55,602 bases of DNA from Bacteroidales bacterium (GTDB lineage Bacteria > Bacteroidota > Bacteroidia > Bacteroidales > VadinHA17), in the NCBI GenBank assembly GCA_025358645.1, contig JANYIW010000321.1:1-55602 (forward strand), written 5' to 3'. A program made the position numbers and the translations under genes. The notes below the pieces were generated by a model that made no database searches, was not told where the DNA came from, and saw only the letters and a list, made by a program, of their open reading frames with translations. Positions within the stretch are counted from its first letter, which is position 1, and each line of letters begins with the position of its first letter. Positions 1 through 55,602 of the stretch are shown one piece after another.

Positions 1-1
1 C

Positions 2-286
2 AGGGAAGGAATTGCTTTAAAGGAGGCTATCTATACGGCAGGATCAAGAAGGCTAAAACCCATTTTAATGGTTGCTATGGCCTCACTTGTATCAACTATT
101 CCTATGCTCTTTAGTTCAGGTATAGGATCTGAACTTCAGCGGCCAATGGCGCTGGCATTGATCGGAGGAATGTCATTAGGTACTGTAGTTAGTTTATTCT
201 TTATTCCTCTGGCATATTGGTATATTTACAGAAAAAGCGACAGGAAGGCACATAAACCGGTTATTTCCGGAACTAATCCGGATTAA
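2..286 (+). CDS. Efflux RND transporter permease (AcrB-like), C-terminal part truncated by window edge
   Basis: Frame open from base 2: ..AGSRRLKPILM..GSELQRPMALALIGG, the typical AcrB C-terminal motifs. Confidence 0.85.
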   Translation, partial: REGIALKEAIYTAGSRRLKPILMVAMASLVSTIPMLFSSGIGSELQRPMALALIGGMSLGTVVSLFFIPLAYWYIYRKSDRKAHKPVISGTNPD

Positions 287-332
287 TTGGCAATTTTTTT
301 CCCTGGAAAACAAGTACCTCTGCCGGATTTTG

Positions 333-1136
333 TCAATCCCCCAATAGCCTTTTAAGATTTTTAATTACTTCATCAGGTCTGTCAACCTGAATCCAGTGAC
401 CGGCTCCGGGTACTTCAATTATATCCGCTGCAGGGAAAACGTGAAGGATATCTTTGAAATCCTTTGTTGGAATATAATCTGAATCGCCTCCTTTGAGAAA
501 GATAACCGGAAATCCTGTAATCTGCTGGCTGAAATCAGTCTGACGTTTAATTCCCTCCATTATTTTATCGAGGTTCTTAAGCAATGATACAGCATTCAAT
601 TTCCAGCTGAAAGAATTCTCTGTGGTTCTTTGGAGATTCTTAAGAATGAGACCTCTGGTCTTTTCTGAAGGAATCTTCTCCGTTAAGAGCGCATCTGCCT
701 CACCCCGGGTTGAAATCTTCTGCAAATCAAAAGAAAGAATCGCATTCAGAATGGTAAAATGTTGAGAATATGCCGAATGTCCATGGGCTTCATAAGTAAA
801 AGGGGAGATATCCGCAATTAGCAGCCCGTTTAACCTTTCGGGCCATTTAAGAGCAAATGAAATTGCTGTCTTACCCCCCATGCTATGTCCTGCAAGGAAA
901 AACTTTTTAAGAGACAAGTCATTTGCCAGTTCAAAGAGATCGTCTCTCATCGAGTCATAATCATGTATTTCACTGTGTGGAGACTGTCCATGGTTTCGCT
1001 GGTCAGGCAAATAAACCGTGAAACTTTCAGCTAGTTTTTTTGCAATAGTTACCCAGTTGTCGGATGATCCGTACAGACCATGAAGAATTACCAGAGGCGG
1101 ACCGTTGCCATATTTTCTGTAGAAGAGTTTCATCAT
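333..1136 (-). CDS. Alpha/beta hydrolase (YbfF-like esterase)
   Basis: LHGLYGSSDNW, DQRNHG, GHSMGG nucleophile elbow, GHW. Confidence 0.9.
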   Translation of the reverse strand: MMKLFYRKYGNGPPLVILHGLYGSSDNWVTIAKKLAESFTVYLPDQRNHGQSPHSEIHDYDSMRDDLFELANDLSLKKFFLAGHSMGGKTAISFALKWPERLNGLLIADISPFTYEAHGHSAYSQHFTILNAILSFDLQKISTRGEADALLTEKIPSEKTRGLILKNLQRTTENSFSWKLNAVSLLKNLDKIMEGIKRQTDFSQQITGFPVIFLKGGDSDYIPTKDFKDILHVFPAADIIEVPGAGHWIQVDRPDEVIKNLKRLLGD

Positions 1137-1144
1137 TAACTCAG

Positions 1145-1858
1145 TCAGGCTAATTGCCGCTTATACATCTGGATGGCATTTTCAAGCCCCAGATATAATG
1201 CGTCAGAAATAAGTGCATGTCCTATTGAAACTTCTTCGATCCATGGGATACTCTGATGAAAGTATCTCAGATTATCCAGGTTCAGATCATGTCCGGCGTT
1301 TAATCCTATTCCGGCATTCCGTGCTATCTCAGCAGCTTTTATAAAAGGTTCAACAGCCTCGATGGCGTTCCTGTTAAAACCTGAGGCATAAGGTTCAGTG
1401 TAAAGTTCAACCCTGTCGGTACCGGTTAGCGCTGCATTTTCAATATTAACCGGGTTTGTATCAACAAAAAGGGAAGTACGTATACCTTTTTTCCTGAATT
1501 CGGAAACTATTTCGGTAAGAAAGATCTTGTTCTTGAGCGTATCCCACCCGGCGTTTGACGTGATTGCATCGTGAGGGTCAGGCACAAGTGTGACCTGATC
1601 GGGTCTGACTGACAAAACGAGGGTAATGAATTCTTTGGATGGATAACCCTCAATATTAAATTCAGTAGTAATTAGTGGTTTGATCTCCAGTACGTCATTA
1701 TACCTGATATGTCTTTCATCCGGTCGCGGGTGAACGGTTATCCCATCGGCTCCGAAAAGCTGGCAATTTATTGCCGCGGTTAATACATTTGGAACATTTC
1801 CACCCCGGGCGTTTCTAAGAGTTGCAATCTTATTGATATTAACGCTTAACTTTGTCAT
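1145..1858 (-). CDS. pdxJ: Pyridoxine 5'-phosphate synthase
   Basis: [38 protein letters not shown]; start placed at ATG 1858. Confidence 0.95.
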
Positions 1859-1953
1859 TATAATAAATGTAAGAATTATCTGTATTGTAATTGTGTTCAA
1901 AATTACAATAACTGTCTTTTTTTTTACTATTTTAGTTGAAAATAAAACATTGT

Positions 1954-2619
1954 ATGGTCGCTAAAGATTTAATATCCGAAGTAATTCCTTCCCTCAAGAC
2001 GTCCGATTTGGGACAAACGGCCCTGAACTGGATGGAGATATTCAAGGTATCGCATCTTCCTATAGTCAATAACCAGGATTTTCTTGGTCTTATTTCTGAT
2101 GCTGACATTTATGATATGAATAAGCCAGAAGAACCAATTGGAAATCATACTCTTACATTGTTTAAACCTTATGTTGACGGGGAGCAGCATATTTTTGAAG
2201 TTATTGGTCTGGCCTCCCGGTTAAAGCTGTCAATTGTCCCGGTTCTTGACAGTAATAACCATTTCAAAGGTGTAATTACAACAAGTGATCTTATAAGACA
2301 TATAGCAGGTCTTTCATCAATGGATCAGCCTGGTGGAATAATTGTTCTTGAACTTATTGACAGGGATTATTCGCTCTCACAGATCGCCCAGATCGTTGAG
2401 GGTAATAATGTTAAAGTGCTTAGCATGTATATAACTTCGCCACCGGAATCAACCAAACTGGAGGTAACACTGAAAGTGAACACAACTGATTTAGCATCGG
2501 TGATCAGAACGTTTGAACGGTATAACTATGAGGTTAAAACCTGGGTTTCAAATAATGATTCGATGGACCGCTTTTATTCAGAAAGATTTGACATTCTGAT
2601 GAAATACCTTAATACCTGA
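1954..2619 (+). CDS. CBS domain protein with ACT-like C-terminus (AcuB-like)
   Basis: Two CBS repeats (HLPIV, IVPVLD..GVIT); sits before nadK as is usual in Bacteroidota. Confidence 0.85.
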
Positions 2620-2622
2620 AAT

Positions 2623-3501
2623 ATGCTGGAGAGAGTAGCAATATATTTCAAAGATAATAATTTAAAAACCAGGACCGGAGTCGAAAGACTTGTTGAAGAG
2701 TTTCACAAAAGAGGAATTAAAACTAGGATCTATCAGAAACTTGTAAATCCTGTAACCGGACCAGGCTGGGAAATAGTTGAAAAGTCAGACGAACTTTCTC
2801 ATTCTTCTGAGTTGGCTGATCTGGTATTGAGTGTTGGAGGTGATGGTACATTTCTTGAAACAGTTCTGAAAGTTAAGGATCTGGGAATCCCGATTGCAGG
2901 CGTTAACACCGGACGGATGGGTTTCCTGGCAAATATTTCTGCCGATGAAATAAGCCATTCAATTGATATGTTATGTAAGGGTGAATATGAAATTATCGAA
3001 AGATGTCTTCTGGAAATATCACATCCGGAAGGGATGTTTGAAGGAAATTCTTCCACCGCACTTAACGAAATAACTATTCAGAAGGCTGATCTTAGTATGA
3101 TAACCATCAGCGTATTTGTTGATGAAACCCATCTCAACACATATTGGGCTGACGGATTGATTGTTTCTACTGCCACAGGCTCAACTGCATACAATCTGAG
3201 TGTTGGCGGCCCTATATTATCACCTGACGATGAGAGCATTATTATTTCCCCCATAGCGCCGCATAACCTGACTATCAGACCAATCATTCTTTCCGGGGAA
3301 GGCAAGATCAGGATGGTAATCGAGGGAAGGAGCAATGAGTATCTTACTACATGCGACTTTCGGTCAAAGAAGCTGCCATTCACCGAAGAGATACATATTG
3401 TAAGAGCTCCGGTAAAAATCAGAACAGTAATGTTAAATGGAAGAGATTTTTACAGTACTCTCAGAAATAAACTGATGTGGGGCGCTGATACGAGGAATTG
3501 A
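2623..3501 (+). CDS. nadK: NAD kinase
   Basis: GGDGT, NE, DGLIVSTATGSTAYNLSVGGPI. Confidence 0.95.
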   Translation: MLERVAIYFKDNNLKTRTGVERLVEEFHKRGIKTRIYQKLVNPVTGPGWEIVEKSDELSHSSELADLVLSVGGDGTFLETVLKVKDLGIPIAGVNTGRMGFLANISADEISHSIDMLCKGEYEIIERCLLEISHPEGMFEGNSSTALNEITIQKADLSMITISVFVDETHLNTYWADGLIVSTATGSTAYNLSVGGPILSPDDESIIISPIAPHNLTIRPIILSGEGKIRMVIEGRSNEYLTTCDFRSKKLPFTEEIHIVRAPVKIRTVMLNGRDFYSTLRNKLMWGADTRN

Positions 3502-3511
3502 GATAATTTAT

Positions 3512-3519
3512 TATATTTG
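3512..3519 (+). promoter_or_regulatory. Bacteroidota sigma-A -7 element
   Basis: TATATTTG (TAnnTTTG) 25 nt before the ATG at 3545. Confidence 0.5.
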
Positions 3520-3544
3520 TGTTTGTAATAATACAGAAATTTCT

Positions 3545-4291
3545 ATGAAACGGCCCATTCTGACCATTTTACTCCTTTGTTTCATTGTATCATTTACTGA
3601 TGCTCAAATTTGGAAACTGAAACGATATGAAGCAGTTGCTGGAATAGGGCCTTCGTTTTTCTTTGGAGATATCGGAGGATACTCAAAGACTAAAAATATC
3701 CTCGGTTTAAGGGATATAACTCTTAGTCAAACGCGATTCGACTTCAACGCCAATTTAAAATACAGGGTTGCACAGTCATTTAATATCAGACTTAGCCTTA
3801 CTTCAGGGTTACTGCACGCAACAGACGTGAGAGGTTCAAATGAAAACAGAGGATTTGAAGCTTCTATTCAATTCATTGAACCTGCACTTATCGGTGAATA
3901 TTATTTTATAAAGAATAAAGCTGAAGACAGTTATCTGTTTACAAAAGGAAAAGATACCGGATTCAATGGATTTATTAAGTCACTCGACTTTTATATATTT
4001 ACCGGAATAGGTGGAGTTGGCTACTCGATTAAGGCAAATAAAGCGCTCGAGAATTTTGGAATAAATCCGGGTGGTTTTTCTACTGTTATCCCTGTTGGCA
4101 TCGGAAGCACTATGATTTACTCGCCAAATTTTAATTTTGGAGTTGAATTTACAGGCAGATATTCATTTTCCGATAATCTTGATGGTTATACATCACAATA
4201 TTCCAGCTCAAATGACGTTTATTATTTTTTGAATTTTACAATTACTTACAAGCTGAAGACCGGAGCAAATGGTTTGCCCTCATTCAGATGA
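3545..4291 (+). CDS. DUF6089-family outer-membrane beta-barrel protein
   Basis: Signal peptide, FFGDIGG, D.LDG, NDVYYF..TITY; paralog of the next gene. Confidence 0.7.
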   Translation: MKRPILTILLLCFIVSFTDAQIWKLKRYEAVAGIGPSFFFGDIGGYSKTKNILGLRDITLSQTRFDFNANLKYRVAQSFNIRLSLTSGLLHATDVRGSNENRGFEASIQFIEPALIGEYYFIKNKAEDSYLFTKGKDTGFNGFIKSLDFYIFTGIGGVGYSIKANKALENFGINPGGFSTVIPVGIGSTMIYSPNFNFGVEFTGRYSFSDNLDGYTSQYSSSNDVYYFLNFTITYKLKTGANGLPSFR

Positions 4292-4312
4292 TAAAGAGCT
4301 GGCTCAGTTTTC

Positions 4313-4996
4313 ATGAAAAGAATACACTGGTTACTATTATTTTTATTTTTATTCCTGTCAATCTCCTTATCCGGTCAGCGCAATTCTGATTATGGAATTT
4401 TTGCAGGGGTATCATCCTATCTTGGCGATATAAATCCTAACAAGCTATTGTACTCGCCGCTTCCAGCGGGTGGAATTTTTTACAGACTGAACTTAAATCC
4501 ACGGCAGGCTTTAAGAGCTAACCTGTTCATTGGAGGTATCAGGGCACATGACCTTGATTTTAAAAATGCTTTTCAGCAGGCAAGAGGAGCGTCATTCTCG
4601 GGTACTGTCGGTGAATTGGCTATGCAGTTTGAGTTCAATTTTTTGCCATATTCAACAGAAGGGAAACTATGGGATTTTACTCCCTATTTCGCTGCAGGTG
4701 CGGGGATAGCCTTTGTAAACTCAGTATCTTTTAAATATATACCTGTTATTCCCTTCTCGTTTGGTTTTAAAGTTAATGTCTATAAAAATATCGGATTGGA
4801 AGCCGAATATGGTTTTCGTAAAACATTTTATGATAACTTTGACGGCATAAATGATTTAGTTGCCCCGTCAGATATTGGATGGATCCATAATAACGACTGG
4901 TATACTTTCACAGGAATAGCAGTCACATGGAAGATCTATAATAAATTGGCTGGTTGTCCTGCTTATGGCGAAGGGAATTCTAAAAGGAAACGCTAG
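4313..4996 (+). CDS. porG: DUF6089/PorG-family outer-membrane beta-barrel (T9SS-associated)
   Basis: SYLGDIN, NNDWYTFTG, C-terminal CPAY; directly upstream of uppS. Confidence 0.65.
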   Translation: MKRIHWLLLFLFLFLSISLSGQRNSDYGIFAGVSSYLGDINPNKLLYSPLPAGGIFYRLNLNPRQALRANLFIGGIRAHDLDFKNAFQQARGASFSGTVGELAMQFEFNFLPYSTEGKLWDFTPYFAAGAGIAFVNSVSFKYIPVIPFSFGFKVNVYKNIGLEAEYGFRKTFYDNFDGINDLVAPSDIGWIHNNDWYTFTGIAVTWKIYNKLAGCPAYGEGNSKRKR

Positions 4997-4999
4997 GTT

Positions 5000-5746
5000 A
5001 TGCAGTTAAGGGAACAGATAGATAGCAATAAATTGCCTTCACATGTGGCAATTATTATGGATGGTAACGGGAGGTGGGCGCAACATAAGGGCCTCGATAG
5101 AATATTTGGACATCAACAGGGTGTTAGTGCAGTCAGAGAAGTAATTGAGACCGCTGCAGAACTGAAGATTGGTTTTCTTACCCTTTATGCTTTCTCAACG
5201 GAAAATTGGGGAAGACCAGATGAAGAGGTATCTGCTCTAATGGGAATTATGGTACAATCGCTTAGTAATGAAACAGCTACATTATTAAAAAACAATATCC
5301 GGCTTAAAGCAATTGGTGATATGGAAAGGCTTGCAAACGATGTAAGGGAAAGGCTCTTTGAAACAATAAAACTGACTTCTGTCAGTACCGGACTTACCCT
5401 TATCATTGCGCTTAGTTACAGTTCCCGTTGGGAAATTACAAATGCTGCAAGGGAAATATCAATTGATGTGAAAAAGGGAACTCTTAATCCCAATTCAATT
5501 ACTGAAGAGGATTTTGAGAAATACCTCACGACTTATGGTATTCCTGATCCCGAACTGATGATAAGAACCAGCGGAGAGTTACGAATAAGCAATTTCCTTT
5601 TATGGCAGGTCGCTTATTCCGAATTATACTTTACTGAAACACTTTGGCCTGATTTTGGTAAGGATGATTTTTATACTGCTATAATTGATTTCCAGAAGAG
5701 AGAACGAAGATTTGGAAAAACGAGTGAACAAGTTACGGAAAAATGA
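5000..5746 (+). CDS. uppS: Undecaprenyl diphosphate synthase
   Basis: HVAIIMDGNGRWA, FSTENW, IRTSGE.RISNFLLWQ. Confidence 0.97.
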   Translation: MQLREQIDSNKLPSHVAIIMDGNGRWAQHKGLDRIFGHQQGVSAVREVIETAAELKIGFLTLYAFSTENWGRPDEEVSALMGIMVQSLSNETATLLKNNIRLKAIGDMERLANDVRERLFETIKLTSVSTGLTLIIALSYSSRWEITNAAREISIDVKKGTLNPNSITEEDFEKYLTTYGIPDPELMIRTSGELRISNFLLWQVAYSELYFTETLWPDFGKDDFYTAIIDFQKRERRFGKTSEQVTEK

Positions 5747-5752
5747 TAATAT

Positions 5753-8293
5753 ATGGTGATTAAAAAAATTACAGAGACTTTTTTAGTAATATTTCTGGCT
5801 CTGTTGAGCCTCTCTCTAAATGCTCAGGAAAAGCAGAAGATCGTCGATTACATGACAGTTGAGGATTACATCATAGGAGGTGTAACAGTAACCGGAGTCA
5901 GATTTCTTGATACAAATGCACTTATTGGAATTTCCGGACTAAGAGTGGGCCAGTCGGTTGCAATTCCCGGCGATGCGATAACCACTGCTGTGAAAAAGTT
6001 ATGGCAACAAGGGCTGTTTTCAGATGTAAGAATAACCATAGCAAAAGTCAGTTCAGATACAGCTTTTATCGATATAAACTTACAGGAAAGGCCAAGGATA
6101 TCATCTGTCAAATACAATGGACTTAAAACCTCGGAAACTACTGATCTCAATAAGAAGATAAATCTTCCTATCGGATCGCAGGTAACTGATTTTCTGCTTA
6201 ATACAGCTGAAAAAATAATTAAAGATCACTTTATCGAGAAAGGGTTCCTGAACACGCAGGTAACTTTTGTGCAGAAAGACGATCCTGATCAGCCAAATAA
6301 CGTCATCCTGAGCATCAATGTCGACAAAAAAGTAAAAGTAAAGATTGCCGACATCACTTTTGTTGGAAATGAGTTTTTCAAAACATCAAAGCTCAGGAGC
6401 AAATTAAAATCGACAAAGATCAAGAACATTAATTTTTTCAGAGCTTCAAAATTCATCAGGGAAAAGTTTAATGAGGATAAACAGAAACTCACGGTTTTTT
6501 ACAATGATAACGGGTTCAAAGATTTTACAATTATCTCCGATTCACTTTATATAGTTTCTGAAAACCGCGTTGGTTTAAAGATAACGATTGATGAGGGGAA
6601 ACAATACTTCCTGAGAAATGTGGATTGGGTAGGTAACAGTGTTTATAGGAAAGAGGATCTTAAGAAAGTATTTAATGTTGAGAAAGGAACAGTTTATAAC
6701 CAGTCACTTATTGACGACAGATTGAACGGTTCTGCAGGTGCCCAGGATGCCGTTAGTAGTTTATACCAGGATCATGGCTATCTCTTTTCAAGACTCACGC
6801 CTGTTGAGGCAAAAATAGATCAGGACTCAATTGACCTTGAAGTCAGAATTTACGAAGGAGAACAGGCATACCTTAATAATGTTCTGATTACAGGCAATAC
6901 AAGGACCAACGAGCATGTTGCCCGTAGAGAACTATATACCTTACCTGGAGATCTTTTCAGTAAGACTAATATAATAAGGTCTGTCCGTCAGTTAGGAGTA
7001 CTTGGTCATTTTGATCCGGAAAAGATTAATCCTACTCCTCTTCCCGACATTACAAACGGAACAGTTGATCTTCTTTATAAACTTGAGGAAAAAGCAAACG
7101 ACCAGTTTGAGATCTCCGGTGGCTGGGGAGCCGGTATGCTCGTAGGAACTGTGGGTGTGCGATTTAATAACTTTGCAATGCGTAATTTCTTTAACCTGAA
7201 AGAGTGGAAACCTTATCCTTCAGGCGATGGCCAGTCAGTAAGTATAAGGGCTCAGTCTAATGGTCGTATCTATTCATCATATAATCTTTCATTTGTTGAA
7301 CCATGGCTGGGAGGTAAAAACCCTAATACATTTTCTGTCTCGTTATATCGTTCGATTATGACAAATGGAAAAAAGAAAGGAGAGGATGACCGCGAGAGTA
7401 TGATTATCGATGGTGCATCGATCGGTTTAGGTAAAAGACTCGCCTGGCCTGATGACTATTTCTCTCTTTATGGTGAGTTAAACTATCAGCGGTATAGTCT
7501 GAATAACTATAATGTTTACTCTTTCCTTTTCTCTAATGGGAACTCCAACCTTTTAAGCTTTACTACAAAACTTACCAGGTTTTCGACAGGCCCGAATCTT
7601 ATCTATCCTGAAACCGGATCTTCATTTACCTTATCCCTTCAGGCAACTCCGCCCTTTTCGCTTATCAGTGGGCAGAATATGATCAATGTTTCAGACCAGA
7701 TTAAATATAAATTTATTGAATTTCATAAATGGACATTTAAAGCAGATTATTATTATCCGTTAACAAAGAATGATAAACTGGTACTTAATACCCGTTTTGC
7801 ATTCGGATATCTTGGATTTTATAATAAAGATATCGGTCCATCTCCTTTTGAAAACTTTTCTGTGGGAGGAGATGGTATGACGGGTTATAGTTTTTACGGT
7901 CGTGAAATGATAAAGTTAAGAGGATATGCCAGTGGGGGTAGTGGAGTAGGATCCCTAACGCCTGGTGATCCTAACATAACAACGAAATTTGTTCCGTCAG
8001 GTAACGTATATTCGAAAATCACTTTTGAACTCCGGTACCCGGTATCTCTTAATCCTTCGGCAACTATATACGTTCTCACATTTCTTGAAGCAGGAAGAGC
8101 CTGGTATCAGCTGAAAGAATATAATCCGTTCAAAATGAACCGTGCTGCCGGTGTTGGTGTAAGAGCCAATCTTCCGATGTTTGGATTGCTTGGTGTTGAC
8201 TGGGGCTATGGTTTCGACCCTGTTCCTAGCCCTTCAAACTTCCAAAATGCTAATCATTCACAATTCCAGTTTACAATAGGTCAGGAGTTTTAA
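5753..8293 (+). CDS. bamA: Outer membrane protein assembly factor BamA
   Basis: POTRA repeats, LRGY, C-terminal FTIGQEF; uppS-bamA-skp order. Confidence 0.95.
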   Translation: MVIKKITETFLVIFLALLSLSLNAQEKQKIVDYMTVEDYIIGGVTVTGVRFLDTNALIGISGLRVGQSVAIPGDAITTAVKKLWQQGLFSDVRITIAKVSSDTAFIDINLQERPRISSVKYNGLKTSETTDLNKKINLPIGSQVTDFLLNTAEKIIKDHFIEKGFLNTQVTFVQKDDPDQPNNVILSINVDKKVKVKIADITFVGNEFFKTSKLRSKLKSTKIKNINFFRASKFIREKFNEDKQKLTVFYNDNGFKDFTIISDSLYIVSENRVGLKITIDEGKQYFLRNVDWVGNSVYRKEDLKKVFNVEKGTVYNQSLIDDRLNGSAGAQDAVSSLYQDHGYLFSRLTPVEAKIDQDSIDLEVRIYEGEQAYLNNVLITGNTRTNEHVARRELYTLPGDLFSKTNIIRSVRQLGVLGHFDPEKINPTPLPDITNGTVDLLYKLEEKANDQFEISGGWGAGMLVGTVGVRFNNFAMRNFFNLKEWKPYPSGDGQSVSIRAQSNGRIYSSYNLSFVEPWLGGKNPNTFSVSLYRSIMTNGKKKGEDDRESMIIDGASIGLGKRLAWPDDYFSLYGELNYQRYSLNNYNVYSFLFSNGNSNLLSFTTKLTRFSTGPNLIYPETGSSFTLSLQATPPFSLISGQNMINVSDQIKYKFIEFHKWTFKADYYYPLTKNDKLVLNTRFAFGYLGFYNKDIGPSPFENFSVGGDGMTGYSFYGREMIKLRGYASGGSGVGSLTPGDPNITTKFVPSGNVYSKITFELRYPVSLNPSATIYVLTFLEAGRAWYQLKEYNPFKMNRAAGVGVRANLPMFGLLGVDWGYGFDPVPSPSNFQNANHSQFQFTIGQEF

Positions 8294-8316
8294 TTAAGTA
8301 ACAAATATTAACAGTT

Positions 8317-8832
8317 ATGAAAAAAATAGGTGTATTAATCGGTTTCTTTATTCTGACTTCAGCTATGGCTATTGCTCAGAAATATGCTTTCGTAGATTCT
8401 GAATATATCAGAAAAAACATTCCTGCCTTCACCACTGCACAGGAACAACTCGACAAACTTTCCAAACAATGGGAAAAAGAAGTTGCCGATGGATATGCAG
8501 TTGTTGAACAGTTGTATAAGTCTTATCAGAACGAGTCAGTTCTACTTTCCCAGGATATGAAAACCAAAAGGGAAGAAGCAATAATCGCCAAAGAAAAAGA
8601 AATGAAAGACCTTCAGAATAAATATTTTGGAGTGTCAGGTGATCTGTTTAAGAAGAGGGAAGAGTTGGTTAAACCAATCCAGGATGATATTTTAAAGGCC
8701 ATAAAAGCGATTGCTGTTGATGGAAGTTATGCAGTCATTTTTGATACTGCAGCAGGTGGTAATATCCTGTTTGCCAATCCAAAATTTGATATCAGCGATC
8801 AGGTTCTTGAAAAATTAGGTTATAAAAATTAA
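8317..8832 (+). CDS. skp: OmpH/Skp chaperone
   Basis: Signal peptide, KYAFVD, coiled coil, DIS..VL. Confidence 0.9.
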   Translation: MKKIGVLIGFFILTSAMAIAQKYAFVDSEYIRKNIPAFTTAQEQLDKLSKQWEKEVADGYAVVEQLYKSYQNESVLLSQDMKTKREEAIIAKEKEMKDLQNKYFGVSGDLFKKREELVKPIQDDILKAIKAIAVDGSYAVIFDTAAGGNILFANPKFDISDQVLEKLGYKN

Positions 8833-8874
8833 TTAATTACTTTTGCATAAATTGTTTAATAAAATTATTTAAAA

Positions 8875-9396
8875 ATGAAAAGATTTATAAGTATAGCGAT
8901 GGTGATAATTGTCATTGCTCTGGCGGGACAGAGTGCAATGGCTCAGAACTTTAAGTTTGGTCATATTAACAGTGATGAACTCATTCAAACTATGCCGGAA
9001 TATGACTCAGCCACCGTTAAACTAGAGAAATTCCGCAAAGAACTTGTTAATGCACTCGAGTTAATGTCGGTCGAATTAAATACTAAAAACGATGCATATC
9101 AGAAAGAGAGTAAACTCCTGAGCGATATTGTTAAGCAGACAAAAGAGCAGGAACTTATTGATATGAACAAAAGAATTCAGGACTTTCAGACAAATGCTCA
9201 GACACAACTCCAGGGTAAACAAACCGAAGTTTTCCAGCCAATATATGCAAAAGTTGACAAGGCAATAAAAGAAGTAGGTAAAGAGAATGGATTTTTATAT
9301 GTTTTTGATGTTGCCAAAGGTGCACTTCTCTATTTTGATGAAGCAAAAAGCATTAATCTCCTGCCTCTTGTTAAAACAAAGCTTGGATTAAAATAA
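8875..9396 (+). CDS. OmpH/Skp chaperone (second paralog)
   Basis: KFGHINS, coiled coil, AIKEVGKENG..YVFD. Confidence 0.9.
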   Translation: MKRFISIAMVIIVIALAGQSAMAQNFKFGHINSDELIQTMPEYDSATVKLEKFRKELVNALELMSVELNTKNDAYQKESKLLSDIVKQTKEQELIDMNKRIQDFQTNAQTQLQGKQTEVFQPIYAKVDKAIKEVGKENGFLYVFDVAKGALLYFDEAKSINLLPLVKTKLGLK

Positions 9397-9415
9397 TTCA
9401 AATGCCTTAATATCG

Positions 9416-9447
9416 TGACCATCCTTATTAGGGATGGTCATTTTTTT
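9416..9447 (+). terminator. Rho-independent terminator
   Basis: TGACCATCC-ttattag-GGATGGTCA stem followed by T7. Confidence 0.8.
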
Positions 9448-9461
9448 AATATGCTACTAAA

Positions 9462-10262
9462 GTGAAAGAACAACCAATCGGTATTTTTGATTCAGGGGTA
9501 GGAGGACTAACTGTAGCCCATGCAATTAAGCAGATTTTGCCTGGCGAAAGCCTAATCTATTTCGGAGATACAGCTCATCTGCCTTATGGAGATAAATCGG
9601 CAGAATCTATAAGATACTACTCTCAGCGGATTACTGAGTTTCTGCTGGAACACAATTCAAAAGTTGTTCTTATAGCCTGCAACTCTGCGTCAGCATCGGC
9701 ATTTGATTCACTCAAGAAAGAATTTGAAGGTAAAACCATACTTATTGATGTTATAAACCCGGTAGTAAACTATCTGAGTACAAGGAATTTCAATAAAATC
9801 GGGGTTATCGGCACCAAGAGGACAATAAGTTCCGGAACCTATGAACAGAAAATAAAGCAAAAGTCGCCATTGACAACTGTTATCTCATTGGCAACTCCAT
9901 TGCTTGTGCCGATGATTGAAGAGGGATTCATATTCGATGATATAAGTAATGCAATTATTCGTACTTATCTGACAAATGAGTCACTCTCCGGAATACAAGC
10001 ATTAATACTCGGCTGCACACATTATCCGATTATCAAAAACCAGATAAGTAAAATATTTAACTTTAATATAGAAGTTATTGATTCCGCAAGGATTGTTTCT
10101 ATGATCCTGAGAGAAGTGTTGGATAAAAACAACCTTTTAAACGATACCGGAAATGTGAAAGACCAGTTTTTTATTTCAGACTACACAACATACTTCGAAA
10201 AGATAGCGAGAATGTTCTTTGAAGGAGAAATAAACCTGAAAAAGGCAGATATCTGGAGCTGA
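9462..10262 (+). CDS. murI: Glutamate racemase
   Basis: FDSGVGG, PYG, ACNSA, LGCTHYP. Confidence 0.97.
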   Translation: MKEQPIGIFDSGVGGLTVAHAIKQILPGESLIYFGDTAHLPYGDKSAESIRYYSQRITEFLLEHNSKVVLIACNSASASAFDSLKKEFEGKTILIDVINPVVNYLSTRNFNKIGVIGTKRTISSGTYEQKIKQKSPLTTVISLATPLLVPMIEEGFIFDDISNAIIRTYLTNESLSGIQALILGCTHYPIIKNQISKIFNFNIEVIDSARIVSMILREVLDKNNLLNDTGNVKDQFFISDYTTYFEKIARMFFEGEINLKKADIWS

Positions 10263-10283
10263 GATTACCAAGTGTTAGAAACA

Positions 10284-10295
10284 TGATCAATATCA
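10284..10295. promoter_or_regulatory. Putative Crp/Fnr-family box upstream of korA
   Basis: TGAT-CAAT-ATCA, identical to 32894-32905; -7 element TAATTTTG at 10339-10346. Confidence 0.5.
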
Positions 10296-10409
10296 TATTC
10301 AAAAATCTAATATTGTACGATTTTCAATGTTTATTGGTTAATTTTGTGCATAGAAGCAGTTAGTTATCCTATTTTTTTCATACTATACTGAAATAAAATA
10401 AAAGGCATT

Positions 10410-12263
10410 ATGGGTAAAAAATCAGAAGCTATCGAAAGAGAAGAAGTAGTTATTCGTTTCTCGGGCGATTCAGGTGATGGTATGCAGTTGACTGGTACTC
10501 TATTCTCTGACACAGCTGCCTTATTCGGTAACGATTTATCGACTTTTCCTGACTATCCTGCTGAGATACGCGCCCCACAGGGAACTGTTGGAGGCGTTTC
10601 GGGCTTTCAGGTTCATCTGGGCCATTCGGAAATAAACACACCCGGAGATTTTTCTGATGTTCTGGTAGCAATGAATCCGGCTGCCCTCAAAGCAAATGCT
10701 AAATGGATCAAACCAGGTGGAACCATTATATATGATGAAGGCAACTTTACTGAGAAAAACATTGAGAAAGCCGGTTATAAAAAAAATCCGATATCAGAGG
10801 AAAATCTTGAAAATCATAATGTTATCGCAGCACCTATTTCTTCAATGGTGAAAGAAGCCCTTAAAGACTATGGTCTTGATCCAAAATCTGTTCTGAGGAC
10901 AAAAAATATGTTTGCATTGGGAATGGTTTATTGGCTGTTCGACCGTAAGCTCAAGTATACAGAAGATTACTTTGAGAAGAAGTTCAGAAATAAACCGGGC
11001 ATGGCTGAAGCAAATAAAGTTGCTTTACGAGCGGGGTATTACTATGCTGAAACTATCGAGGCTTTAACTCCTACATATAAAATTCTTCCTGCCGAGATTG
11101 CGAAAGGTACATACCGGAATATTAATGGAAATACGGCAACTGCCTGGGGTTTCATGGCTGCAGCCGAAAAAGCAGGATTGGAACTGTTTATTGGTTCATA
11201 TCCTATCACCCCGGCAACTGGAATCCTTGAAGAGCTGGCTGCCCGTAAAGATCTGGGTGTTAAAAGCTTCCAGGCTGAGGATGAGATAGCCGGAATCTGT
11301 ACTTCACTCGGAGCAAGTTTTGCAGGCAACCTGGCTGTTACCTCAACTTCCGGCCCGGGACTTTCGCTTAAATCCGAGGCAATCGGACTGGCTGTGATGG
11401 CTGAACTTCCGATTGTAATTGTGAATGTTCAGAGAGCAGGTCCTTCAACAGGACTTCCTACAAAGACTGAGCAGGCTGATCTGATGCAGGCTCTTTACGG
11501 CCGTAATGGAGAATGTCCTGTTGTAGTAATCGCTTCAAGTACACCTTCTGACTGTTTCCATTTTGCCTTTGAAGCAGCAAGAATTGCCCTGGAACACATG
11601 ACACCGGTATTACTTCTCTCCGACAGTTATCTGGCAAATGGTACAGAACCATGGAGAATTCCGGAAATGAAAGATCTTCCAAAAATCAATCCTCCGTTTG
11701 CTGACAGAACTGAAATCCCGTTTTTACCTTATAAACGTGATAATGACAAACTTGCAAGGTCATGGGCAGTACCGGGCATTCCTGGTCTGGAACACAGGAT
11801 AGGGGGACTGGAGAAAACAGACAAAGGAACGGTATCGTATGTTCCTGAAAATCACGAATATATGGTTAGGCTCAGAGCAGAGAAAGTTGAGAGAGTTGCC
11901 AATGAAATTCCCGGACTCGAAGTTTATGGTGCGAAATCAGGTGATATTCTGGTGGTTGGCTGGGGCGGATCTTATGGATACCTGTTAACTGCTGTCCGGG
12001 AATTACAGGATGAAGGTCATAAAGTGAGTCTGGCTAATTTCAATTTCATCAATCCTTTGCCAAAAAACGTAAAAAATGTATTCAGTCAATTCAAAAAGAT
12101 TGTGGTTTGCGAATTAAACATGGGTCAATTTGCTGACTATCTGCGTATTAAACATCAGGAATTCTCCTATGAACAACTTAATAAAATTCAGGGTCTCCCG
12201 TTTACGATAAATGATATTAAAGAAAAATGTATAAAAATACTGGAGGATAATCAAAATGGCTGA
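10410..12263 (+). CDS. korA: 2-oxoacid:ferredoxin oxidoreductase alpha subunit (gamma-alpha fusion)
   Basis: GDSGDGMQL, YPITPA, QAEDE, QRAGPSTGLPT. Confidence 0.9.
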   Translation: MGKKSEAIEREEVVIRFSGDSGDGMQLTGTLFSDTAALFGNDLSTFPDYPAEIRAPQGTVGGVSGFQVHLGHSEINTPGDFSDVLVAMNPAALKANAKWIKPGGTIIYDEGNFTEKNIEKAGYKKNPISEENLENHNVIAAPISSMVKEALKDYGLDPKSVLRTKNMFALGMVYWLFDRKLKYTEDYFEKKFRNKPGMAEANKVALRAGYYYAETIEALTPTYKILPAEIAKGTYRNINGNTATAWGFMAAAEKAGLELFIGSYPITPATGILEELAARKDLGVKSFQAEDEIAGICTSLGASFAGNLAVTSTSGPGLSLKSEAIGLAVMAELPIVIVNVQRAGPSTGLPTKTEQADLMQALYGRNGECPVVVIASSTPSDCFHFAFEAARIALEHMTPVLLLSDSYLANGTEPWRIPEMKDLPKINPPFADRTEIPFLPYKRDNDKLARSWAVPGIPGLEHRIGGLEKTDKGTVSYVPENHEYMVRLRAEKVERVANEIPGLEVYGAKSGDILVVGWGGSYGYLLTAVRELQDEGHKVSLANFNFINPLPKNVKNVFSQFKKIVVCELNMGQFADYLRIKHQEFSYEQLNKIQGLPFTINDIKEKCIKILEDNQNG

Positions 12264-13281
12264 AACACAGGTATATAAGTATACTCCGAAAGATTTTAAG
12301 AGCGATCAGGAAGTAAGATGGTGTCCGGGTTGCGGTGACCACGCAGTTCTGAGTTCAGTTCAAAAAGCTCTGGTTGAACTGGGGATACCCAAAGAGAGGT
12401 TTGCATTTATTTCTGGAATAGGTTGTTCATCAAGGTTTCCATATTACATGAATACTTATGGATTTCATAGTATCCACGGACGTGCAGCTGCAATAGCTTC
12501 AGGTGTTAAAACTGCCAATCCGGAATTGTCTGTGTGGCAGATTACCGGCGATGGCGATGCACTCGCGATCGGAGGTAATCACTTTATTCATGCTATCCGA
12601 CGCAATATCGATATTAATATCATATTGTTTAATAATGAGATATATGGTCTCACCAAAGGCCAGTATTCGCCCACATCCACAAAAGGACTGGTAACAAAAA
12701 CTTCTCCTTTTGGAACAGTTGAAGAACCCTTTTCTGTAGGGGAGCTTGTAATCGGTGCAAAAGGTAAATTCTTTGCCCGCACAATCGACACTAATATTGC
12801 ATTATCGACTCAGATTTATATCGAGGCTGCAAAACATAAAGGAACTTCAGTTATTGAAGTGCTTCAGAACTGCGTTATCTTTAATGATGGAATCCACGAC
12901 ACTATAGCTGAAAAAGAGGTAAGAGACGACAGAACTCTGATCCTCAAACATGGTCAGCCGATGACCTTCGGAAAGAATAATGAAAAGGGTCTGATACTTG
13001 AGGGTTGCAGGAGATTGAAGGCTGTTAATCTCGGAGAAGATGGAATAACTGAAAAGAATATTCTTGTTCATGACGCTTTTGAACCTAACCCTGGAATCCA
13101 GTATATGCTGGCTAATATGAAATACCCTGAATATCCTGTAGCTCTGGGAGTTATAAGATCTGTTGATGGGCCTACTTATGACATATCTGTGCAGGAACAG
13201 ATTGAGGGAATAAAAAAGACTGCAAAAATAAAATGTATGGATGACCTGCTTAAGAGTGGATCAACCTGGAGCGTAGGGTAG
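12256..13281 (+). CDS. korB: 2-oxoacid:ferredoxin oxidoreductase beta subunit
   Basis: WCPGCG, GIGCS, GDGD..N TPP motif, YGLTKGQ.SPT. Confidence 0.9.
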   Translation: MAETQVYKYTPKDFKSDQEVRWCPGCGDHAVLSSVQKALVELGIPKERFAFISGIGCSSRFPYYMNTYGFHSIHGRAAAIASGVKTANPELSVWQITGDGDALAIGGNHFIHAIRRNIDINIILFNNEIYGLTKGQYSPTSTKGLVTKTSPFGTVEEPFSVGELVIGAKGKFFARTIDTNIALSTQIYIEAAKHKGTSVIEVLQNCVIFNDGIHDTIAEKEVRDDRTLILKHGQPMTFGKNNEKGLILEGCRRLKAVNLGEDGITEKNILVHDAFEPNPGIQYMLANMKYPEYPVALGVIRSVDGPTYDISVQEQIEGIKKTAKIKCMDDLLKSGSTWSVG

Positions 13282-13310
13282 ACTAATCTGATCCTATAGA
13301 GATTCTGCCA

Positions 13311-16300
13311 ATGGATGAATCGATACAAAATACTCCTGAATATAACCGCTTACTGCATGATCAAGGTGAGCGTTTAAAGGAGTTGGCTTGTATAAACCGG
13401 ACAACATCAATTCTGAAAGAGTTTAAGCCAATAGAAGAATCACTTCAGCAAATAGTACTTCTTTTACCGGCAGCCTGGCAATACCCTGAATATACAGTGG
13501 CGCGAATCAGATTCATGGGAAAGGATTTTGAAACTGTTGATTTCCTCGAAACAAACTGGAGGATGGTTCAGGAGTTTTCCACTATAGACAATGAAAAAGG
13601 ATCAATAGAAATCTATTACACAACTGAATTCAATGCTGAAACTGAGGGCCCTTTTCTTAAGGAGGAGAGAGATCTGATCCTGAATATCGGAAGTCTACTG
13701 ACCGGCTATATAAACAGCTATAAAGCGAGGGATATCATCAGGTTATCGCAGGCCACGCAAAAGGATGATGAAGAGATTAATGAACTTTCCAGCAGGCAGC
13801 TTCTCCAGAAGTTTCTCGACAGGCATAATGCTGAAAGAGATGTCTTTCACGATCTTATGCCCTTTAAAGTAAAGGAGATCCTCCTTGTTGCAAATTTATA
13901 TGATGCATACTCTATTGAGGGAGAGGGACGGTTTTCCGACCACATGCTTGGGGAATATTATCAGATGAGTCTTACATCAATCCCAAGGGTTACTGGAGTT
14001 TCGGGGGAAGATGAAGCATTTGCAAGATTAAAAGCCAGGCACTACGATCTGATCATCATAATGATCGGTGTTGATAAAGAAAGCCCGATGATTCTCTGTA
14101 AAAAAATCAAGGAGAAATATCCCTATATCCCAACGTTTCTTCTGCTTAACAACCCGGGTGATGTAATTTTCGTAAAAAGGCAAAAAACACTGGGTATTCC
14201 TTTTGATAATTACTTTGTATGGACTGGCGAATCAAAGGTTTTCTTTGCAATGGTAAAACTACTTGAAGACAAGGTAAATGTGGATAACGATACAAAAAAA
14301 GGACTGACCAGGGTAATCCTGATAGTTGAAGATTCTGCAGAGTATTATTCAAGCTATCTGCCTATGCTCTATACTCTCGTAATGGAACAGACAAAAAACC
14401 TTATCGAGGATGTATCAACTGATGAATTGTATAAGGTATTGAAACTCAGGGCACGACCTAAAATACTCCTCGCGTCTGATTATGAGGATTCAATCACAAT
14501 TTATAATAAGTATAAGGATAGTCTGTTATGTGTCATTTCTGATATGCGGTTTCCAAAAAACGGCATACTGAATGATACAGCAGGATTTGACCTTATTAAG
14601 CATATTAAAAAAGACCTGCCTAATCTTCCTTCCGTACTTCAGTCGTCAGATCCGGGAAATGCAAGGTATGCCCATTCGCTGAAATCGAATTTTATAAATA
14701 AAAACTCGGAAAGCCTGCTACAGGATCTTAAGTCATTCATTAATTATTATCTTGGATTTGGCCACTTTGTTTACAGAGACACGAAAGGACGTCAGATCGC
14801 GGTGGCTAAATCGATGAAAGAGTTTGAAGCCTACCTTGAGACTGTCCCTGAAGACTCACTCGTTTATCATTCCATGAAAAATCATTTCTCGCTCTGGCTG
14901 ATGGCAAGAGGAGAGGTGAAAATTGCCAAAATGATAAATCCGATAGTAGTATCCGATTTCAACAGTCTTAAAGAACTCCGTGAATTCCTCATCGATATTA
15001 TCCGTAAGCGGCGAAGAGAAATGAACAAGGGAAAGGTTGTTAATTTTGACGAATCCCTGGTAATTGATGAGACAAATGTAGTAAGTCTTTCAGGAGGATC
15101 ACTTGGGGGGAAAGGCCGTGGTCTGGCATTCGTTAATACCCTTATATATAGTTTTGAGCTTGGTCGACTTTTACCGGGGATTAATATCAAAACACCTGTG
15201 ACCGCAATAATAGGAACAGATGAGTTTGATATGTTCATGGAACGAAATCATTTGTGGGACAAGGTAAAAAATGAGAAAGACTTCAATATACTTCAAAAAT
15301 TATTCCTTGAGGGAAACCTGAGTTATACTCTCGAAAAGGAGCTAAGGATTTTTATCAGACTTATAAATAAACCTCTGGCAGTAAGATCTTCCAGCCTTTT
15401 CGAAGATTCGATGAGCCAGCCATTCTCAGGTATATTCAGAACCTATCTCCTTCCGAATAATCATTCTGATCCGGATATAAGGCTGAAGCAGTTATCAGAA
15501 GCTATCAAACTGGTGTTTTCTTCTATATATTCAAGAAATGCACGTACTTATTTCGAAGCTATTAATTATAAAGTTGAACAGGAGAAGATGGCTGTGGCGA
15601 TACAGGAAGTTGTGGGGAACAGGTTTGAAGATGCATTTTATCCACATATAAGCGGAACTGCACAGTCATTCAATTTTTACCCGGTGGCTCACATGACCCC
15701 CCCGGACGGGTTTGCTGTTTTGGCCGTCGGACTCGGACATTATGTTGTTGAGGGCGAGAGAGCATTCAGATTTTCACCGGCATATCCCTCACTCGATATC
15801 ATCTCGCAAAAAGACCTTTATAAAAACTCACAGGTCATTTTCTATGCTGTTGATATGGCAAAAAAAGAACTTAATCTGCTCGAAGGGGAAAATGCCGGAC
15901 TTGTGAGACTCGATATCAGTCAGGCTGAAAAGCATGGAACACTCGGGCACTCTGCTTCAGTATTGAGCGTAGATAATGATACTATAGTTCCCGGGCTGGA
16001 CGCCTTCGGTCCAAGAGTAATAAATTTTGCAGACATTTTAAAATATGACTATATCCCTCTCGCATCTACTCTTAAGGTTGTGCTGGACGTTGTTACAGAA
16101 GCATTTGGCACCCCGGTCGAGATTGAGTTCGCGGTTGACCTTACAAAAGACAAGGATGGAAAAGCTTCATTTTATCTGTTACAGATAAAACCACTCGTTG
16201 GTGCTGGCGCTGGCTATTCAATTGACCCCGAAAGTATTATAAATGAAGATACTGTGCTTATTACAAGGAAAAGTATGGGTAACGGAGTAATTAACGATAT

Positions 16301-16757
16301 CACAGATTTCATATATGTGGAACCTGATAAGTTCAATAGCTCATTTACTAACGAGATGGCCGAAGAAATTGATTTGATGAACGAAAAGATGCTTTTGGAA
16401 AACCGCAGATATGTCCTTCTGGGACCAGGTAGATGGGGGACAAGAGACAAATTTCTGGGAATTCCGGTCGTTTGGCCCCAGATTTCAAATGCTAAAATCA
16501 TTGTTGAAGTCGGATTGCCTGAATTCCATGTAGATGCATCGCTGGGATCTCACTTTTTCCATAATGTCACATCTATGAATGTTGGATATTTTTCGATTAA
16601 CCATGGGTCAAACGATGGAACAATTATATGGGATAAACTAAAGAAACAAAAAGTAATTGAAAATGGGAAATTCTTCCGTCATATCCGCTTTGAGAAACCT
16701 CTTTTAATACGCATGGATGGGAAAAAAGGTATGGCTGTAATCTCTATGAATAATTAA
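13311..16757 (+). CDS. Receiver-domain / PEP-pyruvate-binding (PPDK_N ATP-grasp) protein with extra N-terminal GAF-like domain
   Basis: GGKGRGL, LAVRSSSLFED, EIEFA, LQIKP; receiver VED..VISDMRFP; C-terminal SLGSHFF. Confidence 0.8.
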   Translation: MDESIQNTPEYNRLLHDQGERLKELACINRTTSILKEFKPIEESLQQIVLLLPAAWQYPEYTVARIRFMGKDFETVDFLETNWRMVQEFSTIDNEKGSIEIYYTTEFNAETEGPFLKEERDLILNIGSLLTGYINSYKARDIIRLSQATQKDDEEINELSSRQLLQKFLDRHNAERDVFHDLMPFKVKEILLVANLYDAYSIEGEGRFSDHMLGEYYQMSLTSIPRVTGVSGEDEAFARLKARHYDLIIIMIGVDKESPMILCKKIKEKYPYIPTFLLLNNPGDVIFVKRQKTLGIPFDNYFVWTGESKVFFAMVKLLEDKVNVDNDTKKGLTRVILIVEDSAEYYSSYLPMLYTLVMEQTKNLIEDVSTDELYKVLKLRARPKILLASDYEDSITIYNKYKDSLLCVISDMRFPKNGILNDTAGFDLIKHIKKDLPNLPSVLQSSDPGNARYAHSLKSNFINKNSESLLQDLKSFINYYLGFGHFVYRDTKGRQIAVAKSMKEFEAYLETVPEDSLVYHSMKNHFSLWLMARGEVKIAKMINPIVVSDFNSLKELREFLIDIIRKRRREMNKGKVVNFDESLVIDETNVVSLSGGSLGGKGRGLAFVNTLIYSFELGRLLPGINIKTPVTAIIGTDEFDMFMERNHLWDKVKNEKDFNILQKLFLEGNLSYTLEKELRIFIRLINKPLAVRSSSLFEDSMSQPFSGIFRTYLLPNNHSDPDIRLKQLSEAIKLVFSSIYSRNARTYFEAINYKVEQEKMAVAIQEVVGNRFEDAFYPHISGTAQSFNFYPVAHMTPPDGFAVLAVGLGHYVVEGERAFRFSPAYPSLDIISQKDLYKNSQVIFYAVDMAKKELNLLEGENAGLVRLDISQAEKHGTLGHSASVLSVDNDTIVPGLDAFGPRVINFADILKYDYIPLASTLKVVLDVVTEAFGTPVEIEFAVDLTKDKDGKASFYLLQIKPLVGAGAGYSIDPESIINEDTVLITRKSMGNGVINDITDFIYVEPDKFNSSFTNEMAEEIDLMNEKMLLENRRYVLLGPGRWGTRDKFLGIPVVWPQISNAKIIVEVGLPEFHVDASLGSHFFHNVTSMNVGYFSINHGSNDGTIIWDKLKKQKVIENGKFFRHIRFEKPLLIRMDGKKGMAVISMNN

Positions 16758-16767
16758 TAAAAAACCT

Positions 16768-19737
16768 ATGACCATTATTGAGGGAATACTGGATCTTCAG
16801 CAATATGATTTTACCGATACATCTTTCGACCTTCTGATGCAGAAGAGAATACATCGCGTACTTGTTATTTGCAGTAACTATGATAACTACATGCTGGAGG
16901 AAGACGGGAGAATTGATGAACAGATTTTTAATGAGTATGCATCGCTTAATTTACGGTATCCTCCGACATTTGTTCAGACTGATAATGCAGAAGATGCATT
17001 CAGAATACTTCAGGATGGTAATATTGATCTGGTAATATCAATGCTAAGCCTCAAAGGTACCGATGTCTTCGCCCTGGCAAAGAGAATCAAAACAAAATAT
17101 GAAAACATTCCAATTGTAGTGCTCACCTACTTTTCGAGAGAGGTATCTCTGCGACTTGAAGGGGAGGACCTTAGTGCAATTGATTATGTTTTTTGCTGGC
17201 TGGGAGATGCATCTCTCATCTTGGCCATTATCAAATTGATAGAGGATAAAATGAATGCTGATTATGATATAGAGCATATCGGTGTTCAGGCTATAATACT
17301 GGTCGAAAACTCAATCAGGTATATTTCATCTTACCTTCCGAATATTTATCGGATTGTACTTCTGCAATCGCTTGATTTTCAGCGTGAAGCATTGAACGAG
17401 CATCAAAGAATGCTTAAAATGAGAGGCCGGCCTAAGATTCTGCTTGCAAACAATTTCAATGATGCCCGTGATCTTTACAAAAAGTATAAATATAATGTCC
17501 TGGGTGTTATTTCAGATATAAGTTATAAGAGAGATAATATAACAGATGAAAACGCCGGCATCGAATTATGTAAGGTTGTTATGGCGGACGATGACAAAGT
17601 ACCCTTTCTGATTCAATCATCAAGTACTACACATAAGAAGATAGCAGAAGATCTTGGAGCAGGATTTATTAATAAGTATTCCAAATCATTGTCTCTGGAA
17701 TTAAGGAACTTCATTATACAGAATCTCGCTTTCGGTCCCTTTGTATTCAGGAATCCTGTCACACTCGAACCAATAGCCATTGCCACTGACCTACAGAGCC
17801 TTCAACAGAAATTACTGACAATCCCCGACAATACGCTTGAGTACCATGCCACACGAAATCATTTTTCCAAATGGCTGAATGCCAGAGCGCTCTTCCCCGT
17901 TGCCCAGATGTTCAAATACATCCGGCAGGAGGATTTTCAAACAATGGATGAGATGCGACGCTTCCTTTATATCGCAATTTCAAGCTTCAGACTGGGGAAA
18001 GGCAGAGGAGTAATTGCGAAATTTGATAAGACAAGCTTTGATGAGTACCAGGTCTTTTCACGTATCGGTGAAGGATCAATCGGAGGCAAAGCAAGAGGGC
18101 TGGCGTTTATTAATAGTATAATCAAAAACAGTAAGCTGTTTAATAAATTTCCAGACGTGCTTATTTCTATTCCACGTACAGTCGTTTTAAGCACGGATAT
18201 CTTCGATGAGTTTATGGATCAGAATAATCTCTATTCGATAGCATTATCTGACCTTACTGATGATGAGATCCTTAACAGATTCATTAATGCTGAACTGCCA
18301 GGACATGTGTACCAGGATTTTTATGCATTCCTTGCAGTTTCAAAAAATTATCCAATCGCGGTCCGCTCTTCGAGTAAACTGGAAGATTCACACTATCAGC
18401 CGTTTGCCGGAATCTATTCGACTTATATGATTCCACGGTGTGCTGATAATAAACAGATGGTTAAGATGCTGTCCGATGCCATCAAAGAGGTTTATGCTTC
18501 GGTATATTATAAGGCCAGCAAAGCCTATATGACTGCTACTGCGAATGTAATTGATGAAGAGAAGATGGGAATCATCCTGCAGGAGGTTTGTGGCAACAGG
18601 CATGGGGAAATATTTTACCCTACACTTTCAGGAGTTGCAAGATCAATAAATTATTATCCCATAGGTTCTGAAAAAGCTGAAGATGGCATTGTGAACATTG
18701 CATTTGGCCTCGGGAAACTGATTGTTGAGGGTGGATTATCTCTCAGGTTTTCTCCAAAATACCCTAAAAAAATACTTCAGCTCTCATCTCCTAAAGCAGC
18801 ATTACAGGATTCCCAGAAAGAGTTTTGTGCTCTGGATCTGAATATCAATAGCTTTGTCCCGTCAACGGATGACGGAGTTAATATACTTAAGATTGATATT
18901 AAGGATCTTGACAATGATACAGCCCTAAGATATATTGCTTCAACTTATGACAGGAACAATAATGTTCTTCGGGATGGAATCAGTCAAAAGGGGAAACGGG
19001 TAATAACTTTTTCAAATATACTTCAGCATAAGACATTCCCTCTCGCGGAAATTTTAAGTACCCTCCTTGAGATTGGACAACAGGAGATGAATAACCCTAT
19101 TGAAATTGAATTTGCTGCCAATCTGGAAACACCGGCGGGTACTCCGAAAATATTCAACTTTCTACAGATAAGACCGATAGTTCAAACTGAAGAGGCACAT
19201 AGCATTAATCTCGATCATATAAAACAAGAAGAAACCATAATTTATTCTGAATCAGCACTCGGGAATGGCCTTTTTAGGGGTATCAATGACCTTGTTTATG
19301 TCAGACCCGAATCTTTTAATCCAGCCAATAATAAAAATATTGCAATTGAAATTGAAAAGATAAATACTTTATTTGTAAAACAGGGGAAGGGATATATACT
19401 TATTGGTCCGGGCAGATGGGGCTCAGTTGATCCCTGGCTTGGAATCCCGGTTAAGTGGCCGCAAATTTCGGCAGCCAGAATCATTATTGAATCGGGTTTA
19501 AAGAATTACAGGATAGATCCGAGTCAGGGAACACATTTCTTTCAAAACCTCACTTCATTCAGAGTTGGATATTTTACCATTAATCCCTATATCAACGAAG
19601 GTTATTATGATGTTGATTTTCTGAATAAACAAAATGTTGTTTATGAAGATAGCTTCATCAGGCATGTCAGGTTTGATAATCCACTTGAAATAATGATTGA
19701 TGGTAAGAAACACAGAGGAGTAATTTTGAAACCTTAA
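16768..19737 (+). CDS. Receiver-domain / PEP-pyruvate-binding (PPDK_N ATP-grasp) protein, paralog 2
   Basis: GGKARGL, IAVRSSSKLED, EIEFA, LQIRP, GPGRWG, PSQGTHFFQN. Confidence 0.8.
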   Translation: MTIIEGILDLQQYDFTDTSFDLLMQKRIHRVLVICSNYDNYMLEEDGRIDEQIFNEYASLNLRYPPTFVQTDNAEDAFRILQDGNIDLVISMLSLKGTDVFALAKRIKTKYENIPIVVLTYFSREVSLRLEGEDLSAIDYVFCWLGDASLILAIIKLIEDKMNADYDIEHIGVQAIILVENSIRYISSYLPNIYRIVLLQSLDFQREALNEHQRMLKMRGRPKILLANNFNDARDLYKKYKYNVLGVISDISYKRDNITDENAGIELCKVVMADDDKVPFLIQSSSTTHKKIAEDLGAGFINKYSKSLSLELRNFIIQNLAFGPFVFRNPVTLEPIAIATDLQSLQQKLLTIPDNTLEYHATRNHFSKWLNARALFPVAQMFKYIRQEDFQTMDEMRRFLYIAISSFRLGKGRGVIAKFDKTSFDEYQVFSRIGEGSIGGKARGLAFINSIIKNSKLFNKFPDVLISIPRTVVLSTDIFDEFMDQNNLYSIALSDLTDDEILNRFINAELPGHVYQDFYAFLAVSKNYPIAVRSSSKLEDSHYQPFAGIYSTYMIPRCADNKQMVKMLSDAIKEVYASVYYKASKAYMTATANVIDEEKMGIILQEVCGNRHGEIFYPTLSGVARSINYYPIGSEKAEDGIVNIAFGLGKLIVEGGLSLRFSPKYPKKILQLSSPKAALQDSQKEFCALDLNINSFVPSTDDGVNILKIDIKDLDNDTALRYIASTYDRNNNVLRDGISQKGKRVITFSNILQHKTFPLAEILSTLLEIGQQEMNNPIEIEFAANLETPAGTPKIFNFLQIRPIVQTEEAHSINLDHIKQEETIIYSESALGNGLFRGINDLVYVRPESFNPANNKNIAIEIEKINTLFVKQGKGYILIGPGRWGSVDPWLGIPVKWPQISAARIIIESGLKNYRIDPSQGTHFFQNLTSFRVGYFTINPYINEGYYDVDFLNKQNVVYEDSFIRHVRFDNPLEIMIDGKKHRGVILKP

Positions 19738-19801
19738 AAGTATCTGGAGTACCTGAGGAACTTATAGTTTGGAGTTAAAATTTATGAAAAAATAAACTAT
19801 T

Positions 19802-20209
19802 ATGGAAACAGCAAAAACAAAATACATTGGAGATCTGAGAACTGAAATAGTACATACAAAATCCGGAAGTGTCATTACAACCGATGCACCTGCCGATAAT
19901 AAGGGAAAAGGTGAGAACTTTTCCCCGACAGATATGGTTGCTTCTGCACTCGGGAGCTGTATCTTTACCATAATGGGTATTGCAGCCAGAGAACATTCAT
20001 TCTCAATTGATGGCAGTAAATGCAGGATAACAAAAATCATGAATGAAAACCCGCGAAAGATCGGGGAGATCAGAATTGAATTCGACTTTACCGGGAATGT
20101 ATATTCTGATAAACAGAAAAAAATCCTGGATTATTGCGTAAAAACGTGCCCGGTTGCATTGTCTCTTAATGAATCTGTATTTCAGAATGTAACGTTGTTA
20201 TTCAAATAA
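19802..20209 (+). CDS. OsmC family protein
   Basis: TDAP.DN.GKG..FSPTD..A.ALGSC, CPV. Confidence 0.9.
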   Translation: METAKTKYIGDLRTEIVHTKSGSVITTDAPADNKGKGENFSPTDMVASALGSCIFTIMGIAAREHSFSIDGSKCRITKIMNENPRKIGEIRIEFDFTGNVYSDKQKKILDYCVKTCPVALSLNESVFQNVTLLFK

Positions 20210-20242
20210 GACCATAGCAGTATAACATCATAATGTTATCTT

Positions 20243-21124
20243 TCAGAACGATGCGCTCTCTGTGACAACATCTCTGTTTACTTTTTTAATCAGTGCTGAT
20301 AATACACATCCCGGACCCACTTCAACAAATGATGTTGCACCACCGGATATCATATTGATTACGCTTTGTGTCCATCGTACAGGTGAAGTGAGTTGTGAAA
20401 CAAGGTTTAATTTTATAATTTCAGGATCGATACATGGATTTGCATTAACATTCTGATAAACAGGACATATCGGTTTGTGGAAGATGGTATTTCTGATTGC
20501 TTCTTCAAGTTCCATGCGTGCAGGTTCCATGAGAGGTGAATGGAAAGCCCCACCAACGGAGAGTTTAATTGCTCTTTTTGCACCTTTTTCTTTGAGTATT
20601 TCTATTGCCTTATCAATACCGTCAAATGAACCGGATATTACAATCTGTCCGGGACTGTTGTAATTTGCAGGAACAACAACCTCCTTTACAGAAGCACAAA
20701 CCTCCTCAACGATCTTATCATCCAGCCCAAGAATTGCAGCCATGGTTGAAGGTGTCTTTTCACATGCTTTCTGCATAGCTCTTGCCCTTTTTGATACCAG
20801 AATAAGTCCATCGCTGAAAGTGAGTGTTTTATTTGCAACCAGTGCTGAGAACTCACCAAGTGAATGGCCTGCAACCATATCGGGTTTGAATGAATCGCCA
20901 AGTAAGGCAGCTAGAATTGTAGAATGGAGAAATATTGCCGGTTGGGTAACCTTTGTCTGTTTCAGATCTTCATCGGTACCGGTAAACATAAGATCAGTAA
21001 TCCGGAATCCAAGTATTGAATTGGCCTTTTCGAACATATCTTTTGCCAGGCTTGATTTGTCATAAAGATCCTTACCCATTCCGATAAACTGAGCTCCCTG
21101 TCCGGGAAAAACGTATGCTTTCAT
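20243..21124 (-). CDS. fabD: Malonyl-CoA:ACP transacylase
   Basis: FPGQGAQ, GHSLGE, AFHS; start at ATG 21124. Confidence 0.97.
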   Translation of the reverse strand: MKAYVFPGQGAQFIGMGKDLYDKSSLAKDMFEKANSILGFRITDLMFTGTDEDLKQTKVTQPAIFLHSTILAALLGDSFKPDMVAGHSLGEFSALVANKTLTFSDGLILVSKRARAMQKACEKTPSTMAAILGLDDKIVEEVCASVKEVVVPANYNSPGQIVISGSFDGIDKAIEILKEKGAKRAIKLSVGGAFHSPLMEPARMELEEAIRNTIFHKPICPVYQNVNANPCIDPEIIKLNLVSQLTSPVRWTQSVINMISGGATSFVEVGPGCVLSALIKKVNRDVVTESASF

Positions 21125-21134
21125 AATAAGTTGT

Positions 21135-21782
21135 TTAATGAAGTTTTGTTCCGATAAGGTGCATGAATTCCTCACGGGTCTCATGATTATCCAGGAAAAT
21201 CCCTGTAAATGCAGAAGTTGTTGTCACAGAGTTTTGTTTTTGTACCCCTCTGATCTGCATGCACAGATGTTGTGCCTCAATTACAACAGCTACGCCTGAA
21301 GGATTCAGACAGTCCTGTACACAATTCCTTATTTGTGTTGTAAGTCTTTCCTGAACCTGAAGCCTTCTGCTGAAAGCTTCAACAACGCGGGCTATCTTGC
21401 TAAGACCGGTAATATAACCATCTGGAATATATGCAACATGTGCTTTTCCGAAAAATGGAAGCATGTGATGTTCACACATAGAGTAGAGATCAATATCTTT
21501 TACCAGAACCATCTGTTTGTAGTCCTCTTTAAATTTTGCAGAGTTTATAATATTACAAGGGTTTTGCTGATACCCGTTTGTCAGAAAATAAAGAGCTTTG
21601 GCAACTCTTACAGGAGTTCCTTTAAGTCCTTCCCGGTCAGGATCTTCACCGATGAGTTTTAAAACCTTATAGTAAACCGATGACAATTCATCAAGGTTTT
21701 CCCCGTCCCAGGTTTCTATCTTATTGTATCCATCCACTAAAATACCACTACCATTGTTGATTGATTCTATCTTTTTAGCCAT
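21135..21782 (-). CDS. folE: GTP cyclohydrolase I
   Basis: [28 protein letters not shown]. Confidence 0.97.
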
Positions 21783-22185
21783 AATATTCTATTGAATTAT
21801 TTTCTGTTTCGTCAATTTTAACACAGTGAAGGCTAGCCCCGGCCTTCTCAATAAAAGGGTTCAGTTCATCCCAGATAGCAATAGTAAGGTTTTCAGTTGT
21901 TGCTATTTTCTCTTTCATAAATTCAACCTCAAGATTAATGTTCTTATGATCAATTTTATCAATTATATTTTCAATTATTATCTGTTTCAGGATGTTGCTA
22001 TTCATTATGAAACCATTTTCCTCTGACGGTTCCCCCTTGACGGTTACCCATAAGATATAGTTATGTCCGTGCCAGTTTGGATTAGAGCATTTACCGAATA
22101 CTCTCAGGTTAATTTCATCGGACCACTCCTTCCTGAACATCCTGTGTGCTGCACTGAATCTCTCCCGACGTGTCAGGTATATCAT
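21775..22185 (-). CDS. 6-pyruvoyl-tetrahydropterin synthase / QueD family
   Basis: [28 protein letters not shown]. Confidence 0.9.
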
Positions 22186-22292
22186 GATTTCGTATATTAA
22201 TGATACAATATTAACCAATAAAATTGATCTTTATAATTCATAAAAGCGATATATTTACTGTTCTTTCAATTTAAATGGTCACAGCTCCAACC

Positions 22293-22973
22293 ATGTCATT
22301 TAGAATATTATTTGTTACTGCTACCATTTCTGAAGCAGATGTCCTGAAAAAAATCAGTGGGATGGTGACTGTTCCGGAAGGTTTCCGTTTTGGTAAGTTT
22401 GAAATATTCCTCCTGGTCACCGGAGTGGGATCAATTTCAACAGCATGGGCATTGAAACAATGGATTACATTGAACGGGAAACCGCAACTTGCTATTAATT
22501 GTGGGATTGCAGGAAGTTATAAAGATGAGTTTATTCCGGGAGATGTGGTAATGCCTTTCTCAGACTGTTTTGCAGATGCCGGAATCGAAGATGGTGATAA
22601 TTTTTTTACCCTCACCGAAGCCGGATTGGTAAGTGCAGATGAGTTTCCTTACATAGATGGCCATATATTTACTGATACCAGGTATATTGATAAGATAAAG
22701 AGCATATTAAAACCAGTCAGAGCAATAACTGTCAACACAGCTACTGGCTCTGATGCTTCCAGAAGAAAGCTGTTGGAAAAATTTAATCCTGATATTGAGA
22801 CAATGGAAGGTGCAACTTTTTTCTATATTTGCTCCCTGGAAAATATTCCTTTTATAGCTCTGAGGGCAATCTCAAACAAAGTTGAACGACGCAATAAAAA
22901 CAATTGGAACATTGCTCTTGCACTTAATAATCTGTCAGCAAAGCTTAATGAAGTACTTTTAACACTGGAGTGA
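22293..22973 (+). CDS. mqnB: Futalosine hydrolase
   Basis: PNP/MTAN fold TGVG, GIAG, ETMEGA, RAISN.V..R...W; adjacent to mqnD. Confidence 0.88.
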   Translation: MSFRILFVTATISEADVLKKISGMVTVPEGFRFGKFEIFLLVTGVGSISTAWALKQWITLNGKPQLAINCGIAGSYKDEFIPGDVVMPFSDCFADAGIEDGDNFFTLTEAGLVSADEFPYIDGHIFTDTRYIDKIKSILKPVRAITVNTATGSDASRRKLLEKFNPDIETMEGATFFYICSLENIPFIALRAISNKVERRNKNNWNIALALNNLSAKLNEVLLTLE

Positions 22974-22977
22974 GAAT

Positions 22978-23814
22978 ATGAAATTAAGTTTGGGTTTTTC
23001 ACCATGTCCTAACGATACATTCATTTTTGATGCAATGGTGCATGGCAGAATTGATACTGAAGGGTTGGAGTTTGATTATTTTCTGACTGATGTTGAAGAG
23101 CTGAACAGAAAAGCTTTTACTTCTGATATTGATATTACAAAGATTAGCTACCATGCTTATGCGCATGTTGCACAGAACTATCTGATTCTTGATTCGGGCA
23201 GTGCCCTTGGTCACAGAAACGGGCCATTACTGATAAGCAAACGCCGGATTGGAATCGCTGAACTTTCGAAATTAAAGATTGCCATTCCCGGCAAGTATAC
23301 TACGGCAAACCTTCTTTTCAGTATTGCCTGGCCCGATGTTGTTAATAAGACCGAATATCTCTTTTCAAATATTGAAGATGCACTTTTAAAAGATGAGGTT
23401 GATGCCGGGCTTATAATCCATGAAACAAGATTTACATATTATAAAAGAGGGCTTCATAAATTAGCAGATATGGGGGAATACTGGGAGACACTTACCGGCT
23501 TGCCAATACCTCTTGGTGCAATCGTAATAAAGAGGAATATTTCTGATGATATTGCATTGAAAGTTAATCGCGTAATACGAAGGAGTCTTGAATATGCTTA
23601 CAAAGATTCATTTGCCTCTTACGATTTTGTGTCTGGTAATGCTAAAGAGATGGACAGTACTGTTATGAATAATCATATAAAGTTGTTCGTGAATGAATAT
23701 ACCCTTAACCTGGGTAGCCGGGGAAGAGAGGCAGTTATTGAACTCTTCAGGATTGCCCTTGAAAAAGGAGTTATACCTTCCTTACCAGACAGGATTTTTC
23801 TTACCTCACTTTGA
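22978..23814 (+). CDS. mqnD: 1,4-dihydroxy-6-naphthoate synthase
   Basis: GFSPCPNDTF, DVEELN, IIHE.RF, PIPLG. Confidence 0.93.
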   Translation: MKLSLGFSPCPNDTFIFDAMVHGRIDTEGLEFDYFLTDVEELNRKAFTSDIDITKISYHAYAHVAQNYLILDSGSALGHRNGPLLISKRRIGIAELSKLKIAIPGKYTTANLLFSIAWPDVVNKTEYLFSNIEDALLKDEVDAGLIIHETRFTYYKRGLHKLADMGEYWETLTGLPIPLGAIVIKRNISDDIALKVNRVIRRSLEYAYKDSFASYDFVSGNAKEMDSTVMNNHIKLFVNEYTLNLGSRGREAVIELFRIALEKGVIPSLPDRIFLTSL

Positions 23815-23902
23815 GGATACTCTGGATTAAAAATGCTAAATTTGAACATAGCTTATTGTTCATTGTTTAAGTTTTGAGAGTATTAATCAAAATAATTAAA
23901 TC

Positions 23903-24478
23903 ATGGCATTTGAATTACCAAAACTTCCGTACAAGCTGGATGCGCTTGTTCCATACATTAGTGAAGAGACCCTTGAGTATCACTATGGTAAGCATCATCA
24001 GACTTATGTCAATAATCTTAATGGATTAGTTCCCGGAACTGAATTTGAAAAATCTGATCTGGAAACAATTATTAAGAAAGCTGAAGGTGGCATCTTTAAT
24101 AATGCCGCACAGGTATGGAATCATACATTCTACTTTGAATCTTTTGCTCATGCTGGCAGAAAGGTACCAAAAGGTGACCTCGCTGATGCTATAAATGCTT
24201 CATTTGGATCGTTCGATTCATTTAAAGAGCAATTTAATAAAGCAGCAGCTACGCTATTTGGAGCCGGATGGGCATGGCTGGCAAAAAAAGAGGACGGCAG
24301 TCTGCAGATCTTACAGGAATCGAACGCGGGCAACCCGTTGCGCAAAGGTCTTAAACCTCTTATAACCTGCGATGTATGGGAACATGCCTATTATATTGAT
24401 TACAGAAATAAACGTCCGGATTATGTAAAATCCTTCTGGGAAATTCTTGATTGGGACATTGTTTCAAAACGGTTCTGA
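23903..24478 (+). CDS. sodB: Fe/Mn superoxide dismutase (Fe-type residues)
   Basis: [23 protein letters not shown]; -7 element TAAATTTG at 23837. Confidence 0.9.
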
Positions 24479-24540
24479 TTGTAGAAAATCCTTAAGATAA
24501 TTTCCCCTGTAAATATACCCTGAGACTAACAAAGATTAAG

Positions 24541-25113
24541 ATGAACCTGAAGGAACTGATATTTAAAACCCGGTCATATCGCCGTTTCGATGAATCACAC
24601 AAAATTGATGCCCAAACGATAGAATCGCTAATAGACCTTGCCCGGTTGTCTGCATCCGGGGCAAACAAACAACCACTGAAATATCTTTATTTCAATACTA
24701 CAAACGATTGTGAAAAGATATTCCCATACTTAGCCTGGGCCGGATACTTAACTGATTGGTCAGGACCGGACAAAGGAGAAAGACCGACAGGATATATCAT
24801 TATACTGGGCGATAAATCAATATCAGAATTATTTGGTGTTGATCATGGAATTGCTGCACATAGTATTATGCTGGGTGCCACAGACGCCGGCCTTGGCGGG
24901 TGTATTATCGGATCAATAAAACGTGATGAACTAATCAACGAATTTTCAATCCCGGATAATTTTGATATACTTTTAATTCTTGCACTTGGGAAACCAGTTG
25001 AAAATGTAATTATTGAAGATATCAAAAAGGATGATGTGAAATATTGGAGAGATAAGAACAAAAACCATCATGTACCAAAAAGAAGCTTAAATGAGCTGAT
25101 TCTTAAGCTATAA
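24541..25113 (+). CDS. Nitroreductase family protein
   Basis: RSYRRF, SASGANKQP, GLGGC, VPKR. Confidence 0.88.
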   Translation: MNLKELIFKTRSYRRFDESHKIDAQTIESLIDLARLSASGANKQPLKYLYFNTTNDCEKIFPYLAWAGYLTDWSGPDKGERPTGYIIILGDKSISELFGVDHGIAAHSIMLGATDAGLGGCIIGSIKRDELINEFSIPDNFDILLILALGKPVENVIIEDIKKDDVKYWRDKNKNHHVPKRSLNELILKL

Positions 25114-25127
25114 CCTTAATACTGAAG

Positions 25128-25850
25128 ATGAAATACCGTTTTCACTTTATTATTATTATATCTCTTTTCATAAGTCAGTCATGTTTTTGCCAGGAAATGG
25201 ACAATGCAGGAGTCAGGATCCTTTTTCATGGAATCGTAATAGATGCTAATACTCTTTCTCCGATTTCAAATTCTCAGATTCTTATAAACCATCAATTCAC
25301 TTCCGTCAGCAATCCCGACGGAACCTTCGCTTTTTTTGTAAACAGAAATGATACCGTCCTTTTCAAACATCTTGCCTTTAAGAATACAATGTTTTTCGTT
25401 AGTGATACCCTTGTCGGAAAGGAGTTTGTGGCAGGAATATATATGAAAAGCGATACATTATCAATAGGAGAGGTTGTTATCGTTCCAAGATTCACCAACC
25501 TGAAATCTGAAATAATGAATGCACCCAGCCGGGTTTCCTCTACTATGAATAATGCCAGGTATAACGTTGCATTATCAGGTTACCAGGGACGAACCACTCA
25601 GGGAAAACTAGGTGATCCGGCCACGAATTATGGATTATTACGCCAGAGACAGAAGATTAATGCCTACGAAAAAGGTGGCATTCCCTCTGACAAAATAGTA
25701 GGTTTAAGTCCATTATTATTGCTCCCTGCCGCATATCTTCTGATTCATGGTGTACCCGAAAAGCCTGCTCCCTTTGAACATAACCTCACCGATCAGGAGC
25801 TTGATCAGATTCAGAAGAAGTATCTGGAAATCCACAATAAGGAGAAGTAG
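25128..25850 (+). CDS. Exported protein with carboxypeptidase-regulatory-like domain
   Basis: Signal peptide; G.VID......, DG.F, DT..F, L.EV.I pattern. Confidence 0.6.
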   Translation: MKYRFHFIIIISLFISQSCFCQEMDNAGVRILFHGIVIDANTLSPISNSQILINHQFTSVSNPDGTFAFFVNRNDTVLFKHLAFKNTMFFVSDTLVGKEFVAGIYMKSDTLSIGEVVIVPRFTNLKSEIMNAPSRVSSTMNNARYNVALSGYQGRTTQGKLGDPATNYGLLRQRQKINAYEKGGIPSDKIVGLSPLLLLPAAYLLIHGVPEKPAPFEHNLTDQELDQIQKKYLEIHNKEK

Positions 25851-25856
25851 GAAGTA

Positions 25857-25887
25857 AGGTATGAGGCGTGAGGTGTGAGGTATGAGG
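25857..25887 (+). repeat. Heptamer tandem repeat (AGGYRTG)x4
   Basis: AGGTATG AGGCGTG AGGTGTG AGGTATG AGG between convergent genes. Confidence 0.75.
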
Positions 25888-25954
25888 ACTCCCTGCCGCG
25901 AGTCACAAACCCCGATTGATTTTACTTTTATCTTTTGTCTTATTTTATTTTATC

Positions 25955-26866
25955 TTATCCTTTATAAAATACCGCTTTGATTATGTGACTCGCCATCTTT
26001 GGATTTTCTTTCAGCCGACGAGTTGAATAGCCAAACCATTGTTTACCGAAAGGCACGTAGACTCTCATGTTATGTCCTTCATTTACAATTCTTTCACGCA
26101 GGTTTGGTGTTACTCCATAAAGCATCTGGAATTCATACATGTCTTTTGGCACATTATATTTTTTGATGAGACTGTATGCACCTTCTATCAGAGGTTTATC
26201 GTGTGTAGCAATACCCACATATATTTTATTCCTGAATATAAATTCCAGGTCTTCAAGGTAATGACGATTGATCTCCTCATATTTTTTAAAAACTATTGAT
26301 TCAGGTTCAATATAAATTCCTTTGCAGAGCCTGTAACTTACTGGAATCTCAGTACTGTTAAGATCTGTCATTTGTTCAAGGTCTTTCAACGTTCTTTTCA
26401 GGTATGCCTGTACTACAAGTCCCACATTTGCAGGAAATTCAGCCTTTAATCTACGGAATAAAATGATCTCATCGTCGGTACAGGGAGAATCCTCCATATC
26501 AATTCTGATGAACCCATTAAACTTAGCAGCCTTTGCAACTATCTCGCGGATGTGATTATAGCATATCTCCTTGTCGATTAGTAAACCGAAACTGGTAGGT
26601 TTAAGCGAAAAATTCCCGTTTATATGATTTTTGTAAGAAACATCTATAAGATTAAGATACTCATTCTTATTTGATTCTGCTTCATCAAGAGTATTTATAA
26701 ATTCTCCAAGAATGTCTAATGTAACTTTTATGTTTTTGTTATTCAAATCTTTAGATACACGCATAGCATCATCTATAGTTTCCCCGGCTATATAAGATCT
26801 TGAGAATATCCAAATAAATTTCTTCGGGAAATAAGGCAATATTGCCGCAATAAATTTGTTGAACAT
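25955..26866 (-). CDS. Monofunctional proline dehydrogenase
   Basis: LGE, RIDMED, QAYL.R, RLCKG.Y, ATHD, FQMLYG, RRLKENP. Confidence 0.93.
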   Translation of the reverse strand: MFNKFIAAILPYFPKKFIWIFSRSYIAGETIDDAMRVSKDLNNKNIKVTLDILGEFINTLDEAESNKNEYLNLIDVSYKNHINGNFSLKPTSFGLLIDKEICYNHIREIVAKAAKFNGFIRIDMEDSPCTDDEIILFRRLKAEFPANVGLVVQAYLKRTLKDLEQMTDLNSTEIPVSYRLCKGIYIEPESIVFKKYEEINRHYLEDLEFIFRNKIYVGIATHDKPLIEGAYSLIKKYNVPKDMYEFQMLYGVTPNLRERIVNEGHNMRVYVPFGKQWFGYSTRRLKENPKMASHIIKAVFYKG

Positions 26867-26948
26867 AATTTGAATTTATATCTTAAAAAAATTAACTTTC
26901 TTTTTATCTGTAATAAAACGCTAAGAAAACTGATCTGATCTGATTTTT

Positions 26949-26966
26949 TAATGACCTTTGTCATTA
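26949..26966. promoter_or_regulatory. Palindromic operator (Crp/Fnr-like)
   Basis: TAATGAC-CTTT-GTCATTA in the divergent proline dehydrogenase/ECF intergenic region. Confidence 0.45.
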
Positions 26967-27022
26967 GGAAAACATGAAAAAAGCATTAATTCATTTAATT
27001 TGAAGAAACTTATTCCTATTAT

Positions 27023-27049
27023 GCAACCTTTTATTTTATTAACATGTCT
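27023..27049 (+). promoter_or_regulatory. Putative ECF autoregulatory promoter
   Basis: GCAACC-N16-TGTCT just upstream of the ECF gene, resembling ECF -35 AAC / -10 GTC. Confidence 0.45.
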
Positions 27050-27067
27050 TAGAAATGTCCTCAGTTT

Positions 27068-27631
27068 ATGATGAGCGAGCAGCAAATAATAGAGTTGTGT
27101 TCCAGGCATGACAGAAAAGCGCAACAGGTACTCTATGATAAGTATTCGCGTCTACTGCTGGGGGTGTGTCTCAGGTATGCAACTGATAAAGCGGAGGCTG
27201 AAGATATTTTGCAGGATAGTTTTTTAAAGATATTTTTTAGTATAAAGGATTTTAAGGGATCAGGTTCTTTTATAGGTTGGATAAGGAAAGTTACGGTAAA
27301 CACTGCAATAACTCATTACCATAAGAACCTCAAATACAGATATCATGTTGAAATTGAGGAGTATGAATCGGTTGAAACAGGGGTAACAAGTTTTGAGGAA
27401 GATTTTTATACATCGGATGAGTTATATAAGGTGTTGAATGAATTGCCTACCGGTTATAGAATGGTATTCAACCTTTATGCTGTAGAAGGGTATAAGCATA
27501 AAGAAATCGCTGAGATGCTGGGCATAGATACAAATACATCCAAGTCACAATATAGCAGGGCAAAAGCTGTAATAAGAGACAAACTTGAAAAACTTGGAAA
27601 ATTGAAAAGTAGTTATTCGGATCTTATTTGA
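27068..27631 (+). CDS. ECF RNA polymerase sigma factor
   Basis: AEDILQD.F, F.GW, LP.GYR.VFNLYAVEGY.HKEIA..LGI...TSKSQ. Confidence 0.95.
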   Translation: MMSEQQIIELCSRHDRKAQQVLYDKYSRLLLGVCLRYATDKAEAEDILQDSFLKIFFSIKDFKGSGSFIGWIRKVTVNTAITHYHKNLKYRYHVEIEEYESVETGVTSFEEDFYTSDELYKVLNELPTGYRMVFNLYAVEGYKHKEIAEMLGIDTNTSKSQYSRAKAVIRDKLEKLGKLKSSYSDLI

Positions 27632-27659
27632 AAAAACGGGATAGCAGATAAAAACAGAA

Positions 27660-28994
27660 GTGAAGTCGAAAAAGCAAAATATTAATTTAAGGGAGTTATT
27701 CAGTCAGAAATTGGAATACGCCGAGGTTATGCCTGATGCATCAATCAAATCAAACCTGATGCGACGGGTTGCCAGAAAAGAATTCATGCGCTTCAATCCA
27801 GCCAGGTTAAATATATATTACATTGGAGGAATTCTGATAGCAGGTATTACTACTGCGGTACTTCTTTTTTCCACCTCAAAAGCCACCGAAAGATTAAATC
27901 CTTCAGGTCCAAATGATAACTTATTCAAAACTGATACAAGCAGCTATATAGAAATTCAGGTAAAACAACCTGTAAGAAAAGAACCGGGAAAATCTAAACC
28001 GATTCGCAATGAATCAATGAGGAATATTTCTGTTTTCGTACCTCCTGCCAAGGTTAATCCTGAGGCGTCAATAGAAAGAGTTTCACATAAAAGCAGTATC
28101 TCTTTTCCTCCCGGTATCAATAATCCACTATCTAAAAATGGCTTATTTGTTGAATCCATTGCTGACAAGAAAAAACTTCAGAGTGGATTTAAATCCGATG
28201 CATTTTTAATTGATCCCCTTGTTTCAGTTGGTTGTGCTCCTCTTAAATTGCGGTTTCATAATAAATCAACTTCTTATGTTTCGTGTAGATGGACCTTTGG
28301 TGACGGCGGTTATTCCAATGAAAAGGATCCGGAATGGATATTTGATATTGAGGGTGATTATAAGGTTGTACTACAGGTCTTTAACCGTGATGGGGAAAGT
28401 TTATCATCTTCAGCTGTTGTAACGGTTCATCCCAGACCTCAGGCACATTTTGAATTTACTCCGGAAAAGGCTGTAATTCCTAATGATGAGATCCACTTTC
28501 TGAATTATTCCACTAATGCTGTTCAGTTCAAATGGGATTTCGGAGATGGAATTACATCAGATTTTTATGAACCCAGACATACTTATACAAAGTTCAGTAA
28601 TTACGATGTTCGGCTTATAGTTAATTCAGATTGGGGTTGTTCTGATTCTCTTGTTGTTTTAAATGCATTCTCCGGATCAGAGTATTTCATCAATTTCCCG
28701 AATGCATTTATACCTGATGCTCAGGGTTCAACGGGTGGTTATTATTCATTCAAAAGTGACGAAGCAGCACAGGTATTTCATCCTTCGTACTCAGGGGTAA
28801 CGGATTATCATCTAAAGATATTCAGCAAACTTGGGATCGCCATTTTTGAAAGCAGCGACATTAATTTAGGTTGGGATGGCTATAATAAAGGACAACTATG
28901 CGAACCTGGTGTTTATATCTGGAAAGTCAGAGGTAAATACAGAAACGGTGAACCATTCATAAAAATGGGTGATGTGACTCTGCTTAAAAACTGA
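27660..28994 (+). CDS. Membrane-anchored PKD-domain protein with T9SS type-B CTD (CHU_C); putative anti-sigma factor
   Basis: Charged N-terminal ~50 aa, one TM helix, linker, two PKD (WTFGDG, WDFGDG), PNAF.P..GWDG..PGVY.W..G.VTLL. Confidence 0.8.
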   Translation: MKSKKQNINLRELFSQKLEYAEVMPDASIKSNLMRRVARKEFMRFNPARLNIYYIGGILIAGITTAVLLFSTSKATERLNPSGPNDNLFKTDTSSYIEIQVKQPVRKEPGKSKPIRNESMRNISVFVPPAKVNPEASIERVSHKSSISFPPGINNPLSKNGLFVESIADKKKLQSGFKSDAFLIDPLVSVGCAPLKLRFHNKSTSYVSCRWTFGDGGYSNEKDPEWIFDIEGDYKVVLQVFNRDGESLSSSAVVTVHPRPQAHFEFTPEKAVIPNDEIHFLNYSTNAVQFKWDFGDGITSDFYEPRHTYTKFSNYDVRLIVNSDWGCSDSLVVLNAFSGSEYFINFPNAFIPDAQGSTGGYYSFKSDEAAQVFHPSYSGVTDYHLKIFSKLGIAIFESSDINLGWDGYNKGQLCEPGVYIWKVRGKYRNGEPFIKMGDVTLLKN

Positions 28995-29191
28995 AATAGA
29001 ATTGGTGTTCTCTGGTTTTAAACCTATTCCGAAATTAGTCCTGTAATCCTATTTATCTGGTTAAATTATTTTTCCTATTTTTAAAAATATATGTCGTAAT
29101 TCGAATCTTTTAGGTATAAAATTCGTTAAATCATATTAGATTTAAATTTGATTTAGCTATTTTCGTCATTATAAACCTAACTGGATCTATC

Positions 29192-30181
29192 TTGGTGAAG
29201 CGGATTGTATATTTCCTGGTAATGTCATTTATCATTATTTCAGATAGTTATGGTCAGGATCCTACATTCTCCCAGTTTTATGCCAATGCTTTATATCTAT
29301 CACCATCTTTTGCCGGCGCTACGTCTGAATATAGGTTTGCACTAAATTACAGAAATCAATGGCCCGCAGTACCAGGTGTGTTTCATACCTATAGCATCTC
29401 ATTCGATAAGGCCCTGACTAACTTCAATTCGGGTATTGGAGTTCTTGCAACTTATGATGTGGCAGGATCAGGAAATCTGAGTACAACGAATATCGGACTT
29501 CTCTATTCGTATGATTTTAACATTAATAAGCAGTGGCATATCAGACCCGGAATTAACTTTAAGTTCTACTACCTCGGACTCGACATTAATAAACTTATTT
29601 TTAATAGCCAGATAACAGGAAGCGGAACATCACCATCAGTAACACCTCCTCCATTCGATAATGTGGCTGATGTTGATTTTGCAACCTCTGCGCTGGTTTA
29701 TAATGAGAGGACATGGGCCGGATTTACCCTGGATCATCTGCTTAAACCAAAAACATCTTTCTATGGTAATGATGCAACTGTTCCTGTTAAGTATAATTTT
29801 TATGGTGGTGCCCAGATTTTGAAAAAAACACGGTTACGTCAAAAAATGCAGGAAGTTCTTTCTGTTGCCATAAACTTTCAGAAACAAGGTAAATTCTACC
29901 AGTCCGATCTTGGCCTTTATTATTATAAAGACCCTCTTATCTTCGGAATCTGGTACAGGGGGATTCCCTTCGCTACATCTCAGGTTGGTGATGCAGTAAT
30001 TGGTCTGATTGGAATAAAGACCAGCCAGCTTCATATCGGGTATAGCTACGACTTTACAATTTCAAGCCTGATAGGTTCAACCGGAGGCGCTCATGAAATC
30101 TCACTTGTTTATGAATTCAATAACCTGTCGCTAGGTCAGCTGAAAAAGCGAATCAGATCAATCCCATGTCCCGAATTCTAA
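29192..30181 (+). CDS. T9SS membrane protein PorP/SprF family
   Basis: QDP.FSQFY, P.FAG, NYRNQW, GYSYD, GAHEISL, CPEF. Confidence 0.92.
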   Translation: MVKRIVYFLVMSFIIISDSYGQDPTFSQFYANALYLSPSFAGATSEYRFALNYRNQWPAVPGVFHTYSISFDKALTNFNSGIGVLATYDVAGSGNLSTTNIGLLYSYDFNINKQWHIRPGINFKFYYLGLDINKLIFNSQITGSGTSPSVTPPPFDNVADVDFATSALVYNERTWAGFTLDHLLKPKTSFYGNDATVPVKYNFYGGAQILKKTRLRQKMQEVLSVAINFQKQGKFYQSDLGLYYYKDPLIFGIWYRGIPFATSQVGDAVIGLIGIKTSQLHIGYSYDFTISSLIGSTGGAHEISLVYEFNNLSLGQLKKRIRSIPCPEF

Positions 30182-30306
30182 CAGAATAGAGTCTCAACGG
30201 CTTATATCATGTAAAACAAATTTAAAAATATAAGTGCGAGTAAGTCTCATTTATTAATTTGTTTATATTTGCGCCTGACTAATGTTTAACAAATATTCAA
30301 TTTGAG

Positions 30307-30906
30307 ATGAAGAAACTATCTGTAATTCTGTATGTTGTCCTGTTTTTGGCTGTGGCAGGCCTTTATTTTCTACATTTTTCAGGGAATAAAAAATCAATAA
30401 AAAGTACAACAGCAGGCAATAGTGCCGGGTCCACGACACAAGGGATTGCTTATATCAATATAGATTCAGTTATTTTTAAATTTGATATGTTTTTAGATAG
30501 AAGAACCGATTTGATCGCTAAGCAAAAAAGCGCTGAAGCAGAACTCAATTCAAAAGGGAGTCAATATGAAAAAGGTGCAAAGGATTATCAGAATAAAGTA
30601 AATAAGGGTCTCATTACAAGGGCTGCTGCGGCACAGATAGAGCAATCACTTGTTCAACAGCAACAGGAACTTGTATCTTTACGCGATAAACTCCAGTCTA
30701 ACCTTGTAGAGGAAGAGCAGGTTATGAATCGTCAGATACTCGAATATATTACGAAATTCCTTGAGCAGAACAAAGCAGATTACAACTATCAGTATATTTT
30801 CGGAAAAAGTTTCGGAAGCGTCGTTCTCTATAGTGATAATTCAATGGATATAACACCAAAAGTACTGGATGCCATTAACAAAAAATATAAGACAGAGAAA
30901 AAATAA
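30307..30906 (+). CDS. OmpH family protein (N-terminal membrane anchor)
   Basis: IAYINIDS, coiled coil, DIT..V...N; -7 element TATATTTG at 30264. Confidence 0.85.
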   Translation: MKKLSVILYVVLFLAVAGLYFLHFSGNKKSIKSTTAGNSAGSTTQGIAYINIDSVIFKFDMFLDRRTDLIAKQKSAEAELNSKGSQYEKGAKDYQNKVNKGLITRAAAAQIEQSLVQQQQELVSLRDKLQSNLVEEEQVMNRQILEYITKFLEQNKADYNYQYIFGKSFGSVVLYSDNSMDITPKVLDAINKKYKTEKK

Positions 30907-30912
30907 TAATTA

Positions 30913-32175
30913 ATGGGGTTTGCCTCGACCTATCTTAACGAAAGGGCTCTGTTCCCTCAACAAATTAATGAGGCGCCTGATCGGACGACAGGCATAATTG
31001 TAGTTGTGCCTGCGTATAATGAACCAGGACTCACTAAGTTACTTGATTCTCTTGCAAATTGTACAGAACCTGAATGCAAGGTTGAAGTTATAATTGTCAT
31101 TAATGCTCCTGATGATGCAACCGGGGAGAATTTAGAGAATAATAAAAAAAGCATAATTGATACTGAAAACTGGAAGAAAATAAACAGTAACATTTTCTTC
31201 CGGCTTTTTGTTTTTGAAGCGGAGCACCATTTTATAGGTGGATGGGGTGTAGGCCTTGCGAGAAAGACGGGAATGGATGAAGCAGTACGTCGGTTTAACA
31301 GCATTGACAAACCTGATGGAATTATCCTTAATCTTGATGCAGACTGTACCGTTGAGAGAAATTACTTTCTAGCCGTATCCAATGAATTATTAAAAAAAGA
31401 TAACCTCGCGGCATGTTCGATATATTTTGAACACCCTCTATCAGGAAACAATTATCCTGATACCATCTTTAAATATATTACTCTGTATGAGCTACATCTT
31501 CGTTACTACTTTCAGGGGCTTGCTTATTCAGGTTTTCCTTATGTTTTTCACACTGTGGGATCTGCAATAGCCGTTAAAGCGCTGGCATATATAAAAGCCG
31601 GTGGAATGAACAGAAAGAAGGCAGGGGAAGACTTTTATTTTATTCAGAAACTGGTTCCTGCAGGAGGATATTTCAATTTAAATTCAACTACTGTTTACCC
31701 ATCACCAAGGGCTTCTTCCAGAGTCCCTTTCGGAACAGGCGCTTCAATAGGAAAACTCAACAGTGATAACAGTTCAACACTCTTAACTTATAATATGCTT
31801 GCGTTTAGAGAGCTACGAACCTTTTTTGAACTGATTGATGTTTTTTTTATATGCAGAAATGAAGAGTTACACGAGCATTTCAATTTAATCCCTCAGGGTC
31901 TTAGGCTGTTCCTCGATCAAAAAGAGTGGATTGATAAAATGATGGAGGTAAAGAATAATACATCGGGGATAGAATCATTTAAAAAGCGTTTTTATGTATG
32001 GTTTAATATGTTCAGAATTGTGAAATATCTTAACTATGTCCATCTTGACTTTTTCGAAAAGAAGCCGGTTGACTCTTCTGCCTCAGAATTACTCGAAATC
32101 AGAGGTATCACTCTTGACTTAAAAGAACCTCTTGACTTGCTACTATATTATAGGTCGATGGAAAAAAACAGTTGA
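30913..32175 (+). CDS. GT-A (family 2-like) glycosyltransferase
   Basis: VVVPAYNE, GVG.ARK.GMD, LDAD, GEDFY, SSRVPFGTG. Confidence 0.8.
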   Translation: MGFASTYLNERALFPQQINEAPDRTTGIIVVVPAYNEPGLTKLLDSLANCTEPECKVEVIIVINAPDDATGENLENNKKSIIDTENWKKINSNIFFRLFVFEAEHHFIGGWGVGLARKTGMDEAVRRFNSIDKPDGIILNLDADCTVERNYFLAVSNELLKKDNLAACSIYFEHPLSGNNYPDTIFKYITLYELHLRYYFQGLAYSGFPYVFHTVGSAIAVKALAYIKAGGMNRKKAGEDFYFIQKLVPAGGYFNLNSTTVYPSPRASSRVPFGTGASIGKLNSDNSSTLLTYNMLAFRELRTFFELIDVFFICRNEELHEHFNLIPQGLRLFLDQKEWIDKMMEVKNNTSGIESFKKRFYVWFNMFRIVKYLNYVHLDFFEKKPVDSSASELLEIRGITLDLKEPLDLLLYYRSMEKNS

Positions 32176-32211
32176 ACTAACTAAAGCGATTTACAATCAT
32201 AAAGTATTAGT

Positions 32212-32553
32212 TTATCTATTCTTCCTTGTAATTTTACGATCTTCAGAAGGCGTGAGGATAATATAGAGATCTTCATCAGGTTTCTTCATGCGGTACTGTT
32301 CACGGGCAAATTTTTCAAGATTATGGTTGTTTGTTTTCAATTCACGAAGCTTTTGCTTGTCATCCCCGATGCGTTTAATATAATATTCCCTGTCGATCTT
32401 AAGCTTATGTAATTCTCTCATATCTTTGTATCTGTCAATCAGGTTGTTGGAATCTAAGAGAGTTACCCATACAATAAAAATAACGATAGTCAGGACGTAT
32501 TTATTCCGGAAAATAGCAGGAATCTTGTCTATAAATTTAAACCTGATAATCAT
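32212..32553 (-). CDS. Septum formation initiator (FtsB/DivIC family)
   Basis: TM helix, coiled coil, LEKFAREQY.MK..DED. Confidence 0.88.
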   Translation of the reverse strand: MIIRFKFIDKIPAIFRNKYVLTIVIFIVWVTLLDSNNLIDRYKDMRELHKLKIDREYYIKRIGDDKQKLRELKTNNHNLEKFAREQYRMKKPDEDLYIILTPSEDRKITRKNR

Positions 32554-32576
32554 GGTACAAACCTACAATTATTTTT

Positions 32577-32780
32577 TTAACCGCCGCTCATGAGATAAAG
32601 CATGTGTACATCGTCCCTCTCATGTATAATTGTGGAATCGTACTTTTCTTTTGATATTAATACTCCATTGATCTTGACTATTCTCATCTTAAATGAAAAG
32701 TTTTTCAAACTAAGCATTTCATTTACAGTAATTGACTCCTTACTGAATTCTTCCTCCCTGTTATTTAATAAGATCTTCAT
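32577..32780 (-). CDS. ThiS/MoaD-family sulfur carrier
   Basis: 67 aa ubiquitin-like, V.ING, C-terminal GG. Confidence 0.88.
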   Translation of the reverse strand: MKILLNNREEEFSKESITVNEMLSLKNFSFKMRIVKINGVLISKEKYDSTIIHERDDVHMLYLMSGG

Positions 32781-32893
32781 TTGCTTTTGAGAATTTTATT
32801 TTTTGCACGGTACATCTTATAAATCATTTCAGTAATCTGCCCGAAAGATAAGAACCTTTTAATGTTTTTACAAATAAGCATCCCATAACATAC

Positions 32894-32905
32894 TGATCAA
32901 TATCA
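32894..32905. promoter_or_regulatory. Putative Crp/Fnr-family box upstream of aor
   Basis: TGATCAATATCA identical to the korA site; -7 element TAATTTTG at 32929-32936. Confidence 0.5.
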
Positions 32906-32978
32906 TGCTAAATCATAAAGAATTGGTTTAATTTTGTTTCATTGCTTTCGAATATACAAGCCTCAAATATTTTTATTT

Positions 32979-35132
32979 ATGGACATAGTGTCGATTAAAG
33001 CTCAACATAAACTTTTAAAAGGCTGGGATTATATCTGGACCCCACTGAGTAAAGGCTACACCGATAAGGTACTTTACATTAATGTGGGTACAACAGAAAT
33101 AAAGGAGAAGAATGTACCTCTTGTCATGAAAGAAAAATTCATTGGAGGAAAAGGGTATGGTCTCAGACTCCTCTGGGATGCTACGAAACCTGAAACAAAA
33201 TGGGATGATCCTGAAAATGAGATTATTATATCGTCCGGTCCGATTGGAGGGATAACTCAGTATTCAGGAACTGGTAAATCGCTGGTAGTAAGTTTGTCAC
33301 CTCAGACAAACTCAGTTATGGATAGCAATGTGGGTGGGTTTTTTGGACCGTTCCTTAAGTTTTCCGGATTTGATGCTATCGAAATCCAGGGAAAAGCGGG
33401 AAAAGATGTAATAGTTTTTATTGATGGTATAAACCATAGGGTTGAGATATTCGAAGCGCCAGCTGACGCTACTGATAGCCATCTTTTGGCAGAACAACTG
33501 ACAGAAATATTTGCCGATAATGATAATGAAAAGAAATATATCGGAGTAGTCTCTACGGGATCAGCTGCCGGACACTCATTAATCGGTATGCTAAACTTCA
33601 GTTTTTACGATTCCAAACGTAAGAAGGTCAGATTGAAACAAGCTGGAAGGGGAGGTATTGGAACAGTATTTCGCAATAAGAGAATTAAAGCGCTGGTATG
33701 TAAAATCCCGGGAATTAAAGGAAACCTCAATAATGTCGTTGATCTTGAGGCTATCATGGAACGGGGTAAAAGATTTAACAGGGAGATGCGGGAATTGGAC
33801 GCTAAACAATGCCAGATGAGAGAAATTGGAACAGCTCATCTGATGGAGGTAATGAATGATCACGACCTGTTGCCTGTAATGAATTATAAATTTGGAAGTC
33901 ATCCTGATTCTCATAAGATAGATTCGTCAGTGTGGAAAAGAAATTTTACGCAGAATATTCCTGATGGCTGCTGGATAGGGTGCAATATGTCGTGCAGCAA
34001 GGGGATTGATGATTTTGTTCTGAAGACAGGTCCTTATAAGGGGCAGAAAGTTTTAGTTGATGGTCCGGAATACGAGAATGCTGCCGGTCTTGGATCAAAC
34101 TGTGGAATATTCGACCCGGAATATATTATTGAAACAAATTTTTATTGCGATACTTATGGTATATGTACAATAACATGGAGCACTCTTACAGCTTTTATTA
34201 TGGAGTGTTACCAGAATGGTATTCTAAATAAGGAAAGAACAGGTGGGCTTGATCTTAACTTTGGTAATTCAGTCTCTGCACTTGAAATGTTACATCAGCT
34301 TGCCCGCGGAGAGGGATTCGGGAAGATTGCCGGAACAGGTGTCCGTAAGATGAAAGAGCTGTTCATTAAAAATGGCTGGGGCGATCCTGCTTTCCTGAAT
34401 GATATTGGAATGGAAAACAAGGGACTGGAATACTCTCAGTACATGCCAAAAGAATCCCTCGCGCAACAGGGTGGTTTCGCACTTACAAATAAGGGACCTC
34501 AGCATGATGAAGCATGGCTTATCTTCATGGATATGGTTAATAATCAGATACCAACATTTGAAAACAAAGCTGAAGCGCTTCATTATTTTCCGATGTTCCG
34601 TACATGGTTCGGCCTGGTAGGCTTATGCAAATTGCCATGGAATGATGTTGAACCTGAGTCCAATGCCCAGAGTAACGAACCTGCCAAAGTACCAGAGCAT
34701 GTTGATAATTATATAACTATTTATAAGGCAGTTACAGGTCGGGAGTTTGATAGGAAGCGGTTGGTGGAGGATTCCGAAAGAGTCTATAATTTTCAAAGAG
34801 TGTTCAACCTCAGACGCGGCTTCGGAACACGCATTCACGACAGGCAACCATATCGGGCCGCGGGTCCTGTTACAATTGAAGAGTACGAATCGCGGTCTGA
34901 ACGTTATGATAAACAGCTTAAAGAAAAGATTGGATTCGACCCGGCAGGAAAGACAACTGTAGAGAAAATGAAGGTCCTGCGGAAATATAGGGAGGATCAG
35001 TATGAATCTCTGATAGATGCAGTTTATAAAAGAAGAGGATGGAATAATAACGGTGTTCCGACAATTGATTTTCTGAAAAAGATCGGGATGGACTTGCCTG
35101 AGGTAATAGAAGTAGTAAAGAATTATCAGTAA
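32979..35132 (+). CDS. aor: Aldehyde:ferredoxin oxidoreductase (tungsten, AOR/WOR family)
   Basis: FIGGKG, SP.T...DSNVGG, AGRGG.G, CxxGCxxxC, PEYE, D.YG.C, RGW...GVP. Confidence 0.9.
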   Translation: MDIVSIKAQHKLLKGWDYIWTPLSKGYTDKVLYINVGTTEIKEKNVPLVMKEKFIGGKGYGLRLLWDATKPETKWDDPENEIIISSGPIGGITQYSGTGKSLVVSLSPQTNSVMDSNVGGFFGPFLKFSGFDAIEIQGKAGKDVIVFIDGINHRVEIFEAPADATDSHLLAEQLTEIFADNDNEKKYIGVVSTGSAAGHSLIGMLNFSFYDSKRKKVRLKQAGRGGIGTVFRNKRIKALVCKIPGIKGNLNNVVDLEAIMERGKRFNREMRELDAKQCQMREIGTAHLMEVMNDHDLLPVMNYKFGSHPDSHKIDSSVWKRNFTQNIPDGCWIGCNMSCSKGIDDFVLKTGPYKGQKVLVDGPEYENAAGLGSNCGIFDPEYIIETNFYCDTYGICTITWSTLTAFIMECYQNGILNKERTGGLDLNFGNSVSALEMLHQLARGEGFGKIAGTGVRKMKELFIKNGWGDPAFLNDIGMENKGLEYSQYMPKESLAQQGGFALTNKGPQHDEAWLIFMDMVNNQIPTFENKAEALHYFPMFRTWFGLVGLCKLPWNDVEPESNAQSNEPAKVPEHVDNYITIYKAVTGREFDRKRLVEDSERVYNFQRVFNLRRGFGTRIHDRQPYRAAGPVTIEEYESRSERYDKQLKEKIGFDPAGKTTVEKMKVLRKYREDQYESLIDAVYKRRGWNNNGVPTIDFLKKIGMDLPEVIEVVKNYQ

Positions 35133-35281
35133 AACAGACAAATAAAATCGATAAGTTGTTCTTTCAGAGACAATAAATACAATCCTGCACATTGCTGAAA
35201 AAAAGATTTAAATTTGCGGGTGTTTAAGAGAACCCCGGTTTAACGTCTCTACTTACTCCATATAAAGGAATTTTCAGATCA

Positions 35282-36277
35282 ATGATTATAAAATTAATAA
35301 TCGAACTGACAAAAATAAGAGTCATCCTTTCACTCTCTTTAGCAATATTATTGTTCCCGATTATCGCTGAAAGCCAATCCAGGGTAGTTCAAAAAGAGTT
35401 AATTATTTTCCATGCAGGTTCCCTTTCTATACCTATGAAACAGATAGCTCAGGAATATGAGAAAAGAAATCCAGGCATAAAAATATTTCTTGAATCAGCA
35501 GGAAGTCTGGTTTGTGCCAGAAAGGTAACAGAGCTTAAAAAGCCGTGTGATATTATAGCGTCCTCAGATTATTTTGTTATAAATAAACTTCTTATTCCGG
35601 ATTATGCAAGTTGGAGTATCAGGTTTGCCACCAATGAAATTGTTATTGCCTATCAGGAAAAATCAAAATATTCAAAAGAAACTAGTACTGATAATTGGAT
35701 GGATATCCTTCAGAAGAAGGATGTAATCTATTCCAGATCAGACCCTGATTCTGATCCCTGTGGTTACCGGACTGTATTTACATTTATGCTGGCCGAAAAG
35801 TATTACAACAGACCAGGATTAGCTGAAAAGTTATTATCGAAAAACAAAGAATATATACGACCAAAAGAAGTTGACCTGGTGGCGCTTCTTGAATCAGATG
35901 CTATTGATTATATGCTTCAGTATAAATCAGTTGCAATTCAACATGGACTTAAATATATTGAACTGCCAAAAGAAATAAACCTTGCTGATCCTTCAAAAAA
36001 TGAGACCTATTCATCTGTCAGCACAGATATTGCCGGCAGTAAGCCAGGAATTAAAATGAAAGTCAGAGGAGAGTATATTAATTACAGTATTACAGTTCTT
36101 GATCAGGCTCCTCAGAAAGAAGAAGCTGTCAATTTCCTGGAATTCTTCCTGGGTCCGTACGGTACGGAAATCTTCAAAAAAAATGGACAGGAACCTATAA
36201 TTCCCTTTAGCACTGAACAATCAGATAAACTGCCTTTAAAACTGTTGAAATATTTGAATAAGACTCAAAAGAACTGA
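35282..36277 (+). CDS. wtpA: Tungstate/molybdate ABC transporter substrate-binding protein
   Basis: FHAGSL, GS....R, SDP..DPCGYR, IRPKEVDL, Y.SVA.QH. Confidence 0.88.
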   Translation: MIIKLIIELTKIRVILSLSLAILLFPIIAESQSRVVQKELIIFHAGSLSIPMKQIAQEYEKRNPGIKIFLESAGSLVCARKVTELKKPCDIIASSDYFVINKLLIPDYASWSIRFATNEIVIAYQEKSKYSKETSTDNWMDILQKKDVIYSRSDPDSDPCGYRTVFTFMLAEKYYNRPGLAEKLLSKNKEYIRPKEVDLVALLESDAIDYMLQYKSVAIQHGLKYIELPKEINLADPSKNETYSSVSTDIAGSKPGIKMKVRGEYINYSITVLDQAPQKEEAVNFLEFFLGPYGTEIFKKNGQEPIIPFSTEQSDKLPLKLLKYLNKTQKN

Positions 36278-36284
36278 ATTCATC

Positions 36285-37094
36285 ATGAGACGGAACAGCA
36301 TATTCACATGGATTGTGATGATTCTTTCATCATTGGTGCTGTTATTTATTATTGCGCCTCTTGCCGGCATGTTTATCCATACAGGAGCAACTCAGTTTAT
36401 TGAAACAGTCAAAGACAAAGAGGTTCACCAGAGTGTTTGGTTAACACTTTGGGTATCATTCACAGCAACTTTTATTTTCTCAGTTGGAGCTATCCCATTC
36501 GCGTGGTTGCTTGCGCGGAAAAAGTTTCCGGCTAAGAATTTTGTTCAGGGAATAATTGACCTTCCAATAGTACTTCCTCATACTGCTGCAGGTATTGCTC
36601 TTCTGGGATTTATCTCCCGGGATGGATTTTTAGGAAAATTAGCTTCTTTTGCAGGCTTCGATCTGGTTAATCATCCTTCGGGAATAGCTCTCGCGATGGC
36701 TTTTGTAAGTTTACCATTCCTGATAAATGCTGCCCGCGACGGTTTTGCCGCTGTTCCTGAAAGACTTGAAAAGGCTGCACTTAATCTAGGGGCAGGCTAT
36801 ACAAAAGTTTTTTTTACAATTTCTCTGCCACTGGCATGGCGCAGTATTACTACCGGGTTTGTAATGATGTTTGCCAGGGGAATGAGTGAATTTGGCGCTG
36901 TAGTTATTATTGCTTATCATCCCATGATTGCACCCGTTCTCATCTATGAAAGGTTTAGTTCTTATGGGCTTAATTATGCCCGGCCGGCATCAGTATTTTT
37001 TATCCTGGTAGCTCTCCTGTTCCTGATTGCATTGAGGCTTCTTTCTTTTAAAAGAAAAGTGAAATATATAAACAACGATGCTGAGACTTATTAA
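36285..37094 (+). CDS. wtpB: Tungstate/molybdate ABC permease
   Basis: DLPIVLPH.AG, EAA loop, FAR.MSEFGA. Confidence 0.88.
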   Translation: MRRNSIFTWIVMILSSLVLLFIIAPLAGMFIHTGATQFIETVKDKEVHQSVWLTLWVSFTATFIFSVGAIPFAWLLARKKFPAKNFVQGIIDLPIVLPHTAAGIALLGFISRDGFLGKLASFAGFDLVNHPSGIALAMAFVSLPFLINAARDGFAAVPERLEKAALNLGAGYTKVFFTISLPLAWRSITTGFVMMFARGMSEFGAVVIIAYHPMIAPVLIYERFSSYGLNYARPASVFFILVALLFLIALRLLSFKRKVKYINNDAETY

Positions 37095-38133
37095 TATTAA
37101 CCGTCGTCTTGGCGATTTTGTCCTTTCTGATATAAACCTGGAAGTATCCGATGGTCAGTACTATGTCCTATTGGGTAGATCAGGGTCAGGAAAGACACAA
37201 CTTCTGGAGCTGATTGCCGGATTGGAACATCCTGATACTGGTAAGATATTTCTTGATGACATCGAGATTACAAGGCAGCGGATACAGGACAGAAAAGTTG
37301 GAATTGTCTTTCAGGATTTTGCTGTTTTCCCGCACATGACTGTCTTTGGAAATATTGCCTACCCGCTCAGAGCCAGAAAAGAAAATAAGAAAAGTATTGC
37401 AGATAAGGTGGAAAAAGCAGCAACTGCTATGAATATCCGGCATATTCTCGAACGAAGTACAGAGAAACTTTCAGGTGGTGAATTACAAAGAGTAGCTCTC
37501 GCACGGACACTTATTACTTCTCCCAGATTACTCCTGCTCGACGAACCTCTTTCTTCGCTAGATACATCGCTGAAAGACGACCTGAAAAGATTGTTAAGAA
37601 ATCTTAATAAAGAGGGGCAGACAATTATTCATGTAACTCACGACTATGGAGATGCAATAAGCCTTGCAAAAAGAGTGGGAGTTATTCATAACGGGAAGAT
37701 TATCCAGGAGGGTTCTGTGAATGAGGTATTTAATAATCCGTCAAACCGTTTTGTTGCACGTTATGCAGGAATCAGGAATTTCTTCAAGGTTGATATTTCC
37801 CGTGAAGATGGATTATTCGTTGGCGTTACAGAGCACAAAGTAATATTTAAACTGAATGGTATAACCCCAACAAGAAACAATCTCCTTCTTATAAAAAGTG
37901 ACTCGATTATCATATCAAACGAAATGCCCGCTGATATAGAACTTAACGCCTTCAAAGGAAAAGTAACTGAAATCACACCTTCAGAATTTGGTATGGAAGT
38001 AATAATAGATGCCGGTGATTTGTTCTATACTAATATACTTACTTCAGAAATGGGGAAACTCAGACTTATTGAAGGAAAAGAAGTTTGGGTGAGCTTTCCT
38101 TCAAAAGCTATAGTAGTTATTAATGGAAACTAA
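37078..38133 (+). CDS. wtpC: Tungstate/molybdate ABC ATPase with TOBE domain
   Basis: GRSGSGKT, LSGGE, LLDEP, C-terminal TOBE. Confidence 0.88.
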   Translation: MLRLININRRLGDFVLSDINLEVSDGQYYVLLGRSGSGKTQLLELIAGLEHPDTGKIFLDDIEITRQRIQDRKVGIVFQDFAVFPHMTVFGNIAYPLRARKENKKSIADKVEKAATAMNIRHILERSTEKLSGGELQRVALARTLITSPRLLLLDEPLSSLDTSLKDDLKRLLRNLNKEGQTIIHVTHDYGDAISLAKRVGVIHNGKIIQEGSVNEVFNNPSNRFVARYAGIRNFFKVDISREDGLFVGVTEHKVIFKLNGITPTRNNLLLIKSDSIIISNEMPADIELNAFKGKVTEITPSEFGMEVIIDAGDLFYTNILTSEMGKLRLIEGKEVWVSFPSKAIVVINGN

Positions 38134-38223
38134 AAAAATGATCAGACTAAAATATTTGAAATATAATTCTATGACCCCCTTTCCTGTTTCCACCTTGGGG
38201 GGAAGTAAATAATATTATGAGGC

Positions 38224-39399
38224 ATGATAACTTTTGAAGAAGCTTTCGAAATTGTGATGGAATCGGTTTTTGAGACTGTAGCAGAGACAATTCCATTTAA
38301 TGATTCCTATCAACGGATTCTTGATGAAGATATAACCACCGATATCGATATGCCTCCATTTAACAGGTCAGCAGTAGATGGTTATGCCTGTAATAAGCTG
38401 GAAATGAACAATGAATTGGTGGTTATAGAGGTCATTGCCGCGGGTAAAGAACCCAAACATAAGATAGGGAAGAATCAATGCTCAAAAATAATGACCGGCG
38501 CAATTGTTCCGGAAGGTTGTGACATAGTTTTTATGATAGAGGAATCAGAAAATCTGCCGAACGGTAAAATCATATTTACCGGAACCAACCCGAAGATAAA
38601 TATATCTTTTAAAGGCGAAGATGTCATTAAAGGTGATATCGTCCTAAAGAAACCTAAATACATTCAACCCCAGGATATTGCTTTAATGGCTTCTGTAGGA
38701 CATACAGAAGTTCGTGTGAAAAAGAAGCCAATTGTAGGGATAATCAGTACAGGGGATGAGCTGATTAACCCTTCCGGTTTCCCTGGTATTTCGCAGATAC
38801 GTAACAGCAATGCTTATCAATTAGGCGCTCAGGTTGTCAGGGCAGGAGCAGCAGCAATAGATTATGGCATTGCACCGGACAATGCAACTATCACTTATGC
38901 AATGATAGAAAAAGCTATTAGTAAGAGTGATATAGTTATAATTACCGGTGGTGTTTCAATGGGTGATTTTGATTTTGTACCATCCATTCTGGAACGTGCA
39001 GGAGTGAAAATTTTATTTGACAAGGTGAATGTTAAACCGGGTAAACCAACAACCTTCGGAGTACATTCCAAAGCCATTGTATTGGGGTTGCCAGGTAATC
39101 CTGTTTCTTCATTTATTCAATTTGAAGTTCTCGTAAGACCTATGATAAACAGGATGATGGGCTATGAGTGGATAGCCATTGAAAATATGTTGCCTATGGC
39201 AGTAGCCTATAATAGAAAATCATCAGTCAGACTGGAATTCATTCCGGTTATTATTAATAAGAATATGGAGGTATTACCTGTCGATTTTCATGGATCGGCT
39301 CATCTTGCAGCGCTTTCTTATGCCGACGGGATAATAACATTGAAACCGGGAAGAGGATCATTGGTAAAAGGAGAAATTGTAAATGTTCGACAGATTTGA
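38224..39399 (+). CDS. moeA: Molybdopterin molybdenumtransferase
   Basis: PPF.RSAVDGYA, IMTGA, STGDEL, TGGVSMG, LPGNPVS. Confidence 0.95.
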   Translation: MITFEEAFEIVMESVFETVAETIPFNDSYQRILDEDITTDIDMPPFNRSAVDGYACNKLEMNNELVVIEVIAAGKEPKHKIGKNQCSKIMTGAIVPEGCDIVFMIEESENLPNGKIIFTGTNPKINISFKGEDVIKGDIVLKKPKYIQPQDIALMASVGHTEVRVKKKPIVGIISTGDELINPSGFPGISQIRNSNAYQLGAQVVRAGAAAIDYGIAPDNATITYAMIEKAISKSDIVIITGGVSMGDFDFVPSILERAGVKILFDKVNVKPGKPTTFGVHSKAIVLGLPGNPVSSFIQFEVLVRPMINRMMGYEWIAIENMLPMAVAYNRKSSVRLEFIPVIINKNMEVLPVDFHGSAHLAALSYADGIITLKPGRGSLVKGEIVNVRQI

Positions 39400-40183
39400 C
39401 AGAAAACTGAATTATTTGCGCATATCTGTCACTGACAGATGTAATTTGCGATGCACTTATTGTATGCCGGAGGAGGGAATTAAACTTTTCCATCATGAAG
39501 AGATCCTTACTTTCGATGAGATTACCGGTTTTACTACGGTGGCAGTGGCAAACGGAGTGACAAAAATAAGGATTACAGGAGGGGAACCTCTTGTCAGAAG
39601 GGGAGTTACGGCACTGATTAGAATGATCTCAGACATTAAAGGCATCGAAGATCTCTCAATGACAACAAATGGCACACTGCTGAAACAGTATGCTCAGGAA
39701 CTCAGGGCAGCAGGTCTTCACAGAGTTAACGTAAGCCTTGACACAATCGATCCTGAAAAATTCAAAGCTATTACACGTAACGGAGATATTAATGATGTAT
39801 TTGAAGGTATTAATGCTGCGAAAGAAGCCGGTCTTTTTCCCGTAAAAATAAATTGTGTCGTCAAAGACTCAAAAGAAGAGGAGGAAGCAAAGGCTGTTGC
39901 CAGGTTTTGCATAGATAATAATTTGGAGATAAGATATATACGTCAAATGGACCTGATCAGGGGACATTTTTCAATAGTCGATGGCGGTACTGGCGGTGAC
40001 TGCTCATCGTGCAACAGGTTGCGGCTTACATCAAACGGGAAACTTAAGCCCTGTCTTTTCAGCAATATTGAATTTGATATAAGAGAACTTGGCTTTGAAA
40101 AGGCAATTAATCTGGCTGCAGAATTAAAACCCGAATGCGGTTCGAAAAACGAAACCGGAACATTTTATAATATAGGAGGTTAA
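39383..40183 (+). CDS. moaA: GTP 3',8-cyclase (compact variant)
   Basis: LRISVTDRCNLRC.YC, TGGEP, CxxCNRLRLT..G.LKPC, C-terminal IGG. Confidence 0.85.
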   Translation: MFDRFDRKLNYLRISVTDRCNLRCTYCMPEEGIKLFHHEEILTFDEITGFTTVAVANGVTKIRITGGEPLVRRGVTALIRMISDIKGIEDLSMTTNGTLLKQYAQELRAAGLHRVNVSLDTIDPEKFKAITRNGDINDVFEGINAAKEAGLFPVKINCVVKDSKEEEEAKAVARFCIDNNLEIRYIRQMDLIRGHFSIVDGGTGGDCSSCNRLRLTSNGKLKPCLFSNIEFDIRELGFEKAINLAAELKPECGSKNETGTFYNIGG

Positions 40184-40189
40184 TAAATT

Positions 40190-40636
40190 ATGGACAAACT
40201 CACACATACTGACAATAAGGGGAAAGCGGTTATGGTTGATGTTGGTGACAAAGAGAATCAACTCAGAATCGCAAAAGCGAGCGGGCATATTACTCTTGCA
40301 CCTGAGACTATCAGACTTATTGAGCATAATCTGCTTAAAAAAGGTGATGTACTTACTGTTTGCCAGCTTGCCGGGATCTCTGCAGCAAAAAGAACATCTG
40401 ATCTTATCCCGTTATGTCATAATATTGTTCTTGATAATGTTAAGGTAGATACGGTTATAGATGCGAGGGGTGTTAACATTGTAAGTGAGGTGAGATGTAC
40501 CGGTAAAACAGGTGTGGAAATGGAAGCGTTAACAGCCGTCAGTGTTGCTTTGCTTACAGTTTATGATATGTGTAAGGCAGTGGATAAAAAAATGATTATT
40601 GATAATATCAACCTGATAGAAAAAATCAAAAAATGA
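40190..40636 (+). CDS. moaC: Cyclic pyranopterin monophosphate synthase
   Basis: MVDV, LIPLCH, TGVEMEAL, YDMCKA. Confidence 0.95.
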   Translation: MDKLTHTDNKGKAVMVDVGDKENQLRIAKASGHITLAPETIRLIEHNLLKKGDVLTVCQLAGISAAKRTSDLIPLCHNIVLDNVKVDTVIDARGVNIVSEVRCTGKTGVEMEALTAVSVALLTVYDMCKAVDKKMIIDNINLIEKIKK

Positions 40637-41145
40637 ATCTTCCTGAAAAATTTGAAATACTGATAATTACACTCAGCGACAGGGCTCACAGAGGCGAGTA
40701 TGAGGATCTCAGCGGACCAAAGATCAAAGAAAAGATTACAGAGTTTTTTTCGTCTGGCAGCTGGTTATGTAATATCAAATTAACCCTCATCCCTGATGAC
40801 TCTGCTACTTTAAAGGATCTGCTGAAAAGTGCCGGAAAAAATTACAATATTATTATAACTACAGGCGGAACTGGTATTGGTCCCAGGGATATTACAGTAG
40901 AGACAGTTACGCCTCTTCTCACTAAAGAAATCCCCGGGATAATGGAATTTATCAGGATCAAATATGGGACTGAAAAACCTGCTGCACTCTTAAGCAGAGG
41001 CGTTGCAGGAATCATAGGTAAATCGTTGATTTATACCCTGCCTGGTTCTGTAAGAGCCGTTGAAGAGTATATGAGCGAAATAATGAAGACTCTTAAGCAT
41101 ACTATTTATATGCAATATGGAATTGACAAACATACAGATATCTAA
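40633..41145 (+). CDS. MogA/MoaB molybdopterin adenylyltransferase
   Basis: SDR....EDLSG, TTGGTG..PRD.T, LSR, LPGS. Confidence 0.9.
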   Translation: MNLPEKFEILIITLSDRAHRGEYEDLSGPKIKEKITEFFSSGSWLCNIKLTLIPDDSATLKDLLKSAGKNYNIIITTGGTGIGPRDITVETVTPLLTKEIPGIMEFIRIKYGTEKPAALLSRGVAGIIGKSLIYTLPGSVRAVEEYMSEIMKTLKHTIYMQYGIDKHTDI

Positions 41146-42431
41146 TTTGAGAGCCGGTTCAGTGTATTGGTTATAACAGAGCCGATTACCCTGTCGTATC
41201 GATCATGTGGATTCCTGTAATATATCAATACAACATAATCATTCTCTGTTTCATAATGGCTACCTTCAAATAATGTGGCAGTGCCATCTGTTTCACCATC
41301 TTTCAGAAAAACATATTCATAGTTATACCACCCTTGTTTCAGAAGCATATTACATTCATATTCTTTTTTTTCAGGATTATACGTCATAAGATTCTTTTTA
41401 TCAAAAGCCCAGTTATTCAAACTGCCCGATATATACATCTTCCCTCCTGAAATCACCTGATCTGAAAGAAGTGTAAAATACACATTTACATAGTCAGCTT
41501 CGATGTCAGGTTTCGTACCCTCCTGGAATGCGATATAATACTTACCATTAAAATCCTTCCAGTAGAAGTAAGGTTTAAACTCCCTGTTTTCTGACGGGTA
41601 GAGATAAATATTATAGTTGGGAATAACGTAATCTATACGTTTAACATATTCAGTCTGATACCGAATACTTTTAATGTCAAAATAACGGTATTCATTTCCA
41701 CCCTTGAAAATATTTTTGTCAGATAATGAATTGTATTTAAGCTCATTATTCCCATAAAAATCGGGTTTTAGGTTTCTTTTGGCATTATCCCATCTCCCAT
41801 TCTGAAGGATAAAAGCAAACACATTCCTGTAAGGATCATTGATAGAGAGTCCGGTATAATCTACAACGAAATCAACCTGCTGATGAGTATTGTTTTCTTT
41901 CGTCATCTGAGGTCTGTGAGCCGTTACGGTAATTTTAGAAGCATCTTCAACAACAATAAACCTTTGAGTTATTGCTGGTTCCTGAGGTTTGTCGGCAGGA
42001 TACACCTCAAGTATGTAATTACCTGATAATGTTATGCTTACTTTGTCATTAGGAAAGGTAAGCTTGTAATGAATAAAGCTGACTGTTGTGTTGAAAGAAT
42101 TTCCATAATCTTCAATAGGGTTTTCAGTATACCCGGTAAGGTAATCGTTAGGAAAAATGTCAGATTTATTCCAGTCTTTATTACAATGGATAAAAGTATA
42201 ATAGAATGTTTCAGGCTGGTCATTCAGCAAATCGAAATTAAAAACTAACTTCTCATTAGTGTTCAGCTTAATGATAGGATATGAAAGATTCCAGCCATCC
42301 TTATATATTTGTACAGTTTTAATCTTTTCATTATAGATATGGTTTGAATAAAGAATCGAATCAGGGTATGTTTGTTGTCCCTGTGCTGAAAAGATCCTGA
42401 ACATAAATACAAGTAGAAGTATATATTTCAT
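41142..42431 (-). CDS. DUF5103 protein (T9SS plug-like)
   Basis: FD.L, HCN.DW, SGNY, F.GGNEYR.FD, LKQG.YNY, EG...ETEN.Y. Confidence 0.8.
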   Translation of the reverse strand: MKYILLLVFMFRIFSAQGQQTYPDSILYSNHIYNEKIKTVQIYKDGWNLSYPIIKLNTNEKLVFNFDLLNDQPETFYYTFIHCNKDWNKSDIFPNDYLTGYTENPIEDYGNSFNTTVSFIHYKLTFPNDKVSITLSGNYILEVYPADKPQEPAITQRFIVVEDASKITVTAHRPQMTKENNTHQQVDFVVDYTGLSINDPYRNVFAFILQNGRWDNAKRNLKPDFYGNNELKYNSLSDKNIFKGGNEYRYFDIKSIRYQTEYVKRIDYVIPNYNIYLYPSENREFKPYFYWKDFNGKYYIAFQEGTKPDIEADYVNVYFTLLSDQVISGGKMYISGSLNNWAFDKKNLMTYNPEKKEYECNMLLKQGWYNYEYVFLKDGETDGTATLFEGSHYETENDYVVLIYYRNPHDRYDRVIGSVITNTLNRLSN

Positions 42432-42442
42432 CTTAATATTGA

Positions 42443-42805
42443 TAACTAATCATTGCCTAAAGTGAGCTAAAGTTTAGAGTGCCTAAAGTTAAAAAATCAA
42501 GTGTTATTAACAATTTTTTTAACTGGATTAACGTTTTTAGGGTTTATTAATTTGATATTTTTATAAATTGTACATGTTAACAAAAATAATTATTTGGGTT
42601 GATAATTAACCGATTATGTACTTTGAAATGAGTGCCGCTGAAAACTTCGCCATCCTGAGATCCATTATTGATACTACCATAAATAACAATCAAAATGTGG
42701 TAGGAGCTTTAAGTGTTATCGCTGCTTATAAAAGAAACTGATTCACCCTTTTATTATTAACTTTAGGCACTCTAGGCACTCCAAACTCTAGTCACTGATT
42801 AGTTA
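42443..42805. mobile_element. Repeat-armed intergenic element, copy 1
   Basis: Arms 42443-42492 and 42757-42805 are imperfect inverted repeats built of GTGCCTA(A/G)A units; same arms as 50782-50974. Confidence 0.65.
42616..42741 (+). pseudogene. IS66-family transposase C-terminal remnant
   Basis: MYFEMSAAENFAILRSIIDTTINNNQNVVGALSVIAAYKRN resembles the A..FA.LRS.IDT..KN.QNV..AL tail of Bacteroidota IS66-like transposases (by eye). Confidence 0.55.
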
Positions 42806-42909
42806 CGTTGCATCAAATATCAGAGAAGAAATATTAATATTTTGAAGGAGCACAAATTTTATGTAAGATTGCATAGGCAATGGGAATCATAAAATTATAA
42901 GATTAGATC

Positions 42910-43935
42910 ATGATTAATAAATTAATGTCCGGTCTCTTATTCCTTGTCCTCTTTACATCTGGCTGCACGCATAATAAACCTGTTATTGCAAATTTTGCGG
43001 GTTTGGCTCAGGGATCAACGTATAGTATTGTTTACGATAATAAGAAAAACATAGATCCCGCTGAACTCAGGAAAAAAGTTGAAAAGACCCTTGCTGATTT
43101 TGATCTGTCGTTGTCACTTTACAAGGATTCATCCATTATTTCAAAGATAAACCGTAACGAGGACGTAGTACCTGATTCATTTTTCACCGAAGTTTTCAGG
43201 AAGTCAGTTTTAGTATCTGAAATGACAGATGGCGCTTTTGACATTACTGTGGGTCCACTTGTAAAAGCCTGGGGATTTGGTCCTGATGCGCATAAGAGCT
43301 TCACGGAATCGAAACGTGATAGCCTTCTTAAACTTGTGGGGATGAGTAAAGTTTCATTGATTAACGGACGACTGGTTAAAACTGATCCACGTGTATGCCT
43401 TGACGTTAATGCTATCGCTCAGGGGTATTCAGTTGATGTGATCTGCCGTTTATTCGACAATCTGGGAATTAAAAATTATCTGGTTGAGATTGGAGGAGAA
43501 GTCAGAGCAAAAGGTAAGAAGGCAGGCAATCTATGGAGAGTAGGCATAGATAAACCGGTAGATAATAACCTGACTCCGGGGAAGACACTACAGGCAATAA
43601 TAAGAATTACTGATAAAGCAATTGCAACTTCGGGAAACTACAGGAAATTTTATGTTGAAGATGGTGTTAAATATTCCCATCATGTTGATCCGCGAACAGG
43701 GTATACTACAAAGAATACCTTGTTAAGTATCTCTATTATTGCTGACGAATGCGCCATGGCTGATGGTGTAGCAACTGGCTGCCTTGTAATGGGTAAAGAG
43801 AAGGCGATGGAATTTCTGGATATGCATCCGGAGTTTGAGGCATTTATGGTTTATTCAGATGACAGTGGAAATTTTAAAACATGGACCTCCGATAAGTTGA
43901 AGAGTGATCTTACAGAAACAGAAAATAGTCAGTGA
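42910..43935 (+). CDS. apbE: FAD:protein FMN transferase (lipoprotein)
   Basis: Lipobox TSGC, GAFDITVGPL..WGF, IAQGY.VD, EIGGE, ATSGNY, H..DPRTG. Confidence 0.93.
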   Translation: MINKLMSGLLFLVLFTSGCTHNKPVIANFAGLAQGSTYSIVYDNKKNIDPAELRKKVEKTLADFDLSLSLYKDSSIISKINRNEDVVPDSFFTEVFRKSVLVSEMTDGAFDITVGPLVKAWGFGPDAHKSFTESKRDSLLKLVGMSKVSLINGRLVKTDPRVCLDVNAIAQGYSVDVICRLFDNLGIKNYLVEIGGEVRAKGKKAGNLWRVGIDKPVDNNLTPGKTLQAIIRITDKAIATSGNYRKFYVEDGVKYSHHVDPRTGYTTKNTLLSISIIADECAMADGVATGCLVMGKEKAMEFLDMHPEFEAFMVYSDDSGNFKTWTSDKLKSDLTETENSQ

Positions 43936-44016
43936 CCAATTATTCTGGTTTATTTAAACAACATTGGTCTTAATTTGTTTGTAGTTGCAGTACAACCACT
44001 AAACTTAATATCAGGA

Positions 44017-46482
44017 ATGAAACAAAACAACAATCAATCAGAGCAATATTTGAAGGCAGAAACTATTGAGATGAAACAAAACCACAATCAATCCGGACAT
44101 AATTTGAATAAAGAGAGCATTCTTGCTGACTTCCGGATGGCAAATCTTAGTAGAAACCTGAGTATTATAGGACGCCGGGAAGTTCTCACAGGGAAAGCAA
44201 AGTTTGGGATTTTTGGGGATGGAAAGGAGATAATTCAGTTGGCGCTGGCAAAACAGTTTAAAAATGGTGATTGGCGATCGGGATACTACAGGGACCAGAC
44301 GTGGATGATGGCGATGGGGCTTTATGACTCGCTCGAATTTTTCCATCAGTTGTATGGTAATACCGATAAGCAGTTTAATACAGGTAGTGGAGGAAGGGTT
44401 TTTAATAACCACTTCTCTGTGCCGAATATCAACCCTGACGGATCATGGAAGGATTTGACAAAACAAAAAAACTCTTCCGCTGATATTTCTCCTACAGCAG
44501 GACAAATGCCGCGTTTACTTGGACTGGCTTATGCATCAAAGTTATTCAGGCAAAATAAGGATCTTCAACAATTCACAACTCTTTCTCTGAAAGGAAATGA
44601 GGTGGCGTTCGGATCCATTGGCGACGCGAGTACATCTGAAGGTTATTTCTGGGAGACAATTAATGCTGCAGGTGTTCTCCAGGTGCCAATGGCTGTTTCT
44701 GTTTATGATGATGGTTACGGCATATCAGTACCCAAGAAATACCAGACTACAAAAGGCAGTATTTCAGAAATACTTAAGGGATTTGAAACTGAAAAAGATA
44801 AATTAGGAATACGAATTTTCAAGGGAAAAGGGTGGGATTATGCCGGATTAATAAAGCTTTACGAAGAAGGTATTGCAATATGCCGCGAACAACATACTCC
44901 TGTTGTGTTTCATATTGAAGAAGTTACGCAGCCTCAGGGGCATTCCACCTCAGGTTCACACGAAAGATATAAAAGCGAGGAACGTCTAAAATGGGAAGAC
45001 GATTTTGACCCGATAAAGAAAATGAGGGAATGGATTCTCAGTTCCAAAATTGCTACAGCTGAAGAGCTTGATAAGCTGGCAGTTGAAGCTGAAGAGGAAG
45101 CGAAAGAATCAAGAAGGAAAGGCTGGGAGTCATTTCAGAATCCGATCAGGATTGAACGTGACGCTCTCGTGAAGATTATAAATGATCGTTCATGCAAGTG
45201 CACAGAAAAGGCGAAAGAGGATTCAATTGATACTTATGCAGAGGATCTGAAGAAAGTTCCGGCACCCATAAGAAAGGACAATTTTGTAACAGCCCGTAAG
45301 ATATTAAGAAATATATGCGGATCATGTCTCAAATCAGATAACCTGAACGAAGAATTACAGGGTTGGCTCAAACGTAATTATGAAGATGCCCGGAAGAGTT
45401 ATGATTCATTTCTTTATAATGAAACACCAACATCAGTTCTTAATGTGAAGCCGGTTCCTCCGGTTTATTCTGCTGATTCACCTGAGGTTCCCGGTCGTCA
45501 GATTTTGCGTGATAATTATGATAAGCTTTTTTCAAAATACCCTCTTCTGGTAACATTCGGAGAGGACACCGGAGGTATTGGAGGCGTTAACCAATCGCTT
45601 GAGGGATTACAGAAAAAATTCGGGGAACTTCGTATTACAGATACAGGCATCAGGGAAGCAACTATTCTTGGTCAGGGACTCGGACTGGCTCTACGGGGGA
45701 TGAGACCAATAGCAGAAATTCAGTATCTCGACTACGTGATGTATGCTTTGCAGGTTTTAAGCGATGATCTTGCAACAACTCATTACAGAACTGCAGGGAG
45801 AATGATTGCACCATTGATTATAAGTACCCGTGGACACCGTCTGGAAGGGATCTGGCACTCAGGATCTCCTATGAGCATGCTAATAAACTCCGTAAGAGGC
45901 ATCTATGTTTGTTCACCAAGAGATATGACACGAGCAGCAGGTTTTTATAATACGTTACTGGAGGGTAGCGATCCTGCAATAGTTATTGAACCTCTCAATG
46001 GCTACAGACTGAAAGAAAAAATGCCGGATAATATTGGTGAGTTTCGCTTGCAATTGGGAATTCCTGAAATACTTAACCAGGGAACAGATCTGACCATAGT
46101 AACCTATGGATCAACAGTTAAAATTGCAAATGAAGCAGTGAAACAACTGGCTGCGCATGGTATTTCTGTTGAATTAATTGATGTCCAGACACTTGTGCCC
46201 TTTGATCGGAATAAGATGATAGTTGAGTCCCTTAAAAAGACAAACAGGATTCTTTTTCTCGATGAAGACTTACCTGGTGGAACCACTGCATATATGATGC
46301 AAGAGGTGCTCGAAAAGCAAGGCGGCTGGCAATATCTTGACAGTCCTCCCAAAACTCTTGCCGCAAAAGAACACAGGCCGGCTTATACAACCGACGGAGA
46401 CTATTTCTCCAAACCCAGTGCTGAAGATGTCTTTGATGTAATTTATGGGATGATGAAAGAGGCTGATCCCGAGAAATATTAG
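44017..46482 (+). CDS. Fused 2-oxoacid dehydrogenase E1 alpha+beta (branched-chain/pyruvate type)
   Basis: GDASTSEG TPP motif, HSTS, FGED, DTGIREATI, EIQY.DY; start 44017 or 44071. Confidence 0.9.
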   Translation: MKQNNNQSEQYLKAETIEMKQNHNQSGHNLNKESILADFRMANLSRNLSIIGRREVLTGKAKFGIFGDGKEIIQLALAKQFKNGDWRSGYYRDQTWMMAMGLYDSLEFFHQLYGNTDKQFNTGSGGRVFNNHFSVPNINPDGSWKDLTKQKNSSADISPTAGQMPRLLGLAYASKLFRQNKDLQQFTTLSLKGNEVAFGSIGDASTSEGYFWETINAAGVLQVPMAVSVYDDGYGISVPKKYQTTKGSISEILKGFETEKDKLGIRIFKGKGWDYAGLIKLYEEGIAICREQHTPVVFHIEEVTQPQGHSTSGSHERYKSEERLKWEDDFDPIKKMREWILSSKIATAEELDKLAVEAEEEAKESRRKGWESFQNPIRIERDALVKIINDRSCKCTEKAKEDSIDTYAEDLKKVPAPIRKDNFVTARKILRNICGSCLKSDNLNEELQGWLKRNYEDARKSYDSFLYNETPTSVLNVKPVPPVYSADSPEVPGRQILRDNYDKLFSKYPLLVTFGEDTGGIGGVNQSLEGLQKKFGELRITDTGIREATILGQGLGLALRGMRPIAEIQYLDYVMYALQVLSDDLATTHYRTAGRMIAPLIISTRGHRLEGIWHSGSPMSMLINSVRGIYVCSPRDMTRAAGFYNTLLEGSDPAIVIEPLNGYRLKEKMPDNIGEFRLQLGIPEILNQGTDLTIVTYGSTVKIANEAVKQLAAHGISVELIDVQTLVPFDRNKMIVESLKKTNRILFLDEDLPGGTTAYMMQEVLEKQGGWQYLDSPPKTLAAKEHRPAYTTDGDYFSKPSAEDVFDVIYGMMKEADPEKY

Positions 46483-46485
46483 GAT

Positions 46486-46539
46486 TGTAGAGACGTTATA
46501 TTATGTAGGGACGTTGCATGCAACGTCCCTACATAATAT
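46486..46539. repeat. GTAG-type REP palindrome
   Basis: Perfect 42-bp palindrome 46498-46539 (core GTAGGGACGTTGCATGCAACGTCCCTAC) plus partial copy TGTAGAGACGTT, between convergent genes. Confidence 0.8.
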
Positions 46540-48299
46540 CATATTGTAACCCCGATTATTCTCAGCAATTCGAGTGCAGCTTCTTTGGGTCCGCTGGATT
46601 CATTACCCGGAATCCCCAGTCTTGTCCTCATCTGTCCGACAAAAACATTATTTTTGAAGAACGATGCAAAGTACTTTGCAGCAATTTTTTCATGAGCAGA
46701 TTTATATTCCGGCGGGCCAAAAATATTTGCGAAATATGAGTGTACAAGTCCGCTGGATGTAGTGGTCCCTTTGCTCATAACAGCTCCTTCCCGGAATATA
46801 TCCAATGCCCATTCTGCCGAAGTGAATTTTTCAATAACAGGATGTTCATTGTCAATCTCCTCATAATTATTGGCATAGAGGATATAATCAATTTTATGAC
46901 CTGCAATAACAGTTTCAAATTTTGTGACAGGGAAAACAATACGAGCATTGACCTGACTGGGGTTAAAGATGATTGAGCGGTCGAGATGCCCGAAAGCATA
47001 ACCAGGCTGCAGATCATCGAGACGGAGAAATGCACCGATCTCAGTTCCATAACCGATAGGACAACCGTCCTTATCGAGTTCAATTGAACCCATATCGTCA
47101 GCAATGATAGTAAGTTCACGGATATACTTGTCTGCAAGCACTCTGAAAGCTTCAAGGGTTTCGGATTTCCCGGCGCCAGTGTCACCCATCATGAGTATGG
47201 TAGCCTCTTTGTTTCCCTGGAGTAGAATTTTCACCATAGCGCCATGAAACGGCATGTTTCCATTCTTCATTATAATGGAGTTGTGAAGAGTGAGGATCAT
47301 CTTTTTCAGATAACCGAAATAAGCAAATTCAGGTCTGTCGGGAATAGCTCCTACGAATATTTTGTTTTCGTCGTCATCATAAAAGACAGTGGAAAATTTA
47401 GCGAGTCCGTCTATCAGTTTGCCAGGAACTCCGTAAATAAAGAGTGCATCGGGTTTTTTTTCAAGATCTGAGTCATCAGCCAGCTGAAAGAGATTACACA
47501 TCGAAAACCCAAGTTCAAAAAAATCGAGATGGAAGTAAACCATAATAAGAAGCTTACCTACTTTAGCAGGATAGCAAAGCCATTCACCGGGAGTTAAGTT
47601 GACCAGGTCAACAGGATTCTGATTGATCTTCTTGAAATCGCCAGTCCGTTTATTCATCGGCTGCTGGATAACTAACGGCGGATAGATAAGCATCTGCCGG
47701 ATTACCGGCACACTGTTCAGCTTCTTATATTTTTCTCCCTGATATGCTATATCCTTAGGCAGGGAGATCACTGCCATTTCAGCGCCGGCAGGTACCTGTC
47801 TGTAAACACTGGGATGACTGCCAGTAATGTTTTCCTGGATATGTCTGTAAACGGTTCTTATCAGATGGGTGAGCTGTTCAATCGTTTCATTAAAAGTACG
47901 ATAAGGCCTTTTATCAAGCCGGTCACCTTCAGAATCATTAATAATAAAACGGTCAAAATGGCGCCAGTAGTCATATAGATATTCCACAAAACCGGCTATT
48001 TTATCAAGATCTTTAAGAAAATTTTTGGACTTATCAAAAATATGTGGTACAACGTTGGCCTCATATTTTACCAGTAAAGAGAGCGTCTTGACAAGATCAT
48101 CAACACACTCTTTATCTGATTCGCAGCTTCCGAAAAATTCAAGTAAGGGAGAGTTTTTAGATTTGAGTGTATTAAGGCAATGATCCAGGACTAACCGAAA
48201 TTTGTCGCTTGCCAGCATCTCCTCAGCAGTTTCGCACATCCTTTCACGGATATTTAAAATAGCTTTATTCCCAATTATGCTTAATGTACTTCTTTGCAT
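46539..48299 (-). CDS. PEP carboxykinase-like P-loop protein (atypical ~590-aa family)
   Basis: YFGY.KK..LTLHN, P.HGA, GDTGAGKSE, ADD, GTE.GAF; start 48299 or 48314. Confidence 0.65.
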   Translation of the reverse strand: MQRSTLSIIGNKAILNIRERMCETAEEMLASDKFRLVLDHCLNTLKSKNSPLLEFFGSCESDKECVDDLVKTLSLLVKYEANVVPHIFDKSKNFLKDLDKIAGFVEYLYDYWRHFDRFIINDSEGDRLDKRPYRTFNETIEQLTHLIRTVYRHIQENITGSHPSVYRQVPAGAEMAVISLPKDIAYQGEKYKKLNSVPVIRQMLIYPPLVIQQPMNKRTGDFKKINQNPVDLVNLTPGEWLCYPAKVGKLLIMVYFHLDFFELGFSMCNLFQLADDSDLEKKPDALFIYGVPGKLIDGLAKFSTVFYDDDENKIFVGAIPDRPEFAYFGYLKKMILTLHNSIIMKNGNMPFHGAMVKILLQGNKEATILMMGDTGAGKSETLEAFRVLADKYIRELTIIADDMGSIELDKDGCPIGYGTEIGAFLRLDDLQPGYAFGHLDRSIIFNPSQVNARIVFPVTKFETVIAGHKIDYILYANNYEEIDNEHPVIEKFTSAEWALDIFREGAVMSKGTTTSSGLVHSYFANIFGPPEYKSAHEKIAAKYFASFFKNNVFVGQMRTRLGIPGNESSGPKEAALELLRIIGVTI

Positions 48300-48406
48300 G
48301 ATAATATTTAACATTTTGAGTAAAAATATGATAATATTTAATTGAAAATAAGTTTTTACTTAATTATTTTTGCATAATATTAATATTCTAATTGTTAATT
48401 CGAATC

Positions 48407-48997
48407 ATGCAACCAGAACTTGATATGTTTGCGATACTGCCGGAAGATAAAATCCCGGGAAAAGGCAAGATTCTGATATCTGAACCTTTTCTGCCAGATA
48501 CGTTTTTTAACAGGAGCATAGTGTATCTTACGGATCACACCCCCCAGGGATCTGTCGGCTTTATTCTGAATAAAAAGCTTGATTTGCAGGCCAGCGCTGC
48601 AATTGAGGGTTTTGAAGGCTGGAATGAAAACCTCAGCATGGGTGGACCTGTTGCACCTGATACACTTCATTATCTGCATAATCTCGGGAATTTAATTCCT
48701 AATAGTATACAGGTGGAGGGAAATATTTTTTGGGGAGGGGACATTGAAAGTATCAAAGAACTAATAAAAGCAAAGCAAATTAAACAATCACAGATCAGGT
48801 TCTTCCTGGGTTATTCCGGATGGTCAGCCGGTCAGCTTGAACGTGAACTTAAAGAAAATTCCTGGGTCATTGCAAAGGTCAATTCCGAAGTTGTCCTGAA
48901 TAACAGGGGTAATGATATCTGGAAAAAAGTTTTAAGGAGCTTTAATAATAAGTACAGAATGTGGGCAGAATTCCCCGATTCACCTGAAATGAATTAG
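48407..48997 (+). CDS. YqgE/AlgH family protein
   Basis: F.RS.V, G.ILNK, GGPV, FFLGYSGW..GQL..E..W. Confidence 0.92.
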   Translation: MQPELDMFAILPEDKIPGKGKILISEPFLPDTFFNRSIVYLTDHTPQGSVGFILNKKLDLQASAAIEGFEGWNENLSMGGPVAPDTLHYLHNLGNLIPNSIQVEGNIFWGGDIESIKELIKAKQIKQSQIRFFLGYSGWSAGQLERELKENSWVIAKVNSEVVLNNRGNDIWKKVLRSFNNKYRMWAEFPDSPEMN

Positions 48998-50004
48998 AGG
49001 TGTAGTACTCTGTATACCAGCTCTTTAAGAAGATCGCCCGGATCAGTGCCCGGATCTCCGAAACCCTTTGATTTCAAGTCGTATATACGCAGAAGACTGA
49101 TAATCTCCATTGTCTTTGAGACATTGTATTTTGTAGCTGAGTTCTCATACTCTTTTACAAAAAAAGGATTAACCTTAAGAGCAGCCGCTACATTGTTTTT
49201 AGATTTGTCGGTTAAGTAATGGAAGGTAAGAAGCTTGCTGAAAAATCCAAAAAGCGATGCAATAGAAAGAGTAATAGGATTGTCTTTGGGGTTATTAGCG
49301 AAATAGTGAACTATCATATTTGCTTTGAGGATATTCTTTTCCCCGATTGCCTTCTGTAATTCAAAATTATTATAATCCTTACTTATCCCTATGTTTTTCT
49401 CAATTAATGCCGTTGTAATAAATGGTTTACCATCAGGAAGAGTGATTATAAGTTTATCAAGCTCGTTGACAATCTTATGCAAATCGGTACCGAGATACTC
49501 AGTAAGCATGGCGCTTGCACTCGGATCTGTTTTTATGCCTTTTAACATCAGGTATCTTTCAATCCATGCCGGTATCAGATAGTCCCGTATTCTGCCCGAT
49601 TCAAAATAAATACCATGACTCTCAAGAGTTTTAAATAGTCTTGTTCTCTTATCCAGAGTTTTATACTTATAGTTGAATACAAGTATCGTTGATAACAGCG
49701 GTTTTTCAAGATATATGATAAGATCGTCCAGGTTTTTCAACGATTGAGCCTCTTTCACGATAAGAACCTGATGACTCGACATCATAGGAAACCTGCGCGC
49801 CGTATCTATTATTGAAGCAATATTTGTATCGTCGCCATAAAGGATGATCTGGTTAAAAGCCTTTTCAGATTCCGGTAATACCTTCTCCTGTATATACTCA
49901 GTTATTAGGTCAATATAATAAGATTCCTCGCCTGCCAGGAAATAAACAGGTTTAAAAATCCGGTTTTTCAGATCAGAGATTATACCCTCATAAGTTACAG
50001 CCAT
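48994..50004 (-). CDS. holA: DNA polymerase III delta subunit
   Basis: PVYFL.GEE.YYID, FNQ..LYG, RFPMM, NELDKL, GISKDYN.FEL. Confidence 0.93.
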   Translation of the reverse strand: MAVTYEGIISDLKNRIFKPVYFLAGEESYYIDLITEYIQEKVLPESEKAFNQIILYGDDTNIASIIDTARRFPMMSSHQVLIVKEAQSLKNLDDLIIYLEKPLLSTILVFNYKYKTLDKRTRLFKTLESHGIYFESGRIRDYLIPAWIERYLMLKGIKTDPSASAMLTEYLGTDLHKIVNELDKLIITLPDGKPFITTALIEKNIGISKDYNNFELQKAIGEKNILKANMIVHYFANNPKDNPITLSIASLFGFFSKLLTFHYLTDKSKNNVAAALKVNPFFVKEYENSATKYNVSKTMEIISLLRIYDLKSKGFGDPGTDPGDLLKELVYRVLHL

Positions 50005-50006
50005 AA

Positions 50007-50777
50007 TCAGAATTTTAGATGCTTAACTGACATTCCGTTATCCAGTATTTCGCGAAGCGAAGCAATCCCTATCTTAAGATGTATTTCAACATAATCATTT
50101 GTGACTTTAACATCAGTAGCTTCCGTTTTAATACCTGTTGAAATCATTGGCTGATCAGAAACGAGAAGAAGGGCCCCGGTTGGAATCTCGTTGGCAAAGC
50201 CGACGGTAAATATAGTTGCTGTTTCCATGTCAATTGCCATGGCCCGGGTCTTGACAAGATATTTCTTAAACCTGTCATCGTATTCCCATACCCTTCTGTT
50301 TGTTGTATATACTGTACCGGTCCAGTACTCCCTGTTAAATCTTGTAATGGTGGCAGAGATGGCGCTCTGAAGTTTAAATGCAGGAAGAGCAGGAACCTCA
50401 TTGGGAAGATAGTCGTTCGAGGTTCCGTCACTTCTGATGGCAGCTATTGGAAGTATCAGATCTCCTAATGTGTTCTTTTTTTTCAGCCCTCCGCATTTAC
50501 CAAGAAACAATACTGCATTCGGAGTTACCGCACTAAGCAGATCCATTATAGTTGCAGCATTTGGACTACCCATTCCGAAATTTATGATGGTTATACCATC
50601 TGCGGTGGCGCTTGGCATATTTTTATCTCTGCCCTCAACCTTTACATTGTTCCATTTTGCAAAAAGTTCAACATAATAGAGGTAATTAGTCAGGAGAAAG
50701 TATTTGCCGAAGCTGTCTATTGATTTTCCTGTATATCGCGGAAGCCAGTTATTAACAATTTCCTCTTTGGTTTTCAT
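50007..50777 (-). CDS. amn: AMP nucleosidase (Bacteroidota short type)
   Basis: NWLPRYTG, NFGMGSPNAA, GKCGGL, TTNRRVWE, DMETAT. Confidence 0.9.
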   Translation of the reverse strand: MKTKEEIVNNWLPRYTGKSIDSFGKYFLLTNYLYYVELFAKWNNVKVEGRDKNMPSATADGITIINFGMGSPNAATIMDLLSAVTPNAVLFLGKCGGLKKKNTLGDLILPIAAIRSDGTSNDYLPNEVPALPAFKLQSAISATITRFNREYWTGTVYTTNRRVWEYDDRFKKYLVKTRAMAIDMETATIFTVGFANEIPTGALLLVSDQPMISTGIKTEATDVKVTNDYVEIHLKIGIASLREILDNGMSVKHLKF

Positions 50778-50781
50778 AAAA

Positions 50782-50974
50782 AAGTACTTAAAGTGAGCTA
50801 AAGTTTGAAGTGCCTAAAGTTCATTATAAAAATGAATTTCAGCAAAATTATTTAGATTAAATGTAATTTTGTCAAAAAGAAGATATACTAAGCAACTCGA
50901 GGTCGACGGATTATTAAAACGGGTTTCAAACAAATTACTTTAGGCACTCCAGGCACTCCAAACTCTAGGCACTT
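50782..50974. mobile_element. Repeat-armed intergenic element, copy 2
   Basis: Left arm 50782-50820 ..TAAAGTGAGCTAAAGTTTGAAGTGCCTAAAGT and right arm 50937-50974 ACTTTAGGCACTCCAGGCACTCCAAACTCTAGGCACTT match the copy 1 arms. Confidence 0.65.
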
Positions 50975-51038
50975 ATAAATTAACTGAATATATTTGTATC
51001 TTATAGAGGAATTAAGTTTCCAAAAATACAAAACTAAG

Positions 51039-51491
51039 TTGAAACTATTAAATCTGCCTCAATATTCCTTCAGGATTACCGGAAAGGAGGGAAAAGAAAT
51101 GATCCTCGATCCTTTAAGGAGGAAATATGTGAAACTCACTCCCGAAGAGTGGGTCCGGCAGAATTTTATTCAATATCTGATTAATGAAGGTAAATATCCT
51201 GCAGGTCTCGTTGGTATTGAGGTCTTTTCAAGATTCAATAAAATGAAACGAAGAGTTGATATATTGATTCACAACAGATCAGGTGAACCGGTAATGATAG
51301 TTGAATGTAAAGCGCCTGATGTTAAGATTGATGACAAAGTATTTGATCAGATTGTATGTTATAATATGGGATTCAAAGTCCCGTATATCGTTGTGACCAA
51401 TGGGATCGATCACTATGCCTGCAAAGTTGATTTCAGTGAAAATAAATATGAATTTTTACTTGTTATACCACTTTATGAAGACCTTTTGTAG
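51039..51491 (+). CDS. HsdR N-terminal-domain protein (stand-alone PD-(D/E)xK-like)
   Basis: LNLP, D..RRKYV.LTPEEWVRQ, D, ECKAP, Q...YN, TNG; probable TTG start. Confidence 0.85.
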   Translation: MKLLNLPQYSFRITGKEGKEMILDPLRRKYVKLTPEEWVRQNFIQYLINEGKYPAGLVGIEVFSRFNKMKRRVDILIHNRSGEPVMIVECKAPDVKIDDKVFDQIVCYNMGFKVPYIVVTNGIDHYACKVDFSENKYEFLLVIPLYEDLL

Positions 51492-51493
51492 CT

Positions 51494-51892
51494 ATGATAA
51501 GTGTTACCTGTGCTGTTATCAGAAATGAAGAGAAAGAGCTTTTAGTTGTTCAGCGTGGCGAGGCAACTGATCATCCCTTTAAATGGGAATTCCCAGGAGG
51601 TAAACTTGCTCCGGAAGAGACTGAAGAAGAGTGTGTTATCCGTGAAGTGGAGGAGGAGCTTGCAATGGAAATAGTTATTTGTGGTAAACTGGCATCAATC
51701 GATCATGATTATGGACATAAACAGATAAGGCTTATCCCTTTTATATGTGATACACTCGATGAATGGCCATTTCTGTCTGAACATCTTGCTTATAAATGGG
51801 TTGAAGAAAAAGATTTAATGACTCTCGATTTTTCAGAGGCTGATATTTTTGTTGCAATCAGCTACCTTGGAAGAATTAAGAATGATTCTTAA
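51494..51892 (+). CDS. NUDIX hydrolase (MutT/NudG-like)
   Basis: WEFPGGK...ET.EEC..REV.EEL. Confidence 0.9.
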   Translation: MISVTCAVIRNEEKELLVVQRGEATDHPFKWEFPGGKLAPEETEEECVIREVEEELAMEIVICGKLASIDHDYGHKQIRLIPFICDTLDEWPFLSEHLAYKWVEEKDLMTLDFSEADIFVAISYLGRIKNDS

Positions 51893-51906
51893 GAAACTGG
51901 TTGAAG

Positions 51907-53316
51907 TCACTTTAAAGCCAAAATCCAGTCAGTAATAATTTTCAAAGCTTCAGGAGAAAAGGTTTCTTCAATTGTTCCATATTCGGAAGGTAGTCCGGTA
52001 TTGCAATGTTGAAAGAGATGATTAAGTCCGGGTAAGTTTACAGTCTTTACTGATTTGTTTCCGGATGATTTCAGAGCTTTTTCAATAGCTGGGAGGTTTT
52101 CTTTAGCGGCTACCTGAACGTCTTTATCTCCATTAAGAGCGAGAACAGGACATTTTACCTTTTTCCAGAAAGTAGTAGGGTCGGTCATAATAAAATACCT
52201 GAACCATGTATATTGATTAGCGCCGAAACTTAATTTTAGCTGATTAACGGCTTTTTCCGTATTTTCCTTCGATAGTTTTTTCTTTTCCACAATCTCTCTG
52301 TACAGAGCAAGGATCTTTATTTCTGCTTTTTTATTATCTTTTTCTTTCCTGAGAACAGCATAGAGTTTTCTGTTTATTTCAGTTGTTTCTTTAATGGCAC
52401 TTTCTTTCTCCCCTGAAAGTTTACCTATTTCCTGTTGCTGCCTTATAATAATCTGTTGTCCGGTTACCCCCGGACCTGCCAGAGATATAATAAATCCTAT
52501 TCCCGTGTTTGAAACAGCGACTATCGGAGCGATCAACCCACCTTCACTATGACCCATAAGTCCTATTTCTTTTTGATTAATTTTCGCATTATTTTTCAGA
52601 AAATTAAAAGCAGCTTCAGCATCAGTTGCGAGATCGGCAGAAGTTGCTTCAGCGTAGTTACCCTGTGATTGACCTACTCCTCTGTCATCATATCTAAGAA
52701 CCGCGATGCCATTTCTGTTGAGATAATCGGCTATTACCATGAAGGGTTTATGACCCATAAGTTCTTCATTCCTGTTCTGTGGGCCCGATCCGGTGATCAT
52801 AATAACAGTCTTGAAAGGGCCATTCCCGGATGGAATTGTTAATGTTCCGGCAAGTTTAATATTAAATTTAACATTTGTAAATATCACATCCTCAGATGTA
52901 TAAGAAAAAGGAGGTTTTGGCTCCTGTGGTCGGTTGACTGTAAAGACTGTTCTTAGTTTTTTAAGATTCGCAATAAAGCCGGAACCGCGCTGAGTCCATG
53001 TTCCATCTATGGTTGAGTCACTGGTAATGGTACCTTTATATTCACCCATAAGGGCAGGAGCTTGAATTGTCAGATTCTTTTTATCCAGAATGACATGGCC
53101 AAGAGGAATATTTTTCGCACCCTGATCAGGGCTGTCCAAAGTGGCGATAAGACTATCTTTATCGTTCAGCTTGAGATTGAAAACTAACCGGAGATCAATG
53201 CCATTTGTTGAAATCTTACCAAGCCATGATCCTGGTAAAATATTTTTGTTTGTTGTTTTTTGAGCCGATAATGAAGTAGTTAACATTAATGTAACCAGAA
53301 GTAATACTGCCATCAT
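51907..53316 (-). CDS. Exported alpha/beta hydrolase
   Basis: GSGPQNR.E, RYDDRGVG.S, GHSEGG, G.KD.QV, NHLFQ; signal peptide from ATG 53316 (start uncertain). Confidence 0.85.
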   Translation of the reverse strand: MMAVLLLVTLMLTTSLSAQKTTNKNILPGSWLGKISTNGIDLRLVFNLKLNDKDSLIATLDSPDQGAKNIPLGHVILDKKNLTIQAPALMGEYKGTITSDSTIDGTWTQRGSGFIANLKKLRTVFTVNRPQEPKPPFSYTSEDVIFTNVKFNIKLAGTLTIPSGNGPFKTVIMITGSGPQNRNEELMGHKPFMVIADYLNRNGIAVLRYDDRGVGQSQGNYAEATSADLATDAEAAFNFLKNNAKINQKEIGLMGHSEGGLIAPIVAVSNTGIGFIISLAGPGVTGQQIIIRQQQEIGKLSGEKESAIKETTEINRKLYAVLRKEKDNKKAEIKILALYREIVEKKKLSKENTEKAVNQLKLSFGANQYTWFRYFIMTDPTTFWKKVKCPVLALNGDKDVQVAAKENLPAIEKALKSSGNKSVKTVNLPGLNHLFQHCNTGLPSEYGTIEETFSPEALKIITDWILALK

Positions 53317-53332
53317 AGTTGCTTTTGTGAGA

Positions 53333-53707
53333 TTACCAAATTGTATTTTTATAATGTTTTTTAATATTTCTGTCCTTACTGATAAGCATAGAATTATTAA
53401 TTGAGGCATCCGCAACAATAATCCTATCAAACGGATCATGAGTAAATGATAAATGTATTGCCTGTCTTACAATGCTTTCAAAGTTATTATCGCTATACAT
53501 TAATCCTAATTCACCAATTAATGTATCTATAATAAGGCCAGATTCATATTTTACCCTTTTGATTTCAAACAAATATTGGATTTCCAATTTTACAATATGT
53601 GAAATACAAACCTGTTGTGTATTTATCAATTTTAATACTTTTGGGTTAAAAAGGTCAAGCTGACCGGAATATAACCAAATTACCGCATGTGTATCTAAAA
53701 AAATCAT
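53333..53707 (-). CDS. vapC: PIN-domain (VapC) toxin
   Basis: LDTH..IW, E, HDPFDRII.A, LISKD. Confidence 0.88.
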   Translation of the reverse strand: MIFLDTHAVIWLYSGQLDLFNPKVLKLINTQQVCISHIVKLEIQYLFEIKRVKYESGLIIDTLIGELGLMYSDNNFESIVRQAIHLSFTHDPFDRIIVADASINNSMLISKDRNIKKHYKNTIW

Positions 53708-53922
53708 GCTTTCCACTCCTTCTCCCAATCGTTGTATATTATTTCATCAGGCTTACAGTTCATAACTTCCCTTTTTTTAAGATTATCTAGCTTTAATTTT
53801 GGTTGCTCAATAATAATTTTCAAGACCTTGTTTTTTCTTTTTATTTCAACAGGTATCCCTGTTAAAATCACCTGGTCTAAAAGATTGTATAAATTCTGCC
53901 TTAATTCTGATGGTGATATCAT
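53704..53922 (-). CDS. Phd/YefM-type antitoxin
   Basis: S.SELRQNLY.LLDQV..TG.PVEI.R; 4-nt overlap with toxin. Confidence 0.85.
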   Translation of the reverse strand: MISPSELRQNLYNLLDQVILTGIPVEIKRKNKVLKIIIEQPKLKLDNLKKREVMNCKPDEIIYNDWEKEWKA

Positions 53923-53937
53923 ATTATTATGTTTTTA

Positions 53938-53983
53938 CAAAGATATATTTATCGTACGTAATAAACAATTATAAACGTACGTT
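53938..53983 (-). promoter_or_regulatory. TA promoter with GTAC-core operators
   Basis: -7 TATCTTTG (53938-53945, minus strand); palindromes CGTACG 53953-53958 and AACGTACGTT 53974-53983. Confidence 0.55.
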
Positions 53984-54002
53984 AATTTAGTTTTTAATTG
54001 AT

Positions 54003-54040
54003 AATAAAGTACTTTATAATCCATTTCGTGAGGCGACCCC
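54003..54040 (-). mobile_element. Degenerate Tn3-family (Tn21-like) terminal inverted repeat
   Basis: Minus strand GGGGTCGCCTCACGAAATGGATTATAAAGTACTTTATT; 17 of the first 20 nt match the IR at 54828. Confidence 0.6.
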
Positions 54041-54049
54041 GTCCAGACT

Positions 54050-54171
54050 TGCTGACGGTCGGGGCTATGCGCCGTACGGGCCGTATCCCTTGTCAAACTG
54101 TGGAGGCGCCGATGCAGTAACGAAACCTGCAAACCGCCAGGAACCAAGCCATGACCTATAACGTGTTATGT
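54050..54171 (-). other. Degenerate attC-like integron recombination site
   Basis: GC-rich island starting 4 nt after the parE stop: ACATAAC ... GTTATAGG ... CCCGTACGGCGCATAGCC..CCGTCAGC. Confidence 0.5.
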
Positions 54172-54175
54172 GGGG

Positions 54176-54478
54176 TTATTTTTCTATTATTCTATTCTTT
54201 AAATCCATTTGTTCATGTAGTATTCTTGTGATTTCCACTTCGTTTTCTTCAATCTTTCTGTAAAAAATGATGTGCCTACCTGCTTTAAACCCAAATATGT
54301 TTTCTGTTACTCCTGAATAATTGTTACCTAACTCAGGGTTACATGCAACTTCGTTACAGTTTTCTAAAAGCATAAGATAATATGTGTCTGCTTGATTTTC
54401 AGAGCACTTATCAGAGGTGTAATTCCAAATATTGGTTAAATCATCAACTGCTTTATTTGTTAATTTATACTGAACCAT
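54176..54478 (-). CDS. parE: ParE/RelE family toxin
   Basis: Y.LT.KA..DL..IW.Y, QAD.Y, H.IFY, I.RILH..MD. Confidence 0.9.
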   Translation of the reverse strand: MVQYKLTNKAVDDLTNIWNYTSDKCSENQADTYYLMLLENCNEVACNPELGNNYSGVTENIFGFKAGRHIIFYRKIEENEVEITRILHEQMDLKNRIIEK

Positions 54479-54722
54479 TCAATTTCTTTTTAGCTTTTAA
54501 TCTTTCTAAATGTGACTCAGGATTGAAATCATAAGCAATTCCGCTTTCTATCCCTTCTTGAATAGCTTCTCTTAAAGCAATAATTCTGGTTTCTTCTTCT
54601 TCCAAAAGTCTTAATCCTGCCCGGACAACTTCACTTGCATTTTTAAATCTTCCAGCAGATATTCTATTTTGAATAAAATTATCAAAATAGTTCCCTATTG
54701 ATATTGAAGTGTTTCTACTCAT
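54465..54722 (-). CDS. parD: ParD-family (RHH) antitoxin
   Basis: NTSIS.G, GR..NASEVVRAGLRLLEE, L..AI.EG..SG. Confidence 0.92.
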   Translation of the reverse strand: MSRNTSISIGNYFDNFIQNRISAGRFKNASEVVRAGLRLLEEEETRIIALREAIQEGIESGIAYDFNPESHLERLKAKKKLNGSV

Positions 54723-54740
54723 AATTCATCAATTTTTCTC

Positions 54741-54761
54741 CAAAGTTACCAAAAATTGGTA
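54741..54761 (-). promoter_or_regulatory. parDE promoter/operator
   Basis: -7 TAACTTTG (54741-54748, minus strand) overlapped by palindrome TACCAA-AAA-TTGGTA. Confidence 0.55.
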
Positions 54762-54788
54762 CAATTGTCAAGGTGTGTTTCTTTTTTT

Positions 54789-54815
54789 ATCGGTTCCGGG
54801 ATTCCCGGAACCGAT
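54789..54815. repeat. Perfect GC-rich inverted repeat
   Basis: ATCGGTTCCGGGA-T-TCCCGGAACCGAT. Confidence 0.75.
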
Positions 54816-54827
54816 GGGAACGTAATA

Positions 54828-55074
54828 GGGGTCGGCTCACGTAACGGAAAATATAGCACGTTAAGCAATCTATGTTAACTGTCCAGCGGGTATCCGAATA
54901 GAATGTTTTTAAAAACGGTTAAAGCATAGGAAAAATAAACTTGATCAAAAATTCAGCGTTTGAGATACCAAAAAAGAGGAAAAAGCAGGGGTTATATAAA
55001 GTTCTTTAGTACGGTCGTTAAATAAAACTTATTGTTTTCTTCTGGTGGAGACGTCCGTTTCGTGAGCAGACCCT
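54828..55074. mobile_element. Tn3-family-derived miniature element remnant
   Basis: 38-bp IR GGGGTCGGCTCACGTAACGGAAAATATAGCACGTTAAG (54828-54865) and inverted partial partner CCGTTTCGTGAGCAGACCCT (55055-55074); no ORF inside. Confidence 0.65.
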
Positions 55075-55101
55075 TATTTGTTGCTTACTTAGCGATTACT
55101 A

Positions 55102-55133
55102 TTTGCTAACACATTGCAAAAAGCTTACATTTG
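55102..55133 (+). promoter_or_regulatory. Canonical Bacteroidota sigma-A promoter
   Basis: TTTG (55102-55105), N20, TACATTTG (55126-55133). Confidence 0.65.
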
Positions 55134-55171
55134 CAATGAAATAGATTAATCATAACTAAATTAATTAGATC

Positions 55172-55324
55172 ATGGAAGGATATTGCGTAAAATGTAAGTC
55201 TAAAAAAGAAATTAAAGATTCTGTTGAAGTTACAATGAAAAATGGCAGAAAAGCAGTGAAAGGTAAATGTCCAACTTGTGGAACCGGGATGTTTAGGATA
55301 CTAGGCAAAGCTGAGATTCGTTAA
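55172..55324 (+). CDS. 50-aa basic zinc-ribbon protein (DUF5679-like); absent from the ORF track
   Basis: MEGYCVKCKSKKEIKDSVEVTMKNGRKAVKGKCPTCGTGMFRILGKAEIR; two CxxC; own promoter and downstream hairpin. Confidence 0.85.
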   Translation: MEGYCVKCKSKKEIKDSVEVTMKNGRKAVKGKCPTCGTGMFRILGKAEIR

Positions 55325-55363
55325 CCTTTCATTTTTAAATTAACTACAACAAAAGAGTGTATT

Positions 55364-55403
55364 ATTATGGTAGAATTAATTTTCTACCATAATTATTTCT
55401 TTT
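55364..55403 (+). terminator. Probable terminator hairpin
   Basis: ATTATGGTAGAA..TTCTACCATAAT followed by a T-rich tract. Confidence 0.55.
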
Positions 55404-55430
55404 TGTAATATAACATAATATTCTTATACA

Positions 55431-55577
55431 ACCCCTAGGTTAGAAAAACCAGTGGGCTTGCCCATAGTTGGCCGGATAATATTGAACGCCGAGAGCCTGA
55501 GTTAAGTATTTGTTGTTTAGGTATGCATGAAAATTGTAACCTTCCCGGCGAAAAGTGGTCAATAAGCCCGGCTTTTG
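55431..55577 (+). ncRNA. Candidate structured RNA / element end (unassigned)
   Basis: Nested complementary segments GGGCTT/AAGCCC, TTGGCC/GGTCAA, CGCCG/CGGCG, CCTGAG/TTTAGG in AT-rich non-coding DNA. Confidence 0.3.
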
Positions 55578-55602
55578 CAGTATTTTATCATTTTCAAGTA
55601 TT

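Follow-up and report, generated by a model that had tools for sequence, protein, structure and literature searches.

Two adjacent receiver-containing, PEP synthase-like paralogs of a Bacteroidales genome and the association of their family with glutamate dehydrogenase genes

The locus and its two large paralogs

In the window analysed here, which is the whole 55,602-nt stretch of DNA, two large paralogous genes lie directly behind a pair of genes resembling korA and korB (Table 1). The korA-like product reaches 655 bits with NCBIfam TIGR03710 against a cut-off of 483, and the NCBIfam beta-subunit models that match the korB-like product all do so below their cut-offs; judged by these matches, the pair would encode a 2-oxoacid:acceptor oxidoreductase, for which 2-oxoglutarate is a putative substrate. 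The two paralogs, referred to as LONG (P0001) and SHORT (P0002), share the same residue at 37% of 972 aligned positions (BLASTP, E = 0), far above chance, and the narrow gaps after korB and between the two genes are those given in the original prediction. The domain order is the same in both proteins: a pseudo-receiver comes first and a true receiver second, and these are followed by a helical module, an ATP-grasp domain of PPDK type, and a C-terminal domain of 175 residues.

Table 1. Genes and protein domains at the locus (positions in the window; residue numbers refer to each protein).
Feature	Position	Strand	Basis or remark
korA-like 2-oxoacid:acceptor oxidoreductase, alpha subunit	10410..12263	+	Pfam POR, POR_N, PFOR_II; NCBIfam TIGR03710
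korB-like 2-oxoacid:acceptor oxidoreductase, beta subunit	12256..13281	+	Pfam TPP_enzyme_C; 8 nt overlap with korA
LONG paralog (P0001), 1148 aa	13311..16757	+	ORF; 29 nt downstream of korB
LONG N-terminal module, ~aa 1-135	13311..13715	+	LONG-specific; conserved in 15 aligned copies
LONG pseudo-receiver, aa 188-331, DLIIIM	13872..14303	+	aligned to P0002 residues 29-171; no acceptor Asp
LONG receiver, Asp411 (codon 14541, VISD)	14304..14768	+	aligned to P0002 residues 172-325
LONG helical module (NHFSLWL), DUF5752-like	14769..15041	+	Pfam PF19027 at residues 499-581
LONG PPDK-type ATP-grasp domain	15042..16226	+	Pfam PF01326 (PPDK_N), residues 597-963, E 1.1e-36
LONG predicted C-terminal swivel-like domain, His1081 (codon 16551), GSHFF	16227..16754	+	aligned with P0002 C-terminal domain
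SHORT paralog (P0002), 989 aa	16768..19737	+	ORF; 10 nt downstream of LONG
SHORT pseudo-receiver, aa 29-171, DLVISM	16852..17280	+	Pfam Response_reg at 69-142, E 3.6e-9
SHORT receiver, Asp250 (codon 17515, VISD), Ser284, Lys303	17281..17742	+	structure matches; Pfam detects none
SHORT helical module (NHFSKWL)	17743..18018	+	aligned to DUF5752-like stretch of P0001
SHORT PPDK-type ATP-grasp domain	18019..19209	+	Pfam PF01326 (PPDK_N), residues 437-821, E 2.5e-37
SHORT predicted C-terminal swivel-like domain, His923 (codon 19534), GTHFF	19210..19734	+	model and structure matches

LONG and SHORT are probably co-transcribed with the 2-oxoacid:ferredoxin oxidoreductase genes in the source genome. 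A scan of positions 9900-20400, performed with a tool that carries no Bacteroidota promoter model, returned promoter and terminator counts no higher than those of shuffled sequence, and no terminator-like site in either of the short gaps. Two metatranscriptome runs of a single study contain small shares (0.05) of the stretch; metatranscriptome contigs 90-100% alike to the locus were placed on korB and on parts of LONG, and a 275-nt contig spanning 13060-13333 reaches 23 nt into LONG, below the 31-nt bridging threshold. Such matches prove neither expression nor co-transcription, because DNA can occur in these libraries.

Domain anatomy of LONG and SHORT

The N-terminal module found only in LONG gave no Pfam match and only weak, GAF-like leads (Atlas, 0.86-0.87; best PDB profile match 4g3v, a GAF-containing regulator, E 0.15). 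It is repeated in one protein of ~1530 aa, and is possibly a sensor. Of the receiver-like domains that follow, the first gives a weak Response_reg match in LONG (residues 226-276, E 0.005, under the Pfam cut-off), and in the SHORT model residues 29-171 match PleD 9g85_C with Z 12.7. In our family alignment, which holds 93 sequences of 31-51% identity, Asp occupies the acceptor position of this domain in 0/93 (Met in 54, Thr in 14, Ser in 5, Val in 5 and Phe in 3, with 12 others), and Ser/Ala-Ser stands in place of the acidic pair; going by these residues, the domain is a pseudo-receiver. The second domain is a receiver fold with the acceptor Asp, the Ser/Thr and the Lys: residues 172-325 of the SHORT model match receiver structures with Z 13-14.5 (115-118 residues aligned, rmsd 2.0-2.3), and E180, D250, S284 and K303 are kept in 89, 84, 88 and 90 of the 93 sequences, respectively, with P0002 itself having Asn at the second acidic position. 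The pairing of an Asp-less first receiver (DLIIIM/DLVISM) with a second one bearing the VISD Asp, Ser and Lys had been proposed for these two proteins, and the motifs, which are as described, turn out to be conserved across the family.

The helical module proposed on the basis of an 'NHFS.WL' motif can likewise be read in both paralogs. In LONG it scores 24.8 bits with PF19027 (DUF5752) against a cut-off of 23, the match covering only profile positions 20-116 of 208; Pfam gave no PF19027 match in P0002, where the model shows a beta-hairpin and then five helices. Among 14 control genomes, DUF5752 matches were seen only in Sulfolobus acidocaldarius, and our literature search returned nothing on this domain.

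The assignment of a PEP synthase-type ATP-grasp domain to both proteins is borne out by the PF01326 matches (Table 1). In SHORT, this domain matches rifampin phosphotransferase (RPH) 5hv6_A with Z 23.9 over 276 aligned residues, and G439, G440, K441, R533, S534, S535, E539, D540 and Q800 are invariant in the 93 sequences, with R802 and P803 kept in at least 90% of them. Both proteins end ~175 residues past the ATP-grasp domain, which in SHORT (to ~814) directly abuts the C-terminal domain (815-989), with no substrate-binding domain between the two. A PEP/pyruvate TIM barrel was found neither by Pfam (E <= 0.1) in either protein nor in the SHORT model; the NCBIfam PEP-synthase equivalogs reached only 14-54 bits against cut-offs of 598-972, and the RPH-family equivalogs remained far under theirs. 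That these proteins are not PEP synthases, as originally predicted, is upheld by these results, and the labels under which family members are found in databases, 'phosphoenolpyruvate synthase' or 'CheY-like protein', are misleading.

The C-terminal domain escapes sequence profiles. No PF00391 (PEP-utilizers mobile domain) match was obtained with Pfam at E <= 0.1 in either protein; with hhalign, an alignment of 27 C-terminal sequences compared to 19 swivel domains from PPDK, PEPS and enzyme-I-like genes yielded a probability of 0.3% (E 0.21), and the full-length alignment one of 0.1% with the same 19 domains. A PDB profile search returned nothing under E 0.27, and the Atlas returned only fragments of the family itself. 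Foldseek found nothing at E <= 0.001 for the isolated domain, its weak rows being mostly what we take to be other swivelling beta/beta/alpha folds. Structure prediction was more informative, with pLDDT 92.0 and pTM 0.87 for the AlphaFold2 model of the whole SHORT protein and pLDDT 90.7 for the isolated C-terminal domain. Among 48,161 chains, the best 8 matches of the isolated domain include six phosphohistidine-type swivel domains with Z 5.2-6.7: RPH 757-866 (Z 6.7), two PPDK structures (2fm4, Z 6.3; 1vbg 387-511, Z 6.2) and, at Z 5.2-5.7, three N-terminal regions of enzyme I. The remaining two are a DRTGG domain (Z 6.5) and a pyruvate kinase C-terminal domain (2e28, Z 6.7); Z values of 6-6.7 are middling by the tool's own scale.

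The whole SHORT model aligns through both its ATP-grasp and its C-terminal domain with RPH 5hv3 (Z 26.2, 360 residues, chain 6-866), PEP synthase 2ols (Z 25.8, 361 residues, chain 4-466) and PPDK 1dik (Z 18.8, 352 residues, chain 6-510), and PPDK 1vbg and 2r82, of which only 2r82 is titled 'second conformational state', align only up to residue 340-344 (226-227 residues). The C-terminal domain is hence modelled as packing on the ATP-grasp domain in the way seen in RPH, in PEP synthase and in a subset of PPDK structures. In the same model a helix starts at Thr922, one residue ahead of His923, a position which we take to be that of the TSH histidine in PEP-utilizer domains. This His is present in 27/27 sequences of the C-terminal alignment, and in the family the G-[ST]-H motif is kept as Gly in 93/93, Ser/Thr in 85/93 and His in 92/93, next to invariant R883 and E908, and D888 and S919 in at least 90%. 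The C-terminal domain is therefore predicted to be a phosphohistidine 'swivel' fold undetected by sequence profiles, in agreement with the earlier reading of GSHFF/GTHFF as the site of a swivel-domain His.

The family and its glutamate dehydrogenase neighbours

LONG and SHORT belong to a very large, uncharacterised family of enzymes of the response-regulator type, which we found in 56 of the 61 Bacteroidales genomes sampled, with further members in named records of Bacteroides, Parabacteroides and Prevotella. Our searches of main texts found no experiment on the family and no characterised member, nothing relevant linking PPDK_N with response regulators, and nothing joining a pyruvate-binding domain-containing protein, a response regulator and Bacteroides. 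In the tree, the LONG clade, which contains P0001, is monophyletic (29 tips, support 1.0). SHORT occurs alone in 23 and LONG alone in 9 of the 55 Bacteroidales genomes with the family, and where a genome has both types these often reside at separate loci, which gives no support to an obligate heteromer of the two proteins. Receiver-less forms of ~590 aa also exist, as do apparent read-through fusions (P0241, P0264), and the receiver Asp is lost in nine of the 93 aligned members.

The conserved neighbour of the family is glutamate dehydrogenase (GDH), korAB being a secondary neighbour seen in Bacteroidales loci. In 22 of 55 Bacteroidales genomes, sampled as one per family-level group and, being related, not independent observations, a gdh gene is found no further than 5 kb from a family gene; counted from the other side, 25 of 84 gdh matches in Bacteroidales genomes have a family gene within 5 kb. 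The remaining 33/55 genomes had no gdh at that distance, in part because assemblies are fragmented. GDH was also present in 10 of 20 fetched family loci and in 14 of 17 additional ones, most of which belong to other classes. Among loci taken from named genome records it was present in 33 of 79, and in Lutibacter and Polaribacter records the family gene is sandwiched between GDH2 and GDH1; by our own estimate a GDH would adjoin a family gene by chance in ~0.6% of cases per gene. Histidine kinase genes are not a conserved neighbour, having been seen close to a family member at one of 20 loci. The association is in fact specific to paralog and isozyme: SHORT pairs with a GDH1-type gene in 13/13 cases, always downstream on the same strand, and LONG with a GDH2-type gene in 12/13. 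This pairing was confirmed on the tree and with the GDH1 and GDH2 of the source genome as references, and the neighbours of the LONG clade within 2.5 kb are six GDH2-type and no GDH1-type genes. At the present locus, tblastn found no gdh in the window; the two gdh genes of the source genome are on another contig, and in its closest relatives the genes on either side of the two paralogs are korB and OsmC or FabD rather than gdh. Thus, of the original proposal, the link to the 2-oxoglutarate/glutamate node has strong backing from the neighbourhood survey, and korAB as the conserved partner gives way to GDH. Since the family is found beside GDH genes so regularly, control of GDH is probable.

Bacteroidales assimilate ammonia largely via GDH, and we know of no post-translational control of their two GDH isozymes. 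The GDH of Bacteroides fragilis was, according to an old report, reversibly inactivated in vivo; our literature search found no paper on reversible inactivation of GDH in Bacteroides or B. fragilis, and nothing tying Bacteroidetes GDH to PEP synthase-like or response regulator proteins. Two GDHs are mentioned for B. fragilis in PMC4539542. The gdh region BT1970-1973 of B. thetaiotaomicron was considered as a site of a family gene and rejected, as BT1971 is described as a catalase in PMC12596196; papers retrieved by the locus tags of this region had no bearing on the family.

A predicted complex between the GDH1 of the source genome and residues 440-989 of SHORT scored 0.53, compared to 0.00 for the best control, with at least 68% of contacts agreeing between runs and a partner pLDDT of at least 79. 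The mark used for this score was passed by 58 of 80 solved complexes and by 2 of 110 mismatched pairs, and scores up to 0.60 among passing pairs comprise just 7 of the 80 solved complexes and both passing mismatches; as modelled, the complex lends weak support to an interaction between GDH1 and SHORT.

Candidate functions of the paralogs

Among known systems, rifampin phosphotransferase (RPH-Lm; 5hv1, 5hv3, 5fbs) resembles the paralogs in that a single chain begins with an ATP-grasp domain of PPDK type and ends with a His domain of swivel type. No other structure matches better (Z 26.2-26.5), and RPH also leads the PDB sequence-profile matches (E ~1e-12, over the ATP-grasp domain). RPH, however, has a substrate-binding domain of ~430 aa between the two, a canonical PEP-utilizer His domain and no receivers, whereas the paralogs have a His domain that sequence does not reveal, contiguous with the ATP-grasp domain, and ahead of both lie ~420 aa that comprise the pseudo-receiver, the receiver and the helical module. 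PPDK and PEP synthase (1dik, 2ols) share the succession of ATP-grasp and phosphohistidine-type domain (352 and 361 residues superpose), but carry a TIM barrel and a PF00391 domain, neither of which was detected in the paralogs. In PleD-type regulators, too, an enzymatic output follows two N-terminal receiver folds of which only one bears the acceptor Asp, and PleD structures match the SHORT model (Foldseek E 5e-8; VIA Z 12.7); their output, however, is a GGDEF domain rather than a dikinase-like module, and the paralogs reverse the order, with the pseudo-receiver first. At the 2-oxoglutarate/glutamate branch point, a possible functional analogue is the PknG-GarA/OdhI system of actinobacteria, which controls 2-oxoglutarate dehydrogenase and GDH by phosphorylation through a Ser/Thr kinase and an FHA adaptor, and whose proteins are different and without homology to the paralogs. 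By analogy, the closest and best functional precedent is VadK (Rv1127c) of M. tuberculosis, described in PMC13400623 as a truncated canonical PPDK of ~50 kDa that consists of ATP-grasp and His domains, phosphorylates itself on His422, and has enzymes of the methylcitrate cycle as interaction partners. Compared through that published description, VadK has the same two domains and no barrel, and differs in its lack of receivers, its methylcitrate-cycle context and its actinobacterial host (PMC13400623).

Based on the domain anatomy, conservation, fold similarity and neighbourhood statistics, the explanation that we favour, if by a modest degree, is that LONG and SHORT are regulatory dikinases which phosphorylate themselves, are gated by a receiver and serve the 2-oxoglutarate/glutamate node, with GDH as their probable target. 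The ATP-grasp domain would move a phosphoryl group from ATP to the conserved His of the swivel-like domain, which would then act on, or signal to, another protein, because a domain for a small-molecule substrate could be recognised in neither paralog. The second receiver would gate this activity upon phosphorylation of its Asp by a kinase or a small phosphodonor, with the pseudo-receiver and helical module relaying or scaffolding the signal. The target may lie at the 2-oxoglutarate/glutamate node and would most likely be GDH itself, with one dedicated regulator for each isozyme, SHORT for GDH1-type and LONG for GDH2-type enzymes. The narrower version, in which the paralogs are dedicated protein (di)kinases of the two GDH isozymes and the phospho-His is passed to, or switches, the cognate GDH, we put forward only tentatively.

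Somewhat less probable still, and in our opinion unlikely, is that the paralogs are receiver-regulated dikinases of a small molecule, as RPH, phenylphosphate synthase and HpeI are, with a metabolite of the node, for example a 2-oxoacid or amino acid, as the substrate and the helical module or an ATP-grasp insertion as its binding site. The nearest solved relatives, RPH 5hv1 (Z 26.5), PEP synthase 2ols and HpeI 9goj (Z 19.4), would point in this direction, as would the active site-like polar residues that are invariant in the C-terminal domain besides His (R883, E908) and the fact that the neighbouring enzymes all use 2-oxoglutarate or glutamate; however, a third domain such as the rifampin-binding domain of RPH or the PEP/pyruvate barrel is missing, the pairing of paralog with isozyme is more easily reconciled with protein recognition than with a shared metabolite, and the predicted GDH interface, weak as it is, favours a protein target. 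A self-contained phosphorelay, from ATP to the swivel His and on to a receiver Asp, either within the protein itself or in its paralog, with the receiver output acting on KorAB or GDH, appears more improbable again, in spite of the joint conservation of the His (92/93) and the Asp (84/93), the adjacency of the paralogs here and the apparent fusions elsewhere, and in spite of the gap that an internal phosphodonor would fill given the rarity of neighbouring histidine kinase genes. Indeed, all nine Asp-less members retain the His and the ATP-grasp residues, the receiver-less forms adjoin GDH-like genes, 32 of the 55 genomes have one paralog type only, and we know of no case in which a swivel His hands its phosphoryl group to a receiver Asp; the first two of these observations do not support a relay from ATP through His to the protein's own Asp as the core function. 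The least probable alternative, to which we give very little credence, is that both the ATP-grasp half and the C-terminal half sense a nucleotide or ligand without catalysis and that the proteins regulate GDH or KorAB by binding alone, with the His serving a structural or ligand-binding role. Sequence does not reveal the C-terminal domain as a PEP-utilizer domain, and the predicted GDH complex hints at binding only, not at catalysis, but the ATP-grasp signature and the G-[ST]-H motif are invariant or nearly so in the 93 sequences at their 31-51% identity, and the model positions the C-terminal domain as in those PPDK structures that align through their His domain.

New in this work are the predicted swivel fold of the C-terminal domain, GDH as the conserved neighbour of the family, and the pairing of paralogs with isozymes, which yields the testable hypothesis of one regulator per GDH. 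Should LONG and SHORT be dedicated protein (di)kinases of the two GDH isozymes, a signal borne by the receivers could switch the ammonia-assimilating and the glutamate-catabolising GDH on and off reciprocally, which could explain the reversible in vivo inactivation of GDH once reported in B. fragilis, and Bacteroidota would possess a nitrogen-control system assembled from the parts of PEP synthase. The architecture would also extend the idea, recently raised by VadK, of dikinase halves as metabolic regulators, with the recruited module placed here under two-component control.

Domain make-up and spread of the LONG-SHORT family

The paralogs LONG (P0001) and SHORT (P0002) are 37% identical across 972 residues, with an extra N-terminal stretch of about 160-175 residues in LONG, and are the only copies of their family in the window's genome. 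The observation behind the original prediction is real, and all the motifs and codon positions named there are present. Given the 29-nt and 10-nt gaps, neither holding a terminator-like site, co-transcription of the putative operon with korAB is likely, although metatranscriptome contigs (from one study) that overlap korB and LONG left the junction unbridged by the tool's criterion. The 8-nt korA/korB overlap (window 12256-12263) suggests translational coupling of the oxidoreductase pair. Downstream of the OsmC-like gene lie fabD, folE and a PTPS gene on the opposite strand.

Genes of the korAB-LONG-SHORT block, in window coordinates
Gene	Position	Strand	Remark
2-oxoacid:acceptor oxidoreductase alpha subunit (korA-like)	10410-12263	+	
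2-oxoacid:acceptor oxidoreductase beta-like subunit (korB-like)	12256-13281	+	
LONG (P0001)	13311-16757	+	1148 aa; starts 29 nt past korB
SHORT (P0002)	16768-19737	+	989 aa; starts 10 nt past LONG
OsmC-like gene	19802-20209		between SHORT and fabD

Both proteins have a PPDK_N ATP-grasp domain by Pfam (1.1e-36 and 2.5e-37), which also placed a receiver at SHORT residues 69-142 and, marginally, DUF5752 at LONG residues 499-581; at E <= 0.1 neither a PEP-utilizer mobile domain nor a PEP/pyruvate barrel was found in either. The NCBIfam equivalogs for PEP synthase (PEPS), PigC/RedH and rifampin phosphotransferase (RPH) were rejected, their matches covering the ATP-grasp part only, at 14-54 bits against cut-offs of 598-1350. 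SHORT was modelled confidently with AlphaFold2 from an alignment of 93 sequences (pLDDT 92.0, pTM 0.87); when this model was searched with VIA, residues 29-171 matched a receiver fold (PleD, Z 12.7), residues 172-325 another receiver (Z 13-14.5, rmsd about 2.0-2.3 over 115-118 aligned residues), and the protein from about residue 418 on RPH, PEPS and PPDK. The acceptor position of the first receiver is Asp in none of the 93 sequences (Met 54, Thr 14, Ser 5, Val 5, Phe 3, other residues 12), which marks it, as judged from the alignment, as a pseudo-receiver, and the second is conserved at Glu180 (89/93), Asp250 (84/93), Ser284 (88/93) and Lys303 (90/93; SHORT numbering). Because the ATP-grasp signature is kept (GGK, RSS, ED and Gln800 invariant, Arg802 and Pro803 in at least 90%), the family is predicted to use ATP, and likely does.

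At least 7997 clusters at 90% identity are SHORT-like, with the source names 'CheY-like', 'PEP/pyruvate-binding domain-containing protein' or 'phosphoenolpyruvate synthase', and the matches at E <= 1e-30 form 1222 clusters at 50% identity; the genes are mis-annotated. A match was found in 56 of 61 genomes of the order sample (one per family-level group, the window's own included), in 17 of 81 of a phylum-wide sample, with 14 of 61 from other classes, and in none of the 17 same-class genomes searched outside the order; named Flavobacteriaceae records with the gene include Lutibacter, Gillisia and Polaribacter. The LONG type forms a clade of 29 tips (support 1.0) in a 131-sequence tree.

Several members depart from the usual architecture. 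LONG-type proteins of about 1415-1560 aa occur at L016:5210-9799 (G007:C10) and in genomes G039, G036 and G028, and in L016, the one inspected, the extra length comes from two or three tandem copies of the N-terminal module of about 120-140 aa. The database proteins P0241 (1639 aa) and P0264 (1523 aa), each with two PPDK_N stretches, resemble an in-frame fusion of a first family gene, cut short, with an entire second one, and may be genuine fusions of a tandem pair or gene-calling read-through. A SHORT orthologue (L005:9837-12845; G018:C6:9855-12800) carries a single in-frame TGA close to its C-terminus, which may reflect sequencing error, a pseudogene or recoding.

The C-terminal domain

The proposal of a dikinase-based phosphorelay hinges on the C-terminal domain, and here sequence and structure part ways. 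Sequence searches gave no relationship: Pfam and a PDB profile search returned no match for the domain, and hhalign against 19 genuine swivel domains a probability of 0.3%. The isolated domain, modelled at pLDDT 90.7, likewise had no Foldseek match at E <= 0.001. In a VIA search against 48,161 chains, however, phosphohistidine-type swivel domains took six of the eight best places, with Z values that are middling taken alone: RPH residues 757-866 (Z 6.7), the PPDK phosphoryl-carrier domain 2fm4 (6.3), maize PPDK 387-511 (6.2) and three enzyme I N-terminal regions (5.2-5.7), the other two being the pyruvate kinase 2e28 C-terminal domain (6.7) and a DRTGG domain (6.5). As an internal control, the whole SHORT model, with both domains counted, aligned over 347-361 residues with RPH, PEPS and several PPDK, the alignment reaching chain residue 866 in RPH 5hv3, 466 in PEPS 2ols and 505-510 in PPDK 1dik, 1kbl, 2dik and 1ggo, whereas with PPDK 1vbg and 2r82 (the latter titled 'second conformational state') just 226-227 residues aligned, ending at 340-344. 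The model thus docks the domain on the ATP-grasp domain as the His domain is docked in the PPDK structures aligned through both domains, not as in 1vbg and 2r82; in the former set we take the His domain to face the nucleotide site. In the models the domain runs hairpin, helix, strand, short helix, strand, loop, G-T-H at a helix start, strand, presumably the order of a canonical swivel domain, which would have T-S-H where G-[ST]-H (Gly 93/93, Ser/Thr 85/93, His 92/93) stands here. From these matches, the placement, the secondary-structure order and the motif, the domain is most likely a swivel-type phospho-carrier, as far as models can tell.

Linkage to glutamate dehydrogenase genes

Of the two neighbours suggested for the family, korAB proved far less general, and the link to the 2-oxoglutarate/glutamate node held through glutamate dehydrogenase (GDH). 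Directly beside the family gene, korAB-like genes stand in 5 of the first 20 loci (in a sixth they lie 3.3 kb off); among 79 loci from named records they occur in 14. The window's arrangement is a minority one among the Bacteroidales loci examined; GDH was near in 10 of the same 20, in 33 of the 79, and in 14 of 17 loci mostly of other classes, ELFV dehydrogenase paralogs of about 30% identity included. In genome-wide counts, gdh lies no more than 5 kb from a family gene in 22 of 55 Bacteroidales genomes, and a family gene stands within that range of 25 of the 84 gdh matches, chance adjacency being 0.6% per gene on our own rough estimate and related genomes not being independent. Even so, the geometry varies (gdh may follow on the same strand, lie divergently upstream or stand on both sides of the family gene), which points to linkage that has been maintained, not to frozen synteny. 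The window's lineage departs from this pattern: in its genome both gdh genes sit side by side on a different contig (G000:C333). Its closest relatives (L070-L077) read korB-LONG-SHORT-(OsmC)-fabD, and L084 reads korB-LONG-SHORT-gdh-fabD with a GDH1-type gene in the OsmC slot; in the window's lineage, gdh seems to have moved out of the block. In L073, L074 and L077 the slot holds neither gene.

In other classes of the phylum, up to three ELFV-type dehydrogenase genes flank the family gene (L053, L055-L058, L061): one is GDH2-type, and the remaining one or two are paralogs at a mere 30% identity or so. In another class (L066:4623-9079, L067:7028-11352, L068:7004-9571), a GDH-like gene (about 32% identity) precedes a receiver-less form of about 590 aa, with ATP-grasp and C-terminal domain, and a third gene of about 1070 aa that begins with the LONG-type N-terminal module and has a second, more distant PPDK_N domain. 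No conserved receiver, response-regulator or histidine-kinase partner stands beside the family genes (a histidine kinase was near in 1 of 20 loci; in L009 one lies 3.4 kb away); a stand-alone receiver protein (L006:12983-13348) and a LuxR-type response regulator (L016:9807-10460) each directly adjoin one.

The two isozyme types are divided between the paralogs. In the order sample, all 13 GDH1-type genes adjoining a family gene lie downstream of SHORT on the same strand, and 12 of 13 GDH2-type genes adjoin LONG, mostly divergent upstream (exception G044), under identity thresholds set after the data had been inspected; the classification was therefore redone on the tree and against the GDH1 and GDH2 of the genome itself as reference sequences (70-79% versus about 60% identity, and the reverse). 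The LONG clade has six GDH2-type neighbours and no GDH1-type within 2.5 kb, and Bacteroidales SHORT genes have GDH1-type neighbours with two GDH2-type exceptions (L065, L125). Immediately upstream of single-copy family genes in other classes lies a GDH2-type gene, and five Flavobacteriaceae-type loci (Lutibacter, Polaribacter, a Flavobacteriaceae MAG) hold the gene between GDH2 and GDH1. The simplest account would be that one GDH-flanked regulator duplicated, each copy staying with one isozyme. Bacteroides fragilis is described as having two GDHs that respond in opposite ways to organic nitrogen, an NAD(P)H-GDH for ammonia assimilation and a catabolic NADH-GDH (PMC4539542).

A probable receiver-gated regulator rather than a relay

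The original prediction had phosphate pass from ATP through His to Asp or to a target, perhaps within a heteromer of the two paralogs. Neither a relay to the protein's own Asp nor an obligate heteromer is supported in the family. All 9 of the 93 members that lack Asp250 keep His923 and the ATP-grasp residues, and receiver-less forms of about 590 aa adjoin GDH-like genes; most genomes have one type only or hold both apart (by identity to SHORT, of 55 in the order sample, both types in 23, SHORT only in 23, LONG only in 9). On these grounds the second receiver is best read as a regulatory input.

Contact with GDH has weak backing from complex prediction. The genome's own GDH1 with SHORT residues 440-989 scored 0.53 against 0.00 for the best control ('weak support'), past a mark that 58 of 80 solved complexes also pass, as do 2 of 110 mismatched pairs, and in a range (0.60 or under) that holds only 7 of the 80 and both passing mismatches; across runs at least 68% of contacts agree, with partner pLDDT of at least 79. 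Added to the strong prior from gene context, this weak prediction nudges the odds towards a candidate physical contact of SHORT with GDH, and it has no bearing on phosphotransfer.

The nearest precedent for the mechanism, by analogy, is VadK, a truncated PPDK for which autophosphorylation on His and interaction with methylcitrate-cycle enzymes were shown (PMC13400623). LONG and SHORT resemble it in pairing an ATP-grasp with a His domain, of probable swivel type and docked in the SHORT model, which has no recognisable third, substrate-binding domain. The ATP-grasp domain would use ATP with the swivel-type His domain docked on it, and the receiver would act as regulatory input, not as relay output. 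The family is best read as an uncharacterised, receiver-gated, dikinase-like regulator tied to the GDH isozymes.
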